Source: a virus
Direction: 5' to 3' (one strand)
Virus record (IMG/VR): IMGVR_UViG_3300036770_003016
Length of the DNA: 64,000 nt
The translations under genes and the position numbers were made by a program. Within the stretch, counting starts at the first letter, position 1. Every line of letters begins with the position of its first letter. Below the pieces are notes generated by a model, which saw nothing but the letters and a program-made list of their open reading frames with translations, ran no database searches and was not told the origin of the DNA. Positions 1 to 64,000 of this stretch are shown one piece after another.

Positions 1-266
1 TTTGTCTTTACTACATTTAATGTTGAATTTGCTTTGTCATATGTGAAATTAGAATTTGCACCAAGAACGCCAGAATCATTAAATTGTATTTCAGTATCTA
101 ATCCAGAAGGGCCTGGATAGTTTTCAATTGAACTGATTGTGTTTAGATGGTTTCTATAAAATATCTTACCATCGTATGAATTTATTGCTAATTCACCAAA
201 TTCTAATTGACTTGGTGTATTTCCGCTGGCTGTAGAATACTTTAGTTGGATTACTGTATTTGACAT
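1..266 (-). CDS. Tail fibre-like virion protein (partial, runs off window start)
   Basis: Manual translation from ATG at 266: MSNTVIQLKYSTASGNTPSQLEFGELAINSYDGKIFY..., an N-terminal motif typical of T4-like fibre proteins; paralogous start to 799..2214. Confidence 0.6.
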   Translation of the reverse strand, partial: MSNTVIQLKYSTASGNTPSQLEFGELAINSYDGKIFYRNHLNTISSIENYPGPSGLDTEIQFNDSGVLGANSNFTYDKANSTLNVVKT

Positions 267-778
267 TAAAATGAACTACCATCTAAAACCTTCTGTAGAT
301 TATTTTCAATAACTTTAATTTCATTCTCTGCTGCAACTTTTTCTGGGTTAATTTTTTTCAATTTAGTAATTGAGATATTCTCTTCTAGTTTTGTGATGTA
401 TGCTTTTAAATTATTTAATTCTTCTTTTAATTCTTCTAACTCTTTATTTTTTTCTATCTTTATTGAATCTATTTCTTTCTGTAAAGAAGAGTTTTTCTTC
501 ATAGAATCATTTAATGCTGCTTGTATTCTATTTTTTTCTTCATGTGCAGAACTATTTTGTTCAGCCTTTACTTTGTAAGTTTGTAACTGATTAACTTCAT
601 TTTTAGTAGAATTGTAAAGAGAATTTATTTCTTCAAATTTTTTTTGAAGTTCTTCCTTCTCTTTACCTGTTTTATCTACCAACTTTAGTTGCGTTTGAAA
701 TACAAAATTTTGTTTAATAACTGAAATCAAGTTGTCAAGTAAAATTTCTTGATAAGCATTACTAAATTCAACACTCAT
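266..778 (-). CDS. Coiled-coil hypothetical protein
   Basis: 170-aa K/E/Q-rich heptad ORF with an AGGAG RBS; ends DGSSF like neighbouring genes. Confidence 0.6.
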   Translation of the reverse strand: MSVEFSNAYQEILLDNLISVIKQNFVFQTQLKLVDKTGKEKEELQKKFEEINSLYNSTKNEVNQLQTYKVKAEQNSSAHEEKNRIQAALNDSMKKNSSLQKEIDSIKIEKNKELEELKEELNNLKAYITKLEENISITKLKKINPEKVAAENEIKVIENNLQKVLDGSSF

Positions 779-798
779 AAACTCTCCTATTAAATAAT

Positions 799-2214
799 TT
801 AAAATGTACCGCCAGATATCATTTCAAATGTTGGAACACCTGAAGAATTGATTGTTAATACATGACCTTCTGTAGAAGAAGAAACTGTAGTTATTGCACT
901 AGTTCCTTGGCCTAAAAGGACTCCATTTGTTGTAAATGTGTTTGCACCAGTACCACCTCTTGGAACCCCAAGTATACCAGTTGTTACTTGAGATGTGTCG
1001 ATATCAATTAATGTGTTTACTACATTTGATACTCTACCATATTCGTCTACAGTAATTACTGGAACATGTGACGCATTAGCATATGTTCCTGTTGATGTTG
1101 TATTTGCAAGTTCTAATAAACCACCAGTTCCATTACCAATTATAATTGAACCTGTTGTGAATGTATTTTGGCCTGTACCACCATCTGAAACTACAATGAC
1201 TTCAGTTAGTCCCGATACTTTACCACCAGTAATATTTGCTACAAGATTTGCAGTAACAAATGTTGGGTCAGCAATATTAATCGTATTAAAATCATGTATA
1301 AAATGATCTGTATAATTTTCAAACAGATACCATTTTCCATCTGCTGCATGACGAACAAGACCTGTATGATTATTTCCACCAACACCATAATGTGCTGTCA
1401 TACCAATATCAAGTAAATCTCCTTGATCATTGTTTGCAGCTAATAACATTATAGAGTCGTTTACTCTTATTGTTTCCGTATCGAGAGTAATTGTATTGCC
1501 AGAAACAATTAAGTTACCAGTAATTCCTAAATCACCAGTAATACTTTGATTACCAGTTGTTCGAATAACTGTATTATCAACATCAACAACGATTGTGTTT
1601 GTTGTATCATTTGCAGTTGTTGTGATACCATCACCACCTTCAAGTGTGAAGGTGTCAGTAAGTAAATCTAAAGAACCTGTTGTGGGACCATCTGCTGAAA
1701 ATGCAAGTGTTGTTGCAACATTGACTGTGTTTGCATCAGTAAGTCTACCGTCTTCATCGACAGTAAAGACAGGTATCTGTGTTGTTGAACCATATGATCC
1801 TGCATTTACTCCAGTATTGACAAGTTCTACTGTGAGTGTTACATTAGCAGCTCCATCGATTGAAACATTACCAGTTACATCTCCATCTAATCCCAAATCA
1901 AATGGTTCTTTTAATTGTGTAGCAGAATTTGAATTACCATCAATTTCTGCAATAATAAGATTACCAGTAATAACATTGAACGATGCTGAACCTTGAGCAT
2001 CACGAAGAACTAATGTTCCTGGTGTAGAAGCATCAGTTGCATCATCGATTGTTTTGGTATAAAAATAACCACCAATATTTAGAGTTCCATTGCCAGCAGG
2101 ATTTCCAATAAACAGAGTGTTACTACTATATGAATATGCCGGTTCAGCTGTATTAAGAGAAACAGGAATATCCGTTACTGTCGAGTATTTTAGTTGTATG
2201 AGTGTATTAGCCAT
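799..2214 (-). CDS. Tail fibre / virion structural protein
   Basis: T/G/N-rich; repeated YG/YAN...PVxTVDExGR and GGTG fibre motifs; C-terminal GGTF. Confidence 0.7.
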   Translation of the reverse strand: MANTLIQLKYSTVTDIPVSLNTAEPAYSYSSNTLFIGNPAGNGTLNIGGYFYTKTIDDATDASTPGTLVLRDAQGSASFNVITGNLIIAEIDGNSNSATQLKEPFDLGLDGDVTGNVSIDGAANVTLTVELVNTGVNAGSYGSTTQIPVFTVDEDGRLTDANTVNVATTLAFSADGPTTGSLDLLTDTFTLEGGDGITTTANDTTNTIVVDVDNTVIRTTGNQSITGDLGITGNLIVSGNTITLDTETIRVNDSIMLLAANNDQGDLLDIGMTAHYGVGGNNHTGLVRHAADGKWYLFENYTDHFIHDFNTINIADPTFVTANLVANITGGKVSGLTEVIVVSDGGTGQNTFTTGSIIIGNGTGGLLELANTTSTGTYANASHVPVITVDEYGRVSNVVNTLIDIDTSQVTTGILGVPRGGTGANTFTTNGVLLGQGTSAITTVSSSTEGHVLTINSSGVPTFEMISGGTF

Positions 2215-2217
2215 TTT

Positions 2218-2418
2218 TTAAAACGAGCCTCCGGCAATGAATGGTATTGTTTTTACTGTATAAGAATTCGTATTCGCATCATAAACTAAAATCTCACCAT
2301 TATCTGGATTTGTAGCATCAACATTTGTTATTTGTCCTAGAGAAATACTAGGTTTAGGACCAATATTAACAGATGAAACAGAAGACTTATTAGGTTTAAT
2401 TGTTACTTTTATTGACAT
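2218..2418 (-). CDS. Small virion-associated protein
   Basis: LGQITNVD...GEILVYD repeat motif and GGSF end; structural operon context. Confidence 0.5.
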   Translation of the reverse strand: MSIKVTIKPNKSSVSSVNIGPKPSISLGQITNVDATNPDNGEILVYDANTNSYTVKTIPFIAGGSF

Positions 2419-2428
2419 ATTTATGTTT

Positions 2429-2764
2429 TTATCTAGTTACATTAGGCAATATTGTAGCTATACCTTCAAATATTCTTGTCACTGTTCCAGTACTAACTTC
2501 TTCAATTTCTACATCATAAACATATCTACCTGCTCGTATACTAGACGTAACATCTGCACCTAGTTTTAACTCTATGGAACCATTTGGAGCATCTATCATA
2601 GTAATTGTGAAATTTACTGCATTTGTAGAATAATAAGATTTTCTTAATTGTGATCTAACAGTATAACCATTTAAATTTTTTGGTAAACCAGAGGCATCAC
2701 TCACATCAACTTGTGTGACAAATGTAGAACCTGCTTCTATTTGTAGTTCAACAAAATCTGCCAA
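2429..2764 (-). CDS. Conserved T4-like virion structural protein (Ig/BppU-like)
   Basis: QLRKSYYS...GRYVYDVEI...RIFEG...PNVTR motif common in cyanophage-like T4 relatives. Confidence 0.6.
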   Translation of the reverse strand: MADFVELQIEAGSTFVTQVDVSDASGLPKNLNGYTVRSQLRKSYYSTNAVNFTITMIDAPNGSIELKLGADVTSSIRAGRYVYDVEIEEVSTGTVTRIFEGIATILPNVTR

Positions 2765-2797
2765 AATACTCTCCTCTAATTCTATTTATGCTATTAA

Positions 2798-3163
2798 TTA
2801 TGGCGTACCTAAAGCAGTAATGTTGTTGGAAGTAATGAATCTTCCATATTGATCTAATGATGCTATTTTTGTTGTTCCATAATAAAAAGATAATTTGCCA
2901 TCAGCTTCTTTGATTGAAAATGTAGTTGGACTTGTAACTAATTCTTTAGCAGTATTGGCAGTATTGGCAGAATCGGCGTCTCCTCCTCCACCACCTATTG
3001 GTCCCCATTCGATTCCATCGTACCCCTCAAAGGTATCTTCATCTGTATTAAAACGAAGCATACCAACAACCGGCGGAAAAGGTCTGTTTTGTGTGGTATT
3101 GGCAGATACTCTTACGACTTCACTATCGTAAACTACATCACTGCCGTTAATTCTAAATGCCAT
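2798..3163 (-). CDS. Virion structural protein
   Basis: GMLRFNTDEDTFEGYDGIEW fibre-associated motif. Confidence 0.55.
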   Translation of the reverse strand: MAFRINGSDVVYDSEVVRVSANTTQNRPFPPVVGMLRFNTDEDTFEGYDGIEWGPIGGGGGDADSANTANTAKELVTSPTTFSIKEADGKLSFYYGTTKIASLDQYGRFITSNNITALGTP

Positions 3164-3187
3164 TAATGCTCTCCTTTATCCGTATTA

Positions 3188-3436
3188 TTACCAAGAATCA
3201 GTAGAAGAAATTCTACTCCAAATATTAGAAACTCCAGTATAATCTTCTGAACAATAATATAGATAATTATTTGCCAAATAAACTGAACCTTTAATATCTC
3301 CAGTTGTACCAACAGGACTAGTAGGAGCAGTATCTACATAAAAAATAGTATTGTTCGCAAGGTCTACTAATGATTGTGTGGTTGTCAACCAATCTAAAAA
3401 AGTATTTGATGTATTTATCTGATTAACTATTGGCAT
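3188..3436 (-). CDS. Small virion protein
   Basis: NTFLDW..T N-terminus and YLYYC...W motif; structural context. Confidence 0.45.
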   Translation of the reverse strand: MPIVNQINTSNTFLDWLTTTQSLVDLANNTIFYVDTAPTSPVGTTGDIKGSVYLANNYLYYCSEDYTGVSNIWSRISSTDSW

Positions 3437-3665
3437 TATTTTTTACCTCTGCGATATCTAATAACAAAGATTTGATTATCTGCATATCTTTTTCCATCTG
3501 TTCCATTCTTAATTTCATTTCTTCTTTTTCTTCGTTTTGTTTTCTACTTAATTCTTTCTTCATAAGATATTCATTTAACCCATTTTTATCTGTACTCAAA
3601 ACAGCCTTAGAATGAATATCTCTGACTAAACCTCTGTTATCCTTTATCTTCACTAAAGTTGACAT
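3423..3665 (-). CDS. Conserved hypothetical protein
   Basis: LVRDxxSKAV motif plus coiled coil; commonly follows the VrlC-like gene in T4-like phages. Confidence 0.55.
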   Translation of the reverse strand: MSTLVKIKDNRGLVRDIHSKAVLSTDKNGLNEYLMKKELSRKQNEEKEEMKLRMEQMEKDMQIIKSLLLDIAEVKNNANS

Positions 3666-3667
3666 GA

Positions 3668-6600
3668 TTAACCTCCAGGTAATGCGATTGCACGAAGTTC
3701 TTTAATTCTTGGCACATTTACAGAATCATTACTTGCCATAACAATCTTAATTGCAAAAGTTTTAAATGTATTGTATGTAATGTTGTTTGAAGTGTATGTT
3801 ATTGAATTACTTGCAACACCATTTGTACCTGGAGCATAAATCATTTCTCTAAAATCATTCTTATTAGTTGATACAAAGTTTGTACTTGTAATTGGGGTCA
3901 TTAATTGCCATTCTACATCTTCAAAAATACTTGGGTCAGATGCAGACAACATTTTAGCATAAACATATACTTCAGACTGTGCCGGTTTATACACATTGAG
4001 ATAAACACGCAAGTCACTGGAATCAAATCCATCGTTTAGTGTGACTCTTCTAGTTATGTATCTTGCTTTTGCTGGCCCACCTCGTTTACTTGTTTCACCT
4101 AAAATTATTGCTTGAGCACCAGAACCACTGGCCAAAGATATGTTTATCGTTGGTGTTGTAGTGTAACCAGAACCAGCATCAACAATATTAATTGCATCTA
4201 TTGAACCATTAACAACATTTGCTTCAGCGGTTGCACCACTACCATTTCCACCACTAATTGTTATAGTAACATCTTCAGGACCAACTATGCCAGTACCACC
4301 ATTTAATATGACGATGTTATTATTTGACAGCCCTAAATCATTAATTTGATTGTGTACTGCCAAGAAACCCATTCTAGAAATATCAATAAAAGGAGAAATG
4401 TCTGGGTTTGATGATTGTAATTGAGCACTTAATATAAATGATGCATCACCTTTTTCTACAGATAATTGTCTAGTTCCACCACCATCATTCATATCATAAT
4501 CACTGAATGGATTGATTGCTTTGTAGCCAACATAATCACCAGTTAATGTTTCGGAGTTAAACTCATACTTTAATGCTGTATTACCCATTGTGACATCTGC
4601 GGTAATCAAATGCGTGAGATCGTAAGGAACGGCTGATGTTTCTGGAAAATCTACTAAGAATTGTGCGTTTACTGGACTTGTAGAGAAAGTATATCTAAAC
4701 AGTCTAAACATCATATCAGAGTTTTGATCTGCTGTCCATGTTGAACCATTCTGAGATAAGAATAGTGAACCACCATATGGTTGTTCAGATATTAAACGAT
4801 TTGTTGTTAAATCTGTTTTACCAATCTCAGCACTATAAATTTCATACTTGTTAGAATTTGCCAAAAGAACAAAGCAGTGTTCACCAGGTTGCATGTATAG
4901 TGGTGAATTGAAAATAAAATCTGTGTATTTTGTTGGATCATCTAAACTTGGTGTGTCAGTAACTTTAACTTTATCTGGAGTCAATGTTACTGTTCCAAAT
5001 GGATATATAACAGAGCTTGATGGATATCCATTTACAGCAGGTCTTATTTGTAATGTTACTGGGATACTATCATCTTTTGATTTAAAGCAAACACGAATTT
5101 TATTCAAGAAAATTCCCTGTGGAAATTGAACTGGACTCACTAAGAAAGTTTGTGCTAATGGGTCTGTCCATACAACTGCACGACTAGTAGTTGTTGTTAC
5201 TGGCACAACTCTATCATCTTGTACATTAGTTCTTTGAATTTGTGGTACTCTAGTAGAAACAATCGTTTCTTCTACAGTATTTAATTGACCTTGAGCAAAA
5301 AATGATGCATCTCCACTTGTAGAAGATGATGACAAATCACCACTTGGACTATCCATTAATCTGAACAGTTTCTCACCAGTTCTAAATTTACCTTCTGGAA
5401 TTGTAAATATTCCGGCAACAGAACCATAAGCGTCAACTTTCATATCACCAATAGAATAAATTGATGGATTATTAGGATCAGAGTTATATGGTAAAGTTGT
5501 CCAATTTGAATTTACTGTTGCAACTCTAGTGGTTGAGTTATAATTTGTTATTGTTCGTACTTGTCCTACTCCAGTTCCTTGTACAATTCGTATTTCTTTA
5601 CCAACAAATGTACTAGAATTAATAGCTCCAGCAGCATCTTGTCTAAGTGTAATAGAATTAGATGTAGCACCTTGAGATGCAGCTCCGTTATGTTCGTAAC
5701 CAGTAACTTGATAAATTTTACCAGTGCTTTGACCTTCAATTGTGAATGATGTGCTAGAGTTGGTAAATGATTGTGTTGGAACAACATTAGTTACATAAAT
5801 TATATTATTAGATGCATGTACAACAAAAGCAGTACCAACTACTGTAGAGCCATCTTTAATTGTTATTGTTTCTGGGTCATCTAAGTTTACTCTCAATTCA
5901 ACATTATTGGTATTCAAGAAAAATTTATTAGTACGATTACCAACATTTTCTCTAACTGAAATATTATCAAAGAATGGATAAACTGTAGAATTTGGTTTAA
6001 AATCTGTTCCAATGAAAAGAATATTTTTACTTCTCATGTAAGGTATGATCGTAGAATCTACAATTCTATTACCTAAAGATTGAGTTATTGTCTCTGGGAT
6101 AATTTGATTTGCTGTACCAAATCTGCGTTGGCTCTGATCTACTGTTTGAGTAGTATGACGAACAATATCGTTTGCTCCACCAACACCAGCATTTAGATTT
6201 TGCCAATCTGCTGATCTATTATTTTGTACATCAAAACTACCATTTCTTGCTTCACCAGTACCAATAACTTGCCAACTACCCCAATCTGCTTCTGAAGCAA
6301 GAAGTTCGTTTGCAGATGCAGCAAGTAATTCCCAAGCATCTCTGTCACCAGTCAAATTGACTAATACATCTGCTTTTTGATTTATATCATACCAAATGTC
6401 ACTAGAAGGATTTAAAGTAATTTTACCTAAGAAATTAGTAATGTTGAATGGATTGACATTAATGAATCTAGAAGCTTTAGGTTGGTCTATTAATATTACA
6501 CTTGAAGCTTGAGATGTAACTAAAGCACCATTTTGTAAATAACCAGTAGAATTAGCAGTATCAAATTTTAAAGAGTAATTATAAATTTTGAAAGATGGTC

Positions 6601-9600
6601 TTAATTCTTTATTTCTACCATCAATAGATGCTTTATAATCTATATCTGTAACATCAGCAACAGAAGAGCCAGTAAATGGGTCAACTAATATACCATTTTT
6701 AAATCTAGGAATATTTTCAGAATCAATAATTGTTAAGTCTTGTTTTGTTACAGTTTCTTGTTCTAATAATGACAATGAAGTATAATACTCTAAATTCTCT
6801 ATTCGTTTTTCTAGAGAACCAATATCACGCATAGTATATCGTTTATTATTTACATATTGAACTTGTACTTGTGATGGATTAGAAACATAAGGTTGATATC
6901 TCAAAATATACAAAGTCATTGATGTATCAGTATCATTTGGTACAGCTGGAGAAAGAGATGAAACACCTTGTATCACTTCAAATTTTTTGTTTTTATCTAA
7001 AACAACTCTGTCTATTCTTGGTAAAAAGTATGAATAGTCTACTATGAAATCATCGTTTGTGAATGGAATTTTTGGACCAGTAGAACTTGGTTCAACATCA
7101 AAAAACACATTATTACCAGAACCAGTAATTGCATCAAAACGAACAGGTCTAAAGTCTAAACAGTCTCTTAATAGAAATGCATTATTTGTTCTTGGAGATA
7201 CATAAGAAGGTATTCTACCATAATCAATTTCATTGTAAGAGTCTACAGTAAAGAAACCAGAACCAGAAGATTTAAATCTATTATAGAAAACAACTATTGG
7301 CCCAACTGGTGGTCGTGCTGAAGGTTTTAAACGAATAGAAGCATGATCATAATAAGAATCTCTTTGACCATTGTCTAATGTGTATTTTGTAGTTACATCA
7401 ACTGACGATGCCAAATTAGCTTGACTAATAGATTGCCCAAGAAAATCTCTAATCTCTACTATTTCTAAAACATCTGACACAAACAAAGATTGAGATTCAT
7501 TTGGATTTTTAATTAGATAATCTTGTTGAATATGTGTCTGACCTAAATCTGTAAAAACTTGAACTATAGTATTTGAAGAACCAAATACATTTACAGGACT
7601 TGTAGTGCCAATTGTATTCACATTTGTCTCAACATACTCTTTTGCTTTTCGTGTTGGATTAGATACATTTATTGTTACTGTGATATCAGCTTCCATATTA
7701 AAAGCATCTTCAACAGTAATTCTTCTTGTTGTTGGATCTACTGTAAATTTATCTGATGGAATGACTTGACCAACAGCATACGTTGAATCATTGGGTTGTT
7801 TTACCGTTATATAATAATTTTCTGATCTTCTATTTGATGTTGTCGCAGAAGGTATACTTTCACCTGCACCTAAAGATATAGCAGAAGATGTGTTTGCAGA
7901 AAAACTCTGATTCAAATACATTCTCTTATATGAATAAGACATGTCAGAGAAAGTACTTGGCGTTATATAACTTTGACCTAATGGATAAATTAATGGTTCA
8001 TTTTCAGCTTCAGAAATAAAAACATTTTCAGCAAAGTCTTTTGAAAAATTACTAATATTAGCACCGTGTTCTAATGTGGTACTAGAAAATGAAGCAAAAG
8101 AACCAATATCTTTAATTTCAAATTCAATATTCCAAACAGAAGATGATGTTGGTGTATTAATGAAAGGTTGATTTAAAGTTACCACTTTAGTAGCACCATT
8201 ATAATCAACAATGGTTTTTACTGGTTCACCACTTCCTGGACCAGTAATAATTCTGAATTTAGCGCCAACATATGCACCACTGTAATCTGAATAATTTGAA
8301 CCACTGGCTCCCAATCCAAGTTCGGTACTAGTACTAACATTATCAAGATTCACATTTCCAGAAATACGATTGTTAATTTTTACATCAAAAACAAAAGTTC
8401 TATATGTATATGTTGAAGAATCTGAGATATCAGTAGAAGAATCAAACTCTACAGATTTAACTCTTACAGTTCCAATTTTAGTGTTTGCTATGGTTGCAGT
8501 ACTTGATGTTTTAATATTTGCTAAAGGAACACAATGCACATCTACAGTATCTAAATTATAAATTGGAAATGAACCATAGTGTTCTGTTGTGTAAATAAAA
8601 TTACCATATTCAGCAGAAATTCTTCTATTTTGTGTGTTACTTGTGATTCTTGGCTTGTCAACTGTTAAAGTAGTTGGAGAATTTGTTTCAAATTCATAGC
8701 CATAAACATATGCTTTACCTGGAGACAATGTAATATCTAATTGTGCAGAATTTGCTTCATTATTGTCTAAAGATATTTGAAACTGTTTTACTGTATAGTT
8801 ACCAGACTCATCGAATGTTCTTCTGGCTAATGATTCTTCTAATACAGAATAAATTGGATATTTGTATTCTTTTGTAATGTCGGATTCTTCAATACGAACT
8901 AATTCAATAAACAACTCATCGTCTTCAGAATCAATTGATCTGGTGTTTAGTATTAAATCTACTTTTACTCTATCTGCACCTGGTGCTTGATAATTAGAAG
9001 AACCTAAAGCAGGGTCTAATAATGATGTATCAGAGCTTGAAGAAACAACACTCTCTACAACATCAAATCCTACACGAAGAGAAACATTAGCAGAAGTATA
9101 CTTTGATAATGCTATAGTTTGTGGTAATGTTTTAACAAACAAACCCTCATAATAAAAAACACCTTCATTAACAGAAAATATTTTAGCTTCGTTTATACCA
9201 CCAGTAGCAAATATTTGTGCAAAGTATGGACTAGCATCTGTTGTTTTTACAACTTCTTCATTAGTAAATGGTTCACCATAAATTTGTTTTATAATAAAAG
9301 TTTTTGGATCACCAGTACCCTGATCTGCTTCATATACTCTAATAACTTCTGCTCTTTTTGTAGCGTCTAAAGAAGTAATAGTTTTGCCAACAAAATTGTC
9401 AACAATAACTGTGGCACCAGAATACTCAGAATTAATTTTTAATGATGTTGCATCTTGGAAAAATGTTTGACCGCCAGTAACAAGTGAACCATTTTTGAAA
9501 ACATGATTACCAAATCTTTCAACTTGTTTTTGTAATATGGATTGTATTTGAGTTAATTCTCTTGCCTGAACAGCAAAAGATGGTTTAAACAACATACGAT

Positions 9601-9661
9601 AGAAGTTTTTATCTTCATTGTAATCGTCAAAATATGGATTTATATTATATTTGTCTAACAT
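3668..9661 (-). CDS. Large baseplate-associated structural protein (VrlC/DUF4815-like)
   Basis: 1997 aa; PYFDDY...QARELTQIQ start, RFKNGILVDPF, DPLAQTF, GSLFLSQNGSTW, PRIKELRAIAL end. Confidence 0.85.
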   Translation of the reverse strand: MLDKYNINPYFDDYNEDKNFYRMLFKPSFAVQARELTQIQSILQKQVERFGNHVFKNGSLVTGGQTFFQDATSLKINSEYSGATVIVDNFVGKTITSLDATKRAEVIRVYEADQGTGDPKTFIIKQIYGEPFTNEEVVKTTDASPYFAQIFATGGINEAKIFSVNEGVFYYEGLFVKTLPQTIALSKYTSANVSLRVGFDVVESVVSSSSDTSLLDPALGSSNYQAPGADRVKVDLILNTRSIDSEDDELFIELVRIEESDITKEYKYPIYSVLEESLARRTFDESGNYTVKQFQISLDNNEANSAQLDITLSPGKAYVYGYEFETNSPTTLTVDKPRITSNTQNRRISAEYGNFIYTTEHYGSFPIYNLDTVDVHCVPLANIKTSSTATIANTKIGTVRVKSVEFDSSTDISDSSTYTYRTFVFDVKINNRISGNVNLDNVSTSTELGLGASGSNYSDYSGAYVGAKFRIITGPGSGEPVKTIVDYNGATKVVTLNQPFINTPTSSSVWNIEFEIKDIGSFASFSSTTLEHGANISNFSKDFAENVFISEAENEPLIYPLGQSYITPSTFSDMSYSYKRMYLNQSFSANTSSAISLGAGESIPSATTSNRRSENYYITVKQPNDSTYAVGQVIPSDKFTVDPTTRRITVEDAFNMEADITVTINVSNPTRKAKEYVETNVNTIGTTSPVNVFGSSNTIVQVFTDLGQTHIQQDYLIKNPNESQSLFVSDVLEIVEIRDFLGQSISQANLASSVDVTTKYTLDNGQRDSYYDHASIRLKPSARPPVGPIVVFYNRFKSSGSGFFTVDSYNEIDYGRIPSYVSPRTNNAFLLRDCLDFRPVRFDAITGSGNNVFFDVEPSSTGPKIPFTNDDFIVDYSYFLPRIDRVVLDKNKKFEVIQGVSSLSPAVPNDTDTSMTLYILRYQPYVSNPSQVQVQYVNNKRYTMRDIGSLEKRIENLEYYTSLSLLEQETVTKQDLTIIDSENIPRFKNGILVDPFTGSSVADVTDIDYKASIDGRNKELRPSFKIYNYSLKFDTANSTGYLQNGALVTSQASSVILIDQPKASRFINVNPFNITNFLGKITLNPSSDIWYDINQKADVLVNLTGDRDAWELLAASANELLASEADWGSWQVIGTGEARNGSFDVQNNRSADWQNLNAGVGGANDIVRHTTQTVDQSQRRFGTANQIIPETITQSLGNRIVDSTIIPYMRSKNILFIGTDFKPNSTVYPFFDNISVRENVGNRTNKFFLNTNNVELRVNLDDPETITIKDGSTVVGTAFVVHASNNIIYVTNVVPTQSFTNSSTSFTIEGQSTGKIYQVTGYEHNGAASQGATSNSITLRQDAAGAINSSTFVGKEIRIVQGTGVGQVRTITNYNSTTRVATVNSNWTTLPYNSDPNNPSIYSIGDMKVDAYGSVAGIFTIPEGKFRTGEKLFRLMDSPSGDLSSSSTSGDASFFAQGQLNTVEETIVSTRVPQIQRTNVQDDRVVPVTTTTSRAVVWTDPLAQTFLVSPVQFPQGIFLNKIRVCFKSKDDSIPVTLQIRPAVNGYPSSSVIYPFGTVTLTPDKVKVTDTPSLDDPTKYTDFIFNSPLYMQPGEHCFVLLANSNKYEIYSAEIGKTDLTTNRLISEQPYGGSLFLSQNGSTWTADQNSDMMFRLFRYTFSTSPVNAQFLVDFPETSAVPYDLTHLITADVTMGNTALKYEFNSETLTGDYVGYKAINPFSDYDMNDGGGTRQLSVEKGDASFILSAQLQSSNPDISPFIDISRMGFLAVHNQINDLGLSNNNIVILNGGTGIVGPEDVTITISGGNGSGATAEANVVNGSIDAINIVDAGSGYTTTPTINISLASGSGAQAIILGETSKRGGPAKARYITRRVTLNDGFDSSDLRVYLNVYKPAQSEVYVYAKMLSASDPSIFEDVEWQLMTPITSTNFVSTNKNDFREMIYAPGTNGVASNSITYTSNNITYNTFKTFAIKIVMASNDSVNVPRIKELRAIALPGG

Positions 9662-9670
9662 TTATTAACC

Positions 9671-11278
9671 TTAAAATTGAAATACTAATTTGACTTCTTC
9701 TGCTTGTGCCTGCGATCTCTGAATCTTATTAAAATTTCTAGCATATAAAATATGTCCAGAAAAAGGTTGTAAATCAGGATTTATAACTTCTAAAATTCTA
9801 TATTGTCTACCAGATTCTAAGCCTCTCAACAATGCATTTGTGTCTGGAGTTTTATATACATTATTTAATCTAACTACATTTATTTCTTGAGAAACAACAT
9901 AACCAACAAATGTTGGATCATTTATATTTCCTTGATACACCATCTCACCAACTACAAAATTAGAAGTTCCCAACAATTCTAAATTTAAAGTCAAACTTAC
10001 TGAGTTTGGAGCTGTCAATTCTGTTACTCTATCTACTTCACCATATTTATGGGGATTTATAAGAAGACCATATTGCCTAAAAAATATATCATCTGGTATT
10101 TTACCACTTTCTGTAGAATCTATTTCTCCAACCCTACTTATGATCATAATGTTTGTTGCACCAAGTTCCATAGCAGGGTTATGACCATGACCATATTTTG
10201 GTGGTAAGATTGCTCTTGCTTCAGCACCAGTACCACAACCATATATCGTAACATTAGCTCTAGTATAATTTATTCCAGCATTTATAATATCTATTTTATT
10301 AATTTCATTTTGATTATTTAAACGAACAGAAGTTATTGTATTAGTTCCATCACCGTCAACAACAACTCTTGTTGATAATGTAATTATATTTCCTACTACA
10401 TTTCCACCACCTGAACCTATTGTTGGTCTTGAAAGATACAACTTTTTGGGTTGAGAAGAACTAATAGTAGTTATATGTGTATCATTTGCAAAAATTCCAT
10501 TTCCAGAAACCGCCATATTAACTGCTATGAACGGGCTAGTAGAAACATCTATATCATCTGTAATATCTAACTCTTTAACTCCAGCCACAAATGGTGCAAC
10601 ATTTACTGTTGGATGATAATAATCTAACCCACCGTTTTCTACAACTATTTTGTTTAAAGTTCCGTCTAGTAAATTTTGAGTGTTGTAATTATAATCTGTG
10701 TAGTTTGTACTTGGTTGAATATATGGAACTGGCATCCAATCTGGAGTCAAAAATTTATTTGAAAATTTTATGTTATACATGTACTTCCAAAGATAACCAT
10801 TTTCGTCACTAAATTCTGTTTGTATGAAACCAGAATTTTCTACATAGTTGCCAGTAGGTTCTACTTGAGATAAAGTAGAAACATTATTACAAAGACACTT
10901 GTAGACATTACCTTCAGATGTCATAGCATACATTGGATAAACAGTTTCACCGTCAATGATAGAGATACTTGTTAAATCTTCCAATGGAAGAGTGTCATCA
11001 TATTGTTTATATCTAGTATTTGGTTGCCAAAGAACTCTTGGTATTACAAATTCTATATCTTTTGGAGATACTCTTTTGGCCCCAACCATATTTTGCCAGT
11101 TGTTTCTTTCATCTGGTGGTAAATCTACCATATCAACAGGTGTATCATTGTTTGTAAATTCTGTAGTCTTTCCAATGTACATATAACCAATAGATTTTAA
11201 AGCAGACTCTTTGAAAGAGTCTCTAAATGCTTTAGCTGTTAATACTTTTGTTTTATATGAAGTGTAACTTGTTGTCAT
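9671..11278 (-). CDS. gp8: Baseplate wedge subunit gp8
   Basis: VYKCLCNN, GYLWKYMY, GHGHNPAMELG, FRQYGLLINP, EEVKLVFQF motifs. Confidence 0.85.
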   Translation of the reverse strand: MTTSYTSYKTKVLTAKAFRDSFKESALKSIGYMYIGKTTEFTNNDTPVDMVDLPPDERNNWQNMVGAKRVSPKDIEFVIPRVLWQPNTRYKQYDDTLPLEDLTSISIIDGETVYPMYAMTSEGNVYKCLCNNVSTLSQVEPTGNYVENSGFIQTEFSDENGYLWKYMYNIKFSNKFLTPDWMPVPYIQPSTNYTDYNYNTQNLLDGTLNKIVVENGGLDYYHPTVNVAPFVAGVKELDITDDIDVSTSPFIAVNMAVSGNGIFANDTHITTISSSQPKKLYLSRPTIGSGGGNVVGNIITLSTRVVVDGDGTNTITSVRLNNQNEINKIDIINAGINYTRANVTIYGCGTGAEARAILPPKYGHGHNPAMELGATNIMIISRVGEIDSTESGKIPDDIFFRQYGLLINPHKYGEVDRVTELTAPNSVSLTLNLELLGTSNFVVGEMVYQGNINDPTFVGYVVSQEINVVRLNNVYKTPDTNALLRGLESGRQYRILEVINPDLQPFSGHILYARNFNKIQRSQAQAEEVKLVFQF

Positions 11279-13470
11279 TTTTTAATTTCTTTTTTCAGTT
11301 CTTTTATTGCCTGAACTAAGATTGGGATTAATTGCACATAAGATACTGATTTCAAATCTCCAGATGTTTTAACAATTTCGGGTAACACTTCTTCTATTTG
11401 TTGTGCTATAAATCCAAAAGATTTCTCATCGTTTGTTTTCCAATTAAAACTAAATGGATTTATTTTATCTAAGACATCTAAAGCATTATCTATATTATTG
11501 AAATTGTACTTCAAACTAACATCAGATAAACTATTAAAATTTAAAGCATGAAACTCAGTGGCATGTAAATTGCCATCATAATTTAGACGAGTTGAATTTG
11601 ATGGAGCTGCTGTTCCATTGTATAAAGCACCATTTTGTTTTGTTGAACCATTATATCTAAATGCACCAGATAATGTATCACTAGCAGTTCTTAGATCAAC
11701 TGATGTGCCAGAAGCACCAGACCATCCAGAAATGCCAGAGTAGCCAGAAAAACTAGAGTAACCAGAGTACCCCGAGTACCCTGATGTGCCTTCAGCTCCT
11801 GATCCAGACCATCCAGAAAATCCAGATGTTCCAGATTTACCAGAATAACCAGAAGTTCCAGAATAACCTGAAGGACCTGGTAAATTACCAGAGTAACCAG
11901 ATGTGCCAGAATAACCAGAGTAACCAGAAAGTCCCGAGACGCCAGACCATCCTGATCTACCAGAATAACCAGAGTATCCTGATATGCCAGAATAACCAGA
12001 GATTCCAGAATAACCTGATGGCCCAGGAGAAACAGCAGAATATCCAGAGAATCCTGAAGTGCCAGAATAACCAGATGTTCCTATTGTTGCAAAAGAAAAT
12101 CCATATATTGTTCCAGACCAATTCGTTCCTAAAGTTGGAGATTTTGCAAGCATATTAACTGTCAGCTCAAAATAACCTCCTTCGTTGGTCATGTTTGTTA
12201 CTTCATATAATACATAATTCGAATAGATTGCACTATATCTTTCATTAGACTCTGTTGTTTCGTATACTATTATATTTGTTGTTTTACCAACATAATATTG
12301 TAATAAATTGTTATAGTCAAAAAGTGAAGAGTGATCTAAATTATCTAATTTAATTGTTGTTGTTCCAACAAACCCTAAATTGTTTGTTGAAAAATCTGCA
12401 CTTCCAAGTGGTGTTCCACCATTGGTATCGAGTAAACTTGAGAGTATATACAGACCACTTGGTACACCATTGATTGCAGAATAGCCAGAGTAACCAGAAA
12501 TTCCAGAATAACCTGATAGACCAGAATAACCAGATGCACCAGGATTTTCTCCAGACCATCCAGAAATACCAGAGTATCCAGAATAGCCAGATGGGCCAGA
12601 CCAACCAGAAACTCCAGAGAAACCAGATTTACCAGAATGTCCAGAATAACCAGAAAGGCCGGAATACCCTGAGTAACCAGAAAGACCTGAATAACCAGAT
12701 GTGCCAGGTAAATCTCCAGAATAACCAGAAATACCTGAGTAACCAGAATAACCAGAATCTCCAGAATATCCAGAGAAACCTGAATAACCGGAGATGCCAG
12801 AATAACCTGAGTAACCTGATACTCCAGAAACTCCAGCAAAATCACCAAGTTCTATCCAATTTGAACCATCCCAAAAATATAATAGATTAGTGTCTAGTAC
12901 ATAATATACATCACCAGTATTAGGTGTTTCTGATGCTAAATCTGTATAGAGATCAACTACACCAGCAAGTTCTAATCCTGGTCCTGGATAACCAGAGTAT
13001 CCTGAATAACCGGATATACCAGAACCAGAGTAACCAGAATAACCTGATTGACCAGAGTAACCAGAATACCCAGAAAGTCCTGAGTATCCAGATTCGCCAG
13101 AAAACCCAGACTCACCAGAAAATCCAGAAAAACCAGAAGTACCAGATTCACCAGACCATCCAGAAATTCCAGACCATCCAGAATAACCAGAAGTGCCAGA
13201 AAATCCAGAATAACCTGATACACCTGAACCAGAGTAACCTGAATAACCAGATATACCTGAATAACCAGAGTAACCTGATGGACCAGAGAATCCTGAGTAA
13301 CCAGATAGTCCCCTAATTAATAACCATGCAGTACCATCTGAATACCACAATTCTCCATCACTACCATAAACTAGTGAACCAATATATGGTTCTGGGTCTA
13401 GTTGTATAGGAACAGGAACTACTATTCCTTGGCCAAGTGTTTGCTCTTTTCCAGATATAAGCTTATTCAT
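11275..13470 (-). CDS. Gly-X-Ser repeat (collagen-like) fibre with C-terminal S74-type intramolecular chaperone
   Basis: Long (G-Y/F/W/I-S)n tracts; C-terminal SDVSLK...GFIAQQIEEVLPEIV...VSYVQLIPILVQAIKEL. Confidence 0.8.
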   Translation of the reverse strand: MNKLISGKEQTLGQGIVVPVPIQLDPEPYIGSLVYGSDGELWYSDGTAWLLIRGLSGYSGFSGPSGYSGYSGISGYSGYSGSGVSGYSGFSGTSGYSGWSGISGWSGESGTSGFSGFSGESGFSGESGYSGLSGYSGYSGQSGYSGYSGSGISGYSGYSGYPGPGLELAGVVDLYTDLASETPNTGDVYYVLDTNLLYFWDGSNWIELGDFAGVSGVSGYSGYSGISGYSGFSGYSGDSGYSGYSGISGYSGDLPGTSGYSGLSGYSGYSGLSGYSGHSGKSGFSGVSGWSGPSGYSGYSGISGWSGENPGASGYSGLSGYSGISGYSGYSAINGVPSGLYILSSLLDTNGGTPLGSADFSTNNLGFVGTTTIKLDNLDHSSLFDYNNLLQYYVGKTTNIIVYETTESNERYSAIYSNYVLYEVTNMTNEGGYFELTVNMLAKSPTLGTNWSGTIYGFSFATIGTSGYSGTSGFSGYSAVSPGPSGYSGISGYSGISGYSGYSGRSGWSGVSGLSGYSGYSGTSGYSGNLPGPSGYSGTSGYSGKSGTSGFSGWSGSGAEGTSGYSGYSGYSSFSGYSGISGWSGASGTSVDLRTASDTLSGAFRYNGSTKQNGALYNGTAAPSNSTRLNYDGNLHATEFHALNFNSLSDVSLKYNFNNIDNALDVLDKINPFSFNWKTNDEKSFGFIAQQIEEVLPEIVKTSGDLKSVSYVQLIPILVQAIKELKKEIKK

Positions 13471-13473
13471 TAG

Positions 13474-13944
13474 TTATGACTCCACTCCAATGTGTTCACT
13501 GGATAATTTCTCTTCAGCAGAAACCCAAACATCTATTGAATTTGATTCTTGTGCTTTAATTAAGATCATGTCTCCATTTGCAGAATCAGGATCTCTTTTA
13601 AGTAAACTTCTTCCTTGTAATGGAACTAAAGTTGTTTCGCCTTTAGGAATATTCACTAAAGTAATTTCTATATTAGCGCCCTCTTCAGATTGAAATGTGA
13701 CCTCTAAACTTACTGTATTTGAAGCATGTTTATTTTTAGCATACATTGGTGTCAGTAAGAAAACTTCACCAGGTCTTATTGCTCTAGAATCATCTAATGG
13801 GTCTCTATTTGGTAAAGAATTAGAAGGATCTGGAACAGAAAAATCTGGGGCTTCAATTAAAGGCGTAAATGTAGTTGGAACATTCTCATATATTGCGTTT
13901 AGTGGTTTACCTGTTGAAGGTGTACGGCATGTTATTCTAGACAT
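13474..13944 (-). CDS. Hypothetical virion protein
   Basis: 156-aa ORF tightly packed in the baseplate operon. Confidence 0.5.
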   Translation of the reverse strand: MSRITCRTPSTGKPLNAIYENVPTTFTPLIEAPDFSVPDPSNSLPNRDPLDDSRAIRPGEVFLLTPMYAKNKHASNTVSLEVTFQSEEGANIEITLVNIPKGETTLVPLQGRSLLKRDPDSANGDMILIKAQESNSIDVWVSAEEKLSSEHIGVES

Positions 13945-13946
13945 TA

Positions 13947-15611
13947 TTAAAAACTCCTTGATATGACTGTTTTTGTTGCGATTCTATTTACCGCAGAAAT
14001 AAATGGTGGTCCAGAAAGTTCACCAGTGTCAGCGTTAATTTCTAATCCCCCAACAAATATTGCAGAACCTTGATCGTCTTGTCCACTTGCTATAACTAAT
14101 CCTCTTTCTAATTCAAGTATGCTATCTTGTATTTTAGCAGAGTTTTTGGCAGGAGGTATCTTAGTTAATGCAACACCTGCCATTACTCCACTCCAAGTAT
14201 GACCTATAGCAGTTATAGTAGAAGGTTCAAGTATTCTTTTTGGATTTTGTAATGTACTATTTATTGCGTCTACAGCATCGATAACTATAGTTTGTGCATT
14301 TCCACTTATACCAGGCAAAGCATTTATTTCGTCTCTTAAGTACTCAAAAGAATATTCAAATGCTGCTTGCTTATCTTGTGTAAAAACTGGTTTTGTATTT
14401 GCATCCCAAGGTGTAGGATCACTTGGATCAGCTTCTGTTGTAAATAATGATTTAGTAAAATCTAATATTGGTTGTTCATTTTTAGTCAATAATACCCATC
14501 TAAGAGATTGTAGGAATGTTGCAGCATCTCTTCTCGTAAATTCTTCATCTTCGGCGTTCCAAGTTGCAGTATATCCTTCTGACACTAAAGAGTTCCACAG
14601 ACTGTCAATTAAAGCTTCAGTATATTCATCTATTAATTGATCTGCTTCTGCTCCTTGTGCTTCAGTTATGGAAATCGTGCCTATTTTATAGGGATCAATC
14701 ATTTGACGAACACCTTTGGCAACCATTGTGTAATCACCAAATTGCGTACTACAGCTCGATAGGATTATTTGACCACCACTAAGAGCATAAAAGTGTCTAT
14801 GTGACCATAAACAAACAGCATTAACAGCGTTAATTAAACCACCATTTTTTGCACAATATCCAATACCGTTATGTGAAACTGGAGTAGCACCCCATGTCAT
14901 AATATTAGGAAATATACTATAAGGAGAACAAACAGAACCATCCGCTAATGCAACTCCAGCACCCCTACCAACATAAGGATTTGGTTCACCTTCTTCTGGG
15001 TCTCTATCTAGAGGAGGAGCTACAAATGACCATGTTGGTGTAGTTCTAACTGCTATCTTGTGTGCATATGGCACTCTTCGTATTACCGCACCAGGCCTAA
15101 ATGAAACAGCAAATCCTTCAGTTGGATTATCCATATCATCTAAACGCCAATCTTCAAATATTGGCCCCTCTAAGAAACAACCAGAACCTAAACGAAACAC
15201 ATTTCTTTCTTCAAATCCTGGTTTTGGACGAAAGACAGCACTTCTATGTGCAGCTCTTATAATCGTATCATCTGGAACATCTAAATGACCTTCAGTTAAA
15301 TATACTCCAGCTCCTAATTCAATAAGGGTCAACATCTCTAATTCTTCTACAACTTCTAAAGCCTTTTCAATCGTTTGAAATGCTCTGTCCCAAGATTTGC
15401 CGTCAAAATTATCATTACCATATGGTGAAACATAAAAAACATTTGGTGCTTGACCATACTCTCTTAAGTCTTTAAGAAAGTTTTCTAGTGTTATCTTTTT
15501 TGTTTTTAAGTAATCGTCTTCTTCTTCAAGATCAACCATCACTAAAAGATTATTCGCAGTATTAGAACTTACTGTTTGTAGTTCTGGCAGTTGCGTAATT
15601 TTAATAGGCAT
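13947..15611 (-). CDS. Tail fibre/spike-like protein with beta-helix-type N-terminal motif
   Basis: IKITQLPEL start; YVSPYGNDNFDGKSWDRAFQTIEKAL motif. Confidence 0.55.
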   Translation of the reverse strand: MPIKITQLPELQTVSSNTANNLLVMVDLEEEDDYLKTKKITLENFLKDLREYGQAPNVFYVSPYGNDNFDGKSWDRAFQTIEKALEVVEELEMLTLIELGAGVYLTEGHLDVPDDTIIRAAHRSAVFRPKPGFEERNVFRLGSGCFLEGPIFEDWRLDDMDNPTEGFAVSFRPGAVIRRVPYAHKIAVRTTPTWSFVAPPLDRDPEEGEPNPYVGRGAGVALADGSVCSPYSIFPNIMTWGATPVSHNGIGYCAKNGGLINAVNAVCLWSHRHFYALSGGQIILSSCSTQFGDYTMVAKGVRQMIDPYKIGTISITEAQGAEADQLIDEYTEALIDSLWNSLVSEGYTATWNAEDEEFTRRDAATFLQSLRWVLLTKNEQPILDFTKSLFTTEADPSDPTPWDANTKPVFTQDKQAAFEYSFEYLRDEINALPGISGNAQTIVIDAVDAINSTLQNPKRILEPSTITAIGHTWSGVMAGVALTKIPPAKNSAKIQDSILELERGLVIASGQDDQGSAIFVGGLEINADTGELSGPPFISAVNRIATKTVISRSF

Positions 15612-18012
15612 TTGAATCCTCTGTTGATATTACATTAGGTTTGTTATTCTGAGTAGTCGCAGCCAATTCTCTCCAATACTCAGTGACAACACCTCTGTAG
15701 TATGGATATGGCACATAAATCGTCAAACCAACATTAGTTGATGTGAATTCAAAAGGTTCAGAAACAGTTATCGTTGTATTATTTATAATAGTATTTACAA
15801 TTCTTATTTCAGAATTAACTACTATGTAAGTTCCTTCTCCAATTAATCCTAAAGTATTTGCCAAAACAAAATAAGTGTTGGTTCCAGTAATTGTGTAAGA
15901 ACCAGCAGTAACATTAACAGAACCAGTTCCAGCAAGTTCTTTTGATACATTTTCATATACTGATTCTGTAGTTAAAACTTCAACATTATCTTCAAAATTA
16001 TATCTAGCATAATTTATGAAACCAGTTGGATTTAAAAGATCATTTGCTAATTTTCTATAACGATTAAACTCTATTTTTGAAGTTATAACATAAGAAAAAT
16101 CAATGTAATAATTTTCTCCCTGTATTCTCATCTCATCTGATGACAGAAGGCCATCTGCACTTGTCCATTTTCCAGGTAAAGAAACATACGAAGAAGATAT
16201 TGTCGATGTTAATTGAGCATCACCGTTACCACTAAATGTCAAATCTGGAAGTGGACTTGATTCATAACCACTTCCTTTATCGACTATTTCCACTTTCAAT
16301 ACTTTTCCAACCACTCCATCATCTACATCATACTCAAACTCCGCTCCTTCATACATGAATAAATCAACTTGCAGATTTGCACCAGTACCTTCACTATCAA
16401 CTACTATTGTTGGAAGATAATCTTTGTTGTAATTTATACCTCCATCTAAAACTCTAACACTTGTTATTGATCCATTTGAACTTACAGCATTGACTTCTGC
16501 TCTGGCTCCTCTTCCAAAATAATGACTTTTATGTACAAACAAAACCTCATCACCTACGCTATAGCCTTGGCCTCCGTTGTTTATTTTGACTGAAGCTATA
16601 GAACCAATATCTCGTATTGTTACTTCATCATTGGTTGCTGGATTAGTATATAAAACTACATCATTAATTGTAAAAGTAATATTTGGTGTATTTGGTATTT
16701 GACTAGTTACTATAAAAGTATCTAAGAGAGGCCCTAAACCATCCATAGTGAATAAATTTAAACCATCAGAAATAATAGAATTTAAATTTATAGTTTCTTG
16801 TTCTTTAATACCAAAATCAACAGAACTTATATTAATAGATGAATAGTCATCAATGACATCAATGTTATAACGAATAAAATTTGGTCCACTTAAAGAGGTA
16901 TCGTCTACACTACTAACTACAGCTACAAATTCAGCTGATGTGTAATTATTGGCATCAATTTCTAAACCTGTTTTGTAACCTTGGCCAGTTTTATCAATTT
17001 TCACAAATAGTTTTTCAATTTTTCCAGAACTAACTTCTGATACAAAACCTGTTGCTTTTCTGGCACTTTTTCCTAAAAAATTAACTGTATCACCAACGAC
17101 ATAATTACTTCCAGGATTTACTATTTGTATATCTTGAACTTCAGATAAAGTTTGAAAACTAAATGGTATTAATTGTTCACCAACAATAACAGTACAATCT
17201 ATAATTTCACCATTTATAAAATTACCAACTTTAGTTTTTTCTTCTATAAAAAATTGAAAAAAATCTTCTCCAGCAATTCTTCGTCTTCCAACATTTTCAA
17301 CTAAAGCTTTAGCACCAGATTTTTGTCCAACTAATTGTCTGTTATTAAAAATATCTAAATCAAAATTTATCAAATATCTTATTTCAATTTTATCAATAAA
17401 TATCGGAGGAACTAATAATGTAATTTTTTTTAATTCTTTTCTTAATGAATATTGATTTGTTAAAATGCCATCAAATCTAACTTCTATTTGATTTTCAGTT
17501 AATTCATATGGTAAATAATATGTTAATATATTTGGATCAGCATCGTAAACACTAGTTACTATAGGCTCAGTTCTCAGTATATTTTCAATTGTCCATTTAC
17601 CATCAGATGCTCTAAGAATATTGTTTCTTGGATATTCTACTTTAATTTCTTCTTTAAAAAGTAATCTAAACAATAATTCAAATGATTTGAGTGTACCTTT
17701 CGATCTATACAAAGGTAAAAGATTCTTCATAAAAAAAGATTTATCAAACACACTCTCACTAGGAATCAATGAAGCAAATGTATTAAAAAAGTTTTCTTCA
17801 AATTTTTCTAAAGATTCGTCTAAATCAAAAGCATTTTTAATATTTTTTGCTTCTTCTATTAAATTATTTTTTTGACTAATAGAATTAGAATAAAATTGTT
17901 CTTTCTCTAAGAACTCATAGTATGCTTCTAAAAATGAAATGAAAAGAGGATAATCCTCTCTTACAAATTCTGGTACTTGTCTATTGACTAATAATGATGT
18001 TCTCAAATCCAT
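15601..18012 (-). CDS. gp7: Baseplate wedge initiator gp7-like
   Basis: QVPEFVREDYPLFISFLEAYYEFLE; YRSKGT..SFELLFRLLF; YYIDFSYVI..NPTGF; follows gp6. Confidence 0.75.
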   Translation of the reverse strand: MDLRTSLLVNRQVPEFVREDYPLFISFLEAYYEFLEKEQFYSNSISQKNNLIEEAKNIKNAFDLDESLEKFEENFFNTFASLIPSESVFDKSFFMKNLLPLYRSKGTLKSFELLFRLLFKEEIKVEYPRNNILRASDGKWTIENILRTEPIVTSVYDADPNILTYYLPYELTENQIEVRFDGILTNQYSLRKELKKITLLVPPIFIDKIEIRYLINFDLDIFNNRQLVGQKSGAKALVENVGRRRIAGEDFFQFFIEEKTKVGNFINGEIIDCTVIVGEQLIPFSFQTLSEVQDIQIVNPGSNYVVGDTVNFLGKSARKATGFVSEVSSGKIEKLFVKIDKTGQGYKTGLEIDANNYTSAEFVAVVSSVDDTSLSGPNFIRYNIDVIDDYSSINISSVDFGIKEQETINLNSIISDGLNLFTMDGLGPLLDTFIVTSQIPNTPNITFTINDVVLYTNPATNDEVTIRDIGSIASVKINNGGQGYSVGDEVLFVHKSHYFGRGARAEVNAVSSNGSITSVRVLDGGINYNKDYLPTIVVDSEGTGANLQVDLFMYEGAEFEYDVDDGVVGKVLKVEIVDKGSGYESSPLPDLTFSGNGDAQLTSTISSSYVSLPGKWTSADGLLSSDEMRIQGENYYIDFSYVITSKIEFNRYRKLANDLLNPTGFINYARYNFEDNVEVLTTESVYENVSKELAGTGSVNVTAGSYTITGTNTYFVLANTLGLIGEGTYIVVNSEIRIVNTIINNTTITVSEPFEFTSTNVGLTIYVPYPYYRGVVTEYWRELAATTQNNKPNVISTEDSNAY

Positions 18013-18013
18013 T

Positions 18014-20071
18014 TTATGTTACTAATGTAGTAGAAATAGAAGAAGGGTCATTTGGGTCTATGGTTATAATAGTATTTTTATTGGATTCAATTATAGTATT
18101 TCCAGCTCCAACATCTAGTTTTATAAAATTATCTGTAGAGTATGTAGACAAAATATTTAAATTAAATAAATTTATTTCTCCAGTATCATAATCTATAGTA
18201 CCTACTTCTGGGTCAACAATCTGTCTTTCTGTATTTTCATTAAAATATATTAAACGCAAAATGCCAAATTTATTGTTAATTATAGATACAGCAGAAGCAC
18301 CAAATCCACCACCACCACTAATTGTAACTGTGGCCTTTGTATAATTTTCACCAGGACTTGTTATTCTTATAGACTCAATTCTACCATTTACTATTTTGGC
18401 TCTAGCAGTAGCACCACTACCATCACCAGTAATTGTGACTGTTGGTTCTGTTACATAACCTGAACCAGGATTTAAAACAAGAATATTATAGATTCCAGAG
18501 AAAGAATCTAAAACTTCTTCAATCTGAACTGTTCGTCTAATACCAAAACTATCAAATACATCAAACTCATCCGAAATAAGTCTATTTAAAATGTTACCTT
18601 GCAATAAAGATTGATTAAATTGTATTTTATAATTTGTAGAAACATTTAATTGTGGTAAAAATCTTTTTTCTAATCTTAGAACAGAGTCTACACCAATTAT
18701 AGATGGATCAATCTTGTTCATCTCTTCTTGTAGTTTAGATAGAACAAATGTCTTATTAAAATTATTCACATTACTTTCAAAAAAGTTTAACACTAATGTT
18801 CTAACATTGTTTTTAAATGTTTCTGTAGTTAAAAGATTTTTTTGTGGATCATACTTTATTGTATTAAATATTTTAACAAAAACAAATTCAGGATCTCTAA
18901 TTATACTCTCTATAGAAATTACAGATTTTGGTTTAAGTATCTCTTCTACAATTCTTCTTTTTTCGGTTTCAGAAATATAATAATTATCTTTAGTTTTCAA
19001 CGAAATAAATATTTTTCCAAAAATTGGTGGACTTTCTTCATTGCCACCCCAAACAGATACAGCCTCTAAACCTGGATAATTTTGCATCAAATATTTTTCA
19101 TAATCTTTATTTGTTATTAATCTGTTCTGTGAAGCATAATGTAATGGTGCATAAAATTTAATAGAATCAATAGATTCTCTTTCTAGACCACCAGTGGAAG
19201 ATTGAACTACTGTAATTGTCGATCTTATTAACTCATCATTTCTACTATCTCTAACAGAAGTTGCACTTACAACAAAGTCATTTGCTTTATTTGCTAAAGA
19301 AGAATTAGTTGAAAGATAACTGATAGTAACTATATTACCATCTGTTAAAGCTTTACCAAGTGAGCCATTTCCAAAAAAGATTTGATAATTACCTTCTTTG
19401 GATTCTTGTAAAAAATACACAGGAGAATTAGAATCTATGTCTAAAATATCTTCTGCTAAATTATAAACTGTTGTTGTTGGGTTTGTACTAGATTCTGTAA
19501 CATACACTTTGATAGTATCAGTATCAACATTAGAATCTGAAATCGTAAATATTTGTTTTGGATTAGTCTGTATGTTATAAGTATATTGGTAATTTCCAAT
19601 AACGCCTTCATAAATTTTTAAATTTTCAAAAACAAAAGTTCCATCAGCTTTTGTTGCAGTAACATCATCTAACAATAAAAATTCATAAGAAACATCGTCA
19701 ATTTGATTTGAGGAAAAAGAAAAACCTCTAGGTAATGTTAAACTAGATGGTTCGTTATTTGTTGCTTGAAACTCTAAATTTATTACAGCAAAAGATGCTT
19801 TCTTAGATTTTGGAGTATAACCTAAACTCTTTGCATGAGAAACAATTGAATTTCTAAGCAGTGCTGAGTCTAAGAAAGACTCTTTTAATGCCATGTTTAG
19901 ATAGTATGCATTGTAATGTGTATTATATGCTAAAACATCTAAAAGAACATTTAACCCTGAAGCTTCAAAATCGTAATCTTGAAATTCTGATTGTGATTTT
20001 AGATAATTTTTAAGATTTTCCTTTATTGTAGAAAAATCTAATTCTGTTACATTTAAATTAGAATTTGCCAT
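18014..20071 (-). CDS. gp6: Baseplate wedge subunit gp6
   Basis: LDFSTIKENLKNYLKSQSEFQDYDFEASGL...LAYNTHYNAYY; SQNRLIT..DY; VSVWGG. Confidence 0.92.
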   Translation of the reverse strand: MANSNLNVTELDFSTIKENLKNYLKSQSEFQDYDFEASGLNVLLDVLAYNTHYNAYYLNMALKESFLDSALLRNSIVSHAKSLGYTPKSKKASFAVINLEFQATNNEPSSLTLPRGFSFSSNQIDDVSYEFLLLDDVTATKADGTFVFENLKIYEGVIGNYQYTYNIQTNPKQIFTISDSNVDTDTIKVYVTESSTNPTTTVYNLAEDILDIDSNSPVYFLQESKEGNYQIFFGNGSLGKALTDGNIVTISYLSTNSSLANKANDFVVSATSVRDSRNDELIRSTITVVQSSTGGLERESIDSIKFYAPLHYASQNRLITNKDYEKYLMQNYPGLEAVSVWGGNEESPPIFGKIFISLKTKDNYYISETEKRRIVEEILKPKSVISIESIIRDPEFVFVKIFNTIKYDPQKNLLTTETFKNNVRTLVLNFFESNVNNFNKTFVLSKLQEEMNKIDPSIIGVDSVLRLEKRFLPQLNVSTNYKIQFNQSLLQGNILNRLISDEFDVFDSFGIRRTVQIEEVLDSFSGIYNILVLNPGSGYVTEPTVTITGDGSGATARAKIVNGRIESIRITSPGENYTKATVTISGGGGFGASAVSIINNKFGILRLIYFNENTERQIVDPEVGTIDYDTGEINLFNLNILSTYSTDNFIKLDVGAGNTIIESNKNTIITIDPNDPSSISTTLVT

Positions 20072-20476
20072 CTATCTTGTTCTTTCCAATAAAAAACTTA
20101 TTGAAACTGGTTCTGTTCTGTTGAGTATATTAAAAAGCAATTCTACTTGAAAAGAATTCTCATCAAATTTTGGTGTTACACTTAAATTTATTACTTCAAC
20201 TCTAGGTTCAAAATTTTGAATAGTCTGTGTGATTTCTTTCTCTAAAGCTGCAGCTGTAATAATGTCTAGATTCTCAAACAATAATTTTCTGACATTACTG
20301 CCATATTCTGGCATAAAAGGCTTCTCATAGTGATTTGTCAAAAGTAAATTTTTCAAAGCATTAATAACTGCCATTTCACCAACATGCTTGTTTACATCTT
20401 TTCGTATTGGATGAATAGTGAAATTTAAGTCTAAATCACTATAATTTCTTGTTTTTAGTTGAGTTATTGTTGCCAT
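20072..20476 (-). CDS. gp25: Baseplate wedge subunit gp25
   Basis: YSDLDLNF, NLLLTNHYEKPFMPEYGS, FEPRV. Confidence 0.92.
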   Translation of the reverse strand: MATITQLKTRNYSDLDLNFTIHPIRKDVNKHVGEMAVINALKNLLLTNHYEKPFMPEYGSNVRKLLFENLDIITAAALEKEITQTIQNFEPRVEVINLSVTPKFDENSFQVELLFNILNRTEPVSISFLLERTR

Positions 20477-20483
20477 TTATTAT

Positions 20484-21320
20484 TTATGTGTTTGCTTTTA
20501 GTCTATCTGTACCTATAAAGTCATTAATTAAATTATTCTCAGTTTCACCTAAATCTTTATATCTCTTCATCTCTTCAAATTTTTCTAGAAGTATAGTTGT
20601 GTTGGCATAGAAATTTTCATCATGAGTTCTTCTAGTATTGAATAATGTTGTGATCGAACTGATATCGTTTGCTATATCTTGTATCTCTTCTGTAGTTAAA
20701 GTACTTGCATAATAGGTAATAACATTATCACCATCCATTTCTGTAAACTCTTCAATACTAGTTTCTATTAATTCTGGATAATTATTTATCGTCTGTAACT
20801 TATCTTGCAACTCTTCTTCAATAAAAAGACTAGTAAAAGATCCTATCATTGGAGCATTATTCTGTATTCCGTCTGCCTGGTAAACAATCATCATGACTGT
20901 TTTTGCCATTCCAATTGCAAGATCATAATGTGGTAAATCAGAAGTATTTTCGTTTGGCTCTACAAGACCACTTATTCTATCAGTATGAGCTATAAAATTA
21001 GGCCCTGAAACAGAATATACAGTATTTGCAGCAGTGCTTACACCAACTAAATTCCCAACAGAATTTGCAGGATCATCTGGGTCTGAACAAGCTGCAATTA
21101 TAGATAAACATTTACTTCTTATAGATTCAGTAACTATTTTAACTGGATTTACAAGATAGTTTGTTGTTGCTATGTCATTGTTTTTTAAATCTTCATATTG
21201 CCAATCTTCTAAAAGTGGTGGCAGACTATCTAAACTCTTAATAACTTCTGGTGAAAAGTCACTGACTTCGTTTGCAGAAGGTGTGTAATTGTATCCTAAA
21301 CTATCAAATATACTGGGCAT
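20484..21320 (-). CDS. Hypothetical protein in baseplate cluster
   Basis: 278-aa acidic ORF between gp5 and gp25. Confidence 0.5.
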   Translation of the reverse strand: MPSIFDSLGYNYTPSANEVSDFSPEVIKSLDSLPPLLEDWQYEDLKNNDIATTNYLVNPVKIVTESIRSKCLSIIAACSDPDDPANSVGNLVGVSTAANTVYSVSGPNFIAHTDRISGLVEPNENTSDLPHYDLAIGMAKTVMMIVYQADGIQNNAPMIGSFTSLFIEEELQDKLQTINNYPELIETSIEEFTEMDGDNVITYYASTLTTEEIQDIANDISSITTLFNTRRTHDENFYANTTILLEKFEEMKRYKDLGETENNLINDFIGTDRLKANT

Positions 21321-21329
21321 TTTTATTCC

Positions 21330-22151
21330 TTATACCATACCAACAATTGGTGGTCCTGTTCTTCCTTTTGGAGCTATGTGGAAGTGTCTACTATAAATTT
21401 TAGAGTTTACATTGTCTGTCATCAAACCTGCTCTCATTACTCCAAAATTTCCTAAAGGTGAGTTTACAGAAACACCAGCATTTACTAATCCAACGCATAT
21501 GACATTACCAGGAACAGCTGCAGGTAACCCTATTGCCAATCCACCAAGAACAGATGTGAATCCTAATGGGCCTGCACTAACTCCAGTTCCAGCATCAATT
21601 CTAGTCAAAGAAGTGATCATGTCTGCTGTCATATCTCCCCCAACAGAAAGATCACCAGAAACATAAACATTGTCTCCACTAGTAAGTCGAATAGAACCTA
21701 ATCCAACAGCAGAACCTGCAGCAATAGTTGTATCTTCATTTGATGCAAGAGTTGTTTTCTTGTGTACATAAGTTGACATATCACCAAGAACTTCTAATTT
21801 ATAGTCACCATCTACTTTTTCAATTCTGTCACCACGAACATGAAGTATAGAATCTCCATTAATGGTTATGTTACAATGTCCTTCGATCAATACATTTTTG
21901 TTTTTAATTGTGATTTCATAACCGTCACCATAAACTTTATGTACTTCATCACCATTTGGATGCATTTCGATAAATGTACCAGTTCTATGCTGTAGACGAA
22001 TTCGTTCTCTATTTGGTGTATCATCCATTTCAAATGAATGACCAGACCTAGTTTGTGTACAGTTATTATATGGATACTGTGGTGGTGTTTCGTCGTTTGC
22101 TGGTGACTCTGGTTCTAACCACCCATGATCGTCTGCTGGTCTCTCTGCCAT
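21330..22151 (-). CDS. gp5: Baseplate central spike, gp5 C-terminal beta-helix part
   Basis: QYPYNN..T.SGHSFEMDDTPNRERIRLQHRTGTFIEMHPNG; Val/Gly beta-helix repeats; HFH tip motif. Confidence 0.8.
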   Translation of the reverse strand: MAERPADDHGWLEPESPANDETPPQYPYNNCTQTRSGHSFEMDDTPNRERIRLQHRTGTFIEMHPNGDEVHKVYGDGYEITIKNKNVLIEGHCNITINGDSILHVRGDRIEKVDGDYKLEVLGDMSTYVHKKTTLASNEDTTIAAGSAVGLGSIRLTSGDNVYVSGDLSVGGDMTADMITSLTRIDAGTGVSAGPLGFTSVLGGLAIGLPAAVPGNVICVGLVNAGVSVNSPLGNFGVMRAGLMTDNVNSKIYSRHFHIAPKGRTGPPIVGMV

Positions 22152-22155
22152 AATT

Positions 22156-23256
22156 TTAGTGTTGTTTAAATTCGATTACAAAAGTATTGTCTGATAATAC
22201 ATCATCTTTTGATGGTAATGTATTCAGTAAAAATGTTTCTACTTCTTGACCAACTTGATTTACAGCTTCTGGTGATGCTGGGTTTGCCAATGCCTCTACA
22301 ACTTGTCCTGGTATGGCTAATGTTTCTGCTGCCTCTGCCAACAAATCTCTACTTGCCTGTACTATGTTATTGAACTCTGCTTGAAGGGCTGCAATATCTC
22401 CTATTGTACTACCTCCTTCTGGTGGTGTCAATAAGTCTGCAAATCCTTTTGCGAGTGCTGCATATGCCTTATCTAAACATTCTTGTAAAAATCTTCTTGC
22501 TTTTTCTGGCAAACTCAGTATGTAATCAATCAATGCTCTTATTTTCATTGCAAAGAGAATTAGTATTTGAGCTAAATCATTCAACTCACTAATTATACTT
22601 GTTATATATTTTATCTCTCTAGCAATTGCTTTTGCAAATTGAATAACTTTAGAGACTTCGCCATTTGTGTCAGAAAAACCTAATGCTTTCAATGCAGCAC
22701 GAATTGCCTTTCGTATCTCTTCAATAATTATACCAAATTTGGCTCTAACATATGCTACTGCTTTGTTTACTTCTGGTGATATATCACAGACAGACTTTCT
22801 TTCTTGATTTATAGCATTTGTTAAAGTGCCATCCATGACACCTCTTGTAATTCTAACTTGAGTTGGTTCTCCAATAACTCTGTCAACTTGTGATGATCTT
22901 GGTTTAGATGCGGAACCTTCTCTTCGAATTGCTTCTTGATAAACTATACTAGATTGAGAACTTTCAACTCCAGGTAGTACATTTAGAACAACAGGAATTT
23001 GAGCAAACTCACCATCTTGAAAAAATCCAAGAACCCAATCTCCCTCTCTGGGAGTAGCGTATGTATTTGGCGCATTTGTTGATAGTGCTACTTGAGCCCA
23101 AGGTAAAGTGTTTGTTGGAACAAGTTTTTTATCTTCAGAATGAAGACCAATAATCCTGACTCTAACCGAGCCAAGTTTTAATGGATCTAAGACATCTTCT
23201 ACGATGCCAATCCACCAAATAAAAGGTCGTTTTCCGTAAAAATCTTGAGGTATCAT
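22156..23256 (-). CDS. gp5: Baseplate hub gp5 N-terminal OB-fold part
   Basis: WWIGIVEDVLDPLKLGSVRVRIIGLH...LPWA...GDWVLGFFQDG. Confidence 0.8.
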   Translation of the reverse strand: MIPQDFYGKRPFIWWIGIVEDVLDPLKLGSVRVRIIGLHSEDKKLVPTNTLPWAQVALSTNAPNTYATPREGDWVLGFFQDGEFAQIPVVLNVLPGVESSQSSIVYQEAIRREGSASKPRSSQVDRVIGEPTQVRITRGVMDGTLTNAINQERKSVCDISPEVNKAVAYVRAKFGIIIEEIRKAIRAALKALGFSDTNGEVSKVIQFAKAIAREIKYITSIISELNDLAQILILFAMKIRALIDYILSLPEKARRFLQECLDKAYAALAKGFADLLTPPEGGSTIGDIAALQAEFNNIVQASRDLLAEAAETLAIPGQVVEALANPASPEAVNQVGQEVETFLLNTLPSKDDVLSDNTFVIEFKQH

Positions 23257-24566
23257 ATTTTACTTGAATCTGTACAAATTTCTAACAATGTTTCGTGTCT
23301 GTTATAACGAATAATATGTCTAACTCCAGTAATTATATATCTACCACTCAATGTATCATCTAAGACTTCTTCTTCCTTGGTTGAAAATTTAGGATAATCT
23401 AGATTCACTAAAAACCCAGGATTATAACCAAAATTACCAGGCATTGTGACTTGCAATCTCTTCTGCATCATATTTGCAAAATAAGATTTTCTTTGAAACA
23501 CATAATTGTGAGTATCATCAATTACAGTAGAGGCTGTTGGATTATTTTCTCTTATGTAAGCAGTCTGAACTCTTGGTAAAGCAAAAGGATATGTAACAAC
23601 TCTTGAATCATACATGTCTCTAAAATCTTTGTTGTCTTTCGTTTTAGAGTCAGTTAGATTATCATATTTATTGCCATGTTTGGCATTAGTCTGCAACTCG
23701 AAAGCATTATTCACTCGACGAATAACTTGTGTTTTAGTAAAAGTGTCAAACCCAACAAATTTTCCAGCATAAGAACCATTTTTAATATTATCGATCATAC
23801 TAAATTGAGATAAAACTTTTACATCTCTGGCACCATAAAATTCATTCTCATTATTCGTAACATCTTTACCTAAGTTTTTAGGAATAACATTTATGTTGAA
23901 CAATGAATCTAAAGACCAAAGAAAAGATACTGGAACAAAATTATATCCAGCCGCAGACTCATAGAAAACATAGTCTGGTATTTTATATTCGTTAGAAATT
24001 GATTTCTTTGTTATCCAATTTATCGCATCAAAAGGAGTTAGATTTGGAATGATAAAATCTTTTTTGGTATCTGTTGGAAAGATTGTACCAATACCAGAAT
24101 TTCCTCTAGAAACAGCTGCATTTGGAACTTTTAAATGATCTGTAAGAATTTTCAATACAGTATTTGAATATGTTCCCGTATAGCTTTGAGAAATCTTTTT
24201 TTGATTAGAATAAATGAAGTCTTCGTTTACAAAATGTAAAATGTAAGTCTGTGTAGTTAAATTTTTGTTGTTTCTATTTGTTACTTTGTAAATCTTAAAT
24301 TTTTTCTCAAAGATAAATCCACTAGGATTATCATCCATTTTTTCTATGTTTATTTTTAGTGTTTCATTTCCACTAATGTCTAATTTTTCAAAAAGATTTA
24401 TTGAGTCTTCAATTAAAATGTTGCCTGATCTACATGGTGTAAAAATATTGTCAAATAAATTTAACTCTACAAATATATTGGTCAAATCAATATTTTGTCC
24501 TGAACTCGTAGACAAAAATAATTCGTTGACTTTAAATTGTATAGATTGCGTTAAAACTGAACTCAT
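23253..24566 (-). CDS. Baseplate hub protein (gp27-like position)
   Basis: 437 aa between gp53 and gp5; SGRYIITGVRHII C-terminal motif typical of hub proteins. Confidence 0.6.
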   Translation of the reverse strand: MSSVLTQSIQFKVNELFLSTSSGQNIDLTNIFVELNLFDNIFTPCRSGNILIEDSINLFEKLDISGNETLKINIEKMDDNPSGFIFEKKFKIYKVTNRNNKNLTTQTYILHFVNEDFIYSNQKKISQSYTGTYSNTVLKILTDHLKVPNAAVSRGNSGIGTIFPTDTKKDFIIPNLTPFDAINWITKKSISNEYKIPDYVFYESAAGYNFVPVSFLWSLDSLFNINVIPKNLGKDVTNNENEFYGARDVKVLSQFSMIDNIKNGSYAGKFVGFDTFTKTQVIRRVNNAFELQTNAKHGNKYDNLTDSKTKDNKDFRDMYDSRVVTYPFALPRVQTAYIRENNPTASTVIDDTHNYVFQRKSYFANMMQKRLQVTMPGNFGYNPGFLVNLDYPKFSTKEEEVLDDTLSGRYIITGVRHIIRYNRHETLLEICTDSSKI

Positions 24567-25234
24567 TGTTGATATAACTCTTTTATTTCATTTTCTAAGA
24601 CAGAAACAAAATCTTGCTTTAATATTTTTATCTCTCTCTTAGATTCGTTCAATTCATATTCGTAATCATAATACGTTTTAATTTCTTTACTATAAGAATA
24701 TGTGAGAAAAGAACCACTATGCAATAAAATTTCACCATTGACACCATTTTGCATATATTCTTCATTACTGTAGTATGTGTTTGCGTCAACAGGAAGTTTA
24801 GTAACAGTTGTTACACCTTCAACAGTCTTTGTAATTACTTTATAGAAAGAATGATAGTTATCAACATTGGCTACTGTATTTTTTGCCCATCTTATACCTT
24901 CACCCTTCTCGTTCGTATTTGCATATTCTGATTGAGAATATTTGTAATCAACATATTCGTTGAATTGATCGTACTGCAAAGGCCAATCGTATTGTGGATC
25001 AACAATGTTATTCATCATTAAAATGATCCAATATCTTTCGGATGAATTATAAAATTTTGCAGCTAAATTATCTGGGGTATCACCATCACGAATATCATAG
25101 GTGTAATATACAGCAGTATTTTCTAAAAATTTATTTTCAATTGACGCAGAAGAACTTAAATTGGTAACATAATTGAAATTAGAATTGTCAGCTACATCAT
25201 AATAAATTTTTGGTAAAAGTTTTAGATATTTCAT
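24563..25234 (-). CDS. gp53: Baseplate wedge subunit gp53
   Basis: YDIRDGDTPDNLAAKFY...WIILMMNNIVDPQYDWPL; YEYELNESKREIKIL. Confidence 0.88.
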   Translation of the reverse strand: MKYLKLLPKIYYDVADNSNFNYVTNLSSSASIENKFLENTAVYYTYDIRDGDTPDNLAAKFYNSSERYWIILMMNNIVDPQYDWPLQYDQFNEYVDYKYSQSEYANTNEKGEGIRWAKNTVANVDNYHSFYKVITKTVEGVTTVTKLPVDANTYYSNEEYMQNGVNGEILLHSGSFLTYSYSKEIKTYYDYEYELNESKREIKILKQDFVSVLENEIKELYQQ

Positions 25235-25240
25235 TTTATT

Positions 25241-26368
25241 TTAAGAAGTAGGAAAATTATAATCATCATATTGTGTTGATTGTGCAGTAAAACGATCTGC
25301 ACCAAAAAATGATTTTGTAACAATGTCTGTTTCTTTAAATTGCAAACTCATTCTAATAGCAACAGGCATACCTGTTCTACCAATACTAGGTTTAGGTTCG
25401 TTTGGAACTTCATAAGCAGTAAAACCATTTGGTGCATAATCTAAATCTATACTCTCCAAGACACATGTTGTTATTCTAGGAATGTTTGGATTTATTTTTC
25501 CGTTGTAATAAAATTGAACATCAAATTCTGATGGTGGAACTAAAAAGAATCCTTTACCTTCAGTTGAAATTTCTGGAGCCTGATGAAATTTTAAACGTGT
25601 AATTATTTTCTGAACTTCTGTTGCTTCCGATTCACTACGAGGATAAAAAACAAAATCAAATCTAAATGTTCTAAAAGAAGGAGTACTGTATATCAATTCT
25701 AATTTTGGATTTTGAACTACACCAAATATTGCTGCAAATCCAGAAGTTAAAAATGCACTACCTTTGGCTACTTCATTTGCAATAAATGGACTTAAGTTTT
25801 TAAATACATCGATTGCTCCTTGTTTAAATTCACTACTTTTTCGTATAGTATCTACAAGAGTTGATGTTGCATCAAGACCTCTTGCAATTGGATCATTACC
25901 AATTTCTAAACCAGAATACCCTTGATTGTGAATATAACTTAGAGTATCTGGCATGTATAGTGCGACAGTATCTCGCACTCTCTCAATCGTTCGTGTGAAA
26001 TTTAAAGTAACATCAGTTGTTGCTTTAGTTATATTTTGAACGGTTTCAGAACTTCCAAATACATTTTCAAATTTAGTTGAGGCTAAATTTGTCAAATCCG
26101 ATAATGATTGACCAGGAGAATATGATCTACCTTCAACTCTATCTTTTATGATCGTTGGTTGATCTCCAGTAGTTTGCCCTTTAAAATTCGTTTTCTTTTG
26201 TTGATTTATATGGAAAACGATATAGTGACCTTTATCAGCAGAACCTAAGTCTTGAGGATATCTGTAAATATCATAACTGTACTGACTTTCTAAAGCCAAT
26301 CCATTAGTTCCAAATCCAGTTCTTTTTGTGTTTTTAAAAGATATATCGGCAAAAGAGAAGAGTGCCAT
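25241..26368 (-). CDS. gp48: Baseplate tail-tube cap gp48
   Basis: LYMPDTL, NPKLELIYSTPSFRTFRFDFVFYPRS, CVLESIDLDYAP; start reassigned to MALFSF at 26368. Confidence 0.85.
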   Translation of the reverse strand: MALFSFADISFKNTKRTGFGTNGLALESQYSYDIYRYPQDLGSADKGHYIVFHINQQKKTNFKGQTTGDQPTIIKDRVEGRSYSPGQSLSDLTNLASTKFENVFGSSETVQNITKATTDVTLNFTRTIERVRDTVALYMPDTLSYIHNQGYSGLEIGNDPIARGLDATSTLVDTIRKSSEFKQGAIDVFKNLSPFIANEVAKGSAFLTSGFAAIFGVVQNPKLELIYSTPSFRTFRFDFVFYPRSESEATEVQKIITRLKFHQAPEISTEGKGFFLVPPSEFDVQFYYNGKINPNIPRITTCVLESIDLDYAPNGFTAYEVPNEPKPSIGRTGMPVAIRMSLQFKETDIVTKSFFGADRFTAQSTQYDDYNFPTS

Positions 26369-26400
26369 ATTTTTCCTTGAAGAGAATAAATAGTATTTAT

Positions 26401-26835
26401 ATGAGCTACAAAGGAATTTATACACCAAAAAACCCGGCAAAATACAAAGGAGACCCAAATAACATCATATGGAGATCAACTTGGGAAGCAAGGGTTATGA
26501 AATGGTTGGATTTATCTGAAAGTGTACTATGGTGGTCTTCTGAAGAACTACCTATACGCTATTTCAATCCTATTGACAATAAGATCCATAGATACTTTCC
26601 AGATTTTATTGTAAAGATGAGAAAGAAAGATAACTCTGTTAAGACTTATGTGATTGAAGTGAAACCAGAATATCAGACTAAACAACCAGTTAAGAAAAGA
26701 CAAACACAGAAATTCATTAACGAATCAGTAACATACATAATCAATCAGTCTAAATGGAAAGCTGCAACAGAGTTTTGTAAAGATCATGGTTGGGAATTCA
26801 TGATACTTACAGAGAAGGACATAGGTATTACTTGA
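26401..26835 (+). CDS. gp4: Head completion nuclease gp4
   Basis: YKGIYTPKNPAKYKGDPNNIIWRSTWE, HRYFPDF, IEVKP. Confidence 0.92.
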   Translation: MSYKGIYTPKNPAKYKGDPNNIIWRSTWEARVMKWLDLSESVLWWSSEELPIRYFNPIDNKIHRYFPDFIVKMRKKDNSVKTYVIEVKPEYQTKQPVKKRQTQKFINESVTYIINQSKWKAATEFCKDHGWEFMILTEKDIGIT

Positions 26836-26901
26836 AAGCGGACACCTGTACTTATAATGCTTTTATTGAGATTTTAACTAAAATAGTAAATAAATAATGA
26901 C

Positions 26902-27480
26902 ATGGCATATCTAATAGAAAAAATTAAACTCTCTCTCGCAAAAGAGGGAATACAATCAAGGACAAATAAATCTAGAGATTGGATTAAAGCTAAATTAAAA
27001 GAGTTGAACCCAAGACAACAATCGGTAACTAGAGATAAGATTCGACTGAGAGATAGAAGTTTGATTGGAGAAATGTACTTTTTTTATTATGAACCAAAAC
27101 TAAAGGATTCGTTGCCATATTACGACAGGTTCCCATTGGTCTTACCAATAGAACGATACTCAGACGGTATACTAGGGTTGAATTTACATTACATTCACCC
27201 AAAGCAACGAATTATCCTTTTAGATAAATTGAGTGAGTTTTTGAACAATAGTAAATATGACGAAAGTACTAAATTTAAAATCAATTACAGTATTTTAAAA
27301 AATGCATCAAGAATATATGAATCGAAACCATGTCTGAAGAGATATCTGTACTCACATATTGAGTCTAGATTTATTCGCATTAGTCCAGATGAGTGGGACA
27401 TCGCAGCTTTGTTACCATTAGAACTTTTTGAAAAACATAAAACAAGTAAAGTATGGTACGATTCCAGAAAGAAATTTTAA
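26902..27480 (+). CDS. gp2: DNA end protector gp2
   Basis: YEPKLKDSLPYYDRFPLV, GLNLHY, PCLKRYL. Confidence 0.9.
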   Translation: MAYLIEKIKLSLAKEGIQSRTNKSRDWIKAKLKELNPRQQSVTRDKIRLRDRSLIGEMYFFYYEPKLKDSLPYYDRFPLVLPIERYSDGILGLNLHYIHPKQRIILLDKLSEFLNNSKYDESTKFKINYSILKNASRIYESKPCLKRYLYSHIESRFIRISPDEWDIAALLPLELFEKHKTSKVWYDSRKKF

Positions 27481-28254
27481 ATGTCATTTTCACCAAATTT
27501 ATTTTTATCTAACTTAAATGCAAAAGACGGTTTGGCAAAACCAAATCGTTTTGAAGTTATTTTGCCAATACCACAGTACATCAATAACTTTATTGGCAAT
27601 TCGTTCATCGAAAAAATATTAAATTTACCAAATACAATTATAGCAGATGTTACTGATATTATAAGAAGAACATCTACAGATCAACAGTCAAGAAGTGACA
27701 ATCCTTCAATGACTCGTTACTTATCTTTGCAATGTGAAGCAGCAGAGTTACCAGGAAAAAGTTTAATCACACAAGATGTCAAAATATATGGCCCAACTTT
27801 TAAAGTTCCATATCAGACACAATATCAAGATACAAGTTTAACATTCCTTTGCACAAATGAATTCTATGAAAGAAAATTATTTGAAAAGTGGACTGAATCT
27901 ATCATGCCAACTGACACAAATAATCTCAGATATGCAAAAGGAAACGATACAAGATATCTAACAAATATAAAGATCATACAGTATGATGAATTCATTCGTC
28001 AAATATACATTGTTGAATTGCTAGATGCATTTCCTATTTCTATAGGCAATCAAGCTTTGTCTTGGAGTGATGATAACTTTCATAGACTGACTGTACAATT
28101 TGCATATCAAAAATACCGTGTTGTGTATGCTGGTAATTATGATCTAGTTCAAGCTGCAACAAGTTTATTTGGTTCAAAATTAACATCGTTTACTGAAAAA
28201 TTTTCTTCTGCAATTTCAAAACCTGTGGGATCAATATTTGACTTAGTAACATAA
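27481..28254 (+). CDS. Tail tube initiator gp54 / gp19-like protein
   Basis: GLAKPNRFEV, CEAAELPGK, AFPISIG, LTVQFAY. Confidence 0.75.
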   Translation: MSFSPNLFLSNLNAKDGLAKPNRFEVILPIPQYINNFIGNSFIEKILNLPNTIIADVTDIIRRTSTDQQSRSDNPSMTRYLSLQCEAAELPGKSLITQDVKIYGPTFKVPYQTQYQDTSLTFLCTNEFYERKLFEKWTESIMPTDTNNLRYAKGNDTRYLTNIKIIQYDEFIRQIYIVELLDAFPISIGNQALSWSDDNFHRLTVQFAYQKYRVVYAGNYDLVQAATSLFGSKLTSFTEKFSSAISKPVGSIFDLVT

Positions 28255-28269
28255 CAATGGAGATATAAG

Positions 28270-28989
28270 ATGGCTTTACCTAAAATTGATGTGCCAATTC
28301 ATACGATAGATTTACCTTTAACTAAAAAGAAAATTCGTTATCGTCCGTTTTTAGTAAAAGAAGAAAAGATTCTTCTTATGGCAATGGAATCGCAAGATGA
28401 GAATACAATTTTTGATTCAATAAAACAAATAGTAAATAACTGTTCGTTAGATGAATTAGATGTTGATGATTTGCCAATAACAGATTTAGAATATTTCTTT
28501 TTACATCTAAGAGCTAGATCGGTTAGTGAAGTTGTTGATTTACAATATAAGTGCAACAACAAAATTAAAGAACAAGATTGTGGTAACATTGTAAAAGTTA
28601 AAGTAAACATATTAGAAATAAAACCAGAGTTTCAAAAAGACCATAGTACGAAAATACAAATAACAGATGAACTTGGTTTAATTATGAAGTATCCAAGTTT
28701 AAAAGTTATTCAAAACATAAAATCTGAAAATGAAGTAGATAGACTCATGGAAATTATTTTGAAATGTATAGATGCAATCTATGATAAGAACTCAATGTAT
28801 TATACTAAAGATGTGAGTGAAGAAGAATTAAAAGATTTCGTTGAGGGACTAACGCAACAACAATTTGTAAAGATACAGAAGTTTTTTGAGTCTGTTCCCA
28901 AGATGAAAAAGAATTTAAGCTTCAAATGTAATAAATGTGGGTATGAAGATACTGTTCTCGTAGAAGGTATACAAAATTTTTTCGAATAA
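28270..28989 (+). CDS. gp26: Baseplate hub assembly chaperone gp26
   Basis: MALPKI, YRPFLVKEEKILL, LRARSVSE, CNKCG, EGIQNFF. Confidence 0.9.
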   Translation: MALPKIDVPIHTIDLPLTKKKIRYRPFLVKEEKILLMAMESQDENTIFDSIKQIVNNCSLDELDVDDLPITDLEYFFLHLRARSVSEVVDLQYKCNNKIKEQDCGNIVKVKVNILEIKPEFQKDHSTKIQITDELGLIMKYPSLKVIQNIKSENEVDRLMEIILKCIDAIYDKNSMYYTKDVSEEELKDFVEGLTQQQFVKIQKFFESVPKMKKNLSFKCNKCGYEDTVLVEGIQNFFE

Positions 28990-29039
28990 CTTTTTGTCAT
29001 GATAATTTAAAAAACCACTATGAAACTAACTTCGCACTC

Positions 29040-29180
29040 ATGCAACATCACAAGTATAGTTTGGCAGAATTGGATAATTTGCTGCCGTGGGAAAAATCAA
29101 TTTATATAACACTACTGATGAATCACATTGAAGAAGAAAATGAAAAGATCAAACAACTAAACGCTAATAAAAAGAGATAA
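29040..29180 (+). CDS. gp51: Baseplate hub assembly protein gp51 (absent from ORF track; may be made as a gp26 -1 frameshift extension)
   Basis: MQHHKYSLAELDNLLPWEKSIYITLL; frame is open back to 28980 with HYETNFAL upstream of the ATG. Confidence 0.8.
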   Translation: MQHHKYSLAELDNLLPWEKSIYITLLMNHIEEENEKIKQLNANKKR

Positions 29181-29183
29181 TAA

Positions 29184-31007
29184 ATGGCATTTGCAGACGT
29201 TATTAGAAAACAGAGAAGTGGTGGAAAGGGAGTCTTTGGTTCTCTCTCTAGTGCAGCAACAGAATCACTAAAAGAAAAAATGGATCCAAGAAATCTATTG
29301 GATCAAAAAGGTGTTCTGACTGCTCTGTTTCCAGGTCTAAAAAGTTATAAGACTAAACAAGTAGAAAGAAGTAGTAGGAGAATAGCTACTGGTCCAAGTT
29401 TAGTTTCTGTAAATAATGACACTCTAAATGCCATGAATGAGAAGTTAGATTTTATTGGCAAAAATACAATGTCATTACCAATAATGATGCGTGACATTAA
29501 TGTCATGCGTCAGAGTATGATTAAATTAGTTAAGTTACAAGGTGGGGAACAAAAAGATAGTGCTGATAAATTCTTTAAGACTTCTGCTGAACAAGAAAAA
29601 CTGTATGAGAATACATTAAAATCGAAAAAGGGGTCTACAGCACCAACAAAAGTTGGTGGAGAAGTTAAGACAAGTTCTATGGGTAATCTTGCATTAATGG
29701 CAACAGTATTTTTAGGTGTTCTTGGTGCTTATTTTACGAGTTCAGAATTTAAAGAGAAAGTCGATAACTTAATTGGTGGTTTAGTCAAGTCTGTTTTTGG
29801 AGAAACAACTTTTTCTGATTTAGTAACTGGTGTTACTGCTGCTATTGGAGCTTTAGCAGTATTGAAATTAACATTTATGGCTTTTGATACATTTATGAAA
29901 GGAATGATGACTCGACTTGGTACTAAAATATTTGGTCCTGGAGCTCCAGTACCAACACCAGGTGATGTTCCAGATGTTGATAAAGATAAAGCAAAGGGTA
30001 AAGGAAAATCCAAATATGGGACTATACAAGATAGACCAAAAGGCAATTTAGATAAAGCAAAAGAACTTGCAAGTAAAGCTAGAGGCGCAATGAACGCTAC
30101 TAATTTTGCAAGAATGGGCGCCCTTGGTCTTCTTGTTGGTGAAGCATATATGTTATATAAATTGATTGAGAGTGATTCACATGAAACGCCAAGTCAGGCA
30201 GATGTAGAGGAGGGTGTTGATGGTGGTTGGACACCAGAACAAGGGTTTACTGCTGACGGCGGTCCTGTTGATACAGATAAGATAAAGGGATTACCAAATG
30301 TACCAAACTATGTTGATCCAAGTGGAGCTAAAGCAGAACAAAATAGATTGAGCAATTATAAACCTTCAAGAGTTAGTAATAATGAACTTTTAGAAATGAT
30401 TGGAAAAGCTGAAGGTGGTGCCATGGGGTATGATGCCATCAATAAAGGCAAAGCAGGTGATACCCCAGAAGGTTTGCCTGGGTTATCAAACATGACTGTT
30501 GGACAAGTAATGCAACTTCAGAAAGACAAAAAAGTATTTGCTGCTGGTAAATATCAAATAATACCTACAACACTAAAAGGATTAGTTGATAGTGGTATCG
30601 TTAAGATTGAAGATAAATTTGATTCTGCTACACAAGACAAACTTGCAAATGAACTAATACAAAGACGATTGAATAGAGCTGGGTCTGATCCAATACAACA
30701 ACAATTAGAATTGTCTAAAGAATTTGCTTCAATAGCCAATCCACATACCGGCAGTTCATATTATGATGGAAAGGGAAATAACAAAGCAAGTATTGCTAGT
30801 ATTTTCACAAGAACTCCTGGTTCTACAATTGCAGCATCATCTGTCGCTGTTGCTGATGGTAAAATGGCTTCATCTATGCCACCTGTTGTTATCAATTCAC
30901 CACAAACAGTAAACAACATGGCTCAATCTGGTTCAAGTAATATTATTACTGCAAGTGTACTAGATGAAGAATTTGCTAGACTTCTTTTCGAAAGAGCAGT
31001 AATTTAA
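29184..31007 (+). CDS. Tape-measure/hub gp29-like protein with lysozyme-like domain
   Basis: Position after gp26/gp51; hydrophobic helices; IGKAEGG..GYD...MTVGQV...AAGKYQIIPTTL...FDSATQD muramidase motif. Confidence 0.65.
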   Translation: MAFADVIRKQRSGGKGVFGSLSSAATESLKEKMDPRNLLDQKGVLTALFPGLKSYKTKQVERSSRRIATGPSLVSVNNDTLNAMNEKLDFIGKNTMSLPIMMRDINVMRQSMIKLVKLQGGEQKDSADKFFKTSAEQEKLYENTLKSKKGSTAPTKVGGEVKTSSMGNLALMATVFLGVLGAYFTSSEFKEKVDNLIGGLVKSVFGETTFSDLVTGVTAAIGALAVLKLTFMAFDTFMKGMMTRLGTKIFGPGAPVPTPGDVPDVDKDKAKGKGKSKYGTIQDRPKGNLDKAKELASKARGAMNATNFARMGALGLLVGEAYMLYKLIESDSHETPSQADVEEGVDGGWTPEQGFTADGGPVDTDKIKGLPNVPNYVDPSGAKAEQNRLSNYKPSRVSNNELLEMIGKAEGGAMGYDAINKGKAGDTPEGLPGLSNMTVGQVMQLQKDKKVFAAGKYQIIPTTLKGLVDSGIVKIEDKFDSATQDKLANELIQRRLNRAGSDPIQQQLELSKEFASIANPHTGSSYYDGKGNNKASIASIFTRTPGSTIAASSVAVADGKMASSMPPVVINSPQTVNNMAQSGSSNIITASVLDEEFARLLFERAVI

Positions 31008-31010
31008 AAT

Positions 31011-31034
31011 AAAAAACCCCGCCGAAGCGGGGTT
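31011..31034 (-). terminator. Rho-independent terminator after gp32
   Basis: Minus strand AACCCCGC-TTCG-GCGGGGTT followed by a T run; T4-type UUCG loop between convergent genes. Confidence 0.85.
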
Positions 31035-31052
31035 GCATGGGAACGAATCTGT

Positions 31053-31943
31053 TTAATCAGACTCGGCAAGGGACTTGAAGTAATCCAAATCTTCATCATC
31101 TGCAATAGATGTTTTCTTATTCAGAATTTCCTCATCATCAAACTTTGTAACAATCTCATCGTCAGCCTTAGATTTGATTGGTGCAGCACCACCTTCAAAA
31201 CCAAGAACTTTGTCTAAACGACCTTTGAGTTGATCATAAGACTTGAATTGTTTCTTCTCAGTAAACTCTTTGAGAGAGAATTCTGATTTCCAAAGTTTCT
31301 CAAGCTTCTCGTCATCACCATTGAAGAGTGCCTCTGCACTATCAAATTCTGATTTATCGTAATTGCGATAACCTTCTACATTACGAATCTTGAGTTTGAA
31401 GTTTGCACCTTCCCAGAAGTCAAACGGATTGATTGGCTTCTCATCTTCGAATTCTGGGTTCATTGCCTCAGAAAGTTTATCGAAAATCTTCTTGCCAAAC
31501 TTAAACAGTTTAACTTGACCTTCGTTTTCTGGATTCTTGGGATCAGAAACAACAAGAATATTTGCAATATAACTTAGTTTGCGTTTCTGTTTACGAGCAA
31601 TATCTTTGTTTGCTTCAATACCAGAATTCCATAGAACGGAATTGTGTTCGCAAACAGGACATTTTTCATTGATTGTTGTGAGACAGTTATCAATCAACCA
31701 ACCACCAGGTCCTTGAAACCCGTGATTGAAGATTCGTACCCAGGGTAGAGCATCATCACCATCTGCTGCGGGTGCGGGGAGAAAACGAATGATAGCCATT
31801 CCGTTACCAGATTTATCTACTTCTGGTGCCCAGAACCTTGTATCGTCTTTGGAGTTTTCTGTTGATTGGGTTGTGGCTTCGATAGCCTTTGTGAGTTTCT
31901 CAAAAGAGTTTTTATTTCGTTTGAGATTTGCAAAACTAGACAT
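31053..31943 (-). CDS. gp32: Single-stranded DNA-binding protein gp32
   Basis: GNGMAIIRFLPAP, HGFQGPGGW.IDNCLTT..CPVC, NPFDFWEGANFKLK, acidic tail; start MSSFANL. Confidence 0.95.
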   Translation of the reverse strand: MSSFANLKRNKNSFEKLTKAIEATTQSTENSKDDTRFWAPEVDKSGNGMAIIRFLPAPAADGDDALPWVRIFNHGFQGPGGWLIDNCLTTINEKCPVCEHNSVLWNSGIEANKDIARKQKRKLSYIANILVVSDPKNPENEGQVKLFKFGKKIFDKLSEAMNPEFEDEKPINPFDFWEGANFKLKIRNVEGYRNYDKSEFDSAEALFNGDDEKLEKLWKSEFSLKEFTEKKQFKSYDQLKGRLDKVLGFEGGAAPIKSKADDEIVTKFDDEEILNKKTSIADDEDLDYFKSLAESD

Positions 31944-32018
31944 AGTATTTCCTTTCGTATAAACGGAGTATAAACGGTATATTAACGACTTATCCACATA
32001 AACATTATATACTAATAT

Positions 32019-32636
32019 TTAGTGGTTTACAAGCACTTTTCCATCAATTAATTTCTTGAGTATTAATTTGTACCGAGTTTTATCAAATTGTATAAACGGT
32101 GTATATTTCATTGCCTTTCTTTTAAAGACAGGCCAACGAATCGTATCATTTATCTTCTTATCCCACATCGGCAAAAAATTCATTAGTGAGTTCATTATAC
32201 AGAAAGTCTCAATTTGTGTAACATTCTGTAAAGTCTTCACTAATAGTAATGGATACTCGCCATCTTCACTTTGCAAAATGTCATTCGGGTTGTCTACCAT
32301 ATCAAACAATTTATTGCAATCGTTCTCAAAGGTATAGGACAAACTCTGAATGACTTTTTGCCTTTCTCTGTAAACAGTTTCAGACTGACCTTCAAGTAAA
32401 TTACCTACCCAACAATTTTCATCATTGACAAAATTGGCAACAAGAAAATTTATGAGTTCATCTTTACTCTGCAATCGTCGAGAAAGCTTATAGAAAAAGA
32501 ATTTATCTTTTCTATTTTCAAAACTATCTACAGAAACTTTACTTTTACCACCATACTTTAAAAAGTCATAAGACTCTTGCGTGAAATGCAATTTCATCGA
32601 TTGATATAAACAAAAAGCTTCATATCCAGTTATCAT
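32019..32636 (-). CDS. gp59: Helicase loader gp59
   Basis: KLHFTQESYDFLKYGGK..RKDKFFF; adjacent to gp32. Confidence 0.85.
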   Translation of the reverse strand: MITGYEAFCLYQSMKLHFTQESYDFLKYGGKSKVSVDSFENRKDKFFFYKLSRRLQSKDELINFLVANFVNDENCWVGNLLEGQSETVYRERQKVIQSLSYTFENDCNKLFDMVDNPNDILQSEDGEYPLLLVKTLQNVTQIETFCIMNSLMNFLPMWDKKINDTIRWPVFKRKAMKYTPFIQFDKTRYKLILKKLIDGKVLVNH

Positions 32637-32857
32637 ATTGGCAATCTAGGTGTTTTCTCTTTAAGTAAGTTTTGTTCTTGTGCATCATTTTCAATCTTCT
32701 TTTTAAGATGACTATTTACTAACGATGCAGCAACTTCAATTTCTAAACCAGTCTCTTTACAATACTCGACTATTGCTTCAATGTAATTATAGTCGGTGTT
32801 TGACACCATACTATCAATTGCAAAGGCAAATTTTTTCTGTTCTTCTTTTGTAGGCAT
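32633..32857 (-). CDS. gp33: Late transcription coactivator gp33
   Basis: YIEAIVEYC...LKKKIENDAQEQNLLK...LPI. Confidence 0.85.
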   Translation of the reverse strand: MPTKEEQKKFAFAIDSMVSNTDYNYIEAIVEYCKETGLEIEVAASLVNSHLKKKIENDAQEQNLLKEKTPRLPI

Positions 32858-33408
32858 TATCGTTGACTAATCTTTATCTCTTCAAAACCAAATGGGCATT
32901 TTTCATCCCAGCACTTGTTTGTTTCCATAACACTTTTGGGAAGATTACAAAGAGGACAATTATTCAAACTGTCTATACCAGTAATCATTGTGTTACCTGG
33001 CAGACTAAAATCAAAAGGTTCAATTTTGATGTCTTGGAACGCTGTAATGATATCGTCTTGATGGGCGCCTGTCATATTAGACATGTTATCAAATTTAATA
33101 TCATTTAAACTAATCTGAATAGTGTCATCGAACATAGACGGAGGGTTCTTAATTAAATTATCTGCCATTGATTTAAAAACACTAGAGGAAGAAGGTTTAT
33201 ATTCTTCATCTTCCTCATCCTCTTCCTCATCATCTGCTTCATATTGTGGTTGTACAATATCAAGATAACCATCAATTTCAAATTCAGAGGTGCCTTGAAT
33301 AAACTGTTCTATTTTTGTTAAAACTTGATGAATAGAATAAGCTGTAAATTCAATCGTATTCACAGTATCGTTATCTTCATTCTCACATTTAAATGTAAAT
33401 TTTGCCAT
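32857..33408 (-). CDS. Hypothetical protein (acidic tract, C-terminal Cys cluster)
   Basis: ORF with RBS; CPLC...C...C at C-terminus. Confidence 0.5.
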   Translation of the reverse strand: MAKFTFKCENEDNDTVNTIEFTAYSIHQVLTKIEQFIQGTSEFEIDGYLDIVQPQYEADDEEEDEEDEEYKPSSSSVFKSMADNLIKNPPSMFDDTIQISLNDIKFDNMSNMTGAHQDDIITAFQDIKIEPFDFSLPGNTMITGIDSLNNCPLCNLPKSVMETNKCWDEKCPFGFEEIKISQR

Positions 33409-33424
33409 TTTATATTTCCTTTGA

Positions 33425-33661
33425 TTATTTTTTAGTTGATTCTACTACAATTTGTTTTGAACTTGCCGTATAAGTTATACAAAGAATATCTTGCGATACA
33501 GCATATGCACAACGAACTGAAAGTGGATCAACGCCTTTTGCAACTGCTTTTTCAATGTTTGCAGACATTAAAACATTTTGATTGATGTAATATGTTGTAA
33601 TTGACAATATGAAAACAACAATCATTGTTGTAATACAAATTAAAAATAAATTATCAGCCAT
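33425..33661 (-). CDS. Small membrane protein
   Basis: N-terminal TM helix; KGVDPLSVRCAY. Confidence 0.5.
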   Translation of the reverse strand: MADNLFLICITTMIVVFILSITTYYINQNVLMSANIEKAVAKGVDPLSVRCAYAVSQDILCITYTASSKQIVVESTKK

Positions 33662-34206
33662 CAGGTGTTCCTTTCGTTATAAAAAATGTGTCTACCAATT
33701 GTAACAACTCTTTCTAAATGTCGCCAATTAGGGTTCACATAGTCGGCATGGTAATACAAAGAACCTCTTGATGGGTCTTTCATCATTTCAAAATTAGCAT
33801 AAATGTAAACTGCTAAATCACGAATCTCATTATACTCTTTGTTGTTAGTAATTGTCAATATATTATTACGGTACAAGTAATTAGGTCTTGCCTCACAATA
33901 CCAAGAAAATTGACAAAGGCGTGAATTTCTTTGTTCTACGACTTCACAGATTGTATTTGGAAAGTCTTTAGAAAAAACACGATTTAATGTTACAAAGGCT
34001 ACAGCAACTTGCCCTTCTTTTGGTTCGCTTCTTGCCTCAAAGTAAATATTCTTGGCAAGACATTGAACTTCTTTTTGTGCAAACCGTGATAGATTATTGA
34101 AGTCTGTTGCAATTTCTATCTGTTGGTGTCTTAATGGTCTTAGAGTCTCAATAAAAAATATGGTTGCAAACATAAGTCCGAAAAGACTCAGAAGTAAACG
34201 ATACAT
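33661..34206 (-). CDS. Cell wall hydrolase, SleB/Hydrolase_2 family
   Basis: CLAKNIYFEARSE, FPNTICEVV, CQFSW, YYHADYVNPNW, IGRHIFY; N-terminal signal/TM. Confidence 0.9.
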   Translation of the reverse strand: MYRLLLSLFGLMFATIFFIETLRPLRHQQIEIATDFNNLSRFAQKEVQCLAKNIYFEARSEPKEGQVAVAFVTLNRVFSKDFPNTICEVVEQRNSRLCQFSWYCEARPNYLYRNNILTITNNKEYNEIRDLAVYIYANFEMMKDPSRGSLYYHADYVNPNWRHLERVVTIGRHIFYNERNT

Positions 34207-34222
34207 TTGAATTCTCCTTGTT

Positions 34223-34246
34223 AAAAGAGAGGCCTAAGCCTCTCTA
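34223..34246 (-). terminator. Probable intrinsic terminator
   Basis: Minus strand AGAGAGGC-TTAG-GCCTCTCT-TTT. Confidence 0.6.
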
Positions 34247-34251
34247 GTCCA

Positions 34252-34518
34252 TCAGGATTTTTTGGTTGATTTCTCTACTGAGATATTAGAGACGAAGGTA
34301 TTCAAAGATTGTGCTTTGAGTATCACTTCTTGTTCTGATGGGTATGGTGGAAGTTCTGGCTGATTAGGAACAGATGTTCCTGCCAGTCTGGCGTTTTCAG
34401 TTGAAACTTGCCAGTTATTGTGAGACACTTCTCGCTTTGCAAAATAGTCTTGTTCAAGCATATCTTTTGCAAGTTTTAACAATTCTAAGCGTATCTCAAA
34501 TGGTGTCATATTAGACAT
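34252..34518 (-). CDS. Conserved phage hypothetical protein
   Basis: TPFEIRLELLKLAKDML...AQSLNTFVS; strong AAGGAG RBS. Confidence 0.6.
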   Translation of the reverse strand: MSNMTPFEIRLELLKLAKDMLEQDYFAKREVSHNNWQVSTENARLAGTSVPNQPELPPYPSEQEVILKAQSLNTFVSNISVEKSTKKS

Positions 34519-34567
34519 AGTTTTCTCCTTGTGTGTTATGTGTGTACCAGATTAACTGGTTAGCTAT

Positions 34568-35272
34568 TTAGTCCCACAGATTTCTGTAGTACTTACCAAA
34601 CAGTCTTGTACCGTTATTGATTCGTTCATTGTACTTTTCGTAACCTTCACGATCAAACTCTGCGGTGTGATTTGGTCCCCTCTCAAAAGTATAAAGAGTT
34701 GGTTTACCATTCTCATCCCACTCGCAAGGTACAGACTTCATATCATGTACACCAGTATGGAATTGTGCATCATAGTCATCGTTACATAACTGTTCAAATG
34801 CCCAAATCATTTCATCAAGAACCCATTCCCATCGTGCATGAATATCACAATGACTTTCTTTTGGTTCGTCTTGCTTATAGAAATCAAAAGTTTCTTGTGC
34901 ATCATATTCTTCATGTGTGATGCAACGAAGATGTTCTGGTACATCCTCTAAGTCTACCATAGGAGAACCATGCTTAGTCTTTTTCAACTGCTTGAGCATT
35001 GGCAGGATGATTGGAGACAATGTTGTATCCATGTTCCAAGTGTCGTACTTGTCAATCTTGACATACTCAATTCTTGGATGAACAAAATCAAGAAACTTCT
35101 GAAACCCAACACAAACAGGATTCAGAAGATTGACAAACTTCTCGTACTTGTTTTTTGGATCGTCATCAAGATTATAGATGATGTCTTTGTCTTTTTCCCA
35201 AAAACAAATTTTGGTCAAAATTGTATATGGAGACAACCAATGATTACGATATTTGCTGATGTATACTTTCAC
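34568..35272 (-). CDS. Conserved T4-like hypothetical protein
   Basis: IDKYDTWNMDTTL, WEWVLDEMIWAFEQ, LFGKYYRNLWD. Confidence 0.65.
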   Translation of the reverse strand: MKVYISKYRNHWLSPYTILTKICFWEKDKDIIYNLDDDPKNKYEKFVNLLNPVCVGFQKFLDFVHPRIEYVKIDKYDTWNMDTTLSPIILPMLKQLKKTKHGSPMVDLEDVPEHLRCITHEEYDAQETFDFYKQDEPKESHCDIHARWEWVLDEMIWAFEQLCNDDYDAQFHTGVHDMKSVPCEWDENGKPTLYTFERGPNHTAEFDREGYEKYNERINNGTRLFGKYYRNLWD

Positions 35273-35285
35273 AATGTTTTCCCAT

Positions 35286-35628
35286 AAAAAAATAAGTGCC
35301 GACTGATTGGGTGATAAGGTACAGTCGGCGAAACCTCAGCTCAGCATGCCTTAGGCAGCTAAAGCGAAACGCTCATCGTTTGCGTTTATTTTATTTACTT
35401 TTTACGACTCTCTGTGTCGGATCGTCCATCTTTCTACTCTTTGCCCTGTCGAAACCAGGTCAGGCCCATTAGGAAGCATACTAAATCTGCACTTTTTCAG
35501 TCGGGGCTATCTGCTATTATGCAGCCTACCGGCAGTCCTTGACCGATCTTCATAGTATGCTTTCTGGTGGACCTGGAGGGAATCGAACCCTCGTCCAGAA
35601 CACCTTTCAATTAACTTCATACGATCAT
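35286..35628 (-). ncRNA. ssrA: Circularly permuted (two-piece) tmRNA
   Basis: Acceptor piece ending GGTTCGATTCCCTCCAGGTCCACCA (3' end 35565) precedes the coding piece starting GGGCCTGACCTGGTTTCGACAGGG (35467); G3:U70 pair; tag ANDERFALAA* at 35383-35351. Confidence 0.92.
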
Positions 35629-35634
35629 ATTACT

Positions 35635-35663
35635 ACTATAACAGAAACTATTTATTTTGTCAA
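35635..35663 (-). promoter_or_regulatory. Sigma70-type promoter for tmRNA
   Basis: TTGACA-N17-TATAGT immediately upstream of the acceptor piece. Confidence 0.75.
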
Positions 35664-35977
35664 GCAGGTTTACCGTTATTTGCCGGTTTAATTTCTTCGC
35701 CTGAACTGATAATACAGTATGTTTTGTCGCCAGGAAAATATTCTACAAGAGTCCAAGATTTAGTCTCAAAATTAATATAAAGAGTAGTGTGAATCTTCAT
35801 TGGTTGACTAGTAGTAACACTTTCTCTTATTGTTGCCATTTGAAATGCTGGTACTTCTTTGTATACTCTAAGCATTTCTCTCATCTGTTCTTCATCACCA
35901 CAATCGATTGGGATTTGATAGTTTTGAGAAAATGCAGCCAAAGGAAACATCATTAAAGCTGCGATTAGTGATTTCAT
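35660..35977 (-). CDS. Secreted/periplasmic hypothetical protein
   Basis: Signal peptide MKSLIAALMMFPLAAFS; two Cys. Confidence 0.55.
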   Translation of the reverse strand: MKSLIAALMMFPLAAFSQNYQIPIDCGDEEQMREMLRVYKEVPAFQMATIRESVTTSQPMKIHTTLYINFETKSWTLVEYFPGDKTYCIISSGEEIKPANNGKPA

Positions 35978-36639
35978 TTCCAGTACCTTTCTATGAACTG
36001 GTTGAGTGGTGCAAGATATTTAGTCTTTTCTTCAATAAAAATTTGAGGAAATTCACTTTGCACAGCAATCGCCACAACGATCTGGTTGATTGACTTGCCA
36101 GTGAGTTCACCAAACATTTCTCCATATGCGGTAGCCTGCATAAAGTAATTCTGTATATGTTCAGCATCTTTCTTCTTTGATGCTGTTTTCCAGTCAACAA
36201 TAGACAGTCTACCATCCCATTCTGCAATACAATCACACCGACCTGCAAGTCTTAATTTGTGACTGTAAAGTGCCTGTTCAATACCATAGATATCACCAAT
36301 ATGCGAATCGATAAATGGTTTAACAGACATGAACAATTCTTTGGTATCTGGCATCATAGTCTGCATTTTCATGTCAGACATTTCATTGAGTAGATAATTC
36401 TCTACTGTATTGTGTAACTTAGTACCACGACCTGCTGCCTGCCTTGATATCTTATTGGCTTCTTCTTCACCAACTCTTTGTCGCCATTCCATGATTGCTT
36501 GTTTATTGTACGATGACAAAACAGTAGTAATAGAAGGATAAAGTTTACCGTCAGGTGTTTTATACTTTCTTCCAGATTCGGTTGTTTCTGATACTAGATC
36601 AAAATCCAACTCTTTTAATTTGATATGATTAAATGTCAT
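35974..36639 (-). CDS. PD-(D/E)XK exonuclease (Cas4/exonuclease A-like)
   Basis: YPSITTVLS, RGTKLH, AGRCDCIA..IVDWKT, YFMQATAY. Confidence 0.85.
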   Translation of the reverse strand: MTFNHIKLKELDFDLVSETTESGRKYKTPDGKLYPSITTVLSSYNKQAIMEWRQRVGEEEANKISRQAAGRGTKLHNTVENYLLNEMSDMKMQTMMPDTKELFMSVKPFIDSHIGDIYGIEQALYSHKLRLAGRCDCIAEWDGRLSIVDWKTASKKKDAEHIQNYFMQATAYGEMFGELTGKSINQIVVAIAVQSEFPQIFIEEKTKYLAPLNQFIERYWK

Positions 36640-36947
36640 TAAGTGTTCTTCCATTTTCGGAAGTGTGTATCTACAATATTTCTTGTGCGAACATCTTTGA
36701 TTGATTTTTTACCGTATCGTTCACCAACAGGAGATTCGGGATGAGCCTCTGCAACTTTAGATAATACTTCTTTCCATGTATCGTCTGTCTTTGAATCGAA
36801 ACTACCACTCATACTTGTGATACCAAAACTTGTTGGCATCTGTTGTATGTGTGGATTCTTTTGAAGCAATTCTTCTTTTCTTGAATTGGTTAGAAAGTCT
36901 TCGAATTCTTCACTTGTCTCTGTATTTAAAAATTTAAATGTTGGCAT
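36639..36947 (-). CDS. FmdB-like small regulatory protein
   Basis: MPTFKFLNTETSEEFE...WKEVLSKVAEAHP motif of T4-like phages. Confidence 0.6.
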   Translation of the reverse strand: MPTFKFLNTETSEEFEDFLTNSRKEELLQKNPHIQQMPTSFGITSMSGSFDSKTDDTWKEVLSKVAEAHPESPVGERYGKKSIKDVRTRNIVDTHFRKWKNT

Positions 36948-37488
36948 CTAAATGATTTCCCATCTCAGTAAATATTCCCACAAAGAAATCGAAAGCTTTA
37001 TTTGCTTCATCTGCAAGACCCATACTCAATCTCTCACTAAACTCTTTAATTAATTTTGGTCGATCTTCAAATTGATATGAATACCCAGAACCAGGTATCA
37101 CTCTTGCCATTAATTTTCCACCATATAGATCGCCCATGTGCCTAACATAAATGTGTGCAAACAACAAATGTTTTCTAGTTGGATCAGCTACAAGGTCTTT
37201 CAGATATTGAATATAGTTTGATGTAGACTCAAAAATATCACGCTCATAACCAGGATCTAATTCATCTAAGTCTTGTTTAATTTTTGCTTGGCGTTTTACA
37301 TCTGTCAAACCAAAAAGAAGACCTTCCTTTTCAGCAAGGTCTTCTAGAACACCATAAATGTGATACAACTCATACAGATAAAAAACATATTCTGGCTTTG
37401 TTACTTTGCCAGTCATTATTTTCTGTATGAGTGGAAGATTTTCTACTTCTCTGTGTTTATCATATGTTGCTTTAGCTAATATAGTCAT
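36934..37488 (-). CDS. Heme oxygenase
   Basis: T..KHREVE proximal His; AHIYVRHMGDLYGG distal helix; EANKAF. Confidence 0.85.
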   Translation of the reverse strand: MTILAKATYDKHREVENLPLIQKIMTGKVTKPEYVFYLYELYHIYGVLEDLAEKEGLLFGLTDVKRQAKIKQDLDELDPGYERDIFESTSNYIQYLKDLVADPTRKHLLFAHIYVRHMGDLYGGKLMARVIPGSGYSYQFEDRPKLIKEFSERLSMGLADEANKAFDFFVGIFTEMGNHLDANI

Positions 37489-38027
37489 GTTGTTATGTAC
37501 CAGTTTGGAGTTTCACGATTTTTCCATCGAGCAAAATGATTTTTTCGTTCGATGTAATATTTATGATACGATGCTAACGAATCATTTGGTACTTTACATT
37601 CATCAGGCATTGCAGGTGTTGGCGGAGTAAATGGCCCATCGGAAATATTTTCTGGCCACATATACAACAATTCCATATAGTTCGCACAAGCATGGCGTTT
37701 GCCGTAACGATGTGTATATTCAAGCAACAGATAATTCCACATGCGATTAAGCCATATGTAATTCTGTTTTGTTTTACGAGTCCATACGGCAGATGGGTGA
37801 TTGATATGTGATGCCTTCATCAAACCAGATTCATACTTCGAATCTTCCATGCGCCAGCGTTTGATCTTGCGACCATTTGCAGTAACATCAATATACTCTT
37901 TGCCGTCAAGAATACGATGTGCAGTAGACATGAGCTGTGAATATTCAATGATCATCTTCAAAACATGCCGGTCGCAATGCATCTCAGCACATTTTTGGGG
38001 GTCTGGATTCAAATAAAAAATGTTCAC
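37485..38027 (-). CDS. Pyrimidine-dimer DNA glycosylase-like protein
   Basis: MNIFYL..DP..CA..HCD.HV.KMI.E..Q, HINHPS..W, EYTHRYGK.H. Confidence 0.7.
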   Translation of the reverse strand: MNIFYLNPDPQKCAEMHCDRHVLKMIIEYSQLMSTAHRILDGKEYIDVTANGRKIKRWRMEDSKYESGLMKASHINHPSAVWTRKTKQNYIWLNRMWNYLLLEYTHRYGKRHACANYMELLYMWPENISDGPFTPPTPAMPDECKVPNDSLASYHKYYIERKNHFARWKNRETPNWYITT

Positions 38028-38302
38028 TTGCCATCGTCCTTTGCTCGTTCGACTGCCTCATATACTTTGCGATATTTGTGGTAATTCTTACAGAGTTCTT
38101 CAAACTCATTAAAACACTTTTCAAACTTTAATTGATACAATGATTGCATACCAATCAGAATGTTTCCTAATTCATCTTCTGTAAGTGGTTGTGGACGATC
38201 ATACACTTGCTCAGTAAGCAGTTTAAGATCATCAACAACACCCCAACATTGCATGATTGATTGTTCAACATCAAAAATATTACCAACACTATTCATTACC
38301 AA
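38024..38302 (-). CDS. Hypothetical protein
   Basis: FDVEQSIMQCWGVVDDL motif seen in phages. Confidence 0.55.
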   Translation of the reverse strand: MVMNSVGNIFDVEQSIMQCWGVVDDLKLLTEQVYDRPQPLTEDELGNILIGMQSLYQLKFEKCFNEFEELCKNYHKYRKVYEAVERAKDDGK

Positions 38303-38496
38303 CTCCCATCATCTATCCAAAAACGGATTGTTAAAAATAACCATGAAACTGCCTTTGTCTTTTCATTAGGCCATTCGTTTGATGCAAAATATTTAGGTAT
38401 GATATTCCAATGAAAAGGATTTATAGTGATGCTAACAGAAGCACCACTATAACGCAAGTAATTAAAGGCAGTTTTAAATTTACTTTCAGGCAGCAT
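38296..38496 (-). CDS. Hypothetical protein
   Basis: Overlapping stop/start in the early operon. Confidence 0.45.
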   Translation of the reverse strand: MLPESKFKTAFNYLRYSGASVSITINPFHWNIIPKYFASNEWPNEKTKAVSWLFLTIRFWIDDGSW

Positions 38497-38773
38497 TTTT
38501 TACACCAAAAATATTAGACCATCTACGAATTTTTTCAGACTTCGCATCAATGGCAAAGTCTACAGCAAGTTTGTCGATGATTCGATTATCCATCATCAGA
38601 TTAATCATACAAAGAAGATCACCAACTTCTTCTTCAAGCCTTTGTTGATTAGTCATTTCTTCATTTGGGTGTTTTTCGTTAAACCCAAAACGAAAACATT
38701 TGCTAATTGCCTGTACAACTTCTGCACATTCTTCTTGTGCAATTAACATTATTTCTTTTTGTGTACTATTCAT
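38486..38773 (-). CDS. MazG-like nucleotide pyrophosphohydrolase
   Basis: EECAEVVQAISK...LEEEVGDL. Confidence 0.75.
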   Translation of the reverse strand: MNSTQKEIMLIAQEECAEVVQAISKCFRFGFNEKHPNEEMTNQQRLEEEVGDLLCMINLMMDNRIIDKLAVDFAIDAKSEKIRRWSNIFGVKNAA

Positions 38774-39054
38774 TATTGATTCATAGCAGTACGATTCAGA
38801 ACGACTGCTTCCTTATAGAATTTTTGTGAAGTATATTGAACACAAGTTACGTCATCCATATTTTTACCTAACTGTTCAATTTTGGTGCAAACAAATTGAC
38901 TCTTACTTAGAGTAAAAGCATTTTGATAAGTTCCATAACTCAGATAAGCAAGTGCAACAGCCACAACAAAACTAACAGTACCAAAGAGTGCAAAGAAAGT
39001 AGAAAAATTACTGTTTTCTTTTACATCAATCACTTCTCGTTTATCGCTAATCAT
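38773..39054 (-). CDS. Membrane protein
   Basis: Single TM helix; start reassigned to ATG 39054 with AAGGA RBS. Confidence 0.5.
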   Translation of the reverse strand: MISDKREVIDVKENSNFSTFFALFGTVSFVVAVALAYLSYGTYQNAFTLSKSQFVCTKIEQLGKNMDDVTCVQYTSQKFYKEAVVLNRTAMNQ

Positions 39055-39180
39055 AATAAATTCCTTTGTATATAAGATGCAACGGGGCACAACCGAGCGC
39101 CTCTCGGCGAGTCTGCTGTCATTTAAGAGTAAGGCGCATACACTGGTATGCCGCTCACTCCCCCTTCCAAATCAATTCAA

Positions 39181-39699
39181 TTAAAACGGAGCAACATTGT
39201 CACGGATGTCATTGACGATATCATCAATTTCAGAATCAAATTCATCTACAATTTCTTCGACAGAAATTTCTTCGACAAGTTTATTCTTCAAAGGTTTAGC
39301 ATCAAGATCGTCAAGAGTTTCTACAACTTGAGTCTTGGCAACTTTCTTCTTAGGAGTCTTAGGCGTTTTCGGAGCCTTCGGAGCCTTAGGAGTTTTTGTT
39401 GCCTTGGGTGCCTTGGCAGTTTTCTTGGCACCGAAAGTTTTTTCCCTATTGTCTAGGTACTCTTGCATCTCAGCAATATTCTTCAGAACATAGCCTTCGA
39501 CTTTGCGACCATCTTTGGTCAGACTCACTACACCGCCAGTCTTCTTGATACGCCAGATGAAAGTGGAAAGACGATACAGAGGTACATCTTTCATTTCAGG
39601 CATAGCCTCAAGAGATTCACGACTTACAGATTTGCCTGTAAGCATTACTTTGAGAATTTTTTCCCACTGAAGAAGACTAGATTTTTTCGCAACACGCAT
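39181..39699 (-). CDS. Early protein with histone-like K-A/T-P repeats
   Basis: KTAKAPKATKTPKAPKAPKTPKTPKK linker, acidic C-terminus; own promoter. Confidence 0.55.
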   Translation of the reverse strand: MRVAKKSSLLQWEKILKVMLTGKSVSRESLEAMPEMKDVPLYRLSTFIWRIKKTGGVVSLTKDGRKVEGYVLKNIAEMQEYLDNREKTFGAKKTAKAPKATKTPKAPKAPKTPKTPKKKVAKTQVVETLDDLDAKPLKNKLVEEISVEEIVDEFDSEIDDIVNDIRDNVAPF

Positions 39700-39732
39700 G
39701 ATATAAATTTCCTTATTTGATTGAACAGACTA

Positions 39733-39762
39733 CATTGTAACAGAGGTAGGCACAAAAGTCAA
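39733..39762 (-). promoter_or_regulatory. Sigma70-type early promoter
   Basis: TTGACT-N17-TACAAT. Confidence 0.6.
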
Positions 39763-39777
39763 GCGTTGCCTGAGCAT

Positions 39778-40164
39778 TTATGCCGCTTCTTTCACGGTAC
39801 AGTGGTCATAGAATTCTTGCCAAGAACCAGAAAAAAGTTCACTTTGATCGCCGTCAAGAATTTTGACTTTATCACGGTAAACATGATATTCATAATCTTG
39901 GCAAACATCTTGTCCAAGTTCGACAGGTTCAAGATAAAACCCACCGACACCGACTTTGAAAAATGCGATCATCTGTGCTGCAAGACAACCCATACCATTT
40001 GCAAGTTTAGGTTTCTTCTCATCATAACCATTTACGACTTCAAAACCATCAAGAAACCCAGCAAGTTCTGCACCGTGCGCTGACGGATAACCATCAAACT
40101 GACGATACATGCAAACTACAGGAGTTTCATTATCAAAAACATATGTAAGCGAACGAGTACCCAT
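39778..40164 (-). CDS. Conserved phage hypothetical protein
   Basis: MGTRS...YRQFDGYP..HG..L, NGMGCLAAQ. Confidence 0.65.
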   Translation of the reverse strand: MGTRSLTYVFDNETPVVCMYRQFDGYPSAHGAELAGFLDGFEVVNGYDEKKPKLANGMGCLAAQMIAFFKVGVGGFYLEPVELGQDVCQDYEYHVYRDKVKILDGDQSELFSGSWQEFYDHCTVKEAA

Positions 40165-40304
40165 TATACAATCTCCAATTGGTCAGCCGCACAAACAGCA
40201 TCGGCATAATTATCAGTTTCTAAATCAATCACCGTACCATCAGAAAAGATTGCACGATAAAAACCATATTCATCTTTTTCAACACTAAGCAGAAAATTAT
40301 CCAT
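40164..40304 (-). CDS. Small hypothetical protein (46 aa)
   Basis: Manual ORF MDNFLLSVEKDEYGFYRAIF... filling the gap; stop overlaps next start. Confidence 0.4.
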   Translation of the reverse strand: MDNFLLSVEKDEYGFYRAIFSDGTVIDLETDNYADAVCAADQLEIV

Positions 40305-40308
40305 TATA

Positions 40309-41046
40309 TTAAGCAACTTTCATCATAAAAGTGGGAAACTTAACAAAACCAGAGGTATCTTTTTTCGCTTTACCTTTGGCATACAGACCAACTACAACAC
40401 CTTTCGGATCAAGAAAACGCAGGTCAGATTCATCACCATTGAAAACTGGCATGCCTTCGTAAGTCTCAGGCATCGGTTGCGATTTCTTAATACCGAACAC
40501 TGTTGCGACATTGTATTTTTGTTTTATAGCCGAAAGGACGTCAGCATCATTACCATCGGCTGCACTGAATGTAAGGTGGTAATTAGGAATGTCCCGTACT
40601 TTACGGCCAAGAATTTTAGTGTAGTCATAGAATTGTACATTTGGAAATACCTCAAAAATGTTTTTGTTATCGATAACATCATATTTTTCCCATGCAAGGT
40701 CACTCGTACCATTCAAACGAAAAACTGGGATTAGATTTTTCTTGGCAGACTGCTTGATTGCCAATTGAATGTCTTTTACTAGAAGCGTCATAAACTCAGC
40801 ACGATTCTCGAAAAATAATTTTGTTTTGCGAATACGAGCCTGTTGAATTACATTTGTCGTTTCGCCTTTTTTGAACATTCCGCCACGGCCTGCGGTATTC
40901 AGACATGCCTTTTTGCAACCTACAGTCGCCTTAGCGCAAGTATTGTACCCAGAAACATCAGCAGGTGCAAGGTGCAAAATGTAAGTCATATAACCTTGCT
41001 TCATGCCTTTGAGAATTTTGGGGTTTCCAATAGAAAGCAGTTTCAT
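40309..41046 (-). CDS. Gp88-like Cys-cluster protein
   Basis: C...GC..ACLNTAGRG, FRLNGTSDL.W, FYDYTK, GDESDLRFLD. Confidence 0.7.
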   Translation of the reverse strand: MKLLSIGNPKILKGMKQGYMTYILHLAPADVSGYNTCAKATVGCKKACLNTAGRGGMFKKGETTNVIQQARIRKTKLFFENRAEFMTLLVKDIQLAIKQSAKKNLIPVFRLNGTSDLAWEKYDVIDNKNIFEVFPNVQFYDYTKILGRKVRDIPNYHLTFSAADGNDADVLSAIKQKYNVATVFGIKKSQPMPETYEGMPVFNGDESDLRFLDPKGVVVGLYAKGKAKKDTSGFVKFPTFMMKVA

Positions 41047-41078
41047 TACAGAATGTCCTTATCAATCATCATGTAAAC

Positions 41079-41132
41079 ATTATAACAATAATCTGCCGAA
41101 TTGTCAAGCACTACTGTTGCCAAAAAACAACA
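41079..41132 (-). promoter_or_regulatory. Early promoter with upstream TGTTG-N8-CAACA palindrome
   Basis: TTGACA-N17-TATAAT; palindrome at 41115-41132. Confidence 0.8.
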
Positions 41133-41151
41133 CTAAGTTAGTGAGTACTAA

Positions 41152-41481
41152 CTAACGCCTCATTGCGGCTTGATCTCTTGCCTCTTCATCCGTAAATATT
41201 GGAACAGCATTTGATTTATGTAATGTACCAATACCTTTCATATTATCACCAGTATAATATTGGTCTGGCCGTTTGTAAGTATTATAATAACCAGTATCTT
41301 TAGAAGGAATATATGGTGTTTCTCGTTTAAATACTGTGGGTGTTGGTTTATATTTTGTTACACCAGAAACAGGCTTAATTAATTTAGTACGATTAACTAA
41401 TTCTTGCCATTCTGTTATTAATTGTTTTTGTTTTGTATTGACTTTGCGTTTTTTAGATTTTTGATTTGTAAATATTAACAT
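41152..41481 (-). CDS. Conserved T4-like hypothetical protein
   Basis: YTGDNMKGIGTLHKSNAVPIF...AMRR. Confidence 0.65.
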   Translation of the reverse strand: MLIFTNQKSKKRKVNTKQKQLITEWQELVNRTKLIKPVSGVTKYKPTPTVFKRETPYIPSKDTGYYNTYKRPDQYYTGDNMKGIGTLHKSNAVPIFTDEEARDQAAMRR

Positions 41482-41660
41482 ACTGGTTCTTGCACCTCGA
41501 TATTCATATAATCACGATCACGAGCAACCATACTAATATAATCAGCAAGTTTCTCACCATTACCATCAATAATACATTCAGCAAGTAATTGTATCTCATT
41601 ATTAGTCATTTGATTAATCATACTTGCAGCTTGAATAACTTTAAAAGCGTTCATATTCAT
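41475..41660 (-). CDS. Small hypothetical protein
   Basis: Translationally coupled ORF. Confidence 0.45.
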   Translation of the reverse strand: MNMNAFKVIQAASMINQMTNNEIQLLAECIIDGNGEKLADYISMVARDRDYMNIEVQEPVC

Positions 41661-41989
41661 TATACATTCTCCGTAATATCTTCTTTTAATTCGACTGGAA
41701 AGAAACCGATTCTATCAACACAAAACATTTCATCAGTTTCTAGATTATGAATTACATCACCAACCGAGATACTACGCATATCTTGTAATCGTTCAATAAG
41801 AGATTCATATTCACCAACATTACCAATCATAAAAACATTATCTAATGAGGTGCCATCGATTATAGCAACGATACTATATTCCATTGAAAGAGATTCAACC
41901 AATTCTTTTGTTGGCCGAAACATAATATCGGTGTTACGGAGAATATCGTCATTATCAATTTGAAGAACAGCAAAGCGAGATACTTTCAT
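41660..41989 (-). CDS. YodL-like hypothetical protein
   Basis: LDNVF..GN...MRSISVGDVI....F.VD.IGF. Confidence 0.55.
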   Translation of the reverse strand: MKVSRFAVLQIDNDDILRNTDIMFRPTKELVESLSMEYSIVAIIDGTSLDNVFMIGNVGEYESLIERLQDMRSISVGDVIHNLETDEMFCVDRIGFFPVELKEDITENV

Positions 41990-42018
41990 TTGATTTCCTT
42001 ATCAATCATTATGTAAAC

Positions 42019-42071
42019 ATTATATCAGTATATTGCCGAATTGTCAAGCAGACTGTAGTTTTTTTGCAACA
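42019..42071 (-). promoter_or_regulatory. Early promoter with upstream palindrome (near-duplicate of 41079 block)
   Basis: TTGACA-N17-TATAAT; TGTAG-N8-CAACA at 42054-42071. Confidence 0.75.
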
Positions 42072-42463
42072 GCGTCTGAGTGCTTGCATTTGCGGCGATA
42101 ACCGAAACCGATACATGGGCAAGTAATATATTTACCTATTATATTAAATTCTACAATATAATTTTTGCCTTTTGATGTTACTTTAAACTGGCGGATATTT
42201 TTAGATTTGGTTATTACCGTTTTTTTCTTTTGATAATCATCTTCAGAAATAAATTGCGGTATTAATTTAGATAATCCTTTGTGATTATCTACCACGAATT
42301 TACGGTATCGTTTATCTAGAGTTTGGCGAGATTTGAATATCTGAATCTCATTTGAGTGCCATTTGGCGTATGCGATAACTTGGCCTTTTTTATTGACCAA
42401 GTAGGTGTGATTAGGTTGCCGATAATCGACATCCCATTGTGTGATTTCTTTAAGAATTTCCAT
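42044..42463 (-). CDS. SWIM zinc-finger protein
   Basis: C-terminal CPCIGFGYRRKCKH. Confidence 0.7.
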   Translation of the reverse strand: MEILKEITQWDVDYRQPNHTYLVNKKGQVIAYAKWHSNEIQIFKSRQTLDKRYRKFVVDNHKGLSKLIPQFISEDDYQKKKTVITKSKNIRQFKVTSKGKNYIVEFNIIGKYITCPCIGFGYRRKCKHSDAVAKKLQSA

Positions 42464-42472
42464 AGTTCTTGT

Positions 42473-42525
42473 ATTATAACAGAACCTATGGAATTGTCAA
42501 TAGGCAATGTTGTATTAAAACAACA
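42473..42525 (-). promoter_or_regulatory. Early promoter with upstream palindrome
   Basis: TTGACA-N16-TATAAT; TGTTG-N8-CAACA at 42508-42525. Confidence 0.75.
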
Positions 42526-42562
42526 GCAACATTAATGTTGCTTTAGTAGTGTTAAAGCAACA

Positions 42563-42730
42563 TTAACCTTTCAATAGTTGCCTATTGTCTGATTCTCTAA
42601 GGTCTTCTTCAAATTCAGCAACCTTGAGCCGATTGAGTTCGGTTTGTAATTGCAATTTCGCACCCTCATCTCTTGCAATCTTTTCCTCAAGTTCACGAAT
42701 CTGTCTTTTCAATTCATCTTTATGTGACAT
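42563..42730 (-). CDS. Small coiled-coil protein (55 aa)
   Basis: Manual ORF MSHKDELKRQIRELEEKI...RQLLKG. Confidence 0.5.
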   Translation of the reverse strand: MSHKDELKRQIRELEEKIARDEGAKLQLQTELNRLKVAEFEEDLRESDNRQLLKG

Positions 42731-42872
42731 ACTCGGTTTTCTCTTCTCTCGCTAAGCGATAAAATGATTTGTCGTGATGTTTCTTTTTTTCAAACTTAAT
42801 AGACTCTTTGTCTTTGTTTTTACGGAATTTTGTTTTGTGAGTCTTTTGAATTTTTTGACCGCCTGAAATCAT
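42720..42872 (-). CDS. Small basic protein (50 aa)
   Basis: Manual ORF MISGGQKIQKTHKTKFRK...; AGGAGG upstream. Confidence 0.45.
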   Translation of the reverse strand: MISGGQKIQKTHKTKFRKNKDKESIKFEKKKHHDKSFYRLAREEKTEYVT

Positions 42873-42891
42873 GTTAGAAAACTAACCTCCT

Positions 42892-43467
42892 TTAAAAGAT
42901 TTGATCGGCAATGCCAAGTTCGATTGCTTCTTCAGCCGTAAACCAAACATCACTTGGCGGGAGAAATTTGGTTTTGATTGTACGAGATTCTAGACCCGTA
43001 AATTCTTTGAGTAGTGTCACCATTCTATCATTGATAAGTTCAGTCTCTTTCATTGTAGACCGCATATCATGGTACTTACCATTGTTAGTATAACTAAATT
43101 GATGGCACATAATGCTTGCTGTCTCAGAAACGAACCGATGTCCTTTGGTGCCAGCTGTGAACACCATAAATGCAGATGAACATACAGAACCAATAGCAAT
43201 AGTGCGAATCACTTTGCGAGATTTCTTCATCACTTCAATCAGAGCAAATGCATCTTGCAAATTGCCGCCATCAGAATTGATATACATCGTCAACTCACCT
43301 TGGTCATCTTTCAAGTTCTCATAGATGATCCAACGAATTGCAGCCAATGTGTTTTCTTCGTTAATATCTCCAGTTAAAAAATGAATACGATTATTGAGCA
43401 TAACAGAATCTATGCCCTCATTCATAGCAATTACATTCTCAAGTTTTTCGGTCATTTTCTTTACCAT
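42892..43467 (-). CDS. clpP: ClpP-like ATP-dependent protease subunit
   Basis: MYINSDGG, GSVCSSA (catalytic Ser), IMCHQ (His), DVWFTAEEAIELGIAD. Confidence 0.85.
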   Translation of the reverse strand: MVKKMTEKLENVIAMNEGIDSVMLNNRIHFLTGDINEENTLAAIRWIIYENLKDDQGELTMYINSDGGNLQDAFALIEVMKKSRKVIRTIAIGSVCSSAFMVFTAGTKGHRFVSETASIMCHQFSYTNNGKYHDMRSTMKETELINDRMVTLLKEFTGLESRTIKTKFLPPSDVWFTAEEAIELGIADQIF

Positions 43468-44225
43468 TACAGGTTATCATTAGTATTTAAAGTTAAAACA
43501 AGTCCATTATCTTCAGTTTTCCACGGCAATTGCCCTTTATATTTCTGTTCCATAAATTTATTCCCATTAATGAAGAAATCAGCCTTAACAGAATCACTTC
43601 TATTTCCAACTCTATAATTCAATGTGTATTGTTTTGTGGATTTATATCTAGTTTTGTTTTGGCGCAAAACACTAATCAAAAGTCTATCAACTTCTGGTTG
43701 ATCCAATCGTGTTCTTCTATACCAAATTGGAGAAGTATGTACTGCCATCATTTTAGGTAAAAAGTAACAATTAACATCTACAAAATATTCTTGATCACTC
43801 AAACAAGAAGGCCAAAGTCCTAGGCTCTCACAATCATCATTGCAAATATATTTACCATCACCATCTACAATTTTCCTAAAAGTAAATGCCCAATCATTGC
43901 CCTCTACCGTCTTAACTAAAGATTCAACATGTTCTTCATCTAGCCAATTATCTTCATCTAAAAAAATAAAATAATCAGCATCAATCAAGTAAGGAATGGT
44001 GGCATATATTCTGTGACCATTGTAATTACCTGCGCCAGTATTTTCAGGTAAAAACATAGGTGTGACATTAAAATCTTTTATGATATCACGAACTTTAGTT
44101 TCGTATTCTGGGCCATCACAAACTATAACACTCTTAATATTTTTATATGTCTGTTTAGATACAGAATCTAAATTTTGTTTCAAATATTTGGTGCCTATTG
44201 TAGGCGTCACTACAGCAACTTTCAT
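43467..44225 (-). CDS. Glycosyltransferase family 2
   Basis: VVTPTIG, SVSKQTY, FLDEDNW. Confidence 0.8.
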   Translation of the reverse strand: MKVAVVTPTIGTKYLKQNLDSVSKQTYKNIKSVIVCDGPEYETKVRDIIKDFNVTPMFLPENTGAGNYNGHRIYATIPYLIDADYFIFLDEDNWLDEEHVESLVKTVEGNDWAFTFRKIVDGDGKYICNDDCESLGLWPSCLSDQEYFVDVNCYFLPKMMAVHTSPIWYRRTRLDQPEVDRLLISVLRQNKTRYKSTKQYTLNYRVGNRSDSVKADFFINGNKFMEQKYKGQLPWKTEDNGLVLTLNTNDNL

Positions 44226-44228
44226 TTT

Positions 44229-44651
44229 TTACATTCCAGGATATGCTTCTTGTACGAGCTTAATTGTTAGGTTAGGAATTTTGAATTTTTTCTGCAAAAC
44301 TTTTACTAGTAGTTCAGCTTCGTCTTTATGAAGAGATTCCAAGACAACTACAAGTAATTGTTTCTGTTTTTGTGGAGTAAGACCTGCTGGCCTTAACTTA
44401 TGATCTTTAATAAAACGATACATTTTTTTCACTTCGATACTTAGATATGAAAAGTTCAGTCCTGCTGGTTCAACAGCAGGCCTGTAACTTGGCACTTCAA
44501 CATCAAATTCAACAGATGGTTCTAATGCATACCATAGAAATTCACGAAAGTTTACATGATCATATTTTTTCAAAACTGCAATTCGTTCTTGCTTGTTTTG
44601 TGCTTGTTGAAACTCATCAAGAATTTCAGTCATCAACTTTTCTTTAATCAT
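44229..44651 (-). CDS. Conserved T4-like protein downstream of RNase H
   Basis: LESLHKDEAELL...LVQEAYP motif. Confidence 0.65.
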   Translation of the reverse strand: MIKEKLMTEILDEFQQAQNKQERIAVLKKYDHVNFREFLWYALEPSVEFDVEVPSYRPAVEPAGLNFSYLSIEVKKMYRFIKDHKLRPAGLTPQKQKQLLVVVLESLHKDEAELLVKVLQKKFKIPNLTIKLVQEAYPGM

Positions 44652-45496
44652 TAGAAATCATCCAGTACTTCAATTAAGTTTTTGAGCCGGTTGGCAATCA
44701 TATAGTTCATAAAGTCTTGTTTTGTCTTAGACTCTGTACTTTCGTATTTATTCAAAATGGTTTCTCTGATTGTATTTGGAATCTTAGTCAGATCAATTAG
44801 AGTTTCATTACGAACATAATTTCGCATCATTTCATCGTTACAGAAGTCTTTTGGTTCTTGATTCAACCACTTGATGATCTTGGCTTCAGTAATTGGTTTT
44901 TGGCGGCCGCCTGAAACGAATACATCATCACTCGAAAGAATGTTGGGAATACCATCACCTTTGTCACCACGAATTACCATCTGTTTCAACTGAACAGAAG
45001 GAAATGGTTCTTTTATAAACTTTTTAAGAATTGGCGAATACTGTTCTACATTTGCAAACTTCTGCAATTGTGCAAAGTCTTTATCAGAGGAAAGAATCAT
45101 AACCTTTTCAGAAGAAAACTTTTGTGCAAGAGTACCAATGATATCATCGGCTTCTGCACCTTCAACATCAATTACTTTGTATGGCGAATACTCTTTCAAC
45201 TCTTCACGAATTTTATTCAATGATTCAAAGATAGAAGACCAGTCATGCCCAGAAGCATCTCTGGCCTTCTTACGACCTGCTTTGTAATGAGGATAAATCT
45301 CTCGACGCCAATAATGCTTGTTATCACAGGCAATTACAACTTCTGGGCCATGAGACGATTTAAACTTCTTCACATAGGTACGAATAGTATTCAATATCAT
45401 ATGACGAACTAGGTTTTCATCTACAGAAGTCTTAGATGAACCAATCTGTTCCATAAGATTTGAAATTGCTATTTGTTGATAATCAAAAATAATCAT
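44651..45496 (-). CDS. rnh: RNase H (T4-type 5'-3' exonuclease)
   Basis: YWRREIYPHYKAGRK, EADDIIG, SSDKDFAQL, GDKGDGIPN. Confidence 0.92.
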   Translation of the reverse strand: MIIFDYQQIAISNLMEQIGSSKTSVDENLVRHMILNTIRTYVKKFKSSHGPEVVIACDNKHYWRREIYPHYKAGRKKARDASGHDWSSIFESLNKIREELKEYSPYKVIDVEGAEADDIIGTLAQKFSSEKVMILSSDKDFAQLQKFANVEQYSPILKKFIKEPFPSVQLKQMVIRGDKGDGIPNILSSDDVFVSGGRQKPITEAKIIKWLNQEPKDFCNDEMMRNYVRNETLIDLTKIPNTIRETILNKYESTESKTKQDFMNYMIANRLKNLIEVLDDF

Positions 45497-45508
45497 TTTA
45501 TACTTTCA

Positions 45509-45727
45509 TTAGTCTGTATGTGGAGGAAGATCAACTTCTTCTTCCCAATATCTGCAATAGAAATGGTCTCCATAACTATCTATTTCTTTTTGCGGATAAC
45601 CTTCTGCAACAAGCCAATCGTTAAACTCTTGATATGAAAGATTATCTTTTGGCATTGGTTTTGGAAACCCATACTTCCAACCAGCAGGAGGGTCACACAC
45701 TCTTACAGTTCTAGTCATTGTTTTCAT
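45509..45727 (-). CDS. Hypothetical protein
   Basis: DPPAGWKYGFPK motif. Confidence 0.55.
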   Translation of the reverse strand: MKTMTRTVRVCDPPAGWKYGFPKPMPKDNLSYQEFNDWLVAEGYPQKEIDSYGDHFYCRYWEEEVDLPPHTD

Positions 45728-46211
45728 TCATTATCTCTTTTAGTTTAGAAATAGTTTCATTCACATCTTTGTGCAGTATCGCAATTCCACCAGCTTCATT
45801 GAACGCATCAACAACATCTGGGGTATCGTCAATCAGTAAGTTGCCAGGAAATGCATAGTATTTCTTCACTTTGCGGCCTGGAACAAAATTTTCAGGTACT
45901 TCAATTCCTTGATTATATAACCACAAACGCTTTTGTTGACTTACCTCACTATGGAATGGAATACCGCCTGTTGACGATAGAATTTCAATACGAACAGGTA
46001 ACATGCCAACATAATCGATCAGTTCTGAAAAACCAGGAAACCTATCGAGTGTGGCAAACTGTTCAGTACGAATAAACTCTTTCCAATTCTTTGAAAAGTT
46101 TTTACGATCACGATCTTCACCAGCAGCACCTGTACCAAACAATTCTTTGTACCGTTTGTCGAAGTCTGCAAGGACTCCATCCATATCTAAGTATATTTTA
46201 TTGATCTTCAC
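45711..46211 (-). CDS. HAD-family 5'(3')-deoxyribonucleotidase-like protein
   Basis: YLDMDGVLADF, LIDD, AGGIAILH. Confidence 0.8.
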   Translation of the reverse strand: MKINKIYLDMDGVLADFDKRYKELFGTGAAGEDRDRKNFSKNWKEFIRTEQFATLDRFPGFSELIDYVGMLPVRIEILSSTGGIPFHSEVSQQKRLWLYNQGIEVPENFVPGRKVKKYYAFPGNLLIDDTPDVVDAFNEAGGIAILHKDVNETISKLKEIMNENND

Positions 46212-47281
46212 TTCACTACCCTTAAAAGGATTGTATCATCATTTAAACGACCACTCAAAGCCGATTCTACGGCACGAATATTACTCAATGCATTACGCAA
46301 GTAGACTTTACCACCAGACAATACTTCTGGCAAAGTCACTTCAGGCTTACGCAACTTTTTCTGTATAGACTTTTCTTCACTAAAATTCACAATTGACGAT
46401 CCTTTGACACTTAGACCACCAGCATCAGAAGCCTGATACATACCGAGTTTACGCAACTTGGTATTGTATACCCATAACTGACTAACACCAATTATACTCT
46501 TAATGTCAACAGAAGTCAAGCCGAGTTCTTTAAACTCTCGGCAATATTTTACTTTGGCAACTAATTGTTCTGGTGACTTTTGTTTCTTCTTGCGAGGTTT
46601 ACGAGACTGTGTTGCAATCTCGGCAAATTTGCCAGCATCAATAATTACTTGATCACAATATGCTACAATTTTCTTAAGTTCTGTTTTCTTGAAATTGGAA
46701 TAACCTTCTTTTAGGTCTTCTTCATCAGTATTCAACACATAATCAAACTCTGCTCGTTTCAGTTTCACCCAATCAAGAATTTGTTTTACATGTACACCTT
46801 TTACCTCAAGAGTGTGCATGACAGAATAAGGTGAAACATTGGCTTTGAATGAGGTGTCAATCAGTTCATCAATTTGACCTTCTAGTTCACCAATACAAGC
46901 GTTTGCTTTTTCACGAATACGATCTTGAATATTAGGTCCTGTTTTTACAACAACAGTTTCCTCTTTCTTTTCTGCCAATTCTGTTTTGATAGTTTCAATT
47001 TCAGCATCAAACCATTCTTTGTCTTTTTCTGAAAGAATAGAACCATTGGTTACAATACGACAAATAAAACCAAATGTAGATGTTTTGGCTTTGACTACAG
47101 ATTCGGCACTAAGTTTAAATTTTTTCTTGAAATAATCGACGGCATATTTTGTTGCGTCTTTTTTGGATTTGTTTTGAGAATACCATGACAACATGCTGCC
47201 CAATTCAGAATTGGAAATTTCTTTTGCAACCTTAGGTTCACTACCGACAAATTTTTCGTTCGCATCAAGAATACGAGCCAT
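46208..47281 (-). CDS. Conserved T4-like early protein
   Basis: LWVYNTKLRKLG.Y...SVKGS...KKLRKPE...GRLN.DTILL. Confidence 0.65.
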   Translation of the reverse strand: MARILDANEKFVGSEPKVAKEISNSELGSMLSWYSQNKSKKDATKYAVDYFKKKFKLSAESVVKAKTSTFGFICRIVTNGSILSEKDKEWFDAEIETIKTELAEKKEETVVVKTGPNIQDRIREKANACIGELEGQIDELIDTSFKANVSPYSVMHTLEVKGVHVKQILDWVKLKRAEFDYVLNTDEEDLKEGYSNFKKTELKKIVAYCDQVIIDAGKFAEIATQSRKPRKKKQKSPEQLVAKVKYCREFKELGLTSVDIKSIIGVSQLWVYNTKLRKLGMYQASDAGGLSVKGSSIVNFSEEKSIQKKLRKPEVTLPEVLSGGKVYLRNALSNIRAVESALSGRLNDDTILLRVVK

Positions 47282-47312
47282 TATAAATCTCCATTATTAT
47301 CAATTAACTTAC

Positions 47313-47366
47313 ATTATATATGATTATATGGGAATTGTCAAGCAGGTGTGTTGTTTATTTACAACA
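47313..47366 (-). promoter_or_regulatory. Early promoter with upstream palindrome
   Basis: TTGACA-N17-TATAAT; TGTTG-N8-CAACA at 47349-47366. Confidence 0.78.
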
Positions 47367-47443
47367 GTCTGGATTGATTAACCTGTAAGGCATATACCAC
47401 ATTTGAATAGCGGTATATACCCACAGGTCAAATACGAAAAACA

Positions 47444-47710
47444 TTATTTTGGTTCTTCCTCATTCTTCTTATCTTCATTGCCTTTAAATGCAGATATACC
47501 TAAAACTGCACCCATGGCCATGTGAAAGAATCCTGCGCCTTGAAGTGTCAATGGTGCCCATTGTCTAAAGGCATCATTTTCTGGTTGTACTTCCCAAAAT
47601 TGAATGATTGACCAACCAACTGGTGCAACAACAAAATCAAACAAGCAAACAGAAAGATACATCCAACCCATCATATACTTCCACTTCATCATAGAATATT
47701 TTTCATCCAT
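47444..47710 (-). CDS. Holin-like membrane protein
   Basis: W..MMGWMYLSVCLFDFVVAP...QWAPLTLQGAGFFHMAMGAVLGISA; start reassigned to 47710. Confidence 0.6.
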   Translation of the reverse strand: MDEKYSMMKWKYMMGWMYLSVCLFDFVVAPVGWSIIQFWEVQPENDAFRQWAPLTLQGAGFFHMAMGAVLGISAFKGNEDKKNEEEPK

Positions 47711-47732
47711 GATAGTTCCTTTGTAGTGATGT

Positions 47733-47996
47733 TTAACCTCTTTTCGTCCATGCGCTAATACCAACATACGCACCAACCACACCACCCAAAGCAATCCAGT
47801 ATAATTCTAAAACTCCGTCCAACTTTGTAAGTCTATCATCAGACACAAAGAACATCAATGCAACAGCCGTAAATATCATTGCGGCCAAACTAACCCAAGC
47901 CATTCTCCTACGATTCTTGGCTCGTTGTTCGTATATCTCCAATTCTTTCTCGTTCACAATACCATCATCATTAACATCTATTTCTTCTTTTGACAT
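47733..47996 (-). CDS. Two-TM membrane protein with EF-hand-like N-terminus
   Basis: DVNDDGIVNEKE; RRMAW + two TM helices. Confidence 0.55.
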   Translation of the reverse strand: MSKEEIDVNDDGIVNEKELEIYEQRAKNRRRMAWVSLAAMIFTAVALMFFVSDDRLTKLDGVLELYWIALGGVVGAYVGISAWTKRG

Positions 47997-48520
47997 TAAA
48001 GGTTACCTACTGCTTGAGCAGCTGTTATAGCATAATCTATCATCAACCACCCAATTAAAGCACCAGATAGAACAATCACAGATACTATCACAACTAACTT
48101 TATAGTTTCAAAGAAATCTTTTCTCGCTTTCATCTGATCGATAAACATCTTGTTCCTTTTCTGGCGAACCTCTTCTCTCATTCTTCTAAACTCATCGTAA
48201 CCATCTCTACCAAGATGATTGAGTTCACCATAAAGAAACATATGATAGATTTCTTTTTCCATCTCTATCAATTTCTGTTTTGCTGCAAACATATCAAATG
48301 CTTCAGCTGTGTCACTTTTCGCAAACGATATCTTATCAAAAATACCCGGTTTCTTTTTCTTAATTTCCATTTCGGCAACTGTTCTATGGAAGTCACCAAC
48401 ATGTCCTGCCCAGGTACTCAATTGACTATAGATATCAGATACTTCTCTACCAAGTTCTACTGCCTTTTTAACTCCATTAAAGGCAGCGGTAGCCGCAGCC
48501 ATAATGGTAATCGGATCCAT
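47996..48520 (-). CDS. Hypothetical membrane-anchored protein
   Basis: MDPITIMAAATAAF..VKK start; C-terminal TM. Confidence 0.55.
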   Translation of the reverse strand: MDPITIMAAATAAFNGVKKAVELGREVSDIYSQLSTWAGHVGDFHRTVAEMEIKKKKPGIFDKISFAKSDTAEAFDMFAAKQKLIEMEKEIYHMFLYGELNHLGRDGYDEFRRMREEVRQKRNKMFIDQMKARKDFFETIKLVVIVSVIVLSGALIGWLMIDYAITAAQAVGNL

Positions 48521-48603
48521 TTTTTTGTCCTTTCTTGTTTCATCATAAGAACAAAAAAATCAGTCAGTCAAACTTAGGTATTTAGTTAGGTATTTAGTCA
48601 AGA

Positions 48604-48680
48604 TGGTGCGCCCGGAGGGACTTGAACCCCCAACCAACGGATTATGAGTCCGCTGCTCTGACCAATTGAGCTACAGGCGC
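48604..48680 (-). tRNA. tRNA-Ile2/Met (CAT)
   Basis: Cloverleaf GCGCCTG...GCGGA-CTCATAA-TCCGT...CCA; Ile2 versus Met identity inferred only. Confidence 0.85.
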
Positions 48681-48690
48681 AATGTTTGTA

Positions 48691-49164
48691 TTATACAACT
48701 ATTTTAAGAAGACTTTCAAGGTGTTTTTTGTCTATATCAAGGTACTTAATCACTTCTTCTGGTTTAACGAAAGCATCTTCATTATAATCACACTGTTCCC
48801 ACCACCAAAATTGTTGCTCACGAAGATATTTTCTATCTTTCAATAGATTTATGTTTTCTGGATGTCCAAAAATTGTTGGGTCAGATTGACCAAAAAGAAC
48901 TATACCTGGTTTACCAATATCCCAAGCTAAATGTTGAATAAAACTATCTACAGATATCCAAGTTCTGCAATTTTCAATGAGTGCAGTCAGTTCCAACACA
49001 GTCAAGTTTTTTCTAAAATCATCAACCAATTGTTCTTCACCTTCAATACCAACTTGAACAATTGGTTCTTTGATTAGAGATATTAGTTCAGGCCACCAAG
49101 GATAATTTTTGGGATTATTCTTATCGTTTCTTAATTTTTTAGCATAAGGTGATATCACAATCAT
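48691..49164 (-). CDS. GT9 (heptosyltransferase-like) C-terminal domain protein
   Basis: KNYPWW, ISVDSFIQHLA, GIVLFGQSDP..FG. Confidence 0.7.
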   Translation of the reverse strand: MIVISPYAKKLRNDKNNPKNYPWWPELISLIKEPIVQVGIEGEEQLVDDFRKNLTVLELTALIENCRTWISVDSFIQHLAWDIGKPGIVLFGQSDPTIFGHPENINLLKDRKYLREQQFWWWEQCDYNEDAFVKPEEVIKYLDIDKKHLESLLKIVV

Positions 49165-50138
49165 TTTTCTACTCCATACAATTTTCTAAATGCATTTTCG
49201 AGACTATCTTTCCATTTCCATTGATCCATTTTAGTATAAACATTAAACGAACTAATATCACCAAATCTTTGAATTGCCTCAGCAATACTTTTGCCAGGAA
49301 TTATTTCTGGATAACAAGAAAACACTATTGGATTCTGAATGTCTTTCAATACTCGTTTGAATACGATATGATCACCTAAACCACAATCTAAAACAACTGG
49401 TGTATATTCTTTTAATCCTAAAATATTGTTAAATATTTGTTCATCGTGAGCAAACATCTCTTGAGTACTAGTTCTAATACCACCTTGACGATTCTTTAGA
49501 TGCCAAACTACAGCATCAGGTACAACCAATAGTCTATATCCCTTTTGCCTAAATGCATAAGTGAATAATGTCTCTTCTCTGTGTGCAGCTCTAGACAATG
49601 CCAAATTGTAATCACATATTCCAGCACGATACAGAAATGAACAATGTAAATGATCGACCTCTCTCACAACTCTAACATGATCCCATTGCATGTTGGGTTC
49701 ATGCCAAATATCTTCTATTTTTCCTGTACAAGCAATTCGTATAGTTTCAAATGGAGGTGTTAAAACTGAACCACCAACAGCACCAACATCATCATGATTT
49801 TGGATATAAGAATACAAATTCTTTAAAGTATTAGGCTCTGCAACAGTATCGTCATCCAACCTCCAAACTAAATCATAACCCATTTTATTTGCAATTTGAT
49901 GATTAAAGTGTTGGCCTTTTTTAAGACCAAACAATACTTGCCAACCAATATTTTTTTCTTCCAAAATAGAAAACAAATACGCATAATGTTGCATCTCTCG
50001 CATATCTTTTGGTTCATCATTGTCATCAAAAATGACCAAATGATCTGGTAATTTTTCTTGTGCAATTACAGATTGTATTGCCATAGGTAAAGTAGTATCA
50101 TACCTTCCTCTAGTTGATATGGAACAAAGTACTCTCAT
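49161..50138 (-). CDS. GT2 glycosyltransferase with GT9-like C-terminal segment
   Basis: FDDND, RLDDD, HREET; GLGDHIVF near the C-terminus. Confidence 0.7.
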   Translation of the reverse strand: MRVLCSISTRGRYDTTLPMAIQSVIAQEKLPDHLVIFDDNDEPKDMREMQHYAYLFSILEEKNIGWQVLFGLKKGQHFNHQIANKMGYDLVWRLDDDTVAEPNTLKNLYSYIQNHDDVGAVGGSVLTPPFETIRIACTGKIEDIWHEPNMQWDHVRVVREVDHLHCSFLYRAGICDYNLALSRAAHREETLFTYAFRQKGYRLLVVPDAVVWHLKNRQGGIRTSTQEMFAHDEQIFNNILGLKEYTPVVLDCGLGDHIVFKRVLKDIQNPIVFSCYPEIIPGKSIAEAIQRFGDISSFNVYTKMDQWKWKDSLENAFRKLYGVEK

Positions 50139-52072
50139 TTAAAAGCCTCTACATTTAAAAATAAGTGAACAGTATGTGGCATAACATATTTTGAAGCTGG
50201 ATCTTTTCTAGTAATATTTTTAAAACCTGCCCATCCTAAATTAGTTCTTAATTGTTGTTCAGTAAAAAGAAATTTGTGTGTTTGTCCTGGAACCCAGGGG
50301 TGTGCAAAAAAGTGCCCATATAGTAAAACTCTCCAATCTTCAATATTCATTACTGGAGAACCTTCAACAAATGACCGACAGGTCTCTAAAAAGTCTGGAG
50401 TTTCCAACCATAATCTTCCACCTGGCTTCAATACACGAAACCATTCTTCCAATACATCTTTAATCTCAAAGAAGTGAAAATGCTCAATGATATGAAATGC
50501 CTTTATTTCATCTACAGAGTTATCGTCATATGGCAACTTTTGCACATCAAATCTAGCATCACAAACTGCATCATCGGGTGCATACAAGTCTATGTTTATA
50601 TATCCTTCAGTATAATCATGACCACATGCTAGATGTAATTTGAGTGAATCTAGCATTTCGTGTTTATTCTTCAATAAAGGCATTTTAGACTTACCAATTG
50701 AAGCCTGAGAAGTGTTTCTATGCAAATAAAAGATAGTTTGAATTTTCTTATCAACAAATTTATAATTACTTTTCCATAGACGAATCCACATATCCCAATC
50801 TTCTACACTATCGAGATCACTATCGAATTTGTTTTCGACAAAACATTCTTTCTTAGCTACAACTGAAGACATCCATATAAAATTCCTATACAATAACTGT
50901 TTACCAATAAACTCTTTTGGAACTGGTATATTCACAATGTCCATTTTGGAAAATTTTTCATCAATGACAGTTGGCTTAGTGTAAACTATATCATATTGAT
51001 TTAAATATATCAAACTAGTTTCTAAGTGGTTTTCTATCCAAGAATCATCAGAATCCAAAAATGCAATGTACTGACAACCATCTTTTATAGCTTGTTCAAT
51101 TAAAAAATTTCTTCCATAACTTTGACCTTTATTTTGGTCCCCTCTGTAGTACTTGATAGTGTCATCGTTTTCTACTAAAAAGGAAATAGCTTCTTGTAGG
51201 TTATCGGTAGAATTGTCATCATAAATGTAATGAGTCACATTTTTATATGATTGTATTTTGACAGAGTTGATACATCTAAAAATATGAGATATGTCATTGT
51301 AAATAGGAGTAATTACAGCAATAGTATTCTCACGCATAATATTTTTCTTCCAATATGGATTATGTTTCAATGCTACTCTAAAGGAATTCTTTAAAAAATT
51401 GGAACTCCAATTTTGCACTAAACTTTGATCATGGACTGTACCTTCAGCTAAATGGTATATTGGATATTGTCCTGTGTGAAAGCTTTTAGTAGTTGGAAGT
51501 TTTGGTATACATTCATCAATCGTAAATCCATTTTCTTCCGCTAAGATACAAAACTCAATATCTTCACAAGAACCAACCCCATACTCTTCATTGAGTAATC
51601 CAATTTTATCGAAAACTTTTCTGTCTATCATCACACAGAAAAATATAGCAAAGTTTCTCACCACAACATTAGAATATTCTTTAACAACACAAGATATACC
51701 ACAATTTACGTTTTTTGTAAATGGATCATGCAGAATATTTAACCATAAATCTTTAGATTGATCAAGTAATATGCAATCATTGTTTAATAACACAACTTTA
51801 TCACATGTTGTTAATTTAATACCTTCATTTGTTGCTTTTGGATATCCTAAAGGACTGTCATGCCAAAAATATTTGAAATTATCTTTTAAATTATTTTTAA
51901 TGAAATGTTCTTTGAGTTCCTCAAGATATTGTTTAGTGTTATCTGTGCATCCGTTGGCTGATATTACCAACTCAATATCTTCAATAGTCGAATACTTCAA
52001 AATTGATTCAACACACGGCTTTAATAAATCATCACAATGATTATAAGTTGGTATAACTATAGAATATTTCAT
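50135..52072 (-). CDS. Tandem GT2-GT2-SAM methyltransferase fusion
   Basis: SIVIPTYN..LLNND; ITPIYN..FLDSDD..EDWD; LHLACG..HIIEH..RVLKPGG. Confidence 0.8.
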   Translation of the reverse strand: MKYSIVIPTYNHCDDLLKPCVESILKYSTIEDIELVISANGCTDNTKQYLEELKEHFIKNNLKDNFKYFWHDSPLGYPKATNEGIKLTTCDKVVLLNNDCILLDQSKDLWLNILHDPFTKNVNCGISCVVKEYSNVVVRNFAIFFCVMIDRKVFDKIGLLNEEYGVGSCEDIEFCILAEENGFTIDECIPKLPTTKSFHTGQYPIYHLAEGTVHDQSLVQNWSSNFLKNSFRVALKHNPYWKKNIMRENTIAVITPIYNDISHIFRCINSVKIQSYKNVTHYIYDDNSTDNLQEAISFLVENDDTIKYYRGDQNKGQSYGRNFLIEQAIKDGCQYIAFLDSDDSWIENHLETSLIYLNQYDIVYTKPTVIDEKFSKMDIVNIPVPKEFIGKQLLYRNFIWMSSVVAKKECFVENKFDSDLDSVEDWDMWIRLWKSNYKFVDKKIQTIFYLHRNTSQASIGKSKMPLLKNKHEMLDSLKLHLACGHDYTEGYINIDLYAPDDAVCDARFDVQKLPYDDNSVDEIKAFHIIEHFHFFEIKDVLEEWFRVLKPGGRLWLETPDFLETCRSFVEGSPVMNIEDWRVLLYGHFFAHPWVPGQTHKFLFTEQQLRTNLGWAGFKNITRKDPASKYVMPHTVHLFLNVEAFK

Positions 52073-53280
52073 TTGATTGCTTCCACCCTAAAATTAGGTC
52101 CATCATGGCCAAGAATTTGTTCTTGCATAAACTTTATTTCTCTAAAACCAGCACCAGCTAAATGGTCATACACTATTTCTGGATACCATCCAAAAAGATG
52201 TGGGCTAGTGATCTCTTCAGGATCACCTGAATGTCTAGTATTTACTGTACCATAGATAGAAGTCAACAATCTGTAACGCACCATCTTATCATTGGTGTTT
52301 ATGAATTGCCTACATAATTCTTCAATATTTGGCATCTCCATAATTAATTTGCCATTAGGTTTTAATACTCTTTTCCACTCAACAAGTGTTTTCATTATTT
52401 TAAATGGACTGATATGTTCAAAAACATGTGATGCTAAAATTTCATCTGCATAATTGTCACTGAAATCTAACTTTGTTATATCCATTTTGAGATCAGCTCT
52501 TTCATCATACAAGTCAATATTCAAGTAATTGTCATAAGGAAGAGGACCAGAACCTAAATTTAATTTTGCATTTTTGAGATGACGATCATAAATTATAATT
52601 TTATTACGATTCAACACATCTTTGTAAGTTGGCACTTTTGTTAGAAAAGTCTGACTAGATTTGTGAAAGATTGGAACTGTACCATTATATCCAGTTTTTG
52701 TATTTTCCCAATTTCCAGCTTGTTTTAATTCAAACCCACTATTTAAAGCTCGAAGACAATAATCTATGTCTTCACAATTGCCTGGAGAAAAAACTTCATC
52801 TAGTAGACCAATTTTATCAATGACTTTTCTATCTATCATCACACAAAAGAAAAAAAGTAAATCTTTCTTCAAGTGCTTATCAGTCAACAGCAAAGGACCA
52901 GTAATGCCAACTCTTTCATTTTCTAAAAATGGTTGTTCTAACATCTTTAACCAATAATCTTTGATTTGATCTAGAAGTACACAATCATTATTCAATAAAA
53001 TAATTTTTTCGCCAGTCGAGATTTTTATCCCTTCATTTATAGCTTTAGGATAACCAATTGCTTCATTGAACCAAACAGTTTTAAAGTTATTTGGCAAATT
53101 TCTTTCTGTGAAGAATGTTTTTAAGTCTTGTAGAAATAATTCAGTATTATCTTTGCATCCATTAGCAGAAATAATAAGTTCTATGTTTTCTACAGATGTA
53201 TGACGAATAATAGACTCAACACATGGAATTAAAAATTCATTACAATAGTCATATGTTGGAATAATTATGGAATATTTCAA
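52069..53280 (-). CDS. GT2-SAM methyltransferase fusion
   Basis: SIIIPTY, LLNND, EDIDYC; LNLGSG, SHVFEH, RVLKPNG. Confidence 0.8.
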   Translation of the reverse strand: MKYSIIIPTYDYCNEFLIPCVESIIRHTSVENIELIISANGCKDNTELFLQDLKTFFTERNLPNNFKTVWFNEAIGYPKAINEGIKISTGEKIILLNNDCVLLDQIKDYWLKMLEQPFLENERVGITGPLLLTDKHLKKDLLFFFCVMIDRKVIDKIGLLDEVFSPGNCEDIDYCLRALNSGFELKQAGNWENTKTGYNGTVPIFHKSSQTFLTKVPTYKDVLNRNKIIIYDRHLKNAKLNLGSGPLPYDNYLNIDLYDERADLKMDITKLDFSDNYADEILASHVFEHISPFKIMKTLVEWKRVLKPNGKLIMEMPNIEELCRQFINTNDKMVRYRLLTSIYGTVNTRHSGDPEEITSPHLFGWYPEIVYDHLAGAGFREIKFMQEQILGHDGPNFRVEAIK

Positions 53281-54038
53281 AGTTTCTCCAAAGTCAAATT
53301 AGTTTTTGTCATATCAGCACAAGTGTATTTCTGATATGAACATTTTAAATTTTCAGGCATTTCAATTTCTCGTATATCATTTGTGTATAGTTTAGCAACA
53401 TCCAAAAAACTCATAGTGGTGCCAGTGCCAAGATTCCATATACCAGATTCTTGTACATCTAGAAATTTTTCATGGAAGTCTACAATTTGATCAACATGAA
53501 TAAAGTCTCTTTTATAATTTTCACTATCTTTAAATACTTTCACATAGCCTAACTTTTCATGCTGAATCTTAAATTGTGTAAAAGGACTTGCTTGGGAACC
53601 TTTGTGTTCTTCATTAGAACCGTACACATTAAAATAACGAAAAATTTGTGTGGTATGCTTTGATGGATTATTTTTTACATAACGCTCAAACATATATTTA
53701 GACCACGAATAAGGTGTTCTAGGATCAACAGGTGATTCTTCAGTAAACTCAGTATTTAACCCATAGACAGATGCTGAGCTTGCAAACTGAAATTTTTTAC
53801 CAGATAACTTACATAGATCATAAAGTGCTACTGAGAAATCGTAATTTTGTCTGAATATCTTGTCTACATCTTTTTCAGTAGTAGAACTAATACCACCAAC
53901 ATGAATTACCCATTCAACCTTAGTGATATCGGGAAATTCTCTTCCCCATTCATAAGTAACAACATCATGCTTGTCTTTAAGTCTGTTTAATAGGTGTGAT
54001 CCAATAAAACCTTTGTGTCCTGTAATTAGTATTTTCAT
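53277..54038 (-). CDS. hldD: ADP-L-glycero-D-manno-heptose 6-epimerase-like SDR
   Basis: ITGHKGFIG, SSTTE, ASSASVYG, YSWSK, RYFNVYG..E.HKG, YQKYT.AD. Confidence 0.8.
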   Translation of the reverse strand: MKILITGHKGFIGSHLLNRLKDKHDVVTYEWGREFPDITKVEWVIHVGGISSTTEKDVDKIFRQNYDFSVALYDLCKLSGKKFQFASSASVYGLNTEFTEESPVDPRTPYSWSKYMFERYVKNNPSKHTTQIFRYFNVYGSNEEHKGSQASPFTQFKIQHEKLGYVKVFKDSENYKRDFIHVDQIVDFHEKFLDVQESGIWNLGTGTTMSFLDVAKLYTNDIREIEMPENLKCSYQKYTCADMTKTNLTLEKL

Positions 54039-54391
54039 TTCTGTGAATCTCCTGGCAAAACTCTATAGTTATCTTCAACGGAATCAGGAGTAGACACTTC
54101 TAGAATTGTTCCTTCTTTATAACAAACGACTTGATGTGGAAAAAGTGGATCGTTATGCCATACATCACCTTTCTGTAGAACTTTTTCTTCAACCTTTGCG
54201 TTCTCAGTATTGATCCAACGAACAACAAATTCACCACTCATCACATACCAAGTCTCAATCTTTTCTTTATGAAAATGCATTGAGAATTTAGCAGCTTTCT
54301 TGAAATGCATAAACTTACTACAATAGTGGTCGTTAGTAACCCAAATTTCTTCTAATCCCCAACCTTTTTCTACTTTACCTTCTAATCGCAT
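54035..54391 (-). CDS. Cupin-fold sugar isomerase-like protein
   Basis: KGWG.E.IW, FSMHFH..K.ETW, EVSTPD..ED.YR..PGDSQ. Confidence 0.75.
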   Translation of the reverse strand: MRLEGKVEKGWGLEEIWVTNDHYCSKFMHFKKAAKFSMHFHKEKIETWYVMSGEFVVRWINTENAKVEEKVLQKGDVWHNDPLFPHQVVCYKEGTILEVSTPDSVEDNYRVLPGDSQK

Positions 54392-55140
54392 ATCTCATCC
54401 AATGTCGGTGCATACACACCCATATGTTGAACAGTAATTGATGATGCTTTGTTTGCAAACTCTATTGCAGAACCTACATGATTTGTTAGCAGATAGTTAT
54501 ATACCAATGCTGCAAGAAAAGTATCACCTGCACCACATACATCAGACACTTCTACAGGCTTTGCACTAAAGAATTTGTTTTTATATGTAGCACCTTTGTC
54601 ACCAAGAGTAACAATCAAGTCAGAACAATATGACTTTGCCTGTTGATATTCTCTGCTGTTGATTTTAACAAAACAGCCTTCGAATCTAGAAAGTTCTGTC
54701 TTTTTAGTATCAATGAATATTGGGCAAGTTTGTTCTTGTCTTGTCTGTTCGATAAGTCCATAAGAAACACATCCCTTGTTGTAGTCAGAAAACACAATGG
54801 CGTCATATTTTTTATCTTTCAAGTTTAAAGTAAGTTCTTTTGATTCAACATCTTCATCTATGCGTAAAAGGTGCTGATTACTTTTGAGATCAATGAGTCT
54901 TGTTTTCTTAGAAAGTGCGCCAACTACCATATCGACATCACAATTCAATGCCAATAGATTATTGCCAACATTAGAAGCCATACCTAATTTTAATTCTTGT
55001 TTTTCTGGAACAAAAATTGGTACTGGAGCTTCAGGACTTAGTTTAGTGACATTACCGTACTGATAGATATCAATACAAGTATCACCGACTAATAATATCT
55101 TGAATTTTTTTTGTTGTGGAATATTCTTCAATTCGATCAA
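54382..55140 (-). CDS. Heptose-7-phosphate kinase (HldE/RfaE domain I, PfkB family)
   Basis: LSPEAPVP, SDYNKG, DVCGAGDTFLA. Confidence 0.85.
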   Translation of the reverse strand: MIELKNIPQQKKFKILLVGDTCIDIYQYGNVTKLSPEAPVPIFVPEKQELKLGMASNVGNNLLALNCDVDMVVGALSKKTRLIDLKSNQHLLRIDEDVESKELTLNLKDKKYDAIVFSDYNKGCVSYGLIEQTRQEQTCPIFIDTKKTELSRFEGCFVKINSREYQQAKSYCSDLIVTLGDKGATYKNKFFSAKPVEVSDVCGAGDTFLAALVYNYLLTNHVGSAIEFANKASSITVQHMGVYAPTLDEICD

Positions 55141-55474
55141 AATAAATCACCTGTTTACAATATTTTTCACCTGTAATACTCTTACCTCTATAATCAGAAC
55201 CTTTCACCATTATATCACATTCTTTGATGAAGTCAATCAATTCTTCTTTACTATCAAACAATCTTACCTCATCTACAGCCTTGAGGTTTTCCAACATCAT
55301 TTTTCTTTCATACTGATTATTTATTGGTCTTTCAGAACCCTTTAGTTCTTTCACTCGACGATCCGTATCGATGCAAACCAAAAGAAAATCTCCCAAACTT
55401 CTCGCAAAGTTTAGGAGCTCTAAATGACCAACATGTAATATATCAAATGTACCGTTTACAATAATTTTCTTCAT
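55082..55474 (-). CDS. Heptose-1-phosphate nucleotidyltransferase (HldE/RfaE domain II)
   Basis: NGTFDILHVGH, LKGSERPIN, VKGSDY, YSTT. Confidence 0.85.
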   Translation of the reverse strand: MKKIIVNGTFDILHVGHLELLNFARSLGDFLLVCIDTDRRVKELKGSERPINNQYERKMMLENLKAVDEVRLFDSKEELIDFIKECDIMVKGSDYRGKSITGEKYCKQVIYFDRIEEYSTTKKIQDIISR

Positions 55475-55485
55475 ATAAGTATTTA

Positions 55486-55560
55486 TGGCACCACTGAGAG
55501 GAATCGAACCCCTATTCTAGGTTTAGAAGACCCATGTCCTATCCGTTGAACGACAGTGGT
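55486..55560 (-). tRNA. tRNA-Arg (TCT)
   Basis: Anticodon loop CTTCTAA; encoded CCA. Confidence 0.88.
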
Positions 55561-55565
55561 ATATT

Positions 55566-55648
55566 TGGTGCGAGTGGAGGGATTCGAACCCTCAATCCAG
55601 AGGCGGCAAATTTTAAGTCTGCTGTGTATACCGTTCCACCACACTCGC
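55566..55648 (-). tRNA. tRNA-Leu (TAA)
   Basis: Loop CTTAAAA; long variable arm. Confidence 0.9.
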
Positions 55649-55693
55649 AATAAAAACATTATAACATAAATTTGTGTTGTTTACAGGTAATAT

Positions 55694-55770
55694 TGGTGCC
55701 TCAGGAGAGATTCGAACTCTCAGAATCTTGCTTCTAAGGCAAGCATGTTTACCAATTTCATCACCGAGGC
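55694..55770 (-). tRNA. tRNA-Leu (TAG), short variable loop
   Basis: CTTGC-CTTAGAA-GCAAG; 77 nt. Confidence 0.85.
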
Positions 55771-55772
55771 AT

Positions 55773-55848
55773 TGGTGCGACCTAGAGGAATCGAACCTCT
55801 TTCCATGGCTCTTCAGGCCACTGCTATGACCACATCAGCTAAAGTCGC
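55773..55848 (-). tRNA. tRNA-Phe (GAA)
   Basis: Loop CTGAAGA. Confidence 0.88.
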
Positions 55849-55849
55849 A

Positions 55850-55924
55850 TGGTGCACCGTGAAGGTTACGCTCCCTCTACCCTCTGCTTGTAAGGCAGAC
55901 GCTCTACTATTGAGCTAACGATGC
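55850..55924 (-). tRNA. tRNA-Val (TAC)
   Basis: Loop CTTACAA; atypical T-loop AGCGTAA. Confidence 0.82.
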
Positions 55925-55925
55925 G

Positions 55926-56001
55926 TGGGGTGTCCTATGAGGATCGAACTCATACTCTCTCGTTCACAGCAAGAAGTGCAGACCACTACACTAAGGACAC
56001 C
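55926..56001 (-). tRNA. tRNA-His (GTG)
   Basis: Loop CTGTGAA; G-1:C73. Confidence 0.88.
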
Positions 56002-56010
56002 AAGAGCATT

Positions 56011-56084
56011 TGGAGCGGCTAAAGAGAATCGAACTCTTAACTTCTGCTTGGAAGGCAGTGGTTTTACCATTAAACTACAGCCGC
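56011..56084 (-). tRNA. tRNA-Gly (TCC)
   Basis: Loop CTTCCAA; U73. Confidence 0.9.
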
Positions 56085-56089
56085 TTATT

Positions 56090-56398
56090 TTAATCCCAAG
56101 GTGGATAACCGCCTTGAATACAAATCATTTTCATCGGACCAGAATAATCTCTCCATTCAATTACTTTACCATTCTTATCAAGAGGCCTTAGATCAGGTAG
56201 CGCAAATGTCGTTCTACCATCACCGCCATACTTTGTACCAATAATGGAAAAGAGTGCTTCGTTTCCTTTTACTTGCATGATTTGACCACTACAAGGTGCC
56301 CAAGTACGAACACCTCTAGTTCCAGCAAACTCTGTGATTGATCCGAGCATATCACCTTCTACTGACATGCCAAGTTTTTGTAACATTTTCTTAATCAT
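56090..56398 (-). CDS. Stand-alone tail-collar domain protein
   Basis: W.PCSGQ......ALFSIIGTKYGGDGRTTFALPDLR...ICIQG.YP. Confidence 0.8.
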   Translation of the reverse strand: MIKKMLQKLGMSVEGDMLGSITEFAGTRGVRTWAPCSGQIMQVKGNEALFSIIGTKYGGDGRTTFALPDLRPLDKNGKVIEWRDYSGPMKMICIQGGYPPWD

Positions 56399-56407
56399 AT
56401 TTTCTCC

Positions 56408-56875
56408 TTAAGCAGCTAAACTTTTGTAACGATCTGCAGCGTATGATGCCGCAAACGCTCTTGGTTTTACCATAGGAATTACATTACAAGTTCCACGAAT
56501 ATAACCAATTGCTTCATTGATCACGCAATTTGAACCATGCATTTCACTTGGGTTGATATCAAGGTGGACTTCTACATCACGACCTTCCAGAACATCAGCC
56601 AACTTTAAATACATTTCAGATACCTTGTATACTTCATTCATCAAACGGTATCTCGGACGATCTTCTTTTTGGTCATAGTCTCTTTCACGAACAACTTCAC
56701 CAAAAAGTTTGCAACCGTGTTTTCCATCTTTGTGAACAACTATAGCAATTATATAGTCAGCATGCCACACTTCATTCACTCTTAATCTTTCAGAATCACA
56801 TCCAAGATAAATTTTTGTTTCTGGCGATTGTCTTGAGATGTAATCTTTCACTTCTTGTAAATTTATCTTGAACAT
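56408..56875 (-). CDS. RNase H-like YkuK (DUF458) family protein
   Basis: IYLGCDS, RLMNEV, EVHLDIN, KP.AFAASYAAD. Confidence 0.8.
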   Translation of the reverse strand: MFKINLQEVKDYISRQSPETKIYLGCDSERLRVNEVWHADYIIAIVVHKDGKHGCKLFGEVVRERDYDQKEDRPRYRLMNEVYKVSEMYLKLADVLEGRDVEVHLDINPSEMHGSNCVINEAIGYIRGTCNVIPMVKPRAFAASYAADRYKSLAA

Positions 56876-56889
56876 GATATCTCCTTAAT

Positions 56890-56963
56890 TGGCCTCGGTG
56901 GACAGAATCGAACTGCCATGACTGGTTTTGGAGACCAGCGTAATGCCTTTATACGACACCGAG
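56890..56963 (-). tRNA. tRNA-Trp (CCA)
   Basis: Loop CTCCAAA. Confidence 0.88.
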
Positions 56964-56980
56964 ATTAAAACTACTTATAA

Positions 56981-57054
56981 TGGTCCTTCCTGATGGTTAC
57001 GATCCACCGTCTAGCGGTTATCAACCGCTTGCTCTGCCATTGAGCTAAGGAAGG
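56981..57054 (-). tRNA. tRNA-Ile (GAT)
   Basis: Loop TTGATAA; atypical T-loop ATCGTAA. Confidence 0.82.
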
Positions 57055-57056
57055 AT

Positions 57057-57131
57057 TGGCACCACCTAAAGGAATCAAACCCTTTCTACAATGTCCGTAG
57101 CATTGCGTGCTATTCAGTACACTAAGGTGGT
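57057..57131 (-). tRNA. tRNA-Arg (ACG)
   Basis: Loop CTACGGA. Confidence 0.85.
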
Positions 57132-57138
57132 ATAATTA

Positions 57139-57215
57139 TGGTCTGGGTAGAGAGGATCGAACTCCCGACCTCCTGCTCCCAAAGCAGGCGCACTACCTGG
57201 CTGTGCTATACCCAG
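57139..57215 (-). tRNA. tRNA-Pro (TGG)
   Basis: Loop TTTGGGA. Confidence 0.9.
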
Positions 57216-57224
57216 ACGAAACTT

Positions 57225-57299
57225 TGGTGCCCCCGGAGAGATTTGAACTCCCGACCGCTCGCTTACAAGGCGAGAACTCTACCACTGAGCTACAGGGGC
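57225..57299 (-). tRNA. tRNA-Thr (TGT)
   Basis: Loop CTTGTAA. Confidence 0.9.
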
Positions 57300-57304
57300 A
57301 AAAC

Positions 57305-57381
57305 TGGTGGCGATGGAAGGATTCGAGCCTTCGATCTTTTCCGTATGAAGGAACTGCATTTGACCGCTATGCTACATCGCC
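57305..57381 (-). tRNA. tRNA-Met (CAT), elongator-like
   Basis: Loop TTCATAC; GGCG start. Confidence 0.82.
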
Positions 57382-57551
57382 ATTAGTGAGAGTACTATCA
57401 TATCTGTTTAAGGACACTTTTCAGTCCTCTCTGCATCCCTTAGACTCACCACAAGTCTCGCACCAACGGCGTGGATTCATGCAAAGATGAGTACTACCAC
57501 GATAGTCTGGCTGCTGGTTAGGCACTTCGTTCTACAGACTCTCACTAATGG
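57380..57551 (-). ncRNA. Inverted-repeat-bounded structured RNA cassette
   Basis: Perfect 14-bp IR CCATTAGTGAGAGT...ACTCTCACTAATGG linking tRNA-Asn CCA to tRNA-Met 5' end. Confidence 0.55.
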
Positions 57552-57623
57552 CTCCAGAGGTAGGGATCGAACCTACGACACACGGATTAACAGTCCGCTG
57601 ATCTACCGCTGATCTACTCTGGA
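57549..57623 (-). tRNA. tRNA-Asn (GTT)
   Basis: Loop CTGTTAA. Confidence 0.9.
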
Positions 57624-57624
57624 A

Positions 57625-57818
57625 CAGGTGCTTCCTCTCTGCGGTGGTAATTATAGTGTCTCCAGTTTCGAACCCTTCAACGACACCTTCCACCCACTTC
57701 ACGACCAAAGAGAATTCTCGCATTGCCAGCGCCATTTGCTCCAAATGGTAAGGTCCTGTGGGTATCACACCACTTCTCGACATGCGGACCACACTAGCCG
57801 TTGATTAGACGGCACGTT
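57625..57818 (-). ncRNA. Unidentified GC-rich structured RNA(s)
   Basis: Non-coding, GC-rich, several hairpins, between tRNA-fMet and tRNA-Asn. Confidence 0.45.
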
Positions 57819-57892
57819 TGGTAGCGGGTAGCCGAATTGCACGACTAACTGTAGCTTATGAGACTACCGAGATACTATTTCTCTAACCCGCA
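57819..57892 (-). tRNA. tRNA-fMet-like (CAT)
   Basis: 1:72 mismatch (T:T), GCGGG acceptor, loop CTCATAA; lacks the three G:C anticodon pairs. Confidence 0.7.
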
Positions 57893-57897
57893 AAACT

Positions 57898-57972
57898 TGG
57901 CGGTCCCAACGAGATTCGAACTCGTTCCTGCGCCGTGACAGGGCGCTATACTCGCCGATATACTATGGAACC
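57898..57972 (-). tRNA. tRNA-Asp (GTC)
   Basis: Loop CTGTCAC. Confidence 0.9.
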
Positions 57973-57979
57973 ATAAAAC

Positions 57980-58054
57980 TGGTAGGCGCACGGAGAATCG
58001 AACTCCGGTCAATAGATTAAAAGTCTACTGCTTTAACCCCTAAGCTATACGCCC
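57980..58054 (-). tRNA. tRNA-Lys (TTT)
   Basis: Loop CTTTTAA. Confidence 0.9.
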
Positions 58055-58060
58055 AAAATT

Positions 58061-58147
58061 TGGTGCTATGTCCTACTTGCAATAGGACTCTAGTCGCAGT
58101 TTGAGAGGCATCGTTCCTAGGATCGAGAGGCACATTCTGCCACAGCG
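58061..58147 (-). ncRNA. tRNA-like RNA without recognisable anticodon arm
   Basis: GCTGTG/CATAGC-A-CCA end, GGCA-GAATG-TGCC arm, TCCTA-TTGCAAG-TAGGA T-like arm. Confidence 0.5.
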
Positions 58148-58167
58148 TAAAGCGACGCTGTGCATCT

Positions 58168-58243
58168 TGGTGGAGAGTATCGGGTTCGAACCGATGACCT
58201 CCTGCTTGCAAAGCAGGCGTTCTCCCAACTGAACTAACTCCCC
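58168..58243 (-). tRNA. tRNA-Ala (TGC)
   Basis: Loop TTTGCAA; G3:U70. Confidence 0.92.
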
Positions 58244-58301
58244 ATATTGAAACACACTATGCCACGCTCTGAACCTGGACTCTTAGTAATGTGTTCGAAT
58301 A

Positions 58302-58465
58302 TGGTGTTGCTTGTTCCCGTCCGTCGGGCCAATGTGTCGGGCTTTATTGCTCTCTACCTATTCAGCCATTCCCATCGTCGAGAGTCAATGGGAAACATCT
58401 TGACACACCATCTAACTTAGATTACTTTGCCATTAGGCGTTTCATCTACTAGCAGTCAGCAAACC
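58302..58465 (-). ncRNA. ~164-nt CCA-terminated structured RNA
   Basis: 5' GGTTTGCT pairs with 3' AGCAACACCA; bounded by IR cassettes. Confidence 0.45.
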
Positions 58466-58568
58466 ATATTGAAGCACACTGACAGTATCGAAACTGCCCA
58501 CACCGCCGAAAGACGATGCTAGGTCCACTCCCAAGGCCGGCGCCATCTAGCCTTAGTGTGCTTCAATA

Positions 58569-58719
58569 TGGTTGCTGGTTACGACTCCAGCACAATCGTA
58601 TCGTCATTGTCGCTCGAATCACGCCTGTGTCTTCGTCAAAGGCTCGCCGCCTTTATACACGCTTCAGGTATTCGTGTTCTGGGATCAGCCCGAGGACTTT
58701 TCGGTCCCCACTTACTCCC
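58569..58719 (-). ncRNA. ~150-nt CCA-terminated structured RNA
   Basis: GGGGACCGAAAAGTCCTC hairpin; 3' TGCTGG-AGTCGTAA-CCAGCA-ACCA minihelix. Confidence 0.45.
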
Positions 58720-58821
58720 ATATTCAAGCACACTCGTTGTAGACTTTCTGTTAGTATCCCTTACGGGTCCCCGCTGGCAGCCCCAATGGCTGGGCCGGGC
58801 GACTAAGAATGTGCTTGAATA

Positions 58822-58907
58822 TGGTGGGCTTCGTTGGAATCGAACCAACGCTTTCTCTTTTCGATTGCTCTACTCAGAGTCGTGCCCCCAGCAAACACCA
58901 GAAGCCC
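58822..58907 (-). ncRNA. tRNA-like RNA with expanded anticodon loop
   Basis: Perfect GGGCTTC/GAAGCCC acceptor, D arm, canonical GTTCGATTC T arm, 17-nt anticodon-position loop. Confidence 0.7.
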
Positions 58908-59000
58908 AAATAAACTTTACCATATTGAAGCGCACTTAGACTACTACCCTACTCGAGCATAGCCTTTCAGAGCTTCACCCAAATGCACTTCAGTATGGTA

Positions 59001-59114
59001 TGGTAGCAGGAGTGGTTGCGATCCACTGCAGAGCACCGGGATTAAGGCCTTGTAGTTGGCTTGCTCTAGAGTCACCAATCTCTCAGAGGACCAATGACCG
59101 GCTTCATACCTGCC
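59001..59114 (-). ncRNA. tRNA-like RNA with two enlarged arms
   Basis: GGCAGG/CCTGCT-A-CCA acceptor; AGTGG-ATCGCAA-CCACT T arm; long internal hairpins. Confidence 0.55.
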
Positions 59115-59209
59115 CTACTACCATATTGAAACACACTGGTCGAAGCAGATACGGAAGACACCCGCTGCTGTTTCCGATGCCTAGTCGGACTCGTCAATGC
59201 GCTTCAATA

Positions 59210-59297
59210 TGGTGGGTGGTGATGGTAACGCTCCACGAGGCAACTTCCGATCTTATTATGCCGACGGTTTTACAGACCGCTGACCGGGGCACCACCC
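59210..59297 (-). tRNA. Non-canonical D-armless tRNA-Tyr (GTA)
   Basis: GGGTGGTG/CACCACCC-A-CCA; GCGGT-CTGTAAA-ACCGT; long variable arm; only a 9-nt connector in place of the D arm. Confidence 0.65.
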
Positions 59298-59302
59298 GTA
59301 TT

Positions 59303-59379
59303 TGGTACACCGTAGGGGATTTGAACCCCTGATCTTCTCCGTGAAAGGGAGATGTCCTAGGCCGCTAGACGAACGGTGC
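59303..59379 (-). tRNA. tRNA-Glu (TTC)
   Basis: Loop CTTTCAC. Confidence 0.9.
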
Positions 59380-59381
59380 AA

Positions 59382-59407
59382 GTAAACAACACAAATTTTT
59401 AAAGAAC
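59382..59407 (-). promoter_or_regulatory. rrn-like boxA antitermination element, copy 2
   Basis: GTTCTTTAAAAATTTGTGTTGTTTAC just downstream of the internal promoter. Confidence 0.65.
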
Positions 59408-59429
59408 AATTCATCACATCATGTAGATC

Positions 59430-59482
59430 ATTATACACTAAACCTACGAATTGTCAACTACTACTGTTGTAAAAAAACAACA
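59430..59482 (-). promoter_or_regulatory. Internal tRNA-operon promoter with upstream palindrome
   Basis: TTGACA-N16-TATAAT; TGTTG-N8-CAACA at 59465-59482. Confidence 0.78.
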
Positions 59483-59485
59483 GAG

Positions 59486-59563
59486 TGGAAGTACGGGTCG
59501 GATTCGAACCGACGAATCAAGAGTTTTGCAGGCTCCGCCATTAGACCGCTCTGGTACCGTACT
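59486..59563 (-). tRNA. tRNA-Cys (GCA)
   Basis: Loop CTGCAAA; U73. Confidence 0.88.
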
Positions 59564-59568
59564 ATAAC

Positions 59569-59658
59569 TGGTGGAGAATCAGGGAGTCGAACCCTGTGAC
59601 CCTATTTCTAGAATCTACGGATTAGCAATCCGCTGCATTACCATCCTGCCCATTCTCC
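59569..59658 (-). tRNA. tRNA-Ser (GCT)
   Basis: Loop TTGCTAA; long variable arm. Confidence 0.9.
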
Positions 59659-59662
59659 GAAT

Positions 59663-59754
59663 TGGTGGAAGCGGTGAGATTCGAACTCACGGGCCACTTT
59701 CATGACCGACAGTTTTCAAGACTGTTGCAATAAACCGGACTCTGCCACACTTCC
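59663..59754 (-). tRNA. tRNA-Ser (TGA)
   Basis: Loop CTTGAAA; long variable arm. Confidence 0.9.
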
Positions 59755-59825
59755 ATATGGAAACACATTGCCAAGTAGAGCCATGGTATCTTGTGCGGGA
59801 GCAACCCCTACAATGTGCTTTCATA

Positions 59826-59920
59826 TGGTCCTTGGACTAGGATTCGAACCTAGATCATCCCCTCATCTAGAGGCATCGCCGAGGTATAAGCTCGGAGTTT
59901 TACCATTAAACTATCCAAGG
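59826..59920 (-). tRNA. tRNA with TAT (Ile) anticodon and long variable arm
   Basis: CCGAG-CTTATAC-CTCGG; ~25-nt variable region; 95 nt. Confidence 0.75.
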
Positions 59921-59922
59921 AT

Positions 59923-60000
59923 TGGTGGGGGATACTGGATTCGAACCAGTGAATGTCGGATTCAAAATCCGATGCCTTAGACCAGCTTGGCTAATCCCCT
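59923..60000 (-). tRNA. tRNA-Gln (TTG)
   Basis: Loop TTTTGAA; weak 1:72 pair. Confidence 0.88.
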
Positions 60001-60002
60001 AA

Positions 60003-60027
60003 TAAACAACACAAATTTTTAAAGAGC
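60003..60027 (-). promoter_or_regulatory. rrn-like boxA antitermination element, copy 1
   Basis: GCTCTTTAAAAATTTGTGTTGTTTA, resembling boxA TGCTCTTTAACA. Confidence 0.7.
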
Positions 60028-60029
60028 GG

Positions 60030-60067
60030 AAAACAAAAACCCCCGAATTTTTTAGGTTCGGGGGTTT
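60030..60067 (-). terminator. Attenuator terminator upstream of tRNA operon
   Basis: 11-bp stem AAACCCCCGAA/TTCGGGGGTTT followed by TTGTTTT. Confidence 0.85.
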
Positions 60068-60092
60068 GTGTGAAAAACGATTAAAACTATTT

Positions 60093-60209
60093 TTACGCAA
60101 ACCCCCCAATATCACTAAAATTGCAATTTGGTGAGCGATACTCTGCCTGCCATGTGCCTGTTGCACTGGCCTTGAGAGTAATTGTAGTGAAATGTAAGGA
60201 AGTTTTCAT
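60093..60209 (-). CDS. Putative attenuator leader peptide (38 aa)
   Basis: MKTSLHFTTITLKASATGTWQAEYRSPNCNFSDIGGFA*; last codons overlap the antiterminator GGGGGTTTG. Confidence 0.65.
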   Translation of the reverse strand: MKTSLHFTTITLKASATGTWQAEYRSPNCNFSDIGGFA

Positions 60210-60218
60210 AGTTTTATA

Positions 60219-60247
60219 AGTGTATCACTGTATTTAGTAAAAGTCAA
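60219..60247 (-). promoter_or_regulatory. Sigma70-type promoter of tRNA operon leader
   Basis: TTGACT-N17-TACACT; late-promoter-like CTAAATA within the spacer. Confidence 0.6.
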
Positions 60248-60276
60248 GCGTCTTTTTTCATGTTTGCCAAAAATAA

Positions 60277-60762
60277 TTACGGTTGAATAGGCCAATTCAC
60301 TATCTTTGGGAATTCCGATTGTTGAGGTATTTCTCTTAAAAATTTTCGGTATTCAATCCATTGTTGTTTAATGGCATCTGGAATAGGAGAATCCGGCATA
60401 ACAGTCCAATCTGATTTTGCCAATAATTCGTCTCTCTTCTTCCTCACTTCACTTGATTTATAATCGAGCATTTCTTGTCTACTCTCTGGAGATCGTGGAG
60501 TGGGAACATGATTCTTATACCATTTGCCATCATCACCTTTAGTTGGAACACCCTCACTATATTCGTATTCAATCCAATCATATTCTATTTGTAAATGATG
60601 AACTAAAACATATCCACTAGGCAAAGGTTTAGTTTCATCATAAAATTTATCTAAATTTTCATCTACTTTAGCTATCTCTGGATACTCTTTAATCAAGATT
60701 CCTTCAGGTACTGGATACTCCAATACATTATCATTAGAATCTATTTTAGCAAAAAATCTCAT
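60277..60762 (-). CDS. Tail fibre assembly chaperone
   Basis: VRKKRDELLAKSDWTVMPDSP...W.EYR..LREIPQQ..FP....WP. Confidence 0.8.
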   Translation of the reverse strand: MRFFAKIDSNDNVLEYPVPEGILIKEYPEIAKVDENLDKFYDETKPLPSGYVLVHHLQIEYDWIEYEYSEGVPTKGDDGKWYKNHVPTPRSPESRQEMLDYKSSEVRKKRDELLAKSDWTVMPDSPIPDAIKQQWIEYRKFLREIPQQSEFPKIVNWPIQP

Positions 60763-60771
60763 ATAATTTCC

Positions 60772-61236
60772 TTATTGATCTTCTGAAGTTATCTGAACTA
60801 TATCCAACAAATTTAATGGAACCCAAGCAGAATCTCCATTCTCATTTTGAATCTCTTTAGCAACTCTTGGTTGCATAGTTTCCAAAGTTTGTTTAACAAC
60901 ATCAACTATACTTTGGCGCATTTCACTTTCAGTTTCATATGTAGTATACATTCCAGTAATAGGATTAAAAACTTGATATTTTTCTAACATCGTTACTTGC
61001 TCTCCATTGTAATAAACATACTCTTTACTTTTTTTAAGTTTATCAAACCATTCTAACCACCCAGTTGTACTTTGTGGATTAGCTTCTATATATTCTAATA
61101 AAACATTTCTACCATAATCCCAATCTATGTACGGACTATATTCAAAATCAAGTTGAAATGTATTTTTAGTCCATTCATAAGCTTCATCACAAACTCCATT
61201 ATCTTTTAAGAAATCTAAAGAAAGTCTCTGTATCAT
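60772..61236 (-). CDS. Hypothetical protein in tail-fibre module
   Basis: 154-aa ORF coupled to neighbours. Confidence 0.5.
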   Translation of the reverse strand: MIQRLSLDFLKDNGVCDEAYEWTKNTFQLDFEYSPYIDWDYGRNVLLEYIEANPQSTTGWLEWFDKLKKSKEYVYYNGEQVTMLEKYQVFNPITGMYTTYETESEMRQSIVDVVKQTLETMQPRVAKEIQNENGDSAWVPLNLLDIVQITSEDQ

Positions 61237-63968
61237 ACTACTGCTCCAAAAACACGATTAGTTGGGAAACCCCCAATCCAAGTTACTGTAACGCCGTTAA
61301 TTGTTTGTATAGATGGCCCACCAGAACTTGCTGGTGTTTCACTGTTGTTAAAAGAGATTCCCCCACCAGCAGCACCAAATCCACCACCTCCAGCACCACC
61401 GTGTGGATAAACATTTTTGTATACCAAAGGACTACCTCCAGCTACACCAGCAGAACCTCCGGCTCCACTTGATTTGGGAGTTACGTTAAAAGCTAAAGAA
61501 CAAGCACCAGATCCTCCACCTGTTCCACCAATACCACCACCTTGTTGGTTAGTTACTGCTGGAGCTCCAACTCCAGGAAATACTCTACCGCCACCGCCAC
61601 CTCCAAATATATTGAAATCTGGACCAGAAACGGCAGTTCCGTTTGCACCAGAATTACCAATTGATCCACCAGCACCACCTTGTGCAAAATTGCCAGAAAA
61701 ATAACCAACTCCGCCAATACCACCACCTTGACCACCGCCTCCACCAACGGTATAGCCATTTACGTCGTTTATATATGATGCACCTCCTCCACCACCGCCT
61801 CCAATATATCCATTTGAACTATTAATGTTTAATTCAACTGATGTTAGTATTGCTGGCCCACCATTTTGACCAGCAACATTCTGAAGACTAGGAACAGCAT
61901 TTCCAGCATTTCCAGCATTACCTCCTCTACCCATTATATACCCATAGTTTTCTATCACTAATCCGTTTGGAAAATTACCATCAATAGTTAATGCTGGAAC
62001 AGAGGTGTTATCACTCCAAATGTAAACACCAGAATTGACTGTCACATATACAGGGTTAACTCCATTCCAACCTTGTGCCAACAACCAATTTCTCAAATTC
62101 AATTCTTGTTGATTTGTAGTTATTGTATAGTATTCACTTGTAGATGAAGAAGGAGCCGTAGTATATGTCGTATTTGGATATGATGCTGTCTTAGTAATTG
62201 GATTACCCTGTGAAGTAGACCATCCCAACCATGTTCTTGGTGTCACAGAAAATTCATTTGGATCCATATAAACTGGTTCTACTTCTCTTTGTGTAAGTCC
62301 ACTTGGCGTATACAAAACTATAGCACTATCATACATATAGTTTGATATTGTCTTATATGTCACATTACCATAAATTTGATCACCATATCTTGCTTGTGGA
62401 TCAGGCCATCTTGGAGGGTCTCCAACTTTTTGGTACCAAACATTTGTGAGATAATAATCGATCTCTGTTAATGTTGGCATAATAGTCAATATCAAATCAT
62501 TTTTAGTGCCAGTTTTTGTTTTAGAAGTTGCAGCTAATCCAATTCTTTTCTTATTAGTTCTCTGTTGAAATGCCGAGCAATAATTATATAAATCTAAAAA
62601 CATATTGGTTTCAGTATAGGTATTGTCCCTTGCATACCAACTAGCAAGTCCAGAACCGTCACCAACTGTGGTATTTTTAGCATTAAGATCCGCAACAATT
62701 ATTCTTCCACCAGTAACTGGTAAAGTTTCATTTTCTGGTTGTAATAACTGAGAAAATAAATTCAAAACTTGACCATTATCACCAGGTTCTCTGTATATAA
62801 CATCAGTAAAACGTATTGGACTATTTTCATCAACAATAAAAGCCGCTTTTGGTATTCTAAAGGTATCCCAAGTATTTGGTTCAGGACTCCAAAAAGGACC
62901 AGAAGTTTGAGCATATGAAGTGGTGTCATCTACCCATCCAGCTGACATCTCATAACCATCACGAACAGTAGAATTAGGATCTCCAGAACCATTCATCATA
63001 AATTTACAATGATAAGAAGCTTCAGTGTAAAAATCAACATTATTGAAATATTCAACTTGACTACCATAAACAGCACCTTCTGAATCTGAAGTAGTCAGTA
63101 CCATCTCATAATAATCAATAGTAGTTGAAGTGGTTGACGGATAAGTTCCACCACGATATTCAAAACCATATTTTTCAATTACACCAGTTCCAGCATTAAT
63201 ACCCATCACTAATACACTAGTCTTATTTAAAGCTCCAGTTGATATTGGGTTATTATTTGCTATCATGGACACATATATACGATTTCTAACTGGTTCATGA
63301 ATGAAACTACTAATTTTAGTAATTTGTATTGGATAAAATACACTTCCAGTTATATTCTTATATGGATATCTTCTTGCCCAAGCTATAGAAGATGAACTAG
63401 TAATACTGGAAATTGGACCATTAAATTTAACAATAATAAGTTCGTTTACACTTGCATCATGCGTAGCAATCATATAAACATCGTCATTATTTTTATCTTT
63501 GGTCCAGTGAACATTGTTAAAAGAGAGTGTGTTGTGTTGTATACGGCGATGAAGAACATCCGTAAAACCAGCATCATATTCTAACAGATATGCTCTAGCA
63601 CGATCACTCGTATTTGCTTTTTCATCATAACCACCAACAACAAAATTATTACTAGAAGTACTAAAAGAAGTTGTATGAATATATTTTGTAGTACCAGCCC
63701 CACCGCCACTAAGATTTGTCTTAATTGACCATAACTCTTGTCCATCACGATCAAATACGGCAGTTGGCATCATCCATGCTTGTAAACTGGTATCATACAT
63801 TGTAGAACTAAAGAAAAATAATCCATTATCATTAATCGCACCAACAGGTGTATCTAATGATGCTGAACTAGTCCATTTTCTTGTGAAAATACCAACCAAA
63901 TCAACTCTTGCTAAATCAAGTGCTGAAATTGCGCCACTAGAAGGCACATTACCCCTATATCCACTCAC
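61233..63968 (-). CDS. Receptor-binding protein with gp38-like glycine-rich adhesin C-terminus
   Basis: PSSGAIS start; NYGYIMGRGG..G..GGPAI....NGYIGGGGGGG and GGAGG polyglycine motifs. Confidence 0.75.
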   Translation of the reverse strand: MSGYRGNVPSSGAISALDLARVDLVGIFTRKWTSSASLDTPVGAINDNGLFFFSSTMYDTSLQAWMMPTAVFDRDGQELWSIKTNLSGGGAGTTKYIHTTSFSTSSNNFVVGGYDEKANTSDRARAYLLEYDAGFTDVLHRRIQHNTLSFNNVHWTKDKNNDDVYMIATHDASVNELIIVKFNGPISSITSSSSIAWARRYPYKNITGSVFYPIQITKISSFIHEPVRNRIYVSMIANNNPISTGALNKTSVLVMGINAGTGVIEKYGFEYRGGTYPSTTSTTIDYYEMVLTTSDSEGAVYGSQVEYFNNVDFYTEASYHCKFMMNGSGDPNSTVRDGYEMSAGWVDDTTSYAQTSGPFWSPEPNTWDTFRIPKAAFIVDENSPIRFTDVIYREPGDNGQVLNLFSQLLQPENETLPVTGGRIIVADLNAKNTTVGDGSGLASWYARDNTYTETNMFLDLYNYCSAFQQRTNKKRIGLAATSKTKTGTKNDLILTIMPTLTEIDYYLTNVWYQKVGDPPRWPDPQARYGDQIYGNVTYKTISNYMYDSAIVLYTPSGLTQREVEPVYMDPNEFSVTPRTWLGWSTSQGNPITKTASYPNTTYTTAPSSSTSEYYTITTNQQELNLRNWLLAQGWNGVNPVYVTVNSGVYIWSDNTSVPALTIDGNFPNGLVIENYGYIMGRGGNAGNAGNAVPSLQNVAGQNGGPAILTSVELNINSSNGYIGGGGGGGASYINDVNGYTVGGGGGQGGGIGGVGYFSGNFAQGGAGGSIGNSGANGTAVSGPDFNIFGGGGGGRVFPGVGAPAVTNQQGGGIGGTGGGSGACSLAFNVTPKSSGAGGSAGVAGGSPLVYKNVYPHGGAGGGGFGAAGGGISFNNSETPASSGGPSIQTINGVTVTWIGGFPTNRVFGAVV

Positions 63969-64000
63969 ACCTGTAGGGACATAGGGGCCTCCCGAATAGT

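Follow-up and report, generated by a model that had tools for sequence, protein, structure and literature searches.

A phage tRNA operon that may double as an operon of exchangeable small RNAs released by RNase III

What do phage tRNA islands contain besides tRNAs? The locus described here raises this question, as six copies of one inverted-repeat stem lie between its tRNA and tRNA-like genes, each closing a different piece of RNA. The locus was found in a window of 64,000 nucleotides (the whole stretch of DNA that was analysed, IMG/VR record IMGVR_UViG_3300036770_003016), which is part of a 120-kb virus contig with 34% GC and a completeness of 68%. The gene order of this contig looks T4-like, and the phage is uncultured; the gp23 capsid gene was present in four of the five long carrier contigs tested, with sizes of up to 400 kb. 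A permuted tmRNA of the betaproteobacterial type (35260-35677, minus strand) hints at the host group. The cassettes, as we call each stem together with its enclosed cargo, sit in a minus-strand operon in which 24 tRNAs were called, most of them without a cassette.

All features of the array lie on the minus strand and are given here in the order of transcription. A tRNA with a UAU anticodon and a long variable arm (59826-59920) supplies the CCA with which cassette 6 begins (59753-59828; cargo 59770-59811, predicted product 59821-59758), and the first two G of tRNA-Ser(UGA) (59663-59754) close it. Such a long variable arm is unusual for a tRNA-Ile, and similar genes were seen in loci L145, L149 and L125. 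A perfect sigma-70 promoter (59457-59430) and a boxA (59396-59408) follow, upstream of cassettes 5 to 1. Cassette 5 (59121-59212; cargo 59138-59195, predicted product 59205-59126) begins with the CCA of an atypical tRNA-Tyr-like RNA with a GUA loop (59210-59297). This RNA was missed by ARAGORN and Rfam and has abnormal D and T arms; it is conserved, with 21 matches showing paired-end changes. Next come a tRNA-like RNA with paired ends, a T-arm-like hairpin and CCA (59001-59122), for which a homologue was searched for and none was found, cassette 4 (58920-58998; cargo 58937-58981, predicted product 58991-58925), placed on the basis of its fold, and a second tRNA-like RNA with acceptor stem, T arm and CCA (58822-58907; RF00005, 31.9 bits). 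Cassette 3 (58718-58824; cargo 58735-58807, predicted product 58817-58723) is separated from cassette 2 (58464-58571; cargo 58481-58554, predicted product 58564-58469) by a non-tRNA RNA with a hairpin and CCA at its end (58569-58719), and cassette 2 from cassette 1 by another CCA-terminated non-tRNA RNA (58302-58465), which has one partial homologue (L057). The first two G of tRNA-Ala (58168-58243) close cassette 1 (58242-58304), whose cargo (58259-58287) has 29 nt and whose predicted released RNA (58297-58247) has 51 nt.

An earlier note, made from the letters of the window, had placed six cassettes at these positions, with cassette 4 ending at 58997; its boundary lies one base further, at 58998. 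The compensatory change reported for copy 3 (TTCAAG/CTTGAA) is present. The observation that G-U wobbles favour pairing on the minus-strand RNA holds for four copies, the other two being neutral. Most stems had been said to start on the CCA of the upstream RNA and to end on the GG of the next one. The first part applies to five cassettes and fails for cassette 4, where the CCA lies 2 nt further upstream; the second is certain for cassettes 1 and 6, likely for cassette 5 and incorrect for cassette 4. The cargos are indeed mutually unrelated and GC-rich, with 29-74 nt and 49-60% GC compared to 34% in the genome, and they belong to six different families. Within the 120-kb contig the arm motif is confined to the tRNA operon; in the window it was matched 11 times, where 0.67 matches would be expected. 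The minus-strand folds of all six cassettes are more stable than those of shuffled sequences (z -2.9 to -5.9).

Viral contigs were scanned three times by stem and metagenomes once by cargo, which yielded at least 895 cassettes (627 distinct) in at least 344 loci, with up to 12 per locus among the matches listed. Neither the stem nor cargo 1 had a match in a collection of prokaryote genomes, and cultured phages gave only tRNA matches and none for cassette 1; by these searches, the stem is a phage-only family. Among the matches listed, 451 of 460 cassettes lie near tRNAs, and G-U wobbles favour the tRNA strand in 454 cases compared to 34 for the other strand. Where a tRNA abuts upstream, its CCA occupies stem positions 1-3, with the 3' end at position 3, in 265 of 282 cases listed, and the final two G of the stem are the start of 86 downstream tRNAs among the matches listed. 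Strand-biased wobbles and a fixed CCA/GG register indicate that the stem is selected as RNA and set in register with the tRNA ends.

Rfam 15 was searched at its gathering threshold and, judged by E-value, returned no family over any cargo in the window and two cassette-rich loci; in the window, no family covers the cassette region. Among the matches listed for a further 40 loci (at least about 54 bits), tRNA, GOLLD and a group I intron were the sole families. The GOLLD RNA lies about 500 nt from a cassette (L232, 4804-5219), and the group I intron in another carrier operon (L100, 926-1123).

The cargos are highly diverse. The matches listed contain 563 distinct cargos of 18-206 nt (median 56) in up to 295 families, an upper count as sequence clustering splits some related cargos; 160 of the 295 were seen once, and the Chao1 estimate is about 570. 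Of the roughly 50 families that contain at least three members, 39 have compensatory pairs (a tally that may include two duplicate families); invariant loops occur as well. Cargo interiors fold modestly better than shuffles (mean z -0.5). When cargo 1 alone was searched for in metagenomes, 117 matches with full context were obtained, seven of which are due to chance. In the remaining matches (about 110), the 29-nt cargo is nearly invariant and always lies inside a covarying stem. Cargo 1 varies less than its own stem. It has some 60 different upstream neighbours, and it shows no inner covariation.

Five of the six window cargos have homologues. Cargo 2, a multi-arm fold with a T-loop-like 3' hairpin, is 98.6% identical in loci L117 and L129, where it is flanked by the Tyr-like RNA and tRNA-Ala. 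The homologue of cargo 3 in L047 carries compensatory changes; its hairpin tips vary and its 3' single strand is invariant. Cargo 5 has a homologue in L279, in a different context. The conserved loop of cargo 6 contains a 6-nt palindrome, and in its homologue in L047 both inner helices are altered on both sides while the loop is kept. For cargo 4, neither the family comparison nor a cargo-first scan gave a homologue, and cargo-first scans for cassettes 3 and 5 revealed no further ones. Taken together, comparison with relatives makes it very likely that the cargo is under selection.

By eye, the cargo at L091 3446-3524 and its relatives show an invariant AGUA/GAA internal loop resembling loop E or the sarcin-ricin loop. 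A hammerhead-like reading of cassette 5 and a GAAA-receptor reading of cassette 1 were discarded on inspection by eye, as the core positions do not fit. CsrA-type GGA words and Shine-Dalgarno-like words are not enriched in the cargos.

Two loop types give hints on what the cargos may do. Among the matches listed, strict T-loops occur in 20 families compared to 0.6 expected, and the T-loop is often the 3' hairpin beside the closing stem. With a stem of 10 bp and no CCA, such cargos would be mimics of the tRNA elbow that cannot be charged. Hairpin loops with a GC-rich palindrome were counted in 22 families among the matches listed, compared to 7.3 expected; palindromes overall are not enriched, only those in hairpin loops. 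In two families the centre of the loop changes yet unambiguously stays self-complementary. This cannot be explained by pairing within one molecule and suggests that RNAs of the palindrome families form kissing dimers; cassette 6 is the only one in the window that hints at a kissing loop. T-loop and palindrome families together account for less than one fifth of the families.

Palindromic loops maintained through compensatory change would also fit functional cargos that act as RNA-only assemblies or as cis elements, that is, as multimers like GOLLD or ROOL, as scaffolds, or in transcription and folding of the precursor. GOLLD and ROOL RNAs form multimers and are located close to tRNA islands (PMC12286853), and the GOLLD RNA in L232 lies close to a cassette. 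We regard this explanation as unlikely: most families have no palindromic loop, hundreds of folds are many for a single cis task, and the occurrence of cargo 1 beside so many neighbours argues against a neighbour-specific cis role.

The invariance of cargo 1 without inner covariation could also be expected of antisense regulators or guides, and lambda provides Hfq-bound sRNAs of similar size (10.1101/2024.10.31.621285). The analogy with lambda LPR2 is a loose one, as RNase III is not mentioned in that paper. The earlier note had considered such guides, and our searches of the phage contig and of rRNA lend them no support. Complements to the cargos in the phage contig do not exceed 11 nt, complements to E. 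coli or betaproteobacterial rRNA are not in excess, and a search of both strands of the prokaryote genomes for the 26-nt core of cargo 1 gave no exact match. Most families covary as folds. An antisense role is improbable. Mimicry of rRNA was rejected as well: a few 13-mers were shared, without significant excess, and one apparent rRNA match stemmed from a wrongly oriented locus. One cargo (L065, 230-330) has a 13-nt match to the 530 loop of 16S rRNA, which is not significant across the set.

Ligands that act in trans on proteins are a fairly probable reading of the cargos, rather than guides or cis elements. Comparison with relatives shows that the cargos are kept for their shape and loop sequence, and they would most likely act on host or phage proteins, some as tRNA-elbow mimics (T-loop families) and others as dimers (palindrome families). 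Ligands for a wide range of proteins would be consistent with invariant loops, with the presence of each family as one copy per genome, and with a pool that is open and shuffled. No partner gene of the cassettes was identified among the neighbouring genes. Overall, the cargos are probably a released library of structure-based RNA ligands acting as protein decoys.

How would these RNAs be released? The stem is a double helix of 17 bp, above the minimum of about 12 bp for an RNase III substrate, and it is covarying and strand-biased. We compared it with the published cleavage consensus of E. coli RNase III (PMC4357697). The consensus stem agrees at nine of ten informative positions in one register and at no more than five in 13 others, and the window arms agree at 7-10 of 10; as the RNase III consensus is weak and self-complementary, the two arms count as one test, not two. 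The fitting register predicts a staggered cut with 2-nt 3' overhangs. In non-seed cassettes, substitutions are concentrated around the predicted cut, at pairs 6-9, whereas pair 10 is invariant. In 38 cassettes with cargo 1, 12 of the 17 stem pairs change on both sides, which was reached by none of 500 shuffles and by no slid control. The fit to the consensus and the covariation are good but not final evidence for an RNase III site, and release of the cargo by this enzyme is likely as a prediction from the consensus fit. In this respect, too, comparison with relatives supports the earlier note, which had proposed an RNase III-type stem. No gene for RNase III was found in two complete carrier genomes; the enzyme would therefore come from the host.

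Processing would then proceed as follows. A long transcript would start from the sigma-70 promoters with their boxA sites. Host RNase III would cut the 5' arm of the stem behind its seventh base and the 3' arm five bases short of its end. The upstream RNA would keep its CCA and a trailer of 4 nt, and the downstream tRNA would carry a leader of 3 nt. Trailer and leader would be removed by normal trimming and RNase P, and the freed product would be an RNA of 50-100 nt closed by about 10 base pairs. A CCA followed by a trailer of a few bases and a short leader are ordinary substrates for 3' trimming and RNase P, respectively, and the predicted cut products would suit both.

The stem might instead be read by another protein or nuclease, or be only nicked, the cargo staying joined to its neighbours. 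An RNase H-like gene (PF04308) lies within the tRNA operon of the window (56408-56875, minus strand) and is present in 76 of 358 cassette loci, among the commonest neighbours of cassettes as counted within these loci. In addition, pair 8 is the only stem pair that is often unpaired in the 38 cargo-1 cassettes, with an A-C mismatch in 21 of them. Such a mismatch could lead to a one-strand cut that leaves the cargo attached, as T7 R1.1, which is cut on one strand, sets a precedent (PMC8708148). We consider both variants improbable, given the fit of the RNase III consensus in a single register and a context resembling that of rRNA operons. The leader strands that follow the two boxA sites (one with boxA 60016-60028 at the operon start, 60003-60028; the other at 59382-59398) could each form a duplex of 16-17 bp with 55668-55684, near the operon end, in the leader-trailer layout known from rRNA operons.

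Stems excised by RNase III need not carry anything useful. Intervening sequences (IVSs) of rRNA are removed in this way with no effect detected (PMC8708148), and processing spacers of this kind with a neutral interior would account for the many families seen once and for cassette 4, which is without a homologue. For the conserved families, this reading is disposed of by cargos that are conserved and covary in relatives, with cargo 1 more conserved than its own stem and inner compensatory changes in 39 families; most tRNAs of the operon also do without a cassette. The explanation, which the earlier note had weighed as mere spacers, is largely refuted by conservation and very unlikely.

The cassettes that we take to be selected and RNase III-released also move between phages. 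In L117 and L129, which probably represent one population, three segments of the window, namely the Tyr-like RNA, cassette 2 and tRNA-Ala, recur with an identity of 97-98%, while the rest of the operon is mostly 70-85% identical; where the segments join, the overlaps lie within stem arms. The RNA that separates cassettes 3 and 2 of the window is found in L124 as well, arm to arm (58734-58557, 91% match), and L272 and L328 have cassette 1 in common with the window, again arm to arm. Mosaic junctions in arms were thus seen in L117/L129, L124 and L272. Among the matches listed, 49 of 162 repeated 35-nt upstream flanks precede differing cargo families, and the same family occurs twice in only seven of 251 multi-cassette loci. 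None of the cassettes listed carries its cargo inverted, and a search for empty sites gave no clean insertion junction. Judging from the junctions, the stem arms double as recombination points. Near-identical arms would recombine and swap cargos and inter-cassette RNAs among phages, and homologous recombination between like arms would suffice without a dedicated enzyme. A mobile DNA hairpin (MITE, REPIN or attC-like) aimed at tRNA ends would share the terminal inverted repeat, variable interior and shifting position, but is extremely unlikely in view of the strand-specific G-U bias, the lack of inversions, the register fixed with CCA, the failure to find a Y1 transposase in the 68%-complete contig or a clean empty site with target duplication, and the absence of the stem from prokaryote genomes.

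With these comparisons, the modular platform proposed in the earlier note is supported in its three parts: modularity, conservation of cargo and swapping of cargo. We lean towards the overall explanation that this tRNA operon doubles as a small-RNA operon from which swappable ligands would be released by RNase III.

The operon contains further conserved RNAs without the cassette stem. A 195-nt non-coding RNA in the gap between tRNA-Met and tRNA-Asn (57624-57818, minus strand) is conserved, with 47 matches in related loci and no Rfam match, and two structured RNAs (57382-57548 and 58058-58167, minus strand) are conserved with 9 matches each.

Upstream of the operon, a candidate attenuator (60030-60209, minus strand) comprises a leader ORF of 38 aa (60209-60093), an antiterminator and a terminator. 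Similar candidates were found in L201, L155, L064 and L351; together with that of the window, their leader ORFs have 32-40 aa (that of L064 counted from an internal start) and are divergent in sequence. In five of six distinct loci, the leader peptide contains 19-20 of the 20 amino acid types, for which the chance is 0.1-6% each. The leader stop lies in the 5' arm of the antiterminator, which competes with the terminator just before boxA and the first tRNA. With this candidate all-amino-acid attenuator, a shortage of any charged tRNA would open the operon. Our literature search found no paper on an all-amino-acid attenuator.

A role of the cargos specifically against host defence, for which the earlier note had suggested aptamers, decoys or antitoxin mimics, is possible, though doubtful. 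That the targets are defence proteins is a guess by likeness to anti-defence gene islands, to which the candidate attenuator adds a little weight. In its most specific and tentative form, the proposal would be that aquatic T4-like phages share an open pool of several hundred RNA ligands in swappable RNase III cassettes, each a decoy or inhibitor directed against a particular host protein of defence or translation control, with the first promoter read through when charged tRNA is short.

How does this family relate to known systems? RNase III processing stalks, such as those of pre-16S and pre-23S rRNA and the early sites of T7 including R1.1, likewise enclose structured RNA in a consensus-bearing duplex, and rRNA operons share the sigma-70 promoter, boxA and leader-trailer duplex. 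In contrast to these stalks, the cassettes use one standard stem, set on tRNA ends up to 12 times per locus, which holds hundreds of unrelated small folds and serves exchange. The IVSs of 23S rRNA are also hairpin inserts with a variable interior that are excised by RNase III (PMC8708148), as is predicted for the cassettes. Unlike IVSs, the cassettes lie between tRNA or tRNA-like genes, not within rRNA, and their interior is strongly selected.

Structured non-coding RNAs are also made from the tRNA cluster of T4, as species 1 and 2 RNAs. GOLLD and ROOL are structured RNAs of tRNA islands with intermolecular loop pairing (PMC12286853), which for the cassettes is a prediction. In contrast to the cassettes, GOLLD, ROOL and the T4 species RNAs are single families without a shared closing stem; the cargos tested have no Rfam match. 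Y RNA and YrlA, which act with Ro60, combine a conserved terminal stem with a variable, sometimes tRNA-like domain. The cassettes differ in lacking the bulged Ro-binding helix and in having the T arm at the 3' end. The YrlA covariance model (RF02553) gave no score over any cassette, and no TROVE (Ro60) gene was found in the 68%-complete contig.

Arrays of tRNAs with variable spacers (Altae-Tran 2023, PMC10910872) resemble our loci in having variable inter-tRNA sequences near RNase H-like genes, and single cargos may be among the 10,006 candidate phage RNAs of Fremin 2023 (PMC10690425). Compared by description, the texts of both papers describe no shared RNase III stem and no exchange. CRISPR and integron cassette arrays likewise have repeats that bracket variable, exchangeable units, but the repeats of the cassettes are inverted and read as RNA, and the cargo is selected for structure; no cas or integrase gene was noted adjoining the cassette arrays. 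The cassette family is not a member of the IVS, Y RNA or REPIN families or of any Rfam family tested, and our literature searches found no description of its architecture. The likely processing step is textbook, and a library of RNA folds that are selected and exchangeable has not been described.

The family offers several hundred undescribed natural RNA folds whose ends are defined by one processing signal, which allows direct synthesis and screening. The question of what phage tRNA islands contain receives an answer that can be tested, a putative RNase III site doubles as a place where RNA genes are exchanged, and the arrangement provides a natural blueprint for the release of any small RNA from a polycistron. 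If it is true that the cargos inhibit defence proteins, RNA-based counter-defence would be far wider than the few known cases.

Follow-up and report, generated by a model that had tools for sequence, protein, structure and literature searches.

Does the phage that carries this locus lack a tyrosine tRNA, or does it encode one in a form that tRNA gene finders fail to recognize? The 64,000-nucleotide stretch of viral DNA analysed here (the window) contains a long run of tRNA genes. A sequence-only reading had singled out positions 59210-59297 as a D-armless tRNA-Tyr, and had noted that the other tRNAs of the window cover 19 amino acids with tyrosine alone missing. The count is reproduced by ARAGORN, which finds 25 tRNAs for 19 amino acids in the window, plus a permuted tmRNA. 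The element itself is passed over by this program in standard, relaxed-threshold and mitochondrial modes alike, and the Rfam tRNA model RF00005 gives no match to it even at E = 10.

The phage and its tRNA cluster

The IMG/VR record behind the window is a linear sequence of 120,163 bp with a G+C content of 34% and a completeness of ~68% (CheckV), and the window is the minus strand of this record. The source is a freshwater T4-like phage, whose gp23 major capsid protein has ~66% identity to the gp23 proteins of cyanomyoviruses and of the Methylophilales phage Melnitz. Genes for a tail assembly chaperone and for a gp38-type tail-fibre protein are present in the record as well. The tRNA genes called by ARAGORN are arranged as follows:

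55486-60000, minus strand: tRNA cluster, 24 tRNAs
48604-48680: 25th tRNA, outside the cluster

The element lies inside this tRNA operon, 5 nt downstream of a tRNA-Glu gene and on the same strand. Examination of the rest of the genome, which the sequence-only reading had advised, gave no ARAGORN call of a canonical tRNA-Tyr across the 120-kb record; because the record is only ~68% complete, such a gene could still lie elsewhere in the same phage. The available ~68% of the phage genome likewise contains neither a TyrRS-family gene (PF00579) nor a gene for a CCA-adding enzyme (PF01743).

The phage-borne tmRNA gene is of the permuted, two-piece type and specifies the tag peptide ANDERFALAA (35260-35657, minus strand). 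Within the tRNA cluster, a 155-aa ORF (56408-56875, minus strand) matches the ribonuclease H-like Pfam family PF04308 (2.7e-18) and may encode an RNA-processing enzyme; it is adjoined by a 102-aa ORF with a tail-collar domain. Directly downstream of the cluster is a run of sugar-nucleotide and glycan genes (49161-55474, minus strand) which includes glycosyltransferases (three of family 2, two fused to methyltransferase domains), an epimerase/dehydratase, a cupin, a PfkB-type kinase and a cytidylyltransferase-like protein.

The genes of the cluster are in part separated by six spacer hairpins on the minus strand (58242-58304, 58464-58571, 58718-58824, 58920-58998, 59121-59212 and 59753-59828). 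These share conserved 15-nt arms, CCAUAUUGAAGCRCA / UGYGCUUCAAUAUGG, for which there are 12 exact matches and 1 stray match, with 1.9 expected by chance, and they have G-U pairs on the tRNA strand only. Each hairpin spans the interval from the upstream RNA's CCA to the 5' end of the RNA that follows, and the paired arms recur in >70 fetched viral contigs. Between the hairpins the minus strand also has three G+C-rich elements, 120-160 nt in length (59120-58999, 58717-58572 and 58463-58305). Each is ACCA-ended and some have a T-arm-like hairpin, and an anticodon arm is present in none; for one of them (about 59034-59100) blastn gives a relative in a Manatee Spring Caudoviricetes record. The tRNA-Ile (UAU) gene (59826-59920, minus strand, 95 nt) has an extra arm that is unusually long for an isoleucine tRNA and is followed by one of the conserved hairpins.

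The cluster contains one other candidate for the missing tRNA. A tRNA-like gene at 58822-58907 (minus strand) has normal acceptor, D and T arms and scores 31.9 bits with Rfam, and ARAGORN calls it tRNA-Tyr(gta) at relaxed threshold only. We rejected it as a tyrosine tRNA: the call contains two stem mismatches, position 33 is A, the anticodon loop in the Rfam alignment is 17 nt long, and blastn finds no homologue in 230 fetched loci.

Architecture of the 88-nt RNA

The element is an 88-nt RNA read from the minus strand (59297-59210). All the parts that the sequence-only reading had described (acceptor stem, A73-CCA, connector, GTA anticodon arm, V arm and T stem) are present on this strand at the positions it gave. 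From 5' to 3' the RNA is composed of:

59290..59297, minus strand: acceptor stem, 5' strand, nt 1-8, GGGUGGUG, pairs with 59214-59221
59288..59289, minus strand: linker CC, nt 9-10, at the place of positions 8-9
59282..59287, minus strand: P helix, 5' strand, nt 11-16, CCGGUC, D-arm replacement, partner 59247-59252
59281, minus strand: A, last connector nucleotide
59264..59280, minus strand: anticodon arm GCGGU/CUGUAAA/ACCGU with 5-bp stem, anticodon GUA at 59271-59273
59259..59262, minus strand: V helix, 5' strand, nt 36-39, GGCA, pairs with 59239-59242
59247..59252, minus strand: P helix, 3' strand, nt 46-51, GAUCGG, within the variable-arm loop, partner 59282-59287
59243..59246, minus strand: AAGU, nt 52-55, directly after the P 3' strand
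59239..59242, minus strand: V helix, 3' strand, nt 56-59, UGCC
59222..59236, minus strand: T arm, 4-bp stem GUGG/CCAU, loop AGCGUUA
59214-59221, minus strand: acceptor stem, 3' strand, CACCACCC
59213, minus strand: discriminator A (A73)
59210-59212, minus strand: encoded CCA

The acceptor and T arms together total 12 bp, split 8/4 as had been read. The sequence rules out a 7/5 split, since a fifth T pair would set C opposite C. The eighth acceptor pair (G8-C) is conserved among relatives, being G-C in 22 acceptor variants, A-U in 1 and A.C in 1. The connector between the acceptor and anticodon stems (59289-59281) is about 9-10 nt long and consists of CC, CCGGUC and A. There is no D hairpin in the element or at this place in any homologue. 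On the 3' side of the anticodon arm the order is C, GGCA, UAAUAA, GAUCGG, AAGU, UGCC, UC and then the T arm, such that the V helix begins within the span of the P helix and ends beyond it.

Homologues are essentially confined to uncultured phages

Relatives were sought by scanning IMG/VR for the 15-nt T-arm word, which returned at least 117 loci; among the matches listed are at least 75 full-length GUA homologues, representing 41 distinct sequences. A covariance model built from these 41 sequences recovered a second subfamily of 6 more distinct sequences, giving a homologue set of at least 47 distinct sequences, all from uncultured viral contigs. The second subfamily has the same architecture as the first, but its T loop is the canonical UUCRAUU, its linker is UU where the other 41 homologues have CC, and UGGY replaces AAGU. 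The contigs range from a few kb to >350 kb in length, and the adjacent tRNA genes vary by contig.

No member of the family was found by blastn in the collection of isolate phage genomes searched, where matches are limited to the anticodon arms of annotated tRNA-Tyr genes. Among 185,579 prokaryote species genomes, the main-subfamily motif (anticodon loop plus T-arm word) is matched once, on a contig of 24 kb that belongs to a metagenome-assembled Crocinitomicaceae genome; the 8 kb around this match contain 11 tRNA genes in a phage-like array. The family is thus essentially confined to uncultured phages. Compared with the window, contigs from three freshwater metatranscriptome runs yield only short tRNA pieces of relatives, among them, in one contig, 39 nt that belong to the 3' part of a relative of the pseudoknotted gene; these have no bearing on expression either way.

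Covariation of two crossing helices

Alignments made with MAFFT or the covariance model misplace the P 3' strand by at least one column where the loop length differs. Pairs were therefore counted by parsing each of the 47 sequences from its fixed ends (anchored parse), and the pair-counting tool was confined to a gap-free subset of 12 distinct sequences.

All five helices are kept with compensatory changes across the 47 distinct homologues. The pairing of the connector with the variable loop (CCGGTC/GATCGG, 6 bp) had been proposed from the window alone, with covariation among homologues named as the check. It holds: the P helix is paired at 6/6 positions in 47/47 homologues and occurs in 20 distinct combinations, with 3-5 pair types at each of the inner four positions. 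Swapping the strands between variants reduces the mean to 4.1/6 pairs and leaves 6.6% fully paired, and shuffling the middle region yields a perfect partner in 2.7% of trials. The V helix is found in every sequence with a length of 3-5 bp, and no fewer than nine complementary forms of it occur (GGCA/UGCC, ACUC/GAGU, ACCU/AGGU, ACCU/GGGU, CCU/AGG, CCC/GGG, GUC/GAC, UGUCC/GGACA and UGCC/GGCA). The acceptor stem has 24 distinct variants, of which 22 have all 8 bp paired; its pairs 3-6 covary and G1-C72 is invariant. All 8 variants of the anticodon stem are fully paired, and the T arm is invariant across the first subfamily. In the gap-free subset (n=12), 100% of cells are paired and both sides change in 8/11 pairs, or 5/6 for the P helix alone. 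None of 500 shuffles is as good, and sliding the partners by 1-3 columns lowers the paired cells to 26-58%.

Since the V and P helices cross and both covary, the pseudoknot is, on this comparative evidence, real. Nested thermodynamic folding returns a different minimum-energy structure (z = -1.5), which is uninformative because a pseudoknot cannot be represented in such a calculation.

These data also bear on whether the element is a decaying tRNA-Tyr pseudogene from which the D arm was deleted, as its rejection by gene finders could suggest. A normal D arm at this place in relatives, which the sequence-only reading had named as the sign of such a history, is seen in 0 of the 47 homologues. 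The 47 variants occur in many phage lineages, with compensatory changes in every helix and invariant functional loops, and cannot be one recent clone because they include 20 P-helix types and 24 acceptor types. We therefore consider decay a scarcely credible explanation.

A candidate tRNA elbow

The four nucleotides that always directly follow the P 3' strand are correlated with the T loop, AAGU occurring with AGCGUUA in 41 variants and UGGY with UUCRAUU in 6. We tested the corresponding elbow rule on 1,583 distinct cloverleaf tRNAs from the same fetched arrays. Cloverleaf tRNAs with G55 in the T loop have AG instead of GG in the D loop in 17/18 cases, spread over ten amino-acid species. With U55, the D loop has GG in 1,541/1,563 cases and AG in the other 22. 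The association of A18 with G55 and of G18 with U55 has a Fisher p of about 1e-28. Because the element follows this rule, its A53-G54 resemble positions 18-19, and AAGU probably stands in for D-loop positions 17-20 and contacts the T loop. The pattern indicates a tRNA elbow in the pseudoknotted RNA, a feature that we infer from cloverleaf tRNAs and from only two states within the family itself.

The description of the RNA as D-armless is accordingly correct in that the D hairpin is missing, but the RNA does not appear to be simply armless. It would be better termed rewired, because the P helix replaces the D stem and the putative D-loop nucleotides come after the P helix, where AAGU is predicted to act as the D loop.

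T loops with G55 occur elsewhere in phage tRNAs in several versions, including AGCGUAA, AGCGUUA and UGCAAUU. Within the window the alternative elbow is found in a tRNA-Val (55850-55924; T loop AGCGUAA, D loop AAUAGUA) and a tRNA-Met (57819-57892). Around the T-arm match, seven of the fetched loci (L137, L154, L155, L160, L179, L207 and L217) carry another tRNA of non-canonical type, in this case with the anticodon CAU. The D region of these tRNAs can be read as an AAGU tetraloop on a 4-bp stem, their anticodon stem appears lengthened and their T arm is likewise GUGG-AGCGUUA-CCAU. At least two of these genes are missed by ARAGORN, which lists no tRNA-Met with such a T loop.

Tyrosine identity and replacement of the canonical tRNA

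Bacterial TyrRS recognizes its tRNA by A73, the anticodon and the long extra arm and does not read the D arm; its identity elements are A73, G1-C72, G34, U35 and this extra arm. What RNase P, the CCA-adding enzyme and EF-Tu read is the acceptor/T arm, which the element has in intact form. The presence of G1:C72, A73, GUA and a long V arm, pointed out in the sequence-only reading, extends to the homologues, in which A73, G1-C72, G34, U35 and the long extra arm are all invariant or structurally conserved. The anticodon loop CUGUAAA, which provides U33, the GUA anticodon, purine 37 and the A36-A37-A38 context, is identical in 47/47 homologues, as are A73 and the encoded CCA. In isolate phages, genes annotated as tRNA-Tyr give blastn matches to the anticodon arm.

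The distribution of the gene across phage tRNA arrays is the strongest functional evidence and indicates that the pseudoknotted gene fills the tyrosine slot. Amongst arrays with at least 18 ARAGORN tRNAs, a canonical tRNA-Tyr is present in 0/32 that have the pseudoknotted gene and in 15/16 that do not, and amongst arrays with at least 8 ARAGORN tRNAs it is present in 2/64 and 27/43 respectively (Fisher p = 4e-12), counts that come from related contigs and do not represent independent events. For each of the remaining 19 amino acids, arrays with and without the pseudoknotted gene show similar rates of presence. In 79/81 sources the pseudoknotted gene is the sole GUA stem-loop with tRNA context, and arrays that apparently lack both types of tyrosine gene often contain a near-canonical tRNA-Tyr that ARAGORN misses. 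Mutual exclusivity of this kind across phage arrays supports, at the level of gene content, the earlier suggestion that the RNA is the phage's tyrosine tRNA. The two arrays of the 64 that have both genes are L138 and L209; the rewired copy in L209 has an A.A mismatch at acceptor pair 6, which might be a sign of decay there.

The same distribution is a poor match for the decoy that had been offered as an alternative, in which a tRNA-Tyr mimic would occupy a tRNA-Tyr-cutting host nuclease (or TyrRS) and so spare the host tRNA-Tyr pool. A decoy should accompany the canonical phage tRNA-Tyr, yet replacement is seen (0/32 vs 15/16 arrays). Nor would it need A73, G1-C72, the 12-bp acceptor/T arm, A36-A37-A38 or an elbow that obeys the rule, all of which are conserved. 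Defence nucleases directed at tRNA-Tyr do exist, namely Septu and the retron-Eco7 effector (PMC13096335, PMC11555353), the family is essentially phage-restricted, and the variable arm is its most remodelled part. Given its poor fit to the replacement pattern, we nevertheless regard a decoy or sponge as unlikely.

The invariant anticodon loop bears on a different possibility, that the element is a tRNA-shaped RNA that serves outside translation, for instance as a regulator, as a primer or as a signal for processing of the polycistronic tRNA transcript. The operon does contain other ACCA-ended tRNA-like RNAs that lack a normal anticodon arm and are split by the conserved hairpins, and the phage T4 tRNA cluster includes stable non-tRNA RNAs. 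Unlike these neighbours, however, the element has a standard 7-nt tyrosine anticodon loop, kept invariant on a covarying 5-bp stem, and it fills exactly the tyrosine gap of the arrays. A non-translational job is consequently an improbable account of it.

Proposed function

We think it likely that the RNA is the phage's own working tRNA-Tyr, with a rewired, non-cloverleaf core. From what was computed here, namely the fold, its conservation, the tyrosine identity elements and the replacement of canonical tRNA-Tyr, we infer a three-dimensional shape and a course of transcription, processing, charging and decoding. The 8-bp acceptor stem would stack on the 4-bp T stem to give the usual 12-bp arm, and the anticodon stem would be extended by the 6-bp P helix, formed by the 5' connector and a strand of the variable-arm loop, in place of the D stem. 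The variable-arm helix would cross the P helix to form the pseudoknot, and docking of AAGU on the T loop in the manner of D-loop G18-G19 would produce an L shape with the elbow retained. The RNA would be made as part of the transcript of the tRNA array, cut back to G1 and CCA, and charged by the host tyrosyl-tRNA synthetase through A73, G1-C72, G34/U35 and the extra arm, after which EF-Tu would deliver it to read UAY codons. Counting against a working tRNA-Tyr, we know of no bacterial translation system in which a tRNA lacking the D hairpin is used, and the geometry of the core may matter to both the ribosome and EF-Tu.

Why the core might have been rewired is suggested by tRNA-Tyr nucleases. 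Septu and the retron-Eco7 effector cut tRNA-Tyr within its variable loop, an additional phage tRNA-Tyr lifts the nuclease block, and the T5 tRNA-Tyr is reported to be resistant owing to its distinctive variable loop (PMC13096335, PMC11555353). Because the P helix ties up the variable-arm loop of the element, it is reasonable to hypothesize a counter-defence origin. The D region and variable arm of a working tRNA-Tyr would have been rebuilt to evade such nucleases (Septu, the retron-Eco7 effector or a phage shut-off nuclease), allowing the phage to keep translating once the host tRNA-Tyr is destroyed. This joint claim, of a working tRNA and of its design against nucleases, we advance only tentatively, as possible rather than probable. 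Were it true, the RNA would be the first known non-cloverleaf elongator tRNA in a bacterial translation system.

Comparison with known systems

The RNA has much in common with canonical class II tRNA-Tyr, as exemplified by E. coli tyrT/tyrU and the T5 and T6 genes. The two share the loop CUGUAAA, A73, G1-C72 and an encoded CCA, an overall size of about 85-88 nt, an extra arm that separates the anticodon arm from the T arm, an anticodon arm that is alignable by blastn, and an identical slot in phage tRNA arrays. Unlike the canonical molecule, the RNA has no D hairpin and has an 8/4 rather than a 7/5 acceptor/T arm. The loop of its extra arm pairs with the 5' connector in a pseudoknot, its putative elbow nucleotides come after the P helix and, in the main subfamily, its T loop is AGCGUUA.

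Tyrosine-accepting tRNA-like structures are found at the 3' ends of plant RNA viruses, for example brome mosaic virus. These are likewise pseudoknotted viral RNAs, which present tyrosine identity to a host synthetase. They are, however, the ends of genomes, carry the pseudoknot in their acceptor arm, and have no decoding loop and no translation role, whereas the phage RNA is a free-standing operon gene with a normal anticodon arm.

The (8/4) tRNA-Ser and tRNA-His species of alpha-proteobacterial phage tRNA clusters (Mukai et al., Nucleic Acids Res 2017, PMC5389517) and the allo-tRNAs described with them resemble the element in their 12-bp branch split 8/4, their long extra arm and their occurrence in phage tRNA clusters. 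They differ from it in keeping the D arm and the cloverleaf and in being serine, histidine or suppressor tRNAs, and that study reports no tyrosine species, pseudoknot or loss of the D hairpin (PMC5389517).

D-armless mitochondrial tRNAs (PMC7609411) also lack the D hairpin and have a short connector between the acceptor and anticodon stems. Theirs are shortened molecules with an unpaired connector, in contrast to the phage RNA, which is 88 nt long, has its connector in a covarying 6-bp helix and appears to keep the elbow nucleotides. The mitochondrial tRNAs are floppy, and those of nematodes are served by a specialised EF-Tu, whereas the phage RNA presumably uses ordinary bacterial translation. 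Neither phages nor pseudoknots come up in the 2020 review of non-canonical tRNAs (PMC7609411).

The phage tRNA-Tyr genes that counter Septu and retron-Eco7 (PMC11555353, PMC13096335) provide a further parallel, as they too are tyrosine tRNAs supplied by a phage, and the variable loop that is cut in tRNA-Tyr is the region remodelled here. Those tRNAs are, by contrast, cloverleaves that act by dosage or through small changes in the variable loop. Among the 10,006 viral RNA candidates catalogued in 2023 (PMC10690425), motif DNAVirus_1423 is described as sometimes overlapping ARAGORN tRNA-Tyr calls, and this motif may overlap the pseudoknotted tRNA-Tyr family.

The literature searched contains no account of a phage tRNA that lacks the D hairpin or has a pseudoknot in its core, and in none of the systems compared here does a covarying core pseudoknot occur together with loss of the D hairpin in an elongator tRNA of full length. 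To our knowledge, the cloverleaf is treated as universal for elongator tRNAs outside organelles. If the RNA is indeed a working tRNA-Tyr, bacterial synthetases, EF-Tu and ribosomes can accept another core topology, phage tRNA sets that seem short of tyrosine through a blind spot of the gene finders would in fact be complete, and the rewired core would offer a new scaffold for orthogonal tRNAs in genetic-code engineering.

Follow-up and report, generated by a model that had tools for sequence, protein, structure and literature searches.

We describe a short leader ORF, an antiterminator and an intrinsic terminator that precede the tRNA array of a T4-like freshwater phage and that probably act together as an attenuator of the trp/his type, one that samples the decoding of nearly all amino acids and adds read-through into the tRNA genes. 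The anatomy is conserved in related viruses, the two alternative helices covary, and the amino-acid coverage of the leader peptide is under selection. We infer that the ORF is translated, that the switch operates in vivo and that it is closed by feedback; extra tRNAs would probably be made when ribosomes are slowed at almost any codon. No prior description of leader-peptide attenuation of phage tRNA arrays was found in the literature searched, most subscription papers lying outside it, and we regard the element as a variant of leader-peptide attenuation that is real, conserved and selected, and for which this mechanism is likely.

Results

Genome setting and anatomy of the leader

The window, by which we mean the whole 64-kb stretch of DNA that was analysed, is part of a 120-kb linear virus record (IMG/VR IMGVR_UViG_3300036770_003016) that is about 68% complete. 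Its source is a T4-like freshwater phage. Among the genes of the record are those of what we take, from the list of open reading frames, to be T4-like capsid, sheath, portal and baseplate proteins; near-identical DNA was found in freshwater and subsurface metagenomes, all the runs used being contigs, RNA runs shared no more than 4-5% of the sequence words of the stretch, and a gene within the tRNA array has its closest cultured matches at just 57% identity. The phage also encodes a permuted tmRNA (35260-35657, minus strand), which has a promoter to itself at 35663 and whose betaproteobacterial type is a hint that the host is a betaproteobacterium. A search for RtcB in the assembled part of the genome came up empty, which at about 68% completeness proves little; a leader of the kind described here occurs once in that same part. 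The leader lies downstream of a tail-assembly gene (stop at 60277), and its features are as follows.

60219-60247, minus strand: sigma70-type promoter, with -35 box TTGACT (60247-60242), a 17-nt spacer and an extended -10 box TACACT (60224-60219, TG extension)
60238-60231, minus strand: T4-like late promoter motif, inside the spacer of the sigma70-type promoter
60093-60209, minus strand: leader ORF of 38 codons, near-leaderless, its ATG at 60209 lying 9 nt from the -10 box
60197-60210, minus strand: possible protector strand, the 5' end of the ORF, which pairs with the antiterminator in the minimum free energy fold of the naked RNA
60114-60206, minus strand: predicted sensing window (codons about 2-32), in which a stalled ribosome would leave the antiterminator free
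60093-60109, minus strand: antiterminator strand, the last ORF codons and the stop, which pairs with 60070-60057
60030-60070, minus strand: intrinsic terminator, with 5' arm 60070-60057, loop 60056-60048 and 3' arm 60047-60034, followed by a U tract
60014-60027, minus strand: boxA-like element (rrn-type Nus antitermination) directly past the terminator; a second copy lies at 59407-59394

Promoter, ORF, terminator, U tract and first tRNA are all found on the minus strand where the original prediction had put them, and our recount gave the same 38 codons, 19 of the 20 amino-acid types (Val being absent) and 28 distinct codons. A comparable promoter stands ahead of most homologous leaders. The 8-mer of the late motif occurs eight times on the coding strand and never on the other, one copy being located upstream of the tail sheath gene. 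The 38-codon leader holds no tandem run of a sensed residue. Finding 19 of 20 amino-acid types in this single ORF has a probability of 0.023 if phage amino-acid frequencies are assumed, of 0.15 if these are uniform, and of 0.08 in stop-free shuffles; because the value ranges from 0.02 to 0.15 depending on the null, the coverage of this one ORF is modestly unusual and the single copy alone is not convincing. It is the conserved family of leaders that establishes the element as real.

Terminator, antiterminator and modelled ribosome positions

The ORF end had been claimed to be complementary to the 5' arm of the terminator, and the two indeed pair at -20.2 kcal/mol, compared with -6.6 +/- 2.4 kcal/mol for shuffles and -3.6 kcal/mol for the best upstream stretch of the ORF. 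In the terminator core, 60067-60057 pairs with 60047-60037. The antiterminator hairpin (-20.8 kcal/mol) and the terminator (-17.4 kcal/mol) have this 5' arm in common, which makes them mutually exclusive. Base 60097, in the last codon, is a mismatch in the antiterminator helix; it is present in four independent runs and therefore is not an assembly error, and it is through this single base that Val is missing from the leader.

Ribosome stalls were modelled by constrained folding with footprints of 9-15 nt, and since equilibrium folding differs from co-transcriptional folding, all switching figures given here are model values. For stalls at codons 2-30 the modelled probability of the terminator generally stays under 0.35, about four codons giving 0.46-0.67; from codon 31-33 onward it reaches 0.99-1.0, and it is 0.69 for this leader without any ribosome. 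Folding with the 3' end of the ORF masked or free, as had been suggested, gave the anticipated result: a ribosome at the stop would lead to the terminator and an upstream stall to the antiterminator. Sensing is confined to codons that lie upstream of the antiterminator, here about codons 2-32. According to the model this leader would sample 17 amino acids in elongation, with Asp33 borderline and with Val and internal (elongator) Met unsampled; the claim that a stall on almost any tRNA would trip the switch survives at the amino-acid level for these codons and has to be given up for Val and elongator Met.

Pairing of the protector strand may favour termination when the ribosome is absent, and in this leader it amounts to -19.2 against -11.3 +/- 2.4 in shuffles (z about -3). 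The data give no support to a protector helix universal to the family, z falling below -2 in just 9 of 34 lineages. The boxA-like element, to which we ascribe its presumed function by resemblance to rrn boxA, occurs at most 130 nt from the terminator in 17 of 33 lineages. The Rfam search gave a sub-threshold match of Thr_leader to the terminator part (26.9 bits, cut-off 55).

Relatives and their amino-acid inventory

Relatives were gathered as 80 viral loci through the neighbouring RNase H-like gene and, beyond these, through patterns of RNA geometry; peptide content was never a search criterion. Viral and metagenome matches yielded 134 leaders with 80 distinct peptides, nearly all directly 5' of tRNA genes. 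All 20 amino acids are present in 63 of the 74 distinct leaders of at least 30 codons, compared with 0.93 expected from stop-free shuffles of the same DNA, and the two other reading frames of the same leaders are complete in 0 of 148 cases. At uniform frequencies, completeness would be expected in 0.2% of 31-mers and in 3.7% of 40-mers. When the leaders are reduced to 34 lineage representatives (clusters at 70% identity), 26 are complete and 0.39 are expected; these lineages form one cluster at 40% identity and share ancestry, so the counts are not independent events. The peptide of this window is at most 50% identical to any of the 34. The near-complete set precedes arrays for most or all amino acids, a match at the level of amino acids and not strictly of anticodons.

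The switch geometry is equally regular. In all 73 leaders measured, stop codon and terminator are 24-35 nt apart and no stretch pairs better with the terminator 5' arm than the ORF end. Over 12 neighbour-found lineages, cognate antiterminator pairs average -19.7 kcal/mol and swapped ones -13.5 kcal/mol, a difference whose size is inflated because the swap and pair counts for neighbour-found leaders use leaders pre-filtered at a pairing of -15 or better. The check on this is a survey unfiltered for pairing or peptide, which located 39 terminator-like hairpins ahead of tRNAs in the neighbour-found loci: a short ORF is present at 24 of these sites, an antiterminator at least as strong as -15 kcal/mol at 20, and a peptide with 19-20 amino-acid types at 19. 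The terminator helix is paired in 117 of 120 cells, with compensatory changes, across 12 lineages, and the column counts include compensatory pairs in both helices; in one column, three lineages change U-A to C-G in the antiterminator and have G-U in the terminator. Modelled termination has lineage means of 0.74 with no ribosome, 0.44 with an early stall and 0.95 with a ribosome at the stop, the early-stall value lying below the at-stop value in 29 of 33 lineages; some lineages (L035, L175 and L090) show little modelled switching. The alignment of homologous leaders that the original prediction called for thus finds the short uORF, its diverse codons and the covariation of terminator and antiterminator all conserved.

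Other searches covered cultured phages and cellular genomes. A blastn search of the leader against cultured phages matched the tRNA-Gln alone, and a first, tight RNA pattern gave one match, unrelated. A strict pattern had no match in the bacterial and archaeal genomes searched, and a looser one had 108 matches there, none with a 20/20 leader; the patterns are narrow, and these results therefore do not establish absence from bacteria. As a positive control, the same RNA pattern recovered from bacterial genomes leaders rich in Phe, Tyr and Trp before a DAHP synthase gene. Two such leaders, L196 and L237, both of 20 codons, precede this gene in Verrucomicrobia and Kiritimatiellae genomes and are ordinary aromatic amino-acid attenuators. 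A further group of 23-24-codon leaders with the same antiterminator geometry was seen in bacterial genomes (L217, L249 and L260, with similar peptides in L190, L209, L279 and L296); several come from Patescibacteria, dprA lies 240-275 nt downstream in the three checked, and Rfam gave no match.

The cultured Xanthomonas phages BUDD and X1 carry an unannotated 39-codon leader with antiterminator and terminator ahead of their tRNA arrays (L300:6783-6955 and L303:783-955); in BUDD, whose accession is ON758385, the leader itself spans L300:6783-6902. These leaders hold 18 and 19 amino-acid types, respectively, and are located 29-31 nt before the terminator and about 320 nt before the first tRNA. 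The BUDD model switches (0.99 naked, 0.13-0.19 stalled, 1.0 at the stop) and the X1 model does not, so both are regarded as candidates only. No leader was detected in the regions taken from DLP6, BUCT-ZZ01, RHph_I1_18, Astolliot and D484, some of which may miss the head of the array. Leaders with 17 and 11 amino-acid types also occur directly before tRNA clusters on contigs of a Granulosicoccus MAG (L227) and a Bacteroidota MAG (L216), which may be phage contigs in bacterial bins.

What selection keeps

By these comparisons, selection acts on composition more than on sequence. Leaders range from 31 to 47 aa in length, the positions of Trp, Cys, His and Tyr differ between families, and in lineage L105 the antiterminator is read in another frame and the peptide still holds 20 of 20 amino acids. 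Among close relatives, single-copy residues change at a rate of 0.11 and repeated ones at 0.22 (odds ratio 0.56, stratified by amino acid), and where a singleton has changed, its amino acid is still found elsewhere in the peptide in 92 of 103 cases. The pN/pS of the leader ORFs is 0.49. A W-Q-A-x-Y-R motif is found mid-peptide in the main family alone and is absent from other 20/20 families. Strain variants of this phage retain frame and stop: in one strain four positions differ (Ala14, Thr17, Ala22, Asn30), each occupied by an amino acid that the peptide holds more than once, another has Gly18 replaced by Val, which makes the inventory complete, and antiterminator and terminator are unaltered in all three strain variants.

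Within the sensing window, 19 amino acids are over-represented across lineages and Val is present in just 16 of 34. In most cases Val arises as a by-product of the G/U-rich antiterminator, a place where stalls escape sensing; its restoration upstream when the antiterminator lacks it was considered and is not significant (Fisher P 0.12).

The leader codons are dominated by CAG, GAG, CGC, GCC and GGC. Their GC3 is 0.35 versus 0.17 in the genes of this phage, and the share of CAG and GAG is 68-75% versus 18-19%, the reference for both being this phage's genome alone; the shift persists outside the shared motif. The G/C-ending codons may mean that host isoacceptors are sampled. The interior of the leader has a mean folding z of -1.4, and part of the GC may be there for the sake of RNA structure. 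We rejected a strict match of codons to anticodons, since many of the leader's codons are wobble-read and the array has no cognate tRNA for Gly GGC.

The tRNA array and its promoters

On the minus strand, 24 tRNA genes are clustered between 60000 and 55486, and there is one further tRNA-Met.

59486-60000, minus strand: the first five tRNAs (Gln, Ile-UAU, Ser, Ser, Cys), separated from the attenuator by no further promoter
59430-59457, minus strand: internal consensus sigma70 promoter (12/12 match), which would bypass the attenuator for the distal tRNAs
55486-59379, minus strand: distal tRNA array, 19 tRNAs called by ARAGORN and an atypical Tyr-like gene at 59298-59211

The first block and the distal array, including the Tyr-like gene, cover all 20 amino acids. 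The Tyr-like gene has a GTA anticodon loop and a CCA end and is called by neither ARAGORN nor Rfam; its assignment is a reading of this loop, and would complete the 20 amino acids of the array.

The internal promoter for the distal tRNAs that had been anticipated at 59430 is borne out by its full consensus match. Across the family, 27 of 32 lineages have sigma70-like promoters beyond the terminator, in 8 of them ahead of the first tRNA, and such sites number 53 in sense and 3 in antisense orientation. Their frequency means that the attenuator is a booster on a basal supply, not an on-switch. The notion of a leader that switches on the phage tRNA operon is therefore kept in part: a conserved leader attenuator is there, and it is not the on/off control of the operon, only five tRNAs depending on it in this phage.

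Several other features of the array deserve mention. Between 58242 and 59828 (minus strand) are five to six cassettes, each bracketed by the same inverted repeat of about 14-17 bp and each enclosing a different, unassigned structured RNA; the repeats are possibly processing stems, and both of their arms occur in six related arrays. A tRNA-like RNA at 58823-58907 (minus strand; Rfam tRNA, 31.9 bits) has an enlarged D arm and no clear anticodon arm. The tRNA-Ile at 59826-59920 (minus strand) combines a UAU anticodon with a long variable arm, unusual for bacteria, and the same anticodon is found in 17 related arrays and in phage DLP6. An RNase H-like gene (PF04308; 56408-56875, minus strand) lies inside the array; tRNA genes adjoin it on both sides in almost every one of 80 related loci, an arrangement suggesting that it takes part in tRNA processing. 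Partial leaders with 13-15 amino-acid types precede partial tRNA blocks in L079, L112, L118, L131 and L136; that of L079 (4810-4932) is Leu-rich and precedes two Leu tRNAs, and the same genome carries a complete leader as well.

Discussion

The leaders trpL, hisL, pheL, leuL and thrL, the multivalent ilvL (ilvGMEDA) and pheM (pheST) are leader-peptide transcription attenuators. The phage element has in common with amino-acid operon attenuators a short ORF, an antiterminator that overlaps the ORF end, a terminator with U tract, and an output set by ribosome position. It differs from them in content and target: theirs are runs of one to three amino acids ahead of biosynthetic or synthetase genes, whereas the phage leader contains almost every amino acid about once and controls phage tRNA genes. 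Every anatomical feature of a ribosome-mediated attenuator that we tested for was found, masking by the ribosome in silico. In T-box riboswitches, terminator and antiterminator are set by tRNA charging, through direct binding of one uncharged tRNA and with no ORF; Rfam gave no T-box match here at the gathering score or at E up to 1.

By analogy, the nearest broad sensor is the whiB7/wblC uORF of Actinobacteria and the nearest multipurpose uORF is toiL. In the former, stalling leads to antitermination, and knock-down of many amino-acid, tRNA and synthetase genes activates it; the uORF is variable in sequence, and its composition sets the response (10.1101/2023.06.02.543512). Unlike the phage leader, it is enriched in alanine and controls a bacterial transcription factor, with no complete inventory and no tRNA array. 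The toiL uORF (E. coli topAI-yjhQ) likewise reports stalls at different positions (PMC12121999), but it works by translational attenuation with Rho-dependent termination, senses antibiotics and controls a toxin-antitoxin pair.

In the mechanism that we propose, RNA polymerase would start 2-3 nt before the ATG, with a ribosome following. When all codons are read promptly, the ribosome at the stop would cover the G-rich antiterminator, the terminator would form, and transcription would end before tRNA-Gln. A stall or slow decoding within codons about 2-32 would instead allow the antiterminator to pair with the 5' arm of the terminator, upon which polymerase would pass boxA and enter the tRNA array. 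Newly made phage tRNAs would then ease the stall, which amounts to negative feedback. Downstream promoters would provide the basal supply of most tRNAs and the leader an inducible boost, the leader being the only dedicated route to the first five tRNAs in this phage.

What slows the ribosome is a separate matter. The attenuator may mainly be a counter-defence sensor of host tRNA cleavage (by systems of the PrrC, PARIS/AriB and retron PtuAB types) that supplies replacements, a refinement which we put forward tentatively and somewhat lean against. Phages are indeed rescued by their tRNAs from retron-Eco7 and from other systems, the rescue varying with the strength of the promoter (PMC11555353). 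In the T5-like tRNA-rich region, likewise, phage tRNAs replace host tRNAs cleaved by retron-Eco7, PrrC and PARIS, and the expression level matters; this region differs in being described as driven by a strong promoter, attenuation going unmentioned (PMC11555353). Coverage of all amino acids would suit an unpredictable target, and an added tRNA should cure the loss of a tRNA, not the lack of an amino acid. The G/C-ending leader codons could be taken as a sampling of host isoacceptors, although the single-genome reference and the possible structural role of GC noted above weaken this argument. The same results, moreover, fit nuclease attack, general tRNA decay or starvation alike, and unconditional promoters also serve most of the tRNAs.

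We find it unlikely that the leader is a general sensor of translation stress or timing in the manner of toiL or whiB7, answering to any slowing or uncoupling of ribosomes (antibiotics, toxins, late ribosome competition) with composition secondary. Any stall at codons 2-32 does flip the model, the late promoter motif overlaps the sigma70 promoter, and stalls at differing positions let toiL sense antibiotics of several classes (PMC12121999); such a sensor would nevertheless have no need of a complete inventory, which is kept and repaired, and without any ribosome the model favours termination (0.69 here, 0.74 on average).

It is less probable still, indeed very unlikely, that the peptide is itself a functional product or, by its W-Q-A-x-Y-R motif, a nascent-chain arrest peptide of the TnaC/ErmCL type. 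A pN/pS below one half and a motif common to the main family could be read in that way, but this is countered by the spread of lengths, the lack of the motif in several 20/20 families, the shifting positions of the rare residues and the complete inventory of L105 in another frame; the leader peptide, furthermore, has no match in Pfam. The least probable reading, a plain terminator of the upstream tail-fibre transcript next to a chance or vestigial ORF, with the tRNAs run from other promoters, would account for the finding of no other terminator between the tail-assembly gene and the array, for the common downstream promoters and for a composition not very unlikely in a single ORF, but it appears largely refuted by the family data, in which ORF, spacing, antiterminator and 20/20 content are conserved across 34 lineages, and by the dedicated promoter before the ORF.

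With the element understood as an attenuator that responds to slow decoding, the principle of attenuation reaches beyond one amino acid to nearly all of them, and beyond enzyme genes to genes for tRNA. The purpose of large phage tRNA arrays is debated, the proposals being that they compensate for codon usage, replace host tRNA as it decays or allow escape from anticodon nucleases. Synthesis of tRNA conditional on slow decoding points to supply on demand, and whatever trips the switch during infection is what the tRNAs are for, which makes the question of the arrays testable. At about 200 nt, the cassette might also serve as a portable reporter for damage to tRNA or for translation stress. It is conceivable, if rather less than an even chance in our estimation, that phages gauge the whole tRNA pool of the host by means of a pangram-like leader, tuned to the codons that the host reads, and that they answer defence-driven destruction of tRNA with an on-demand, self-limiting and full replacement set. 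If this is true, counter-defence would gain a sensing layer made of RNA and a 38-codon ORF.
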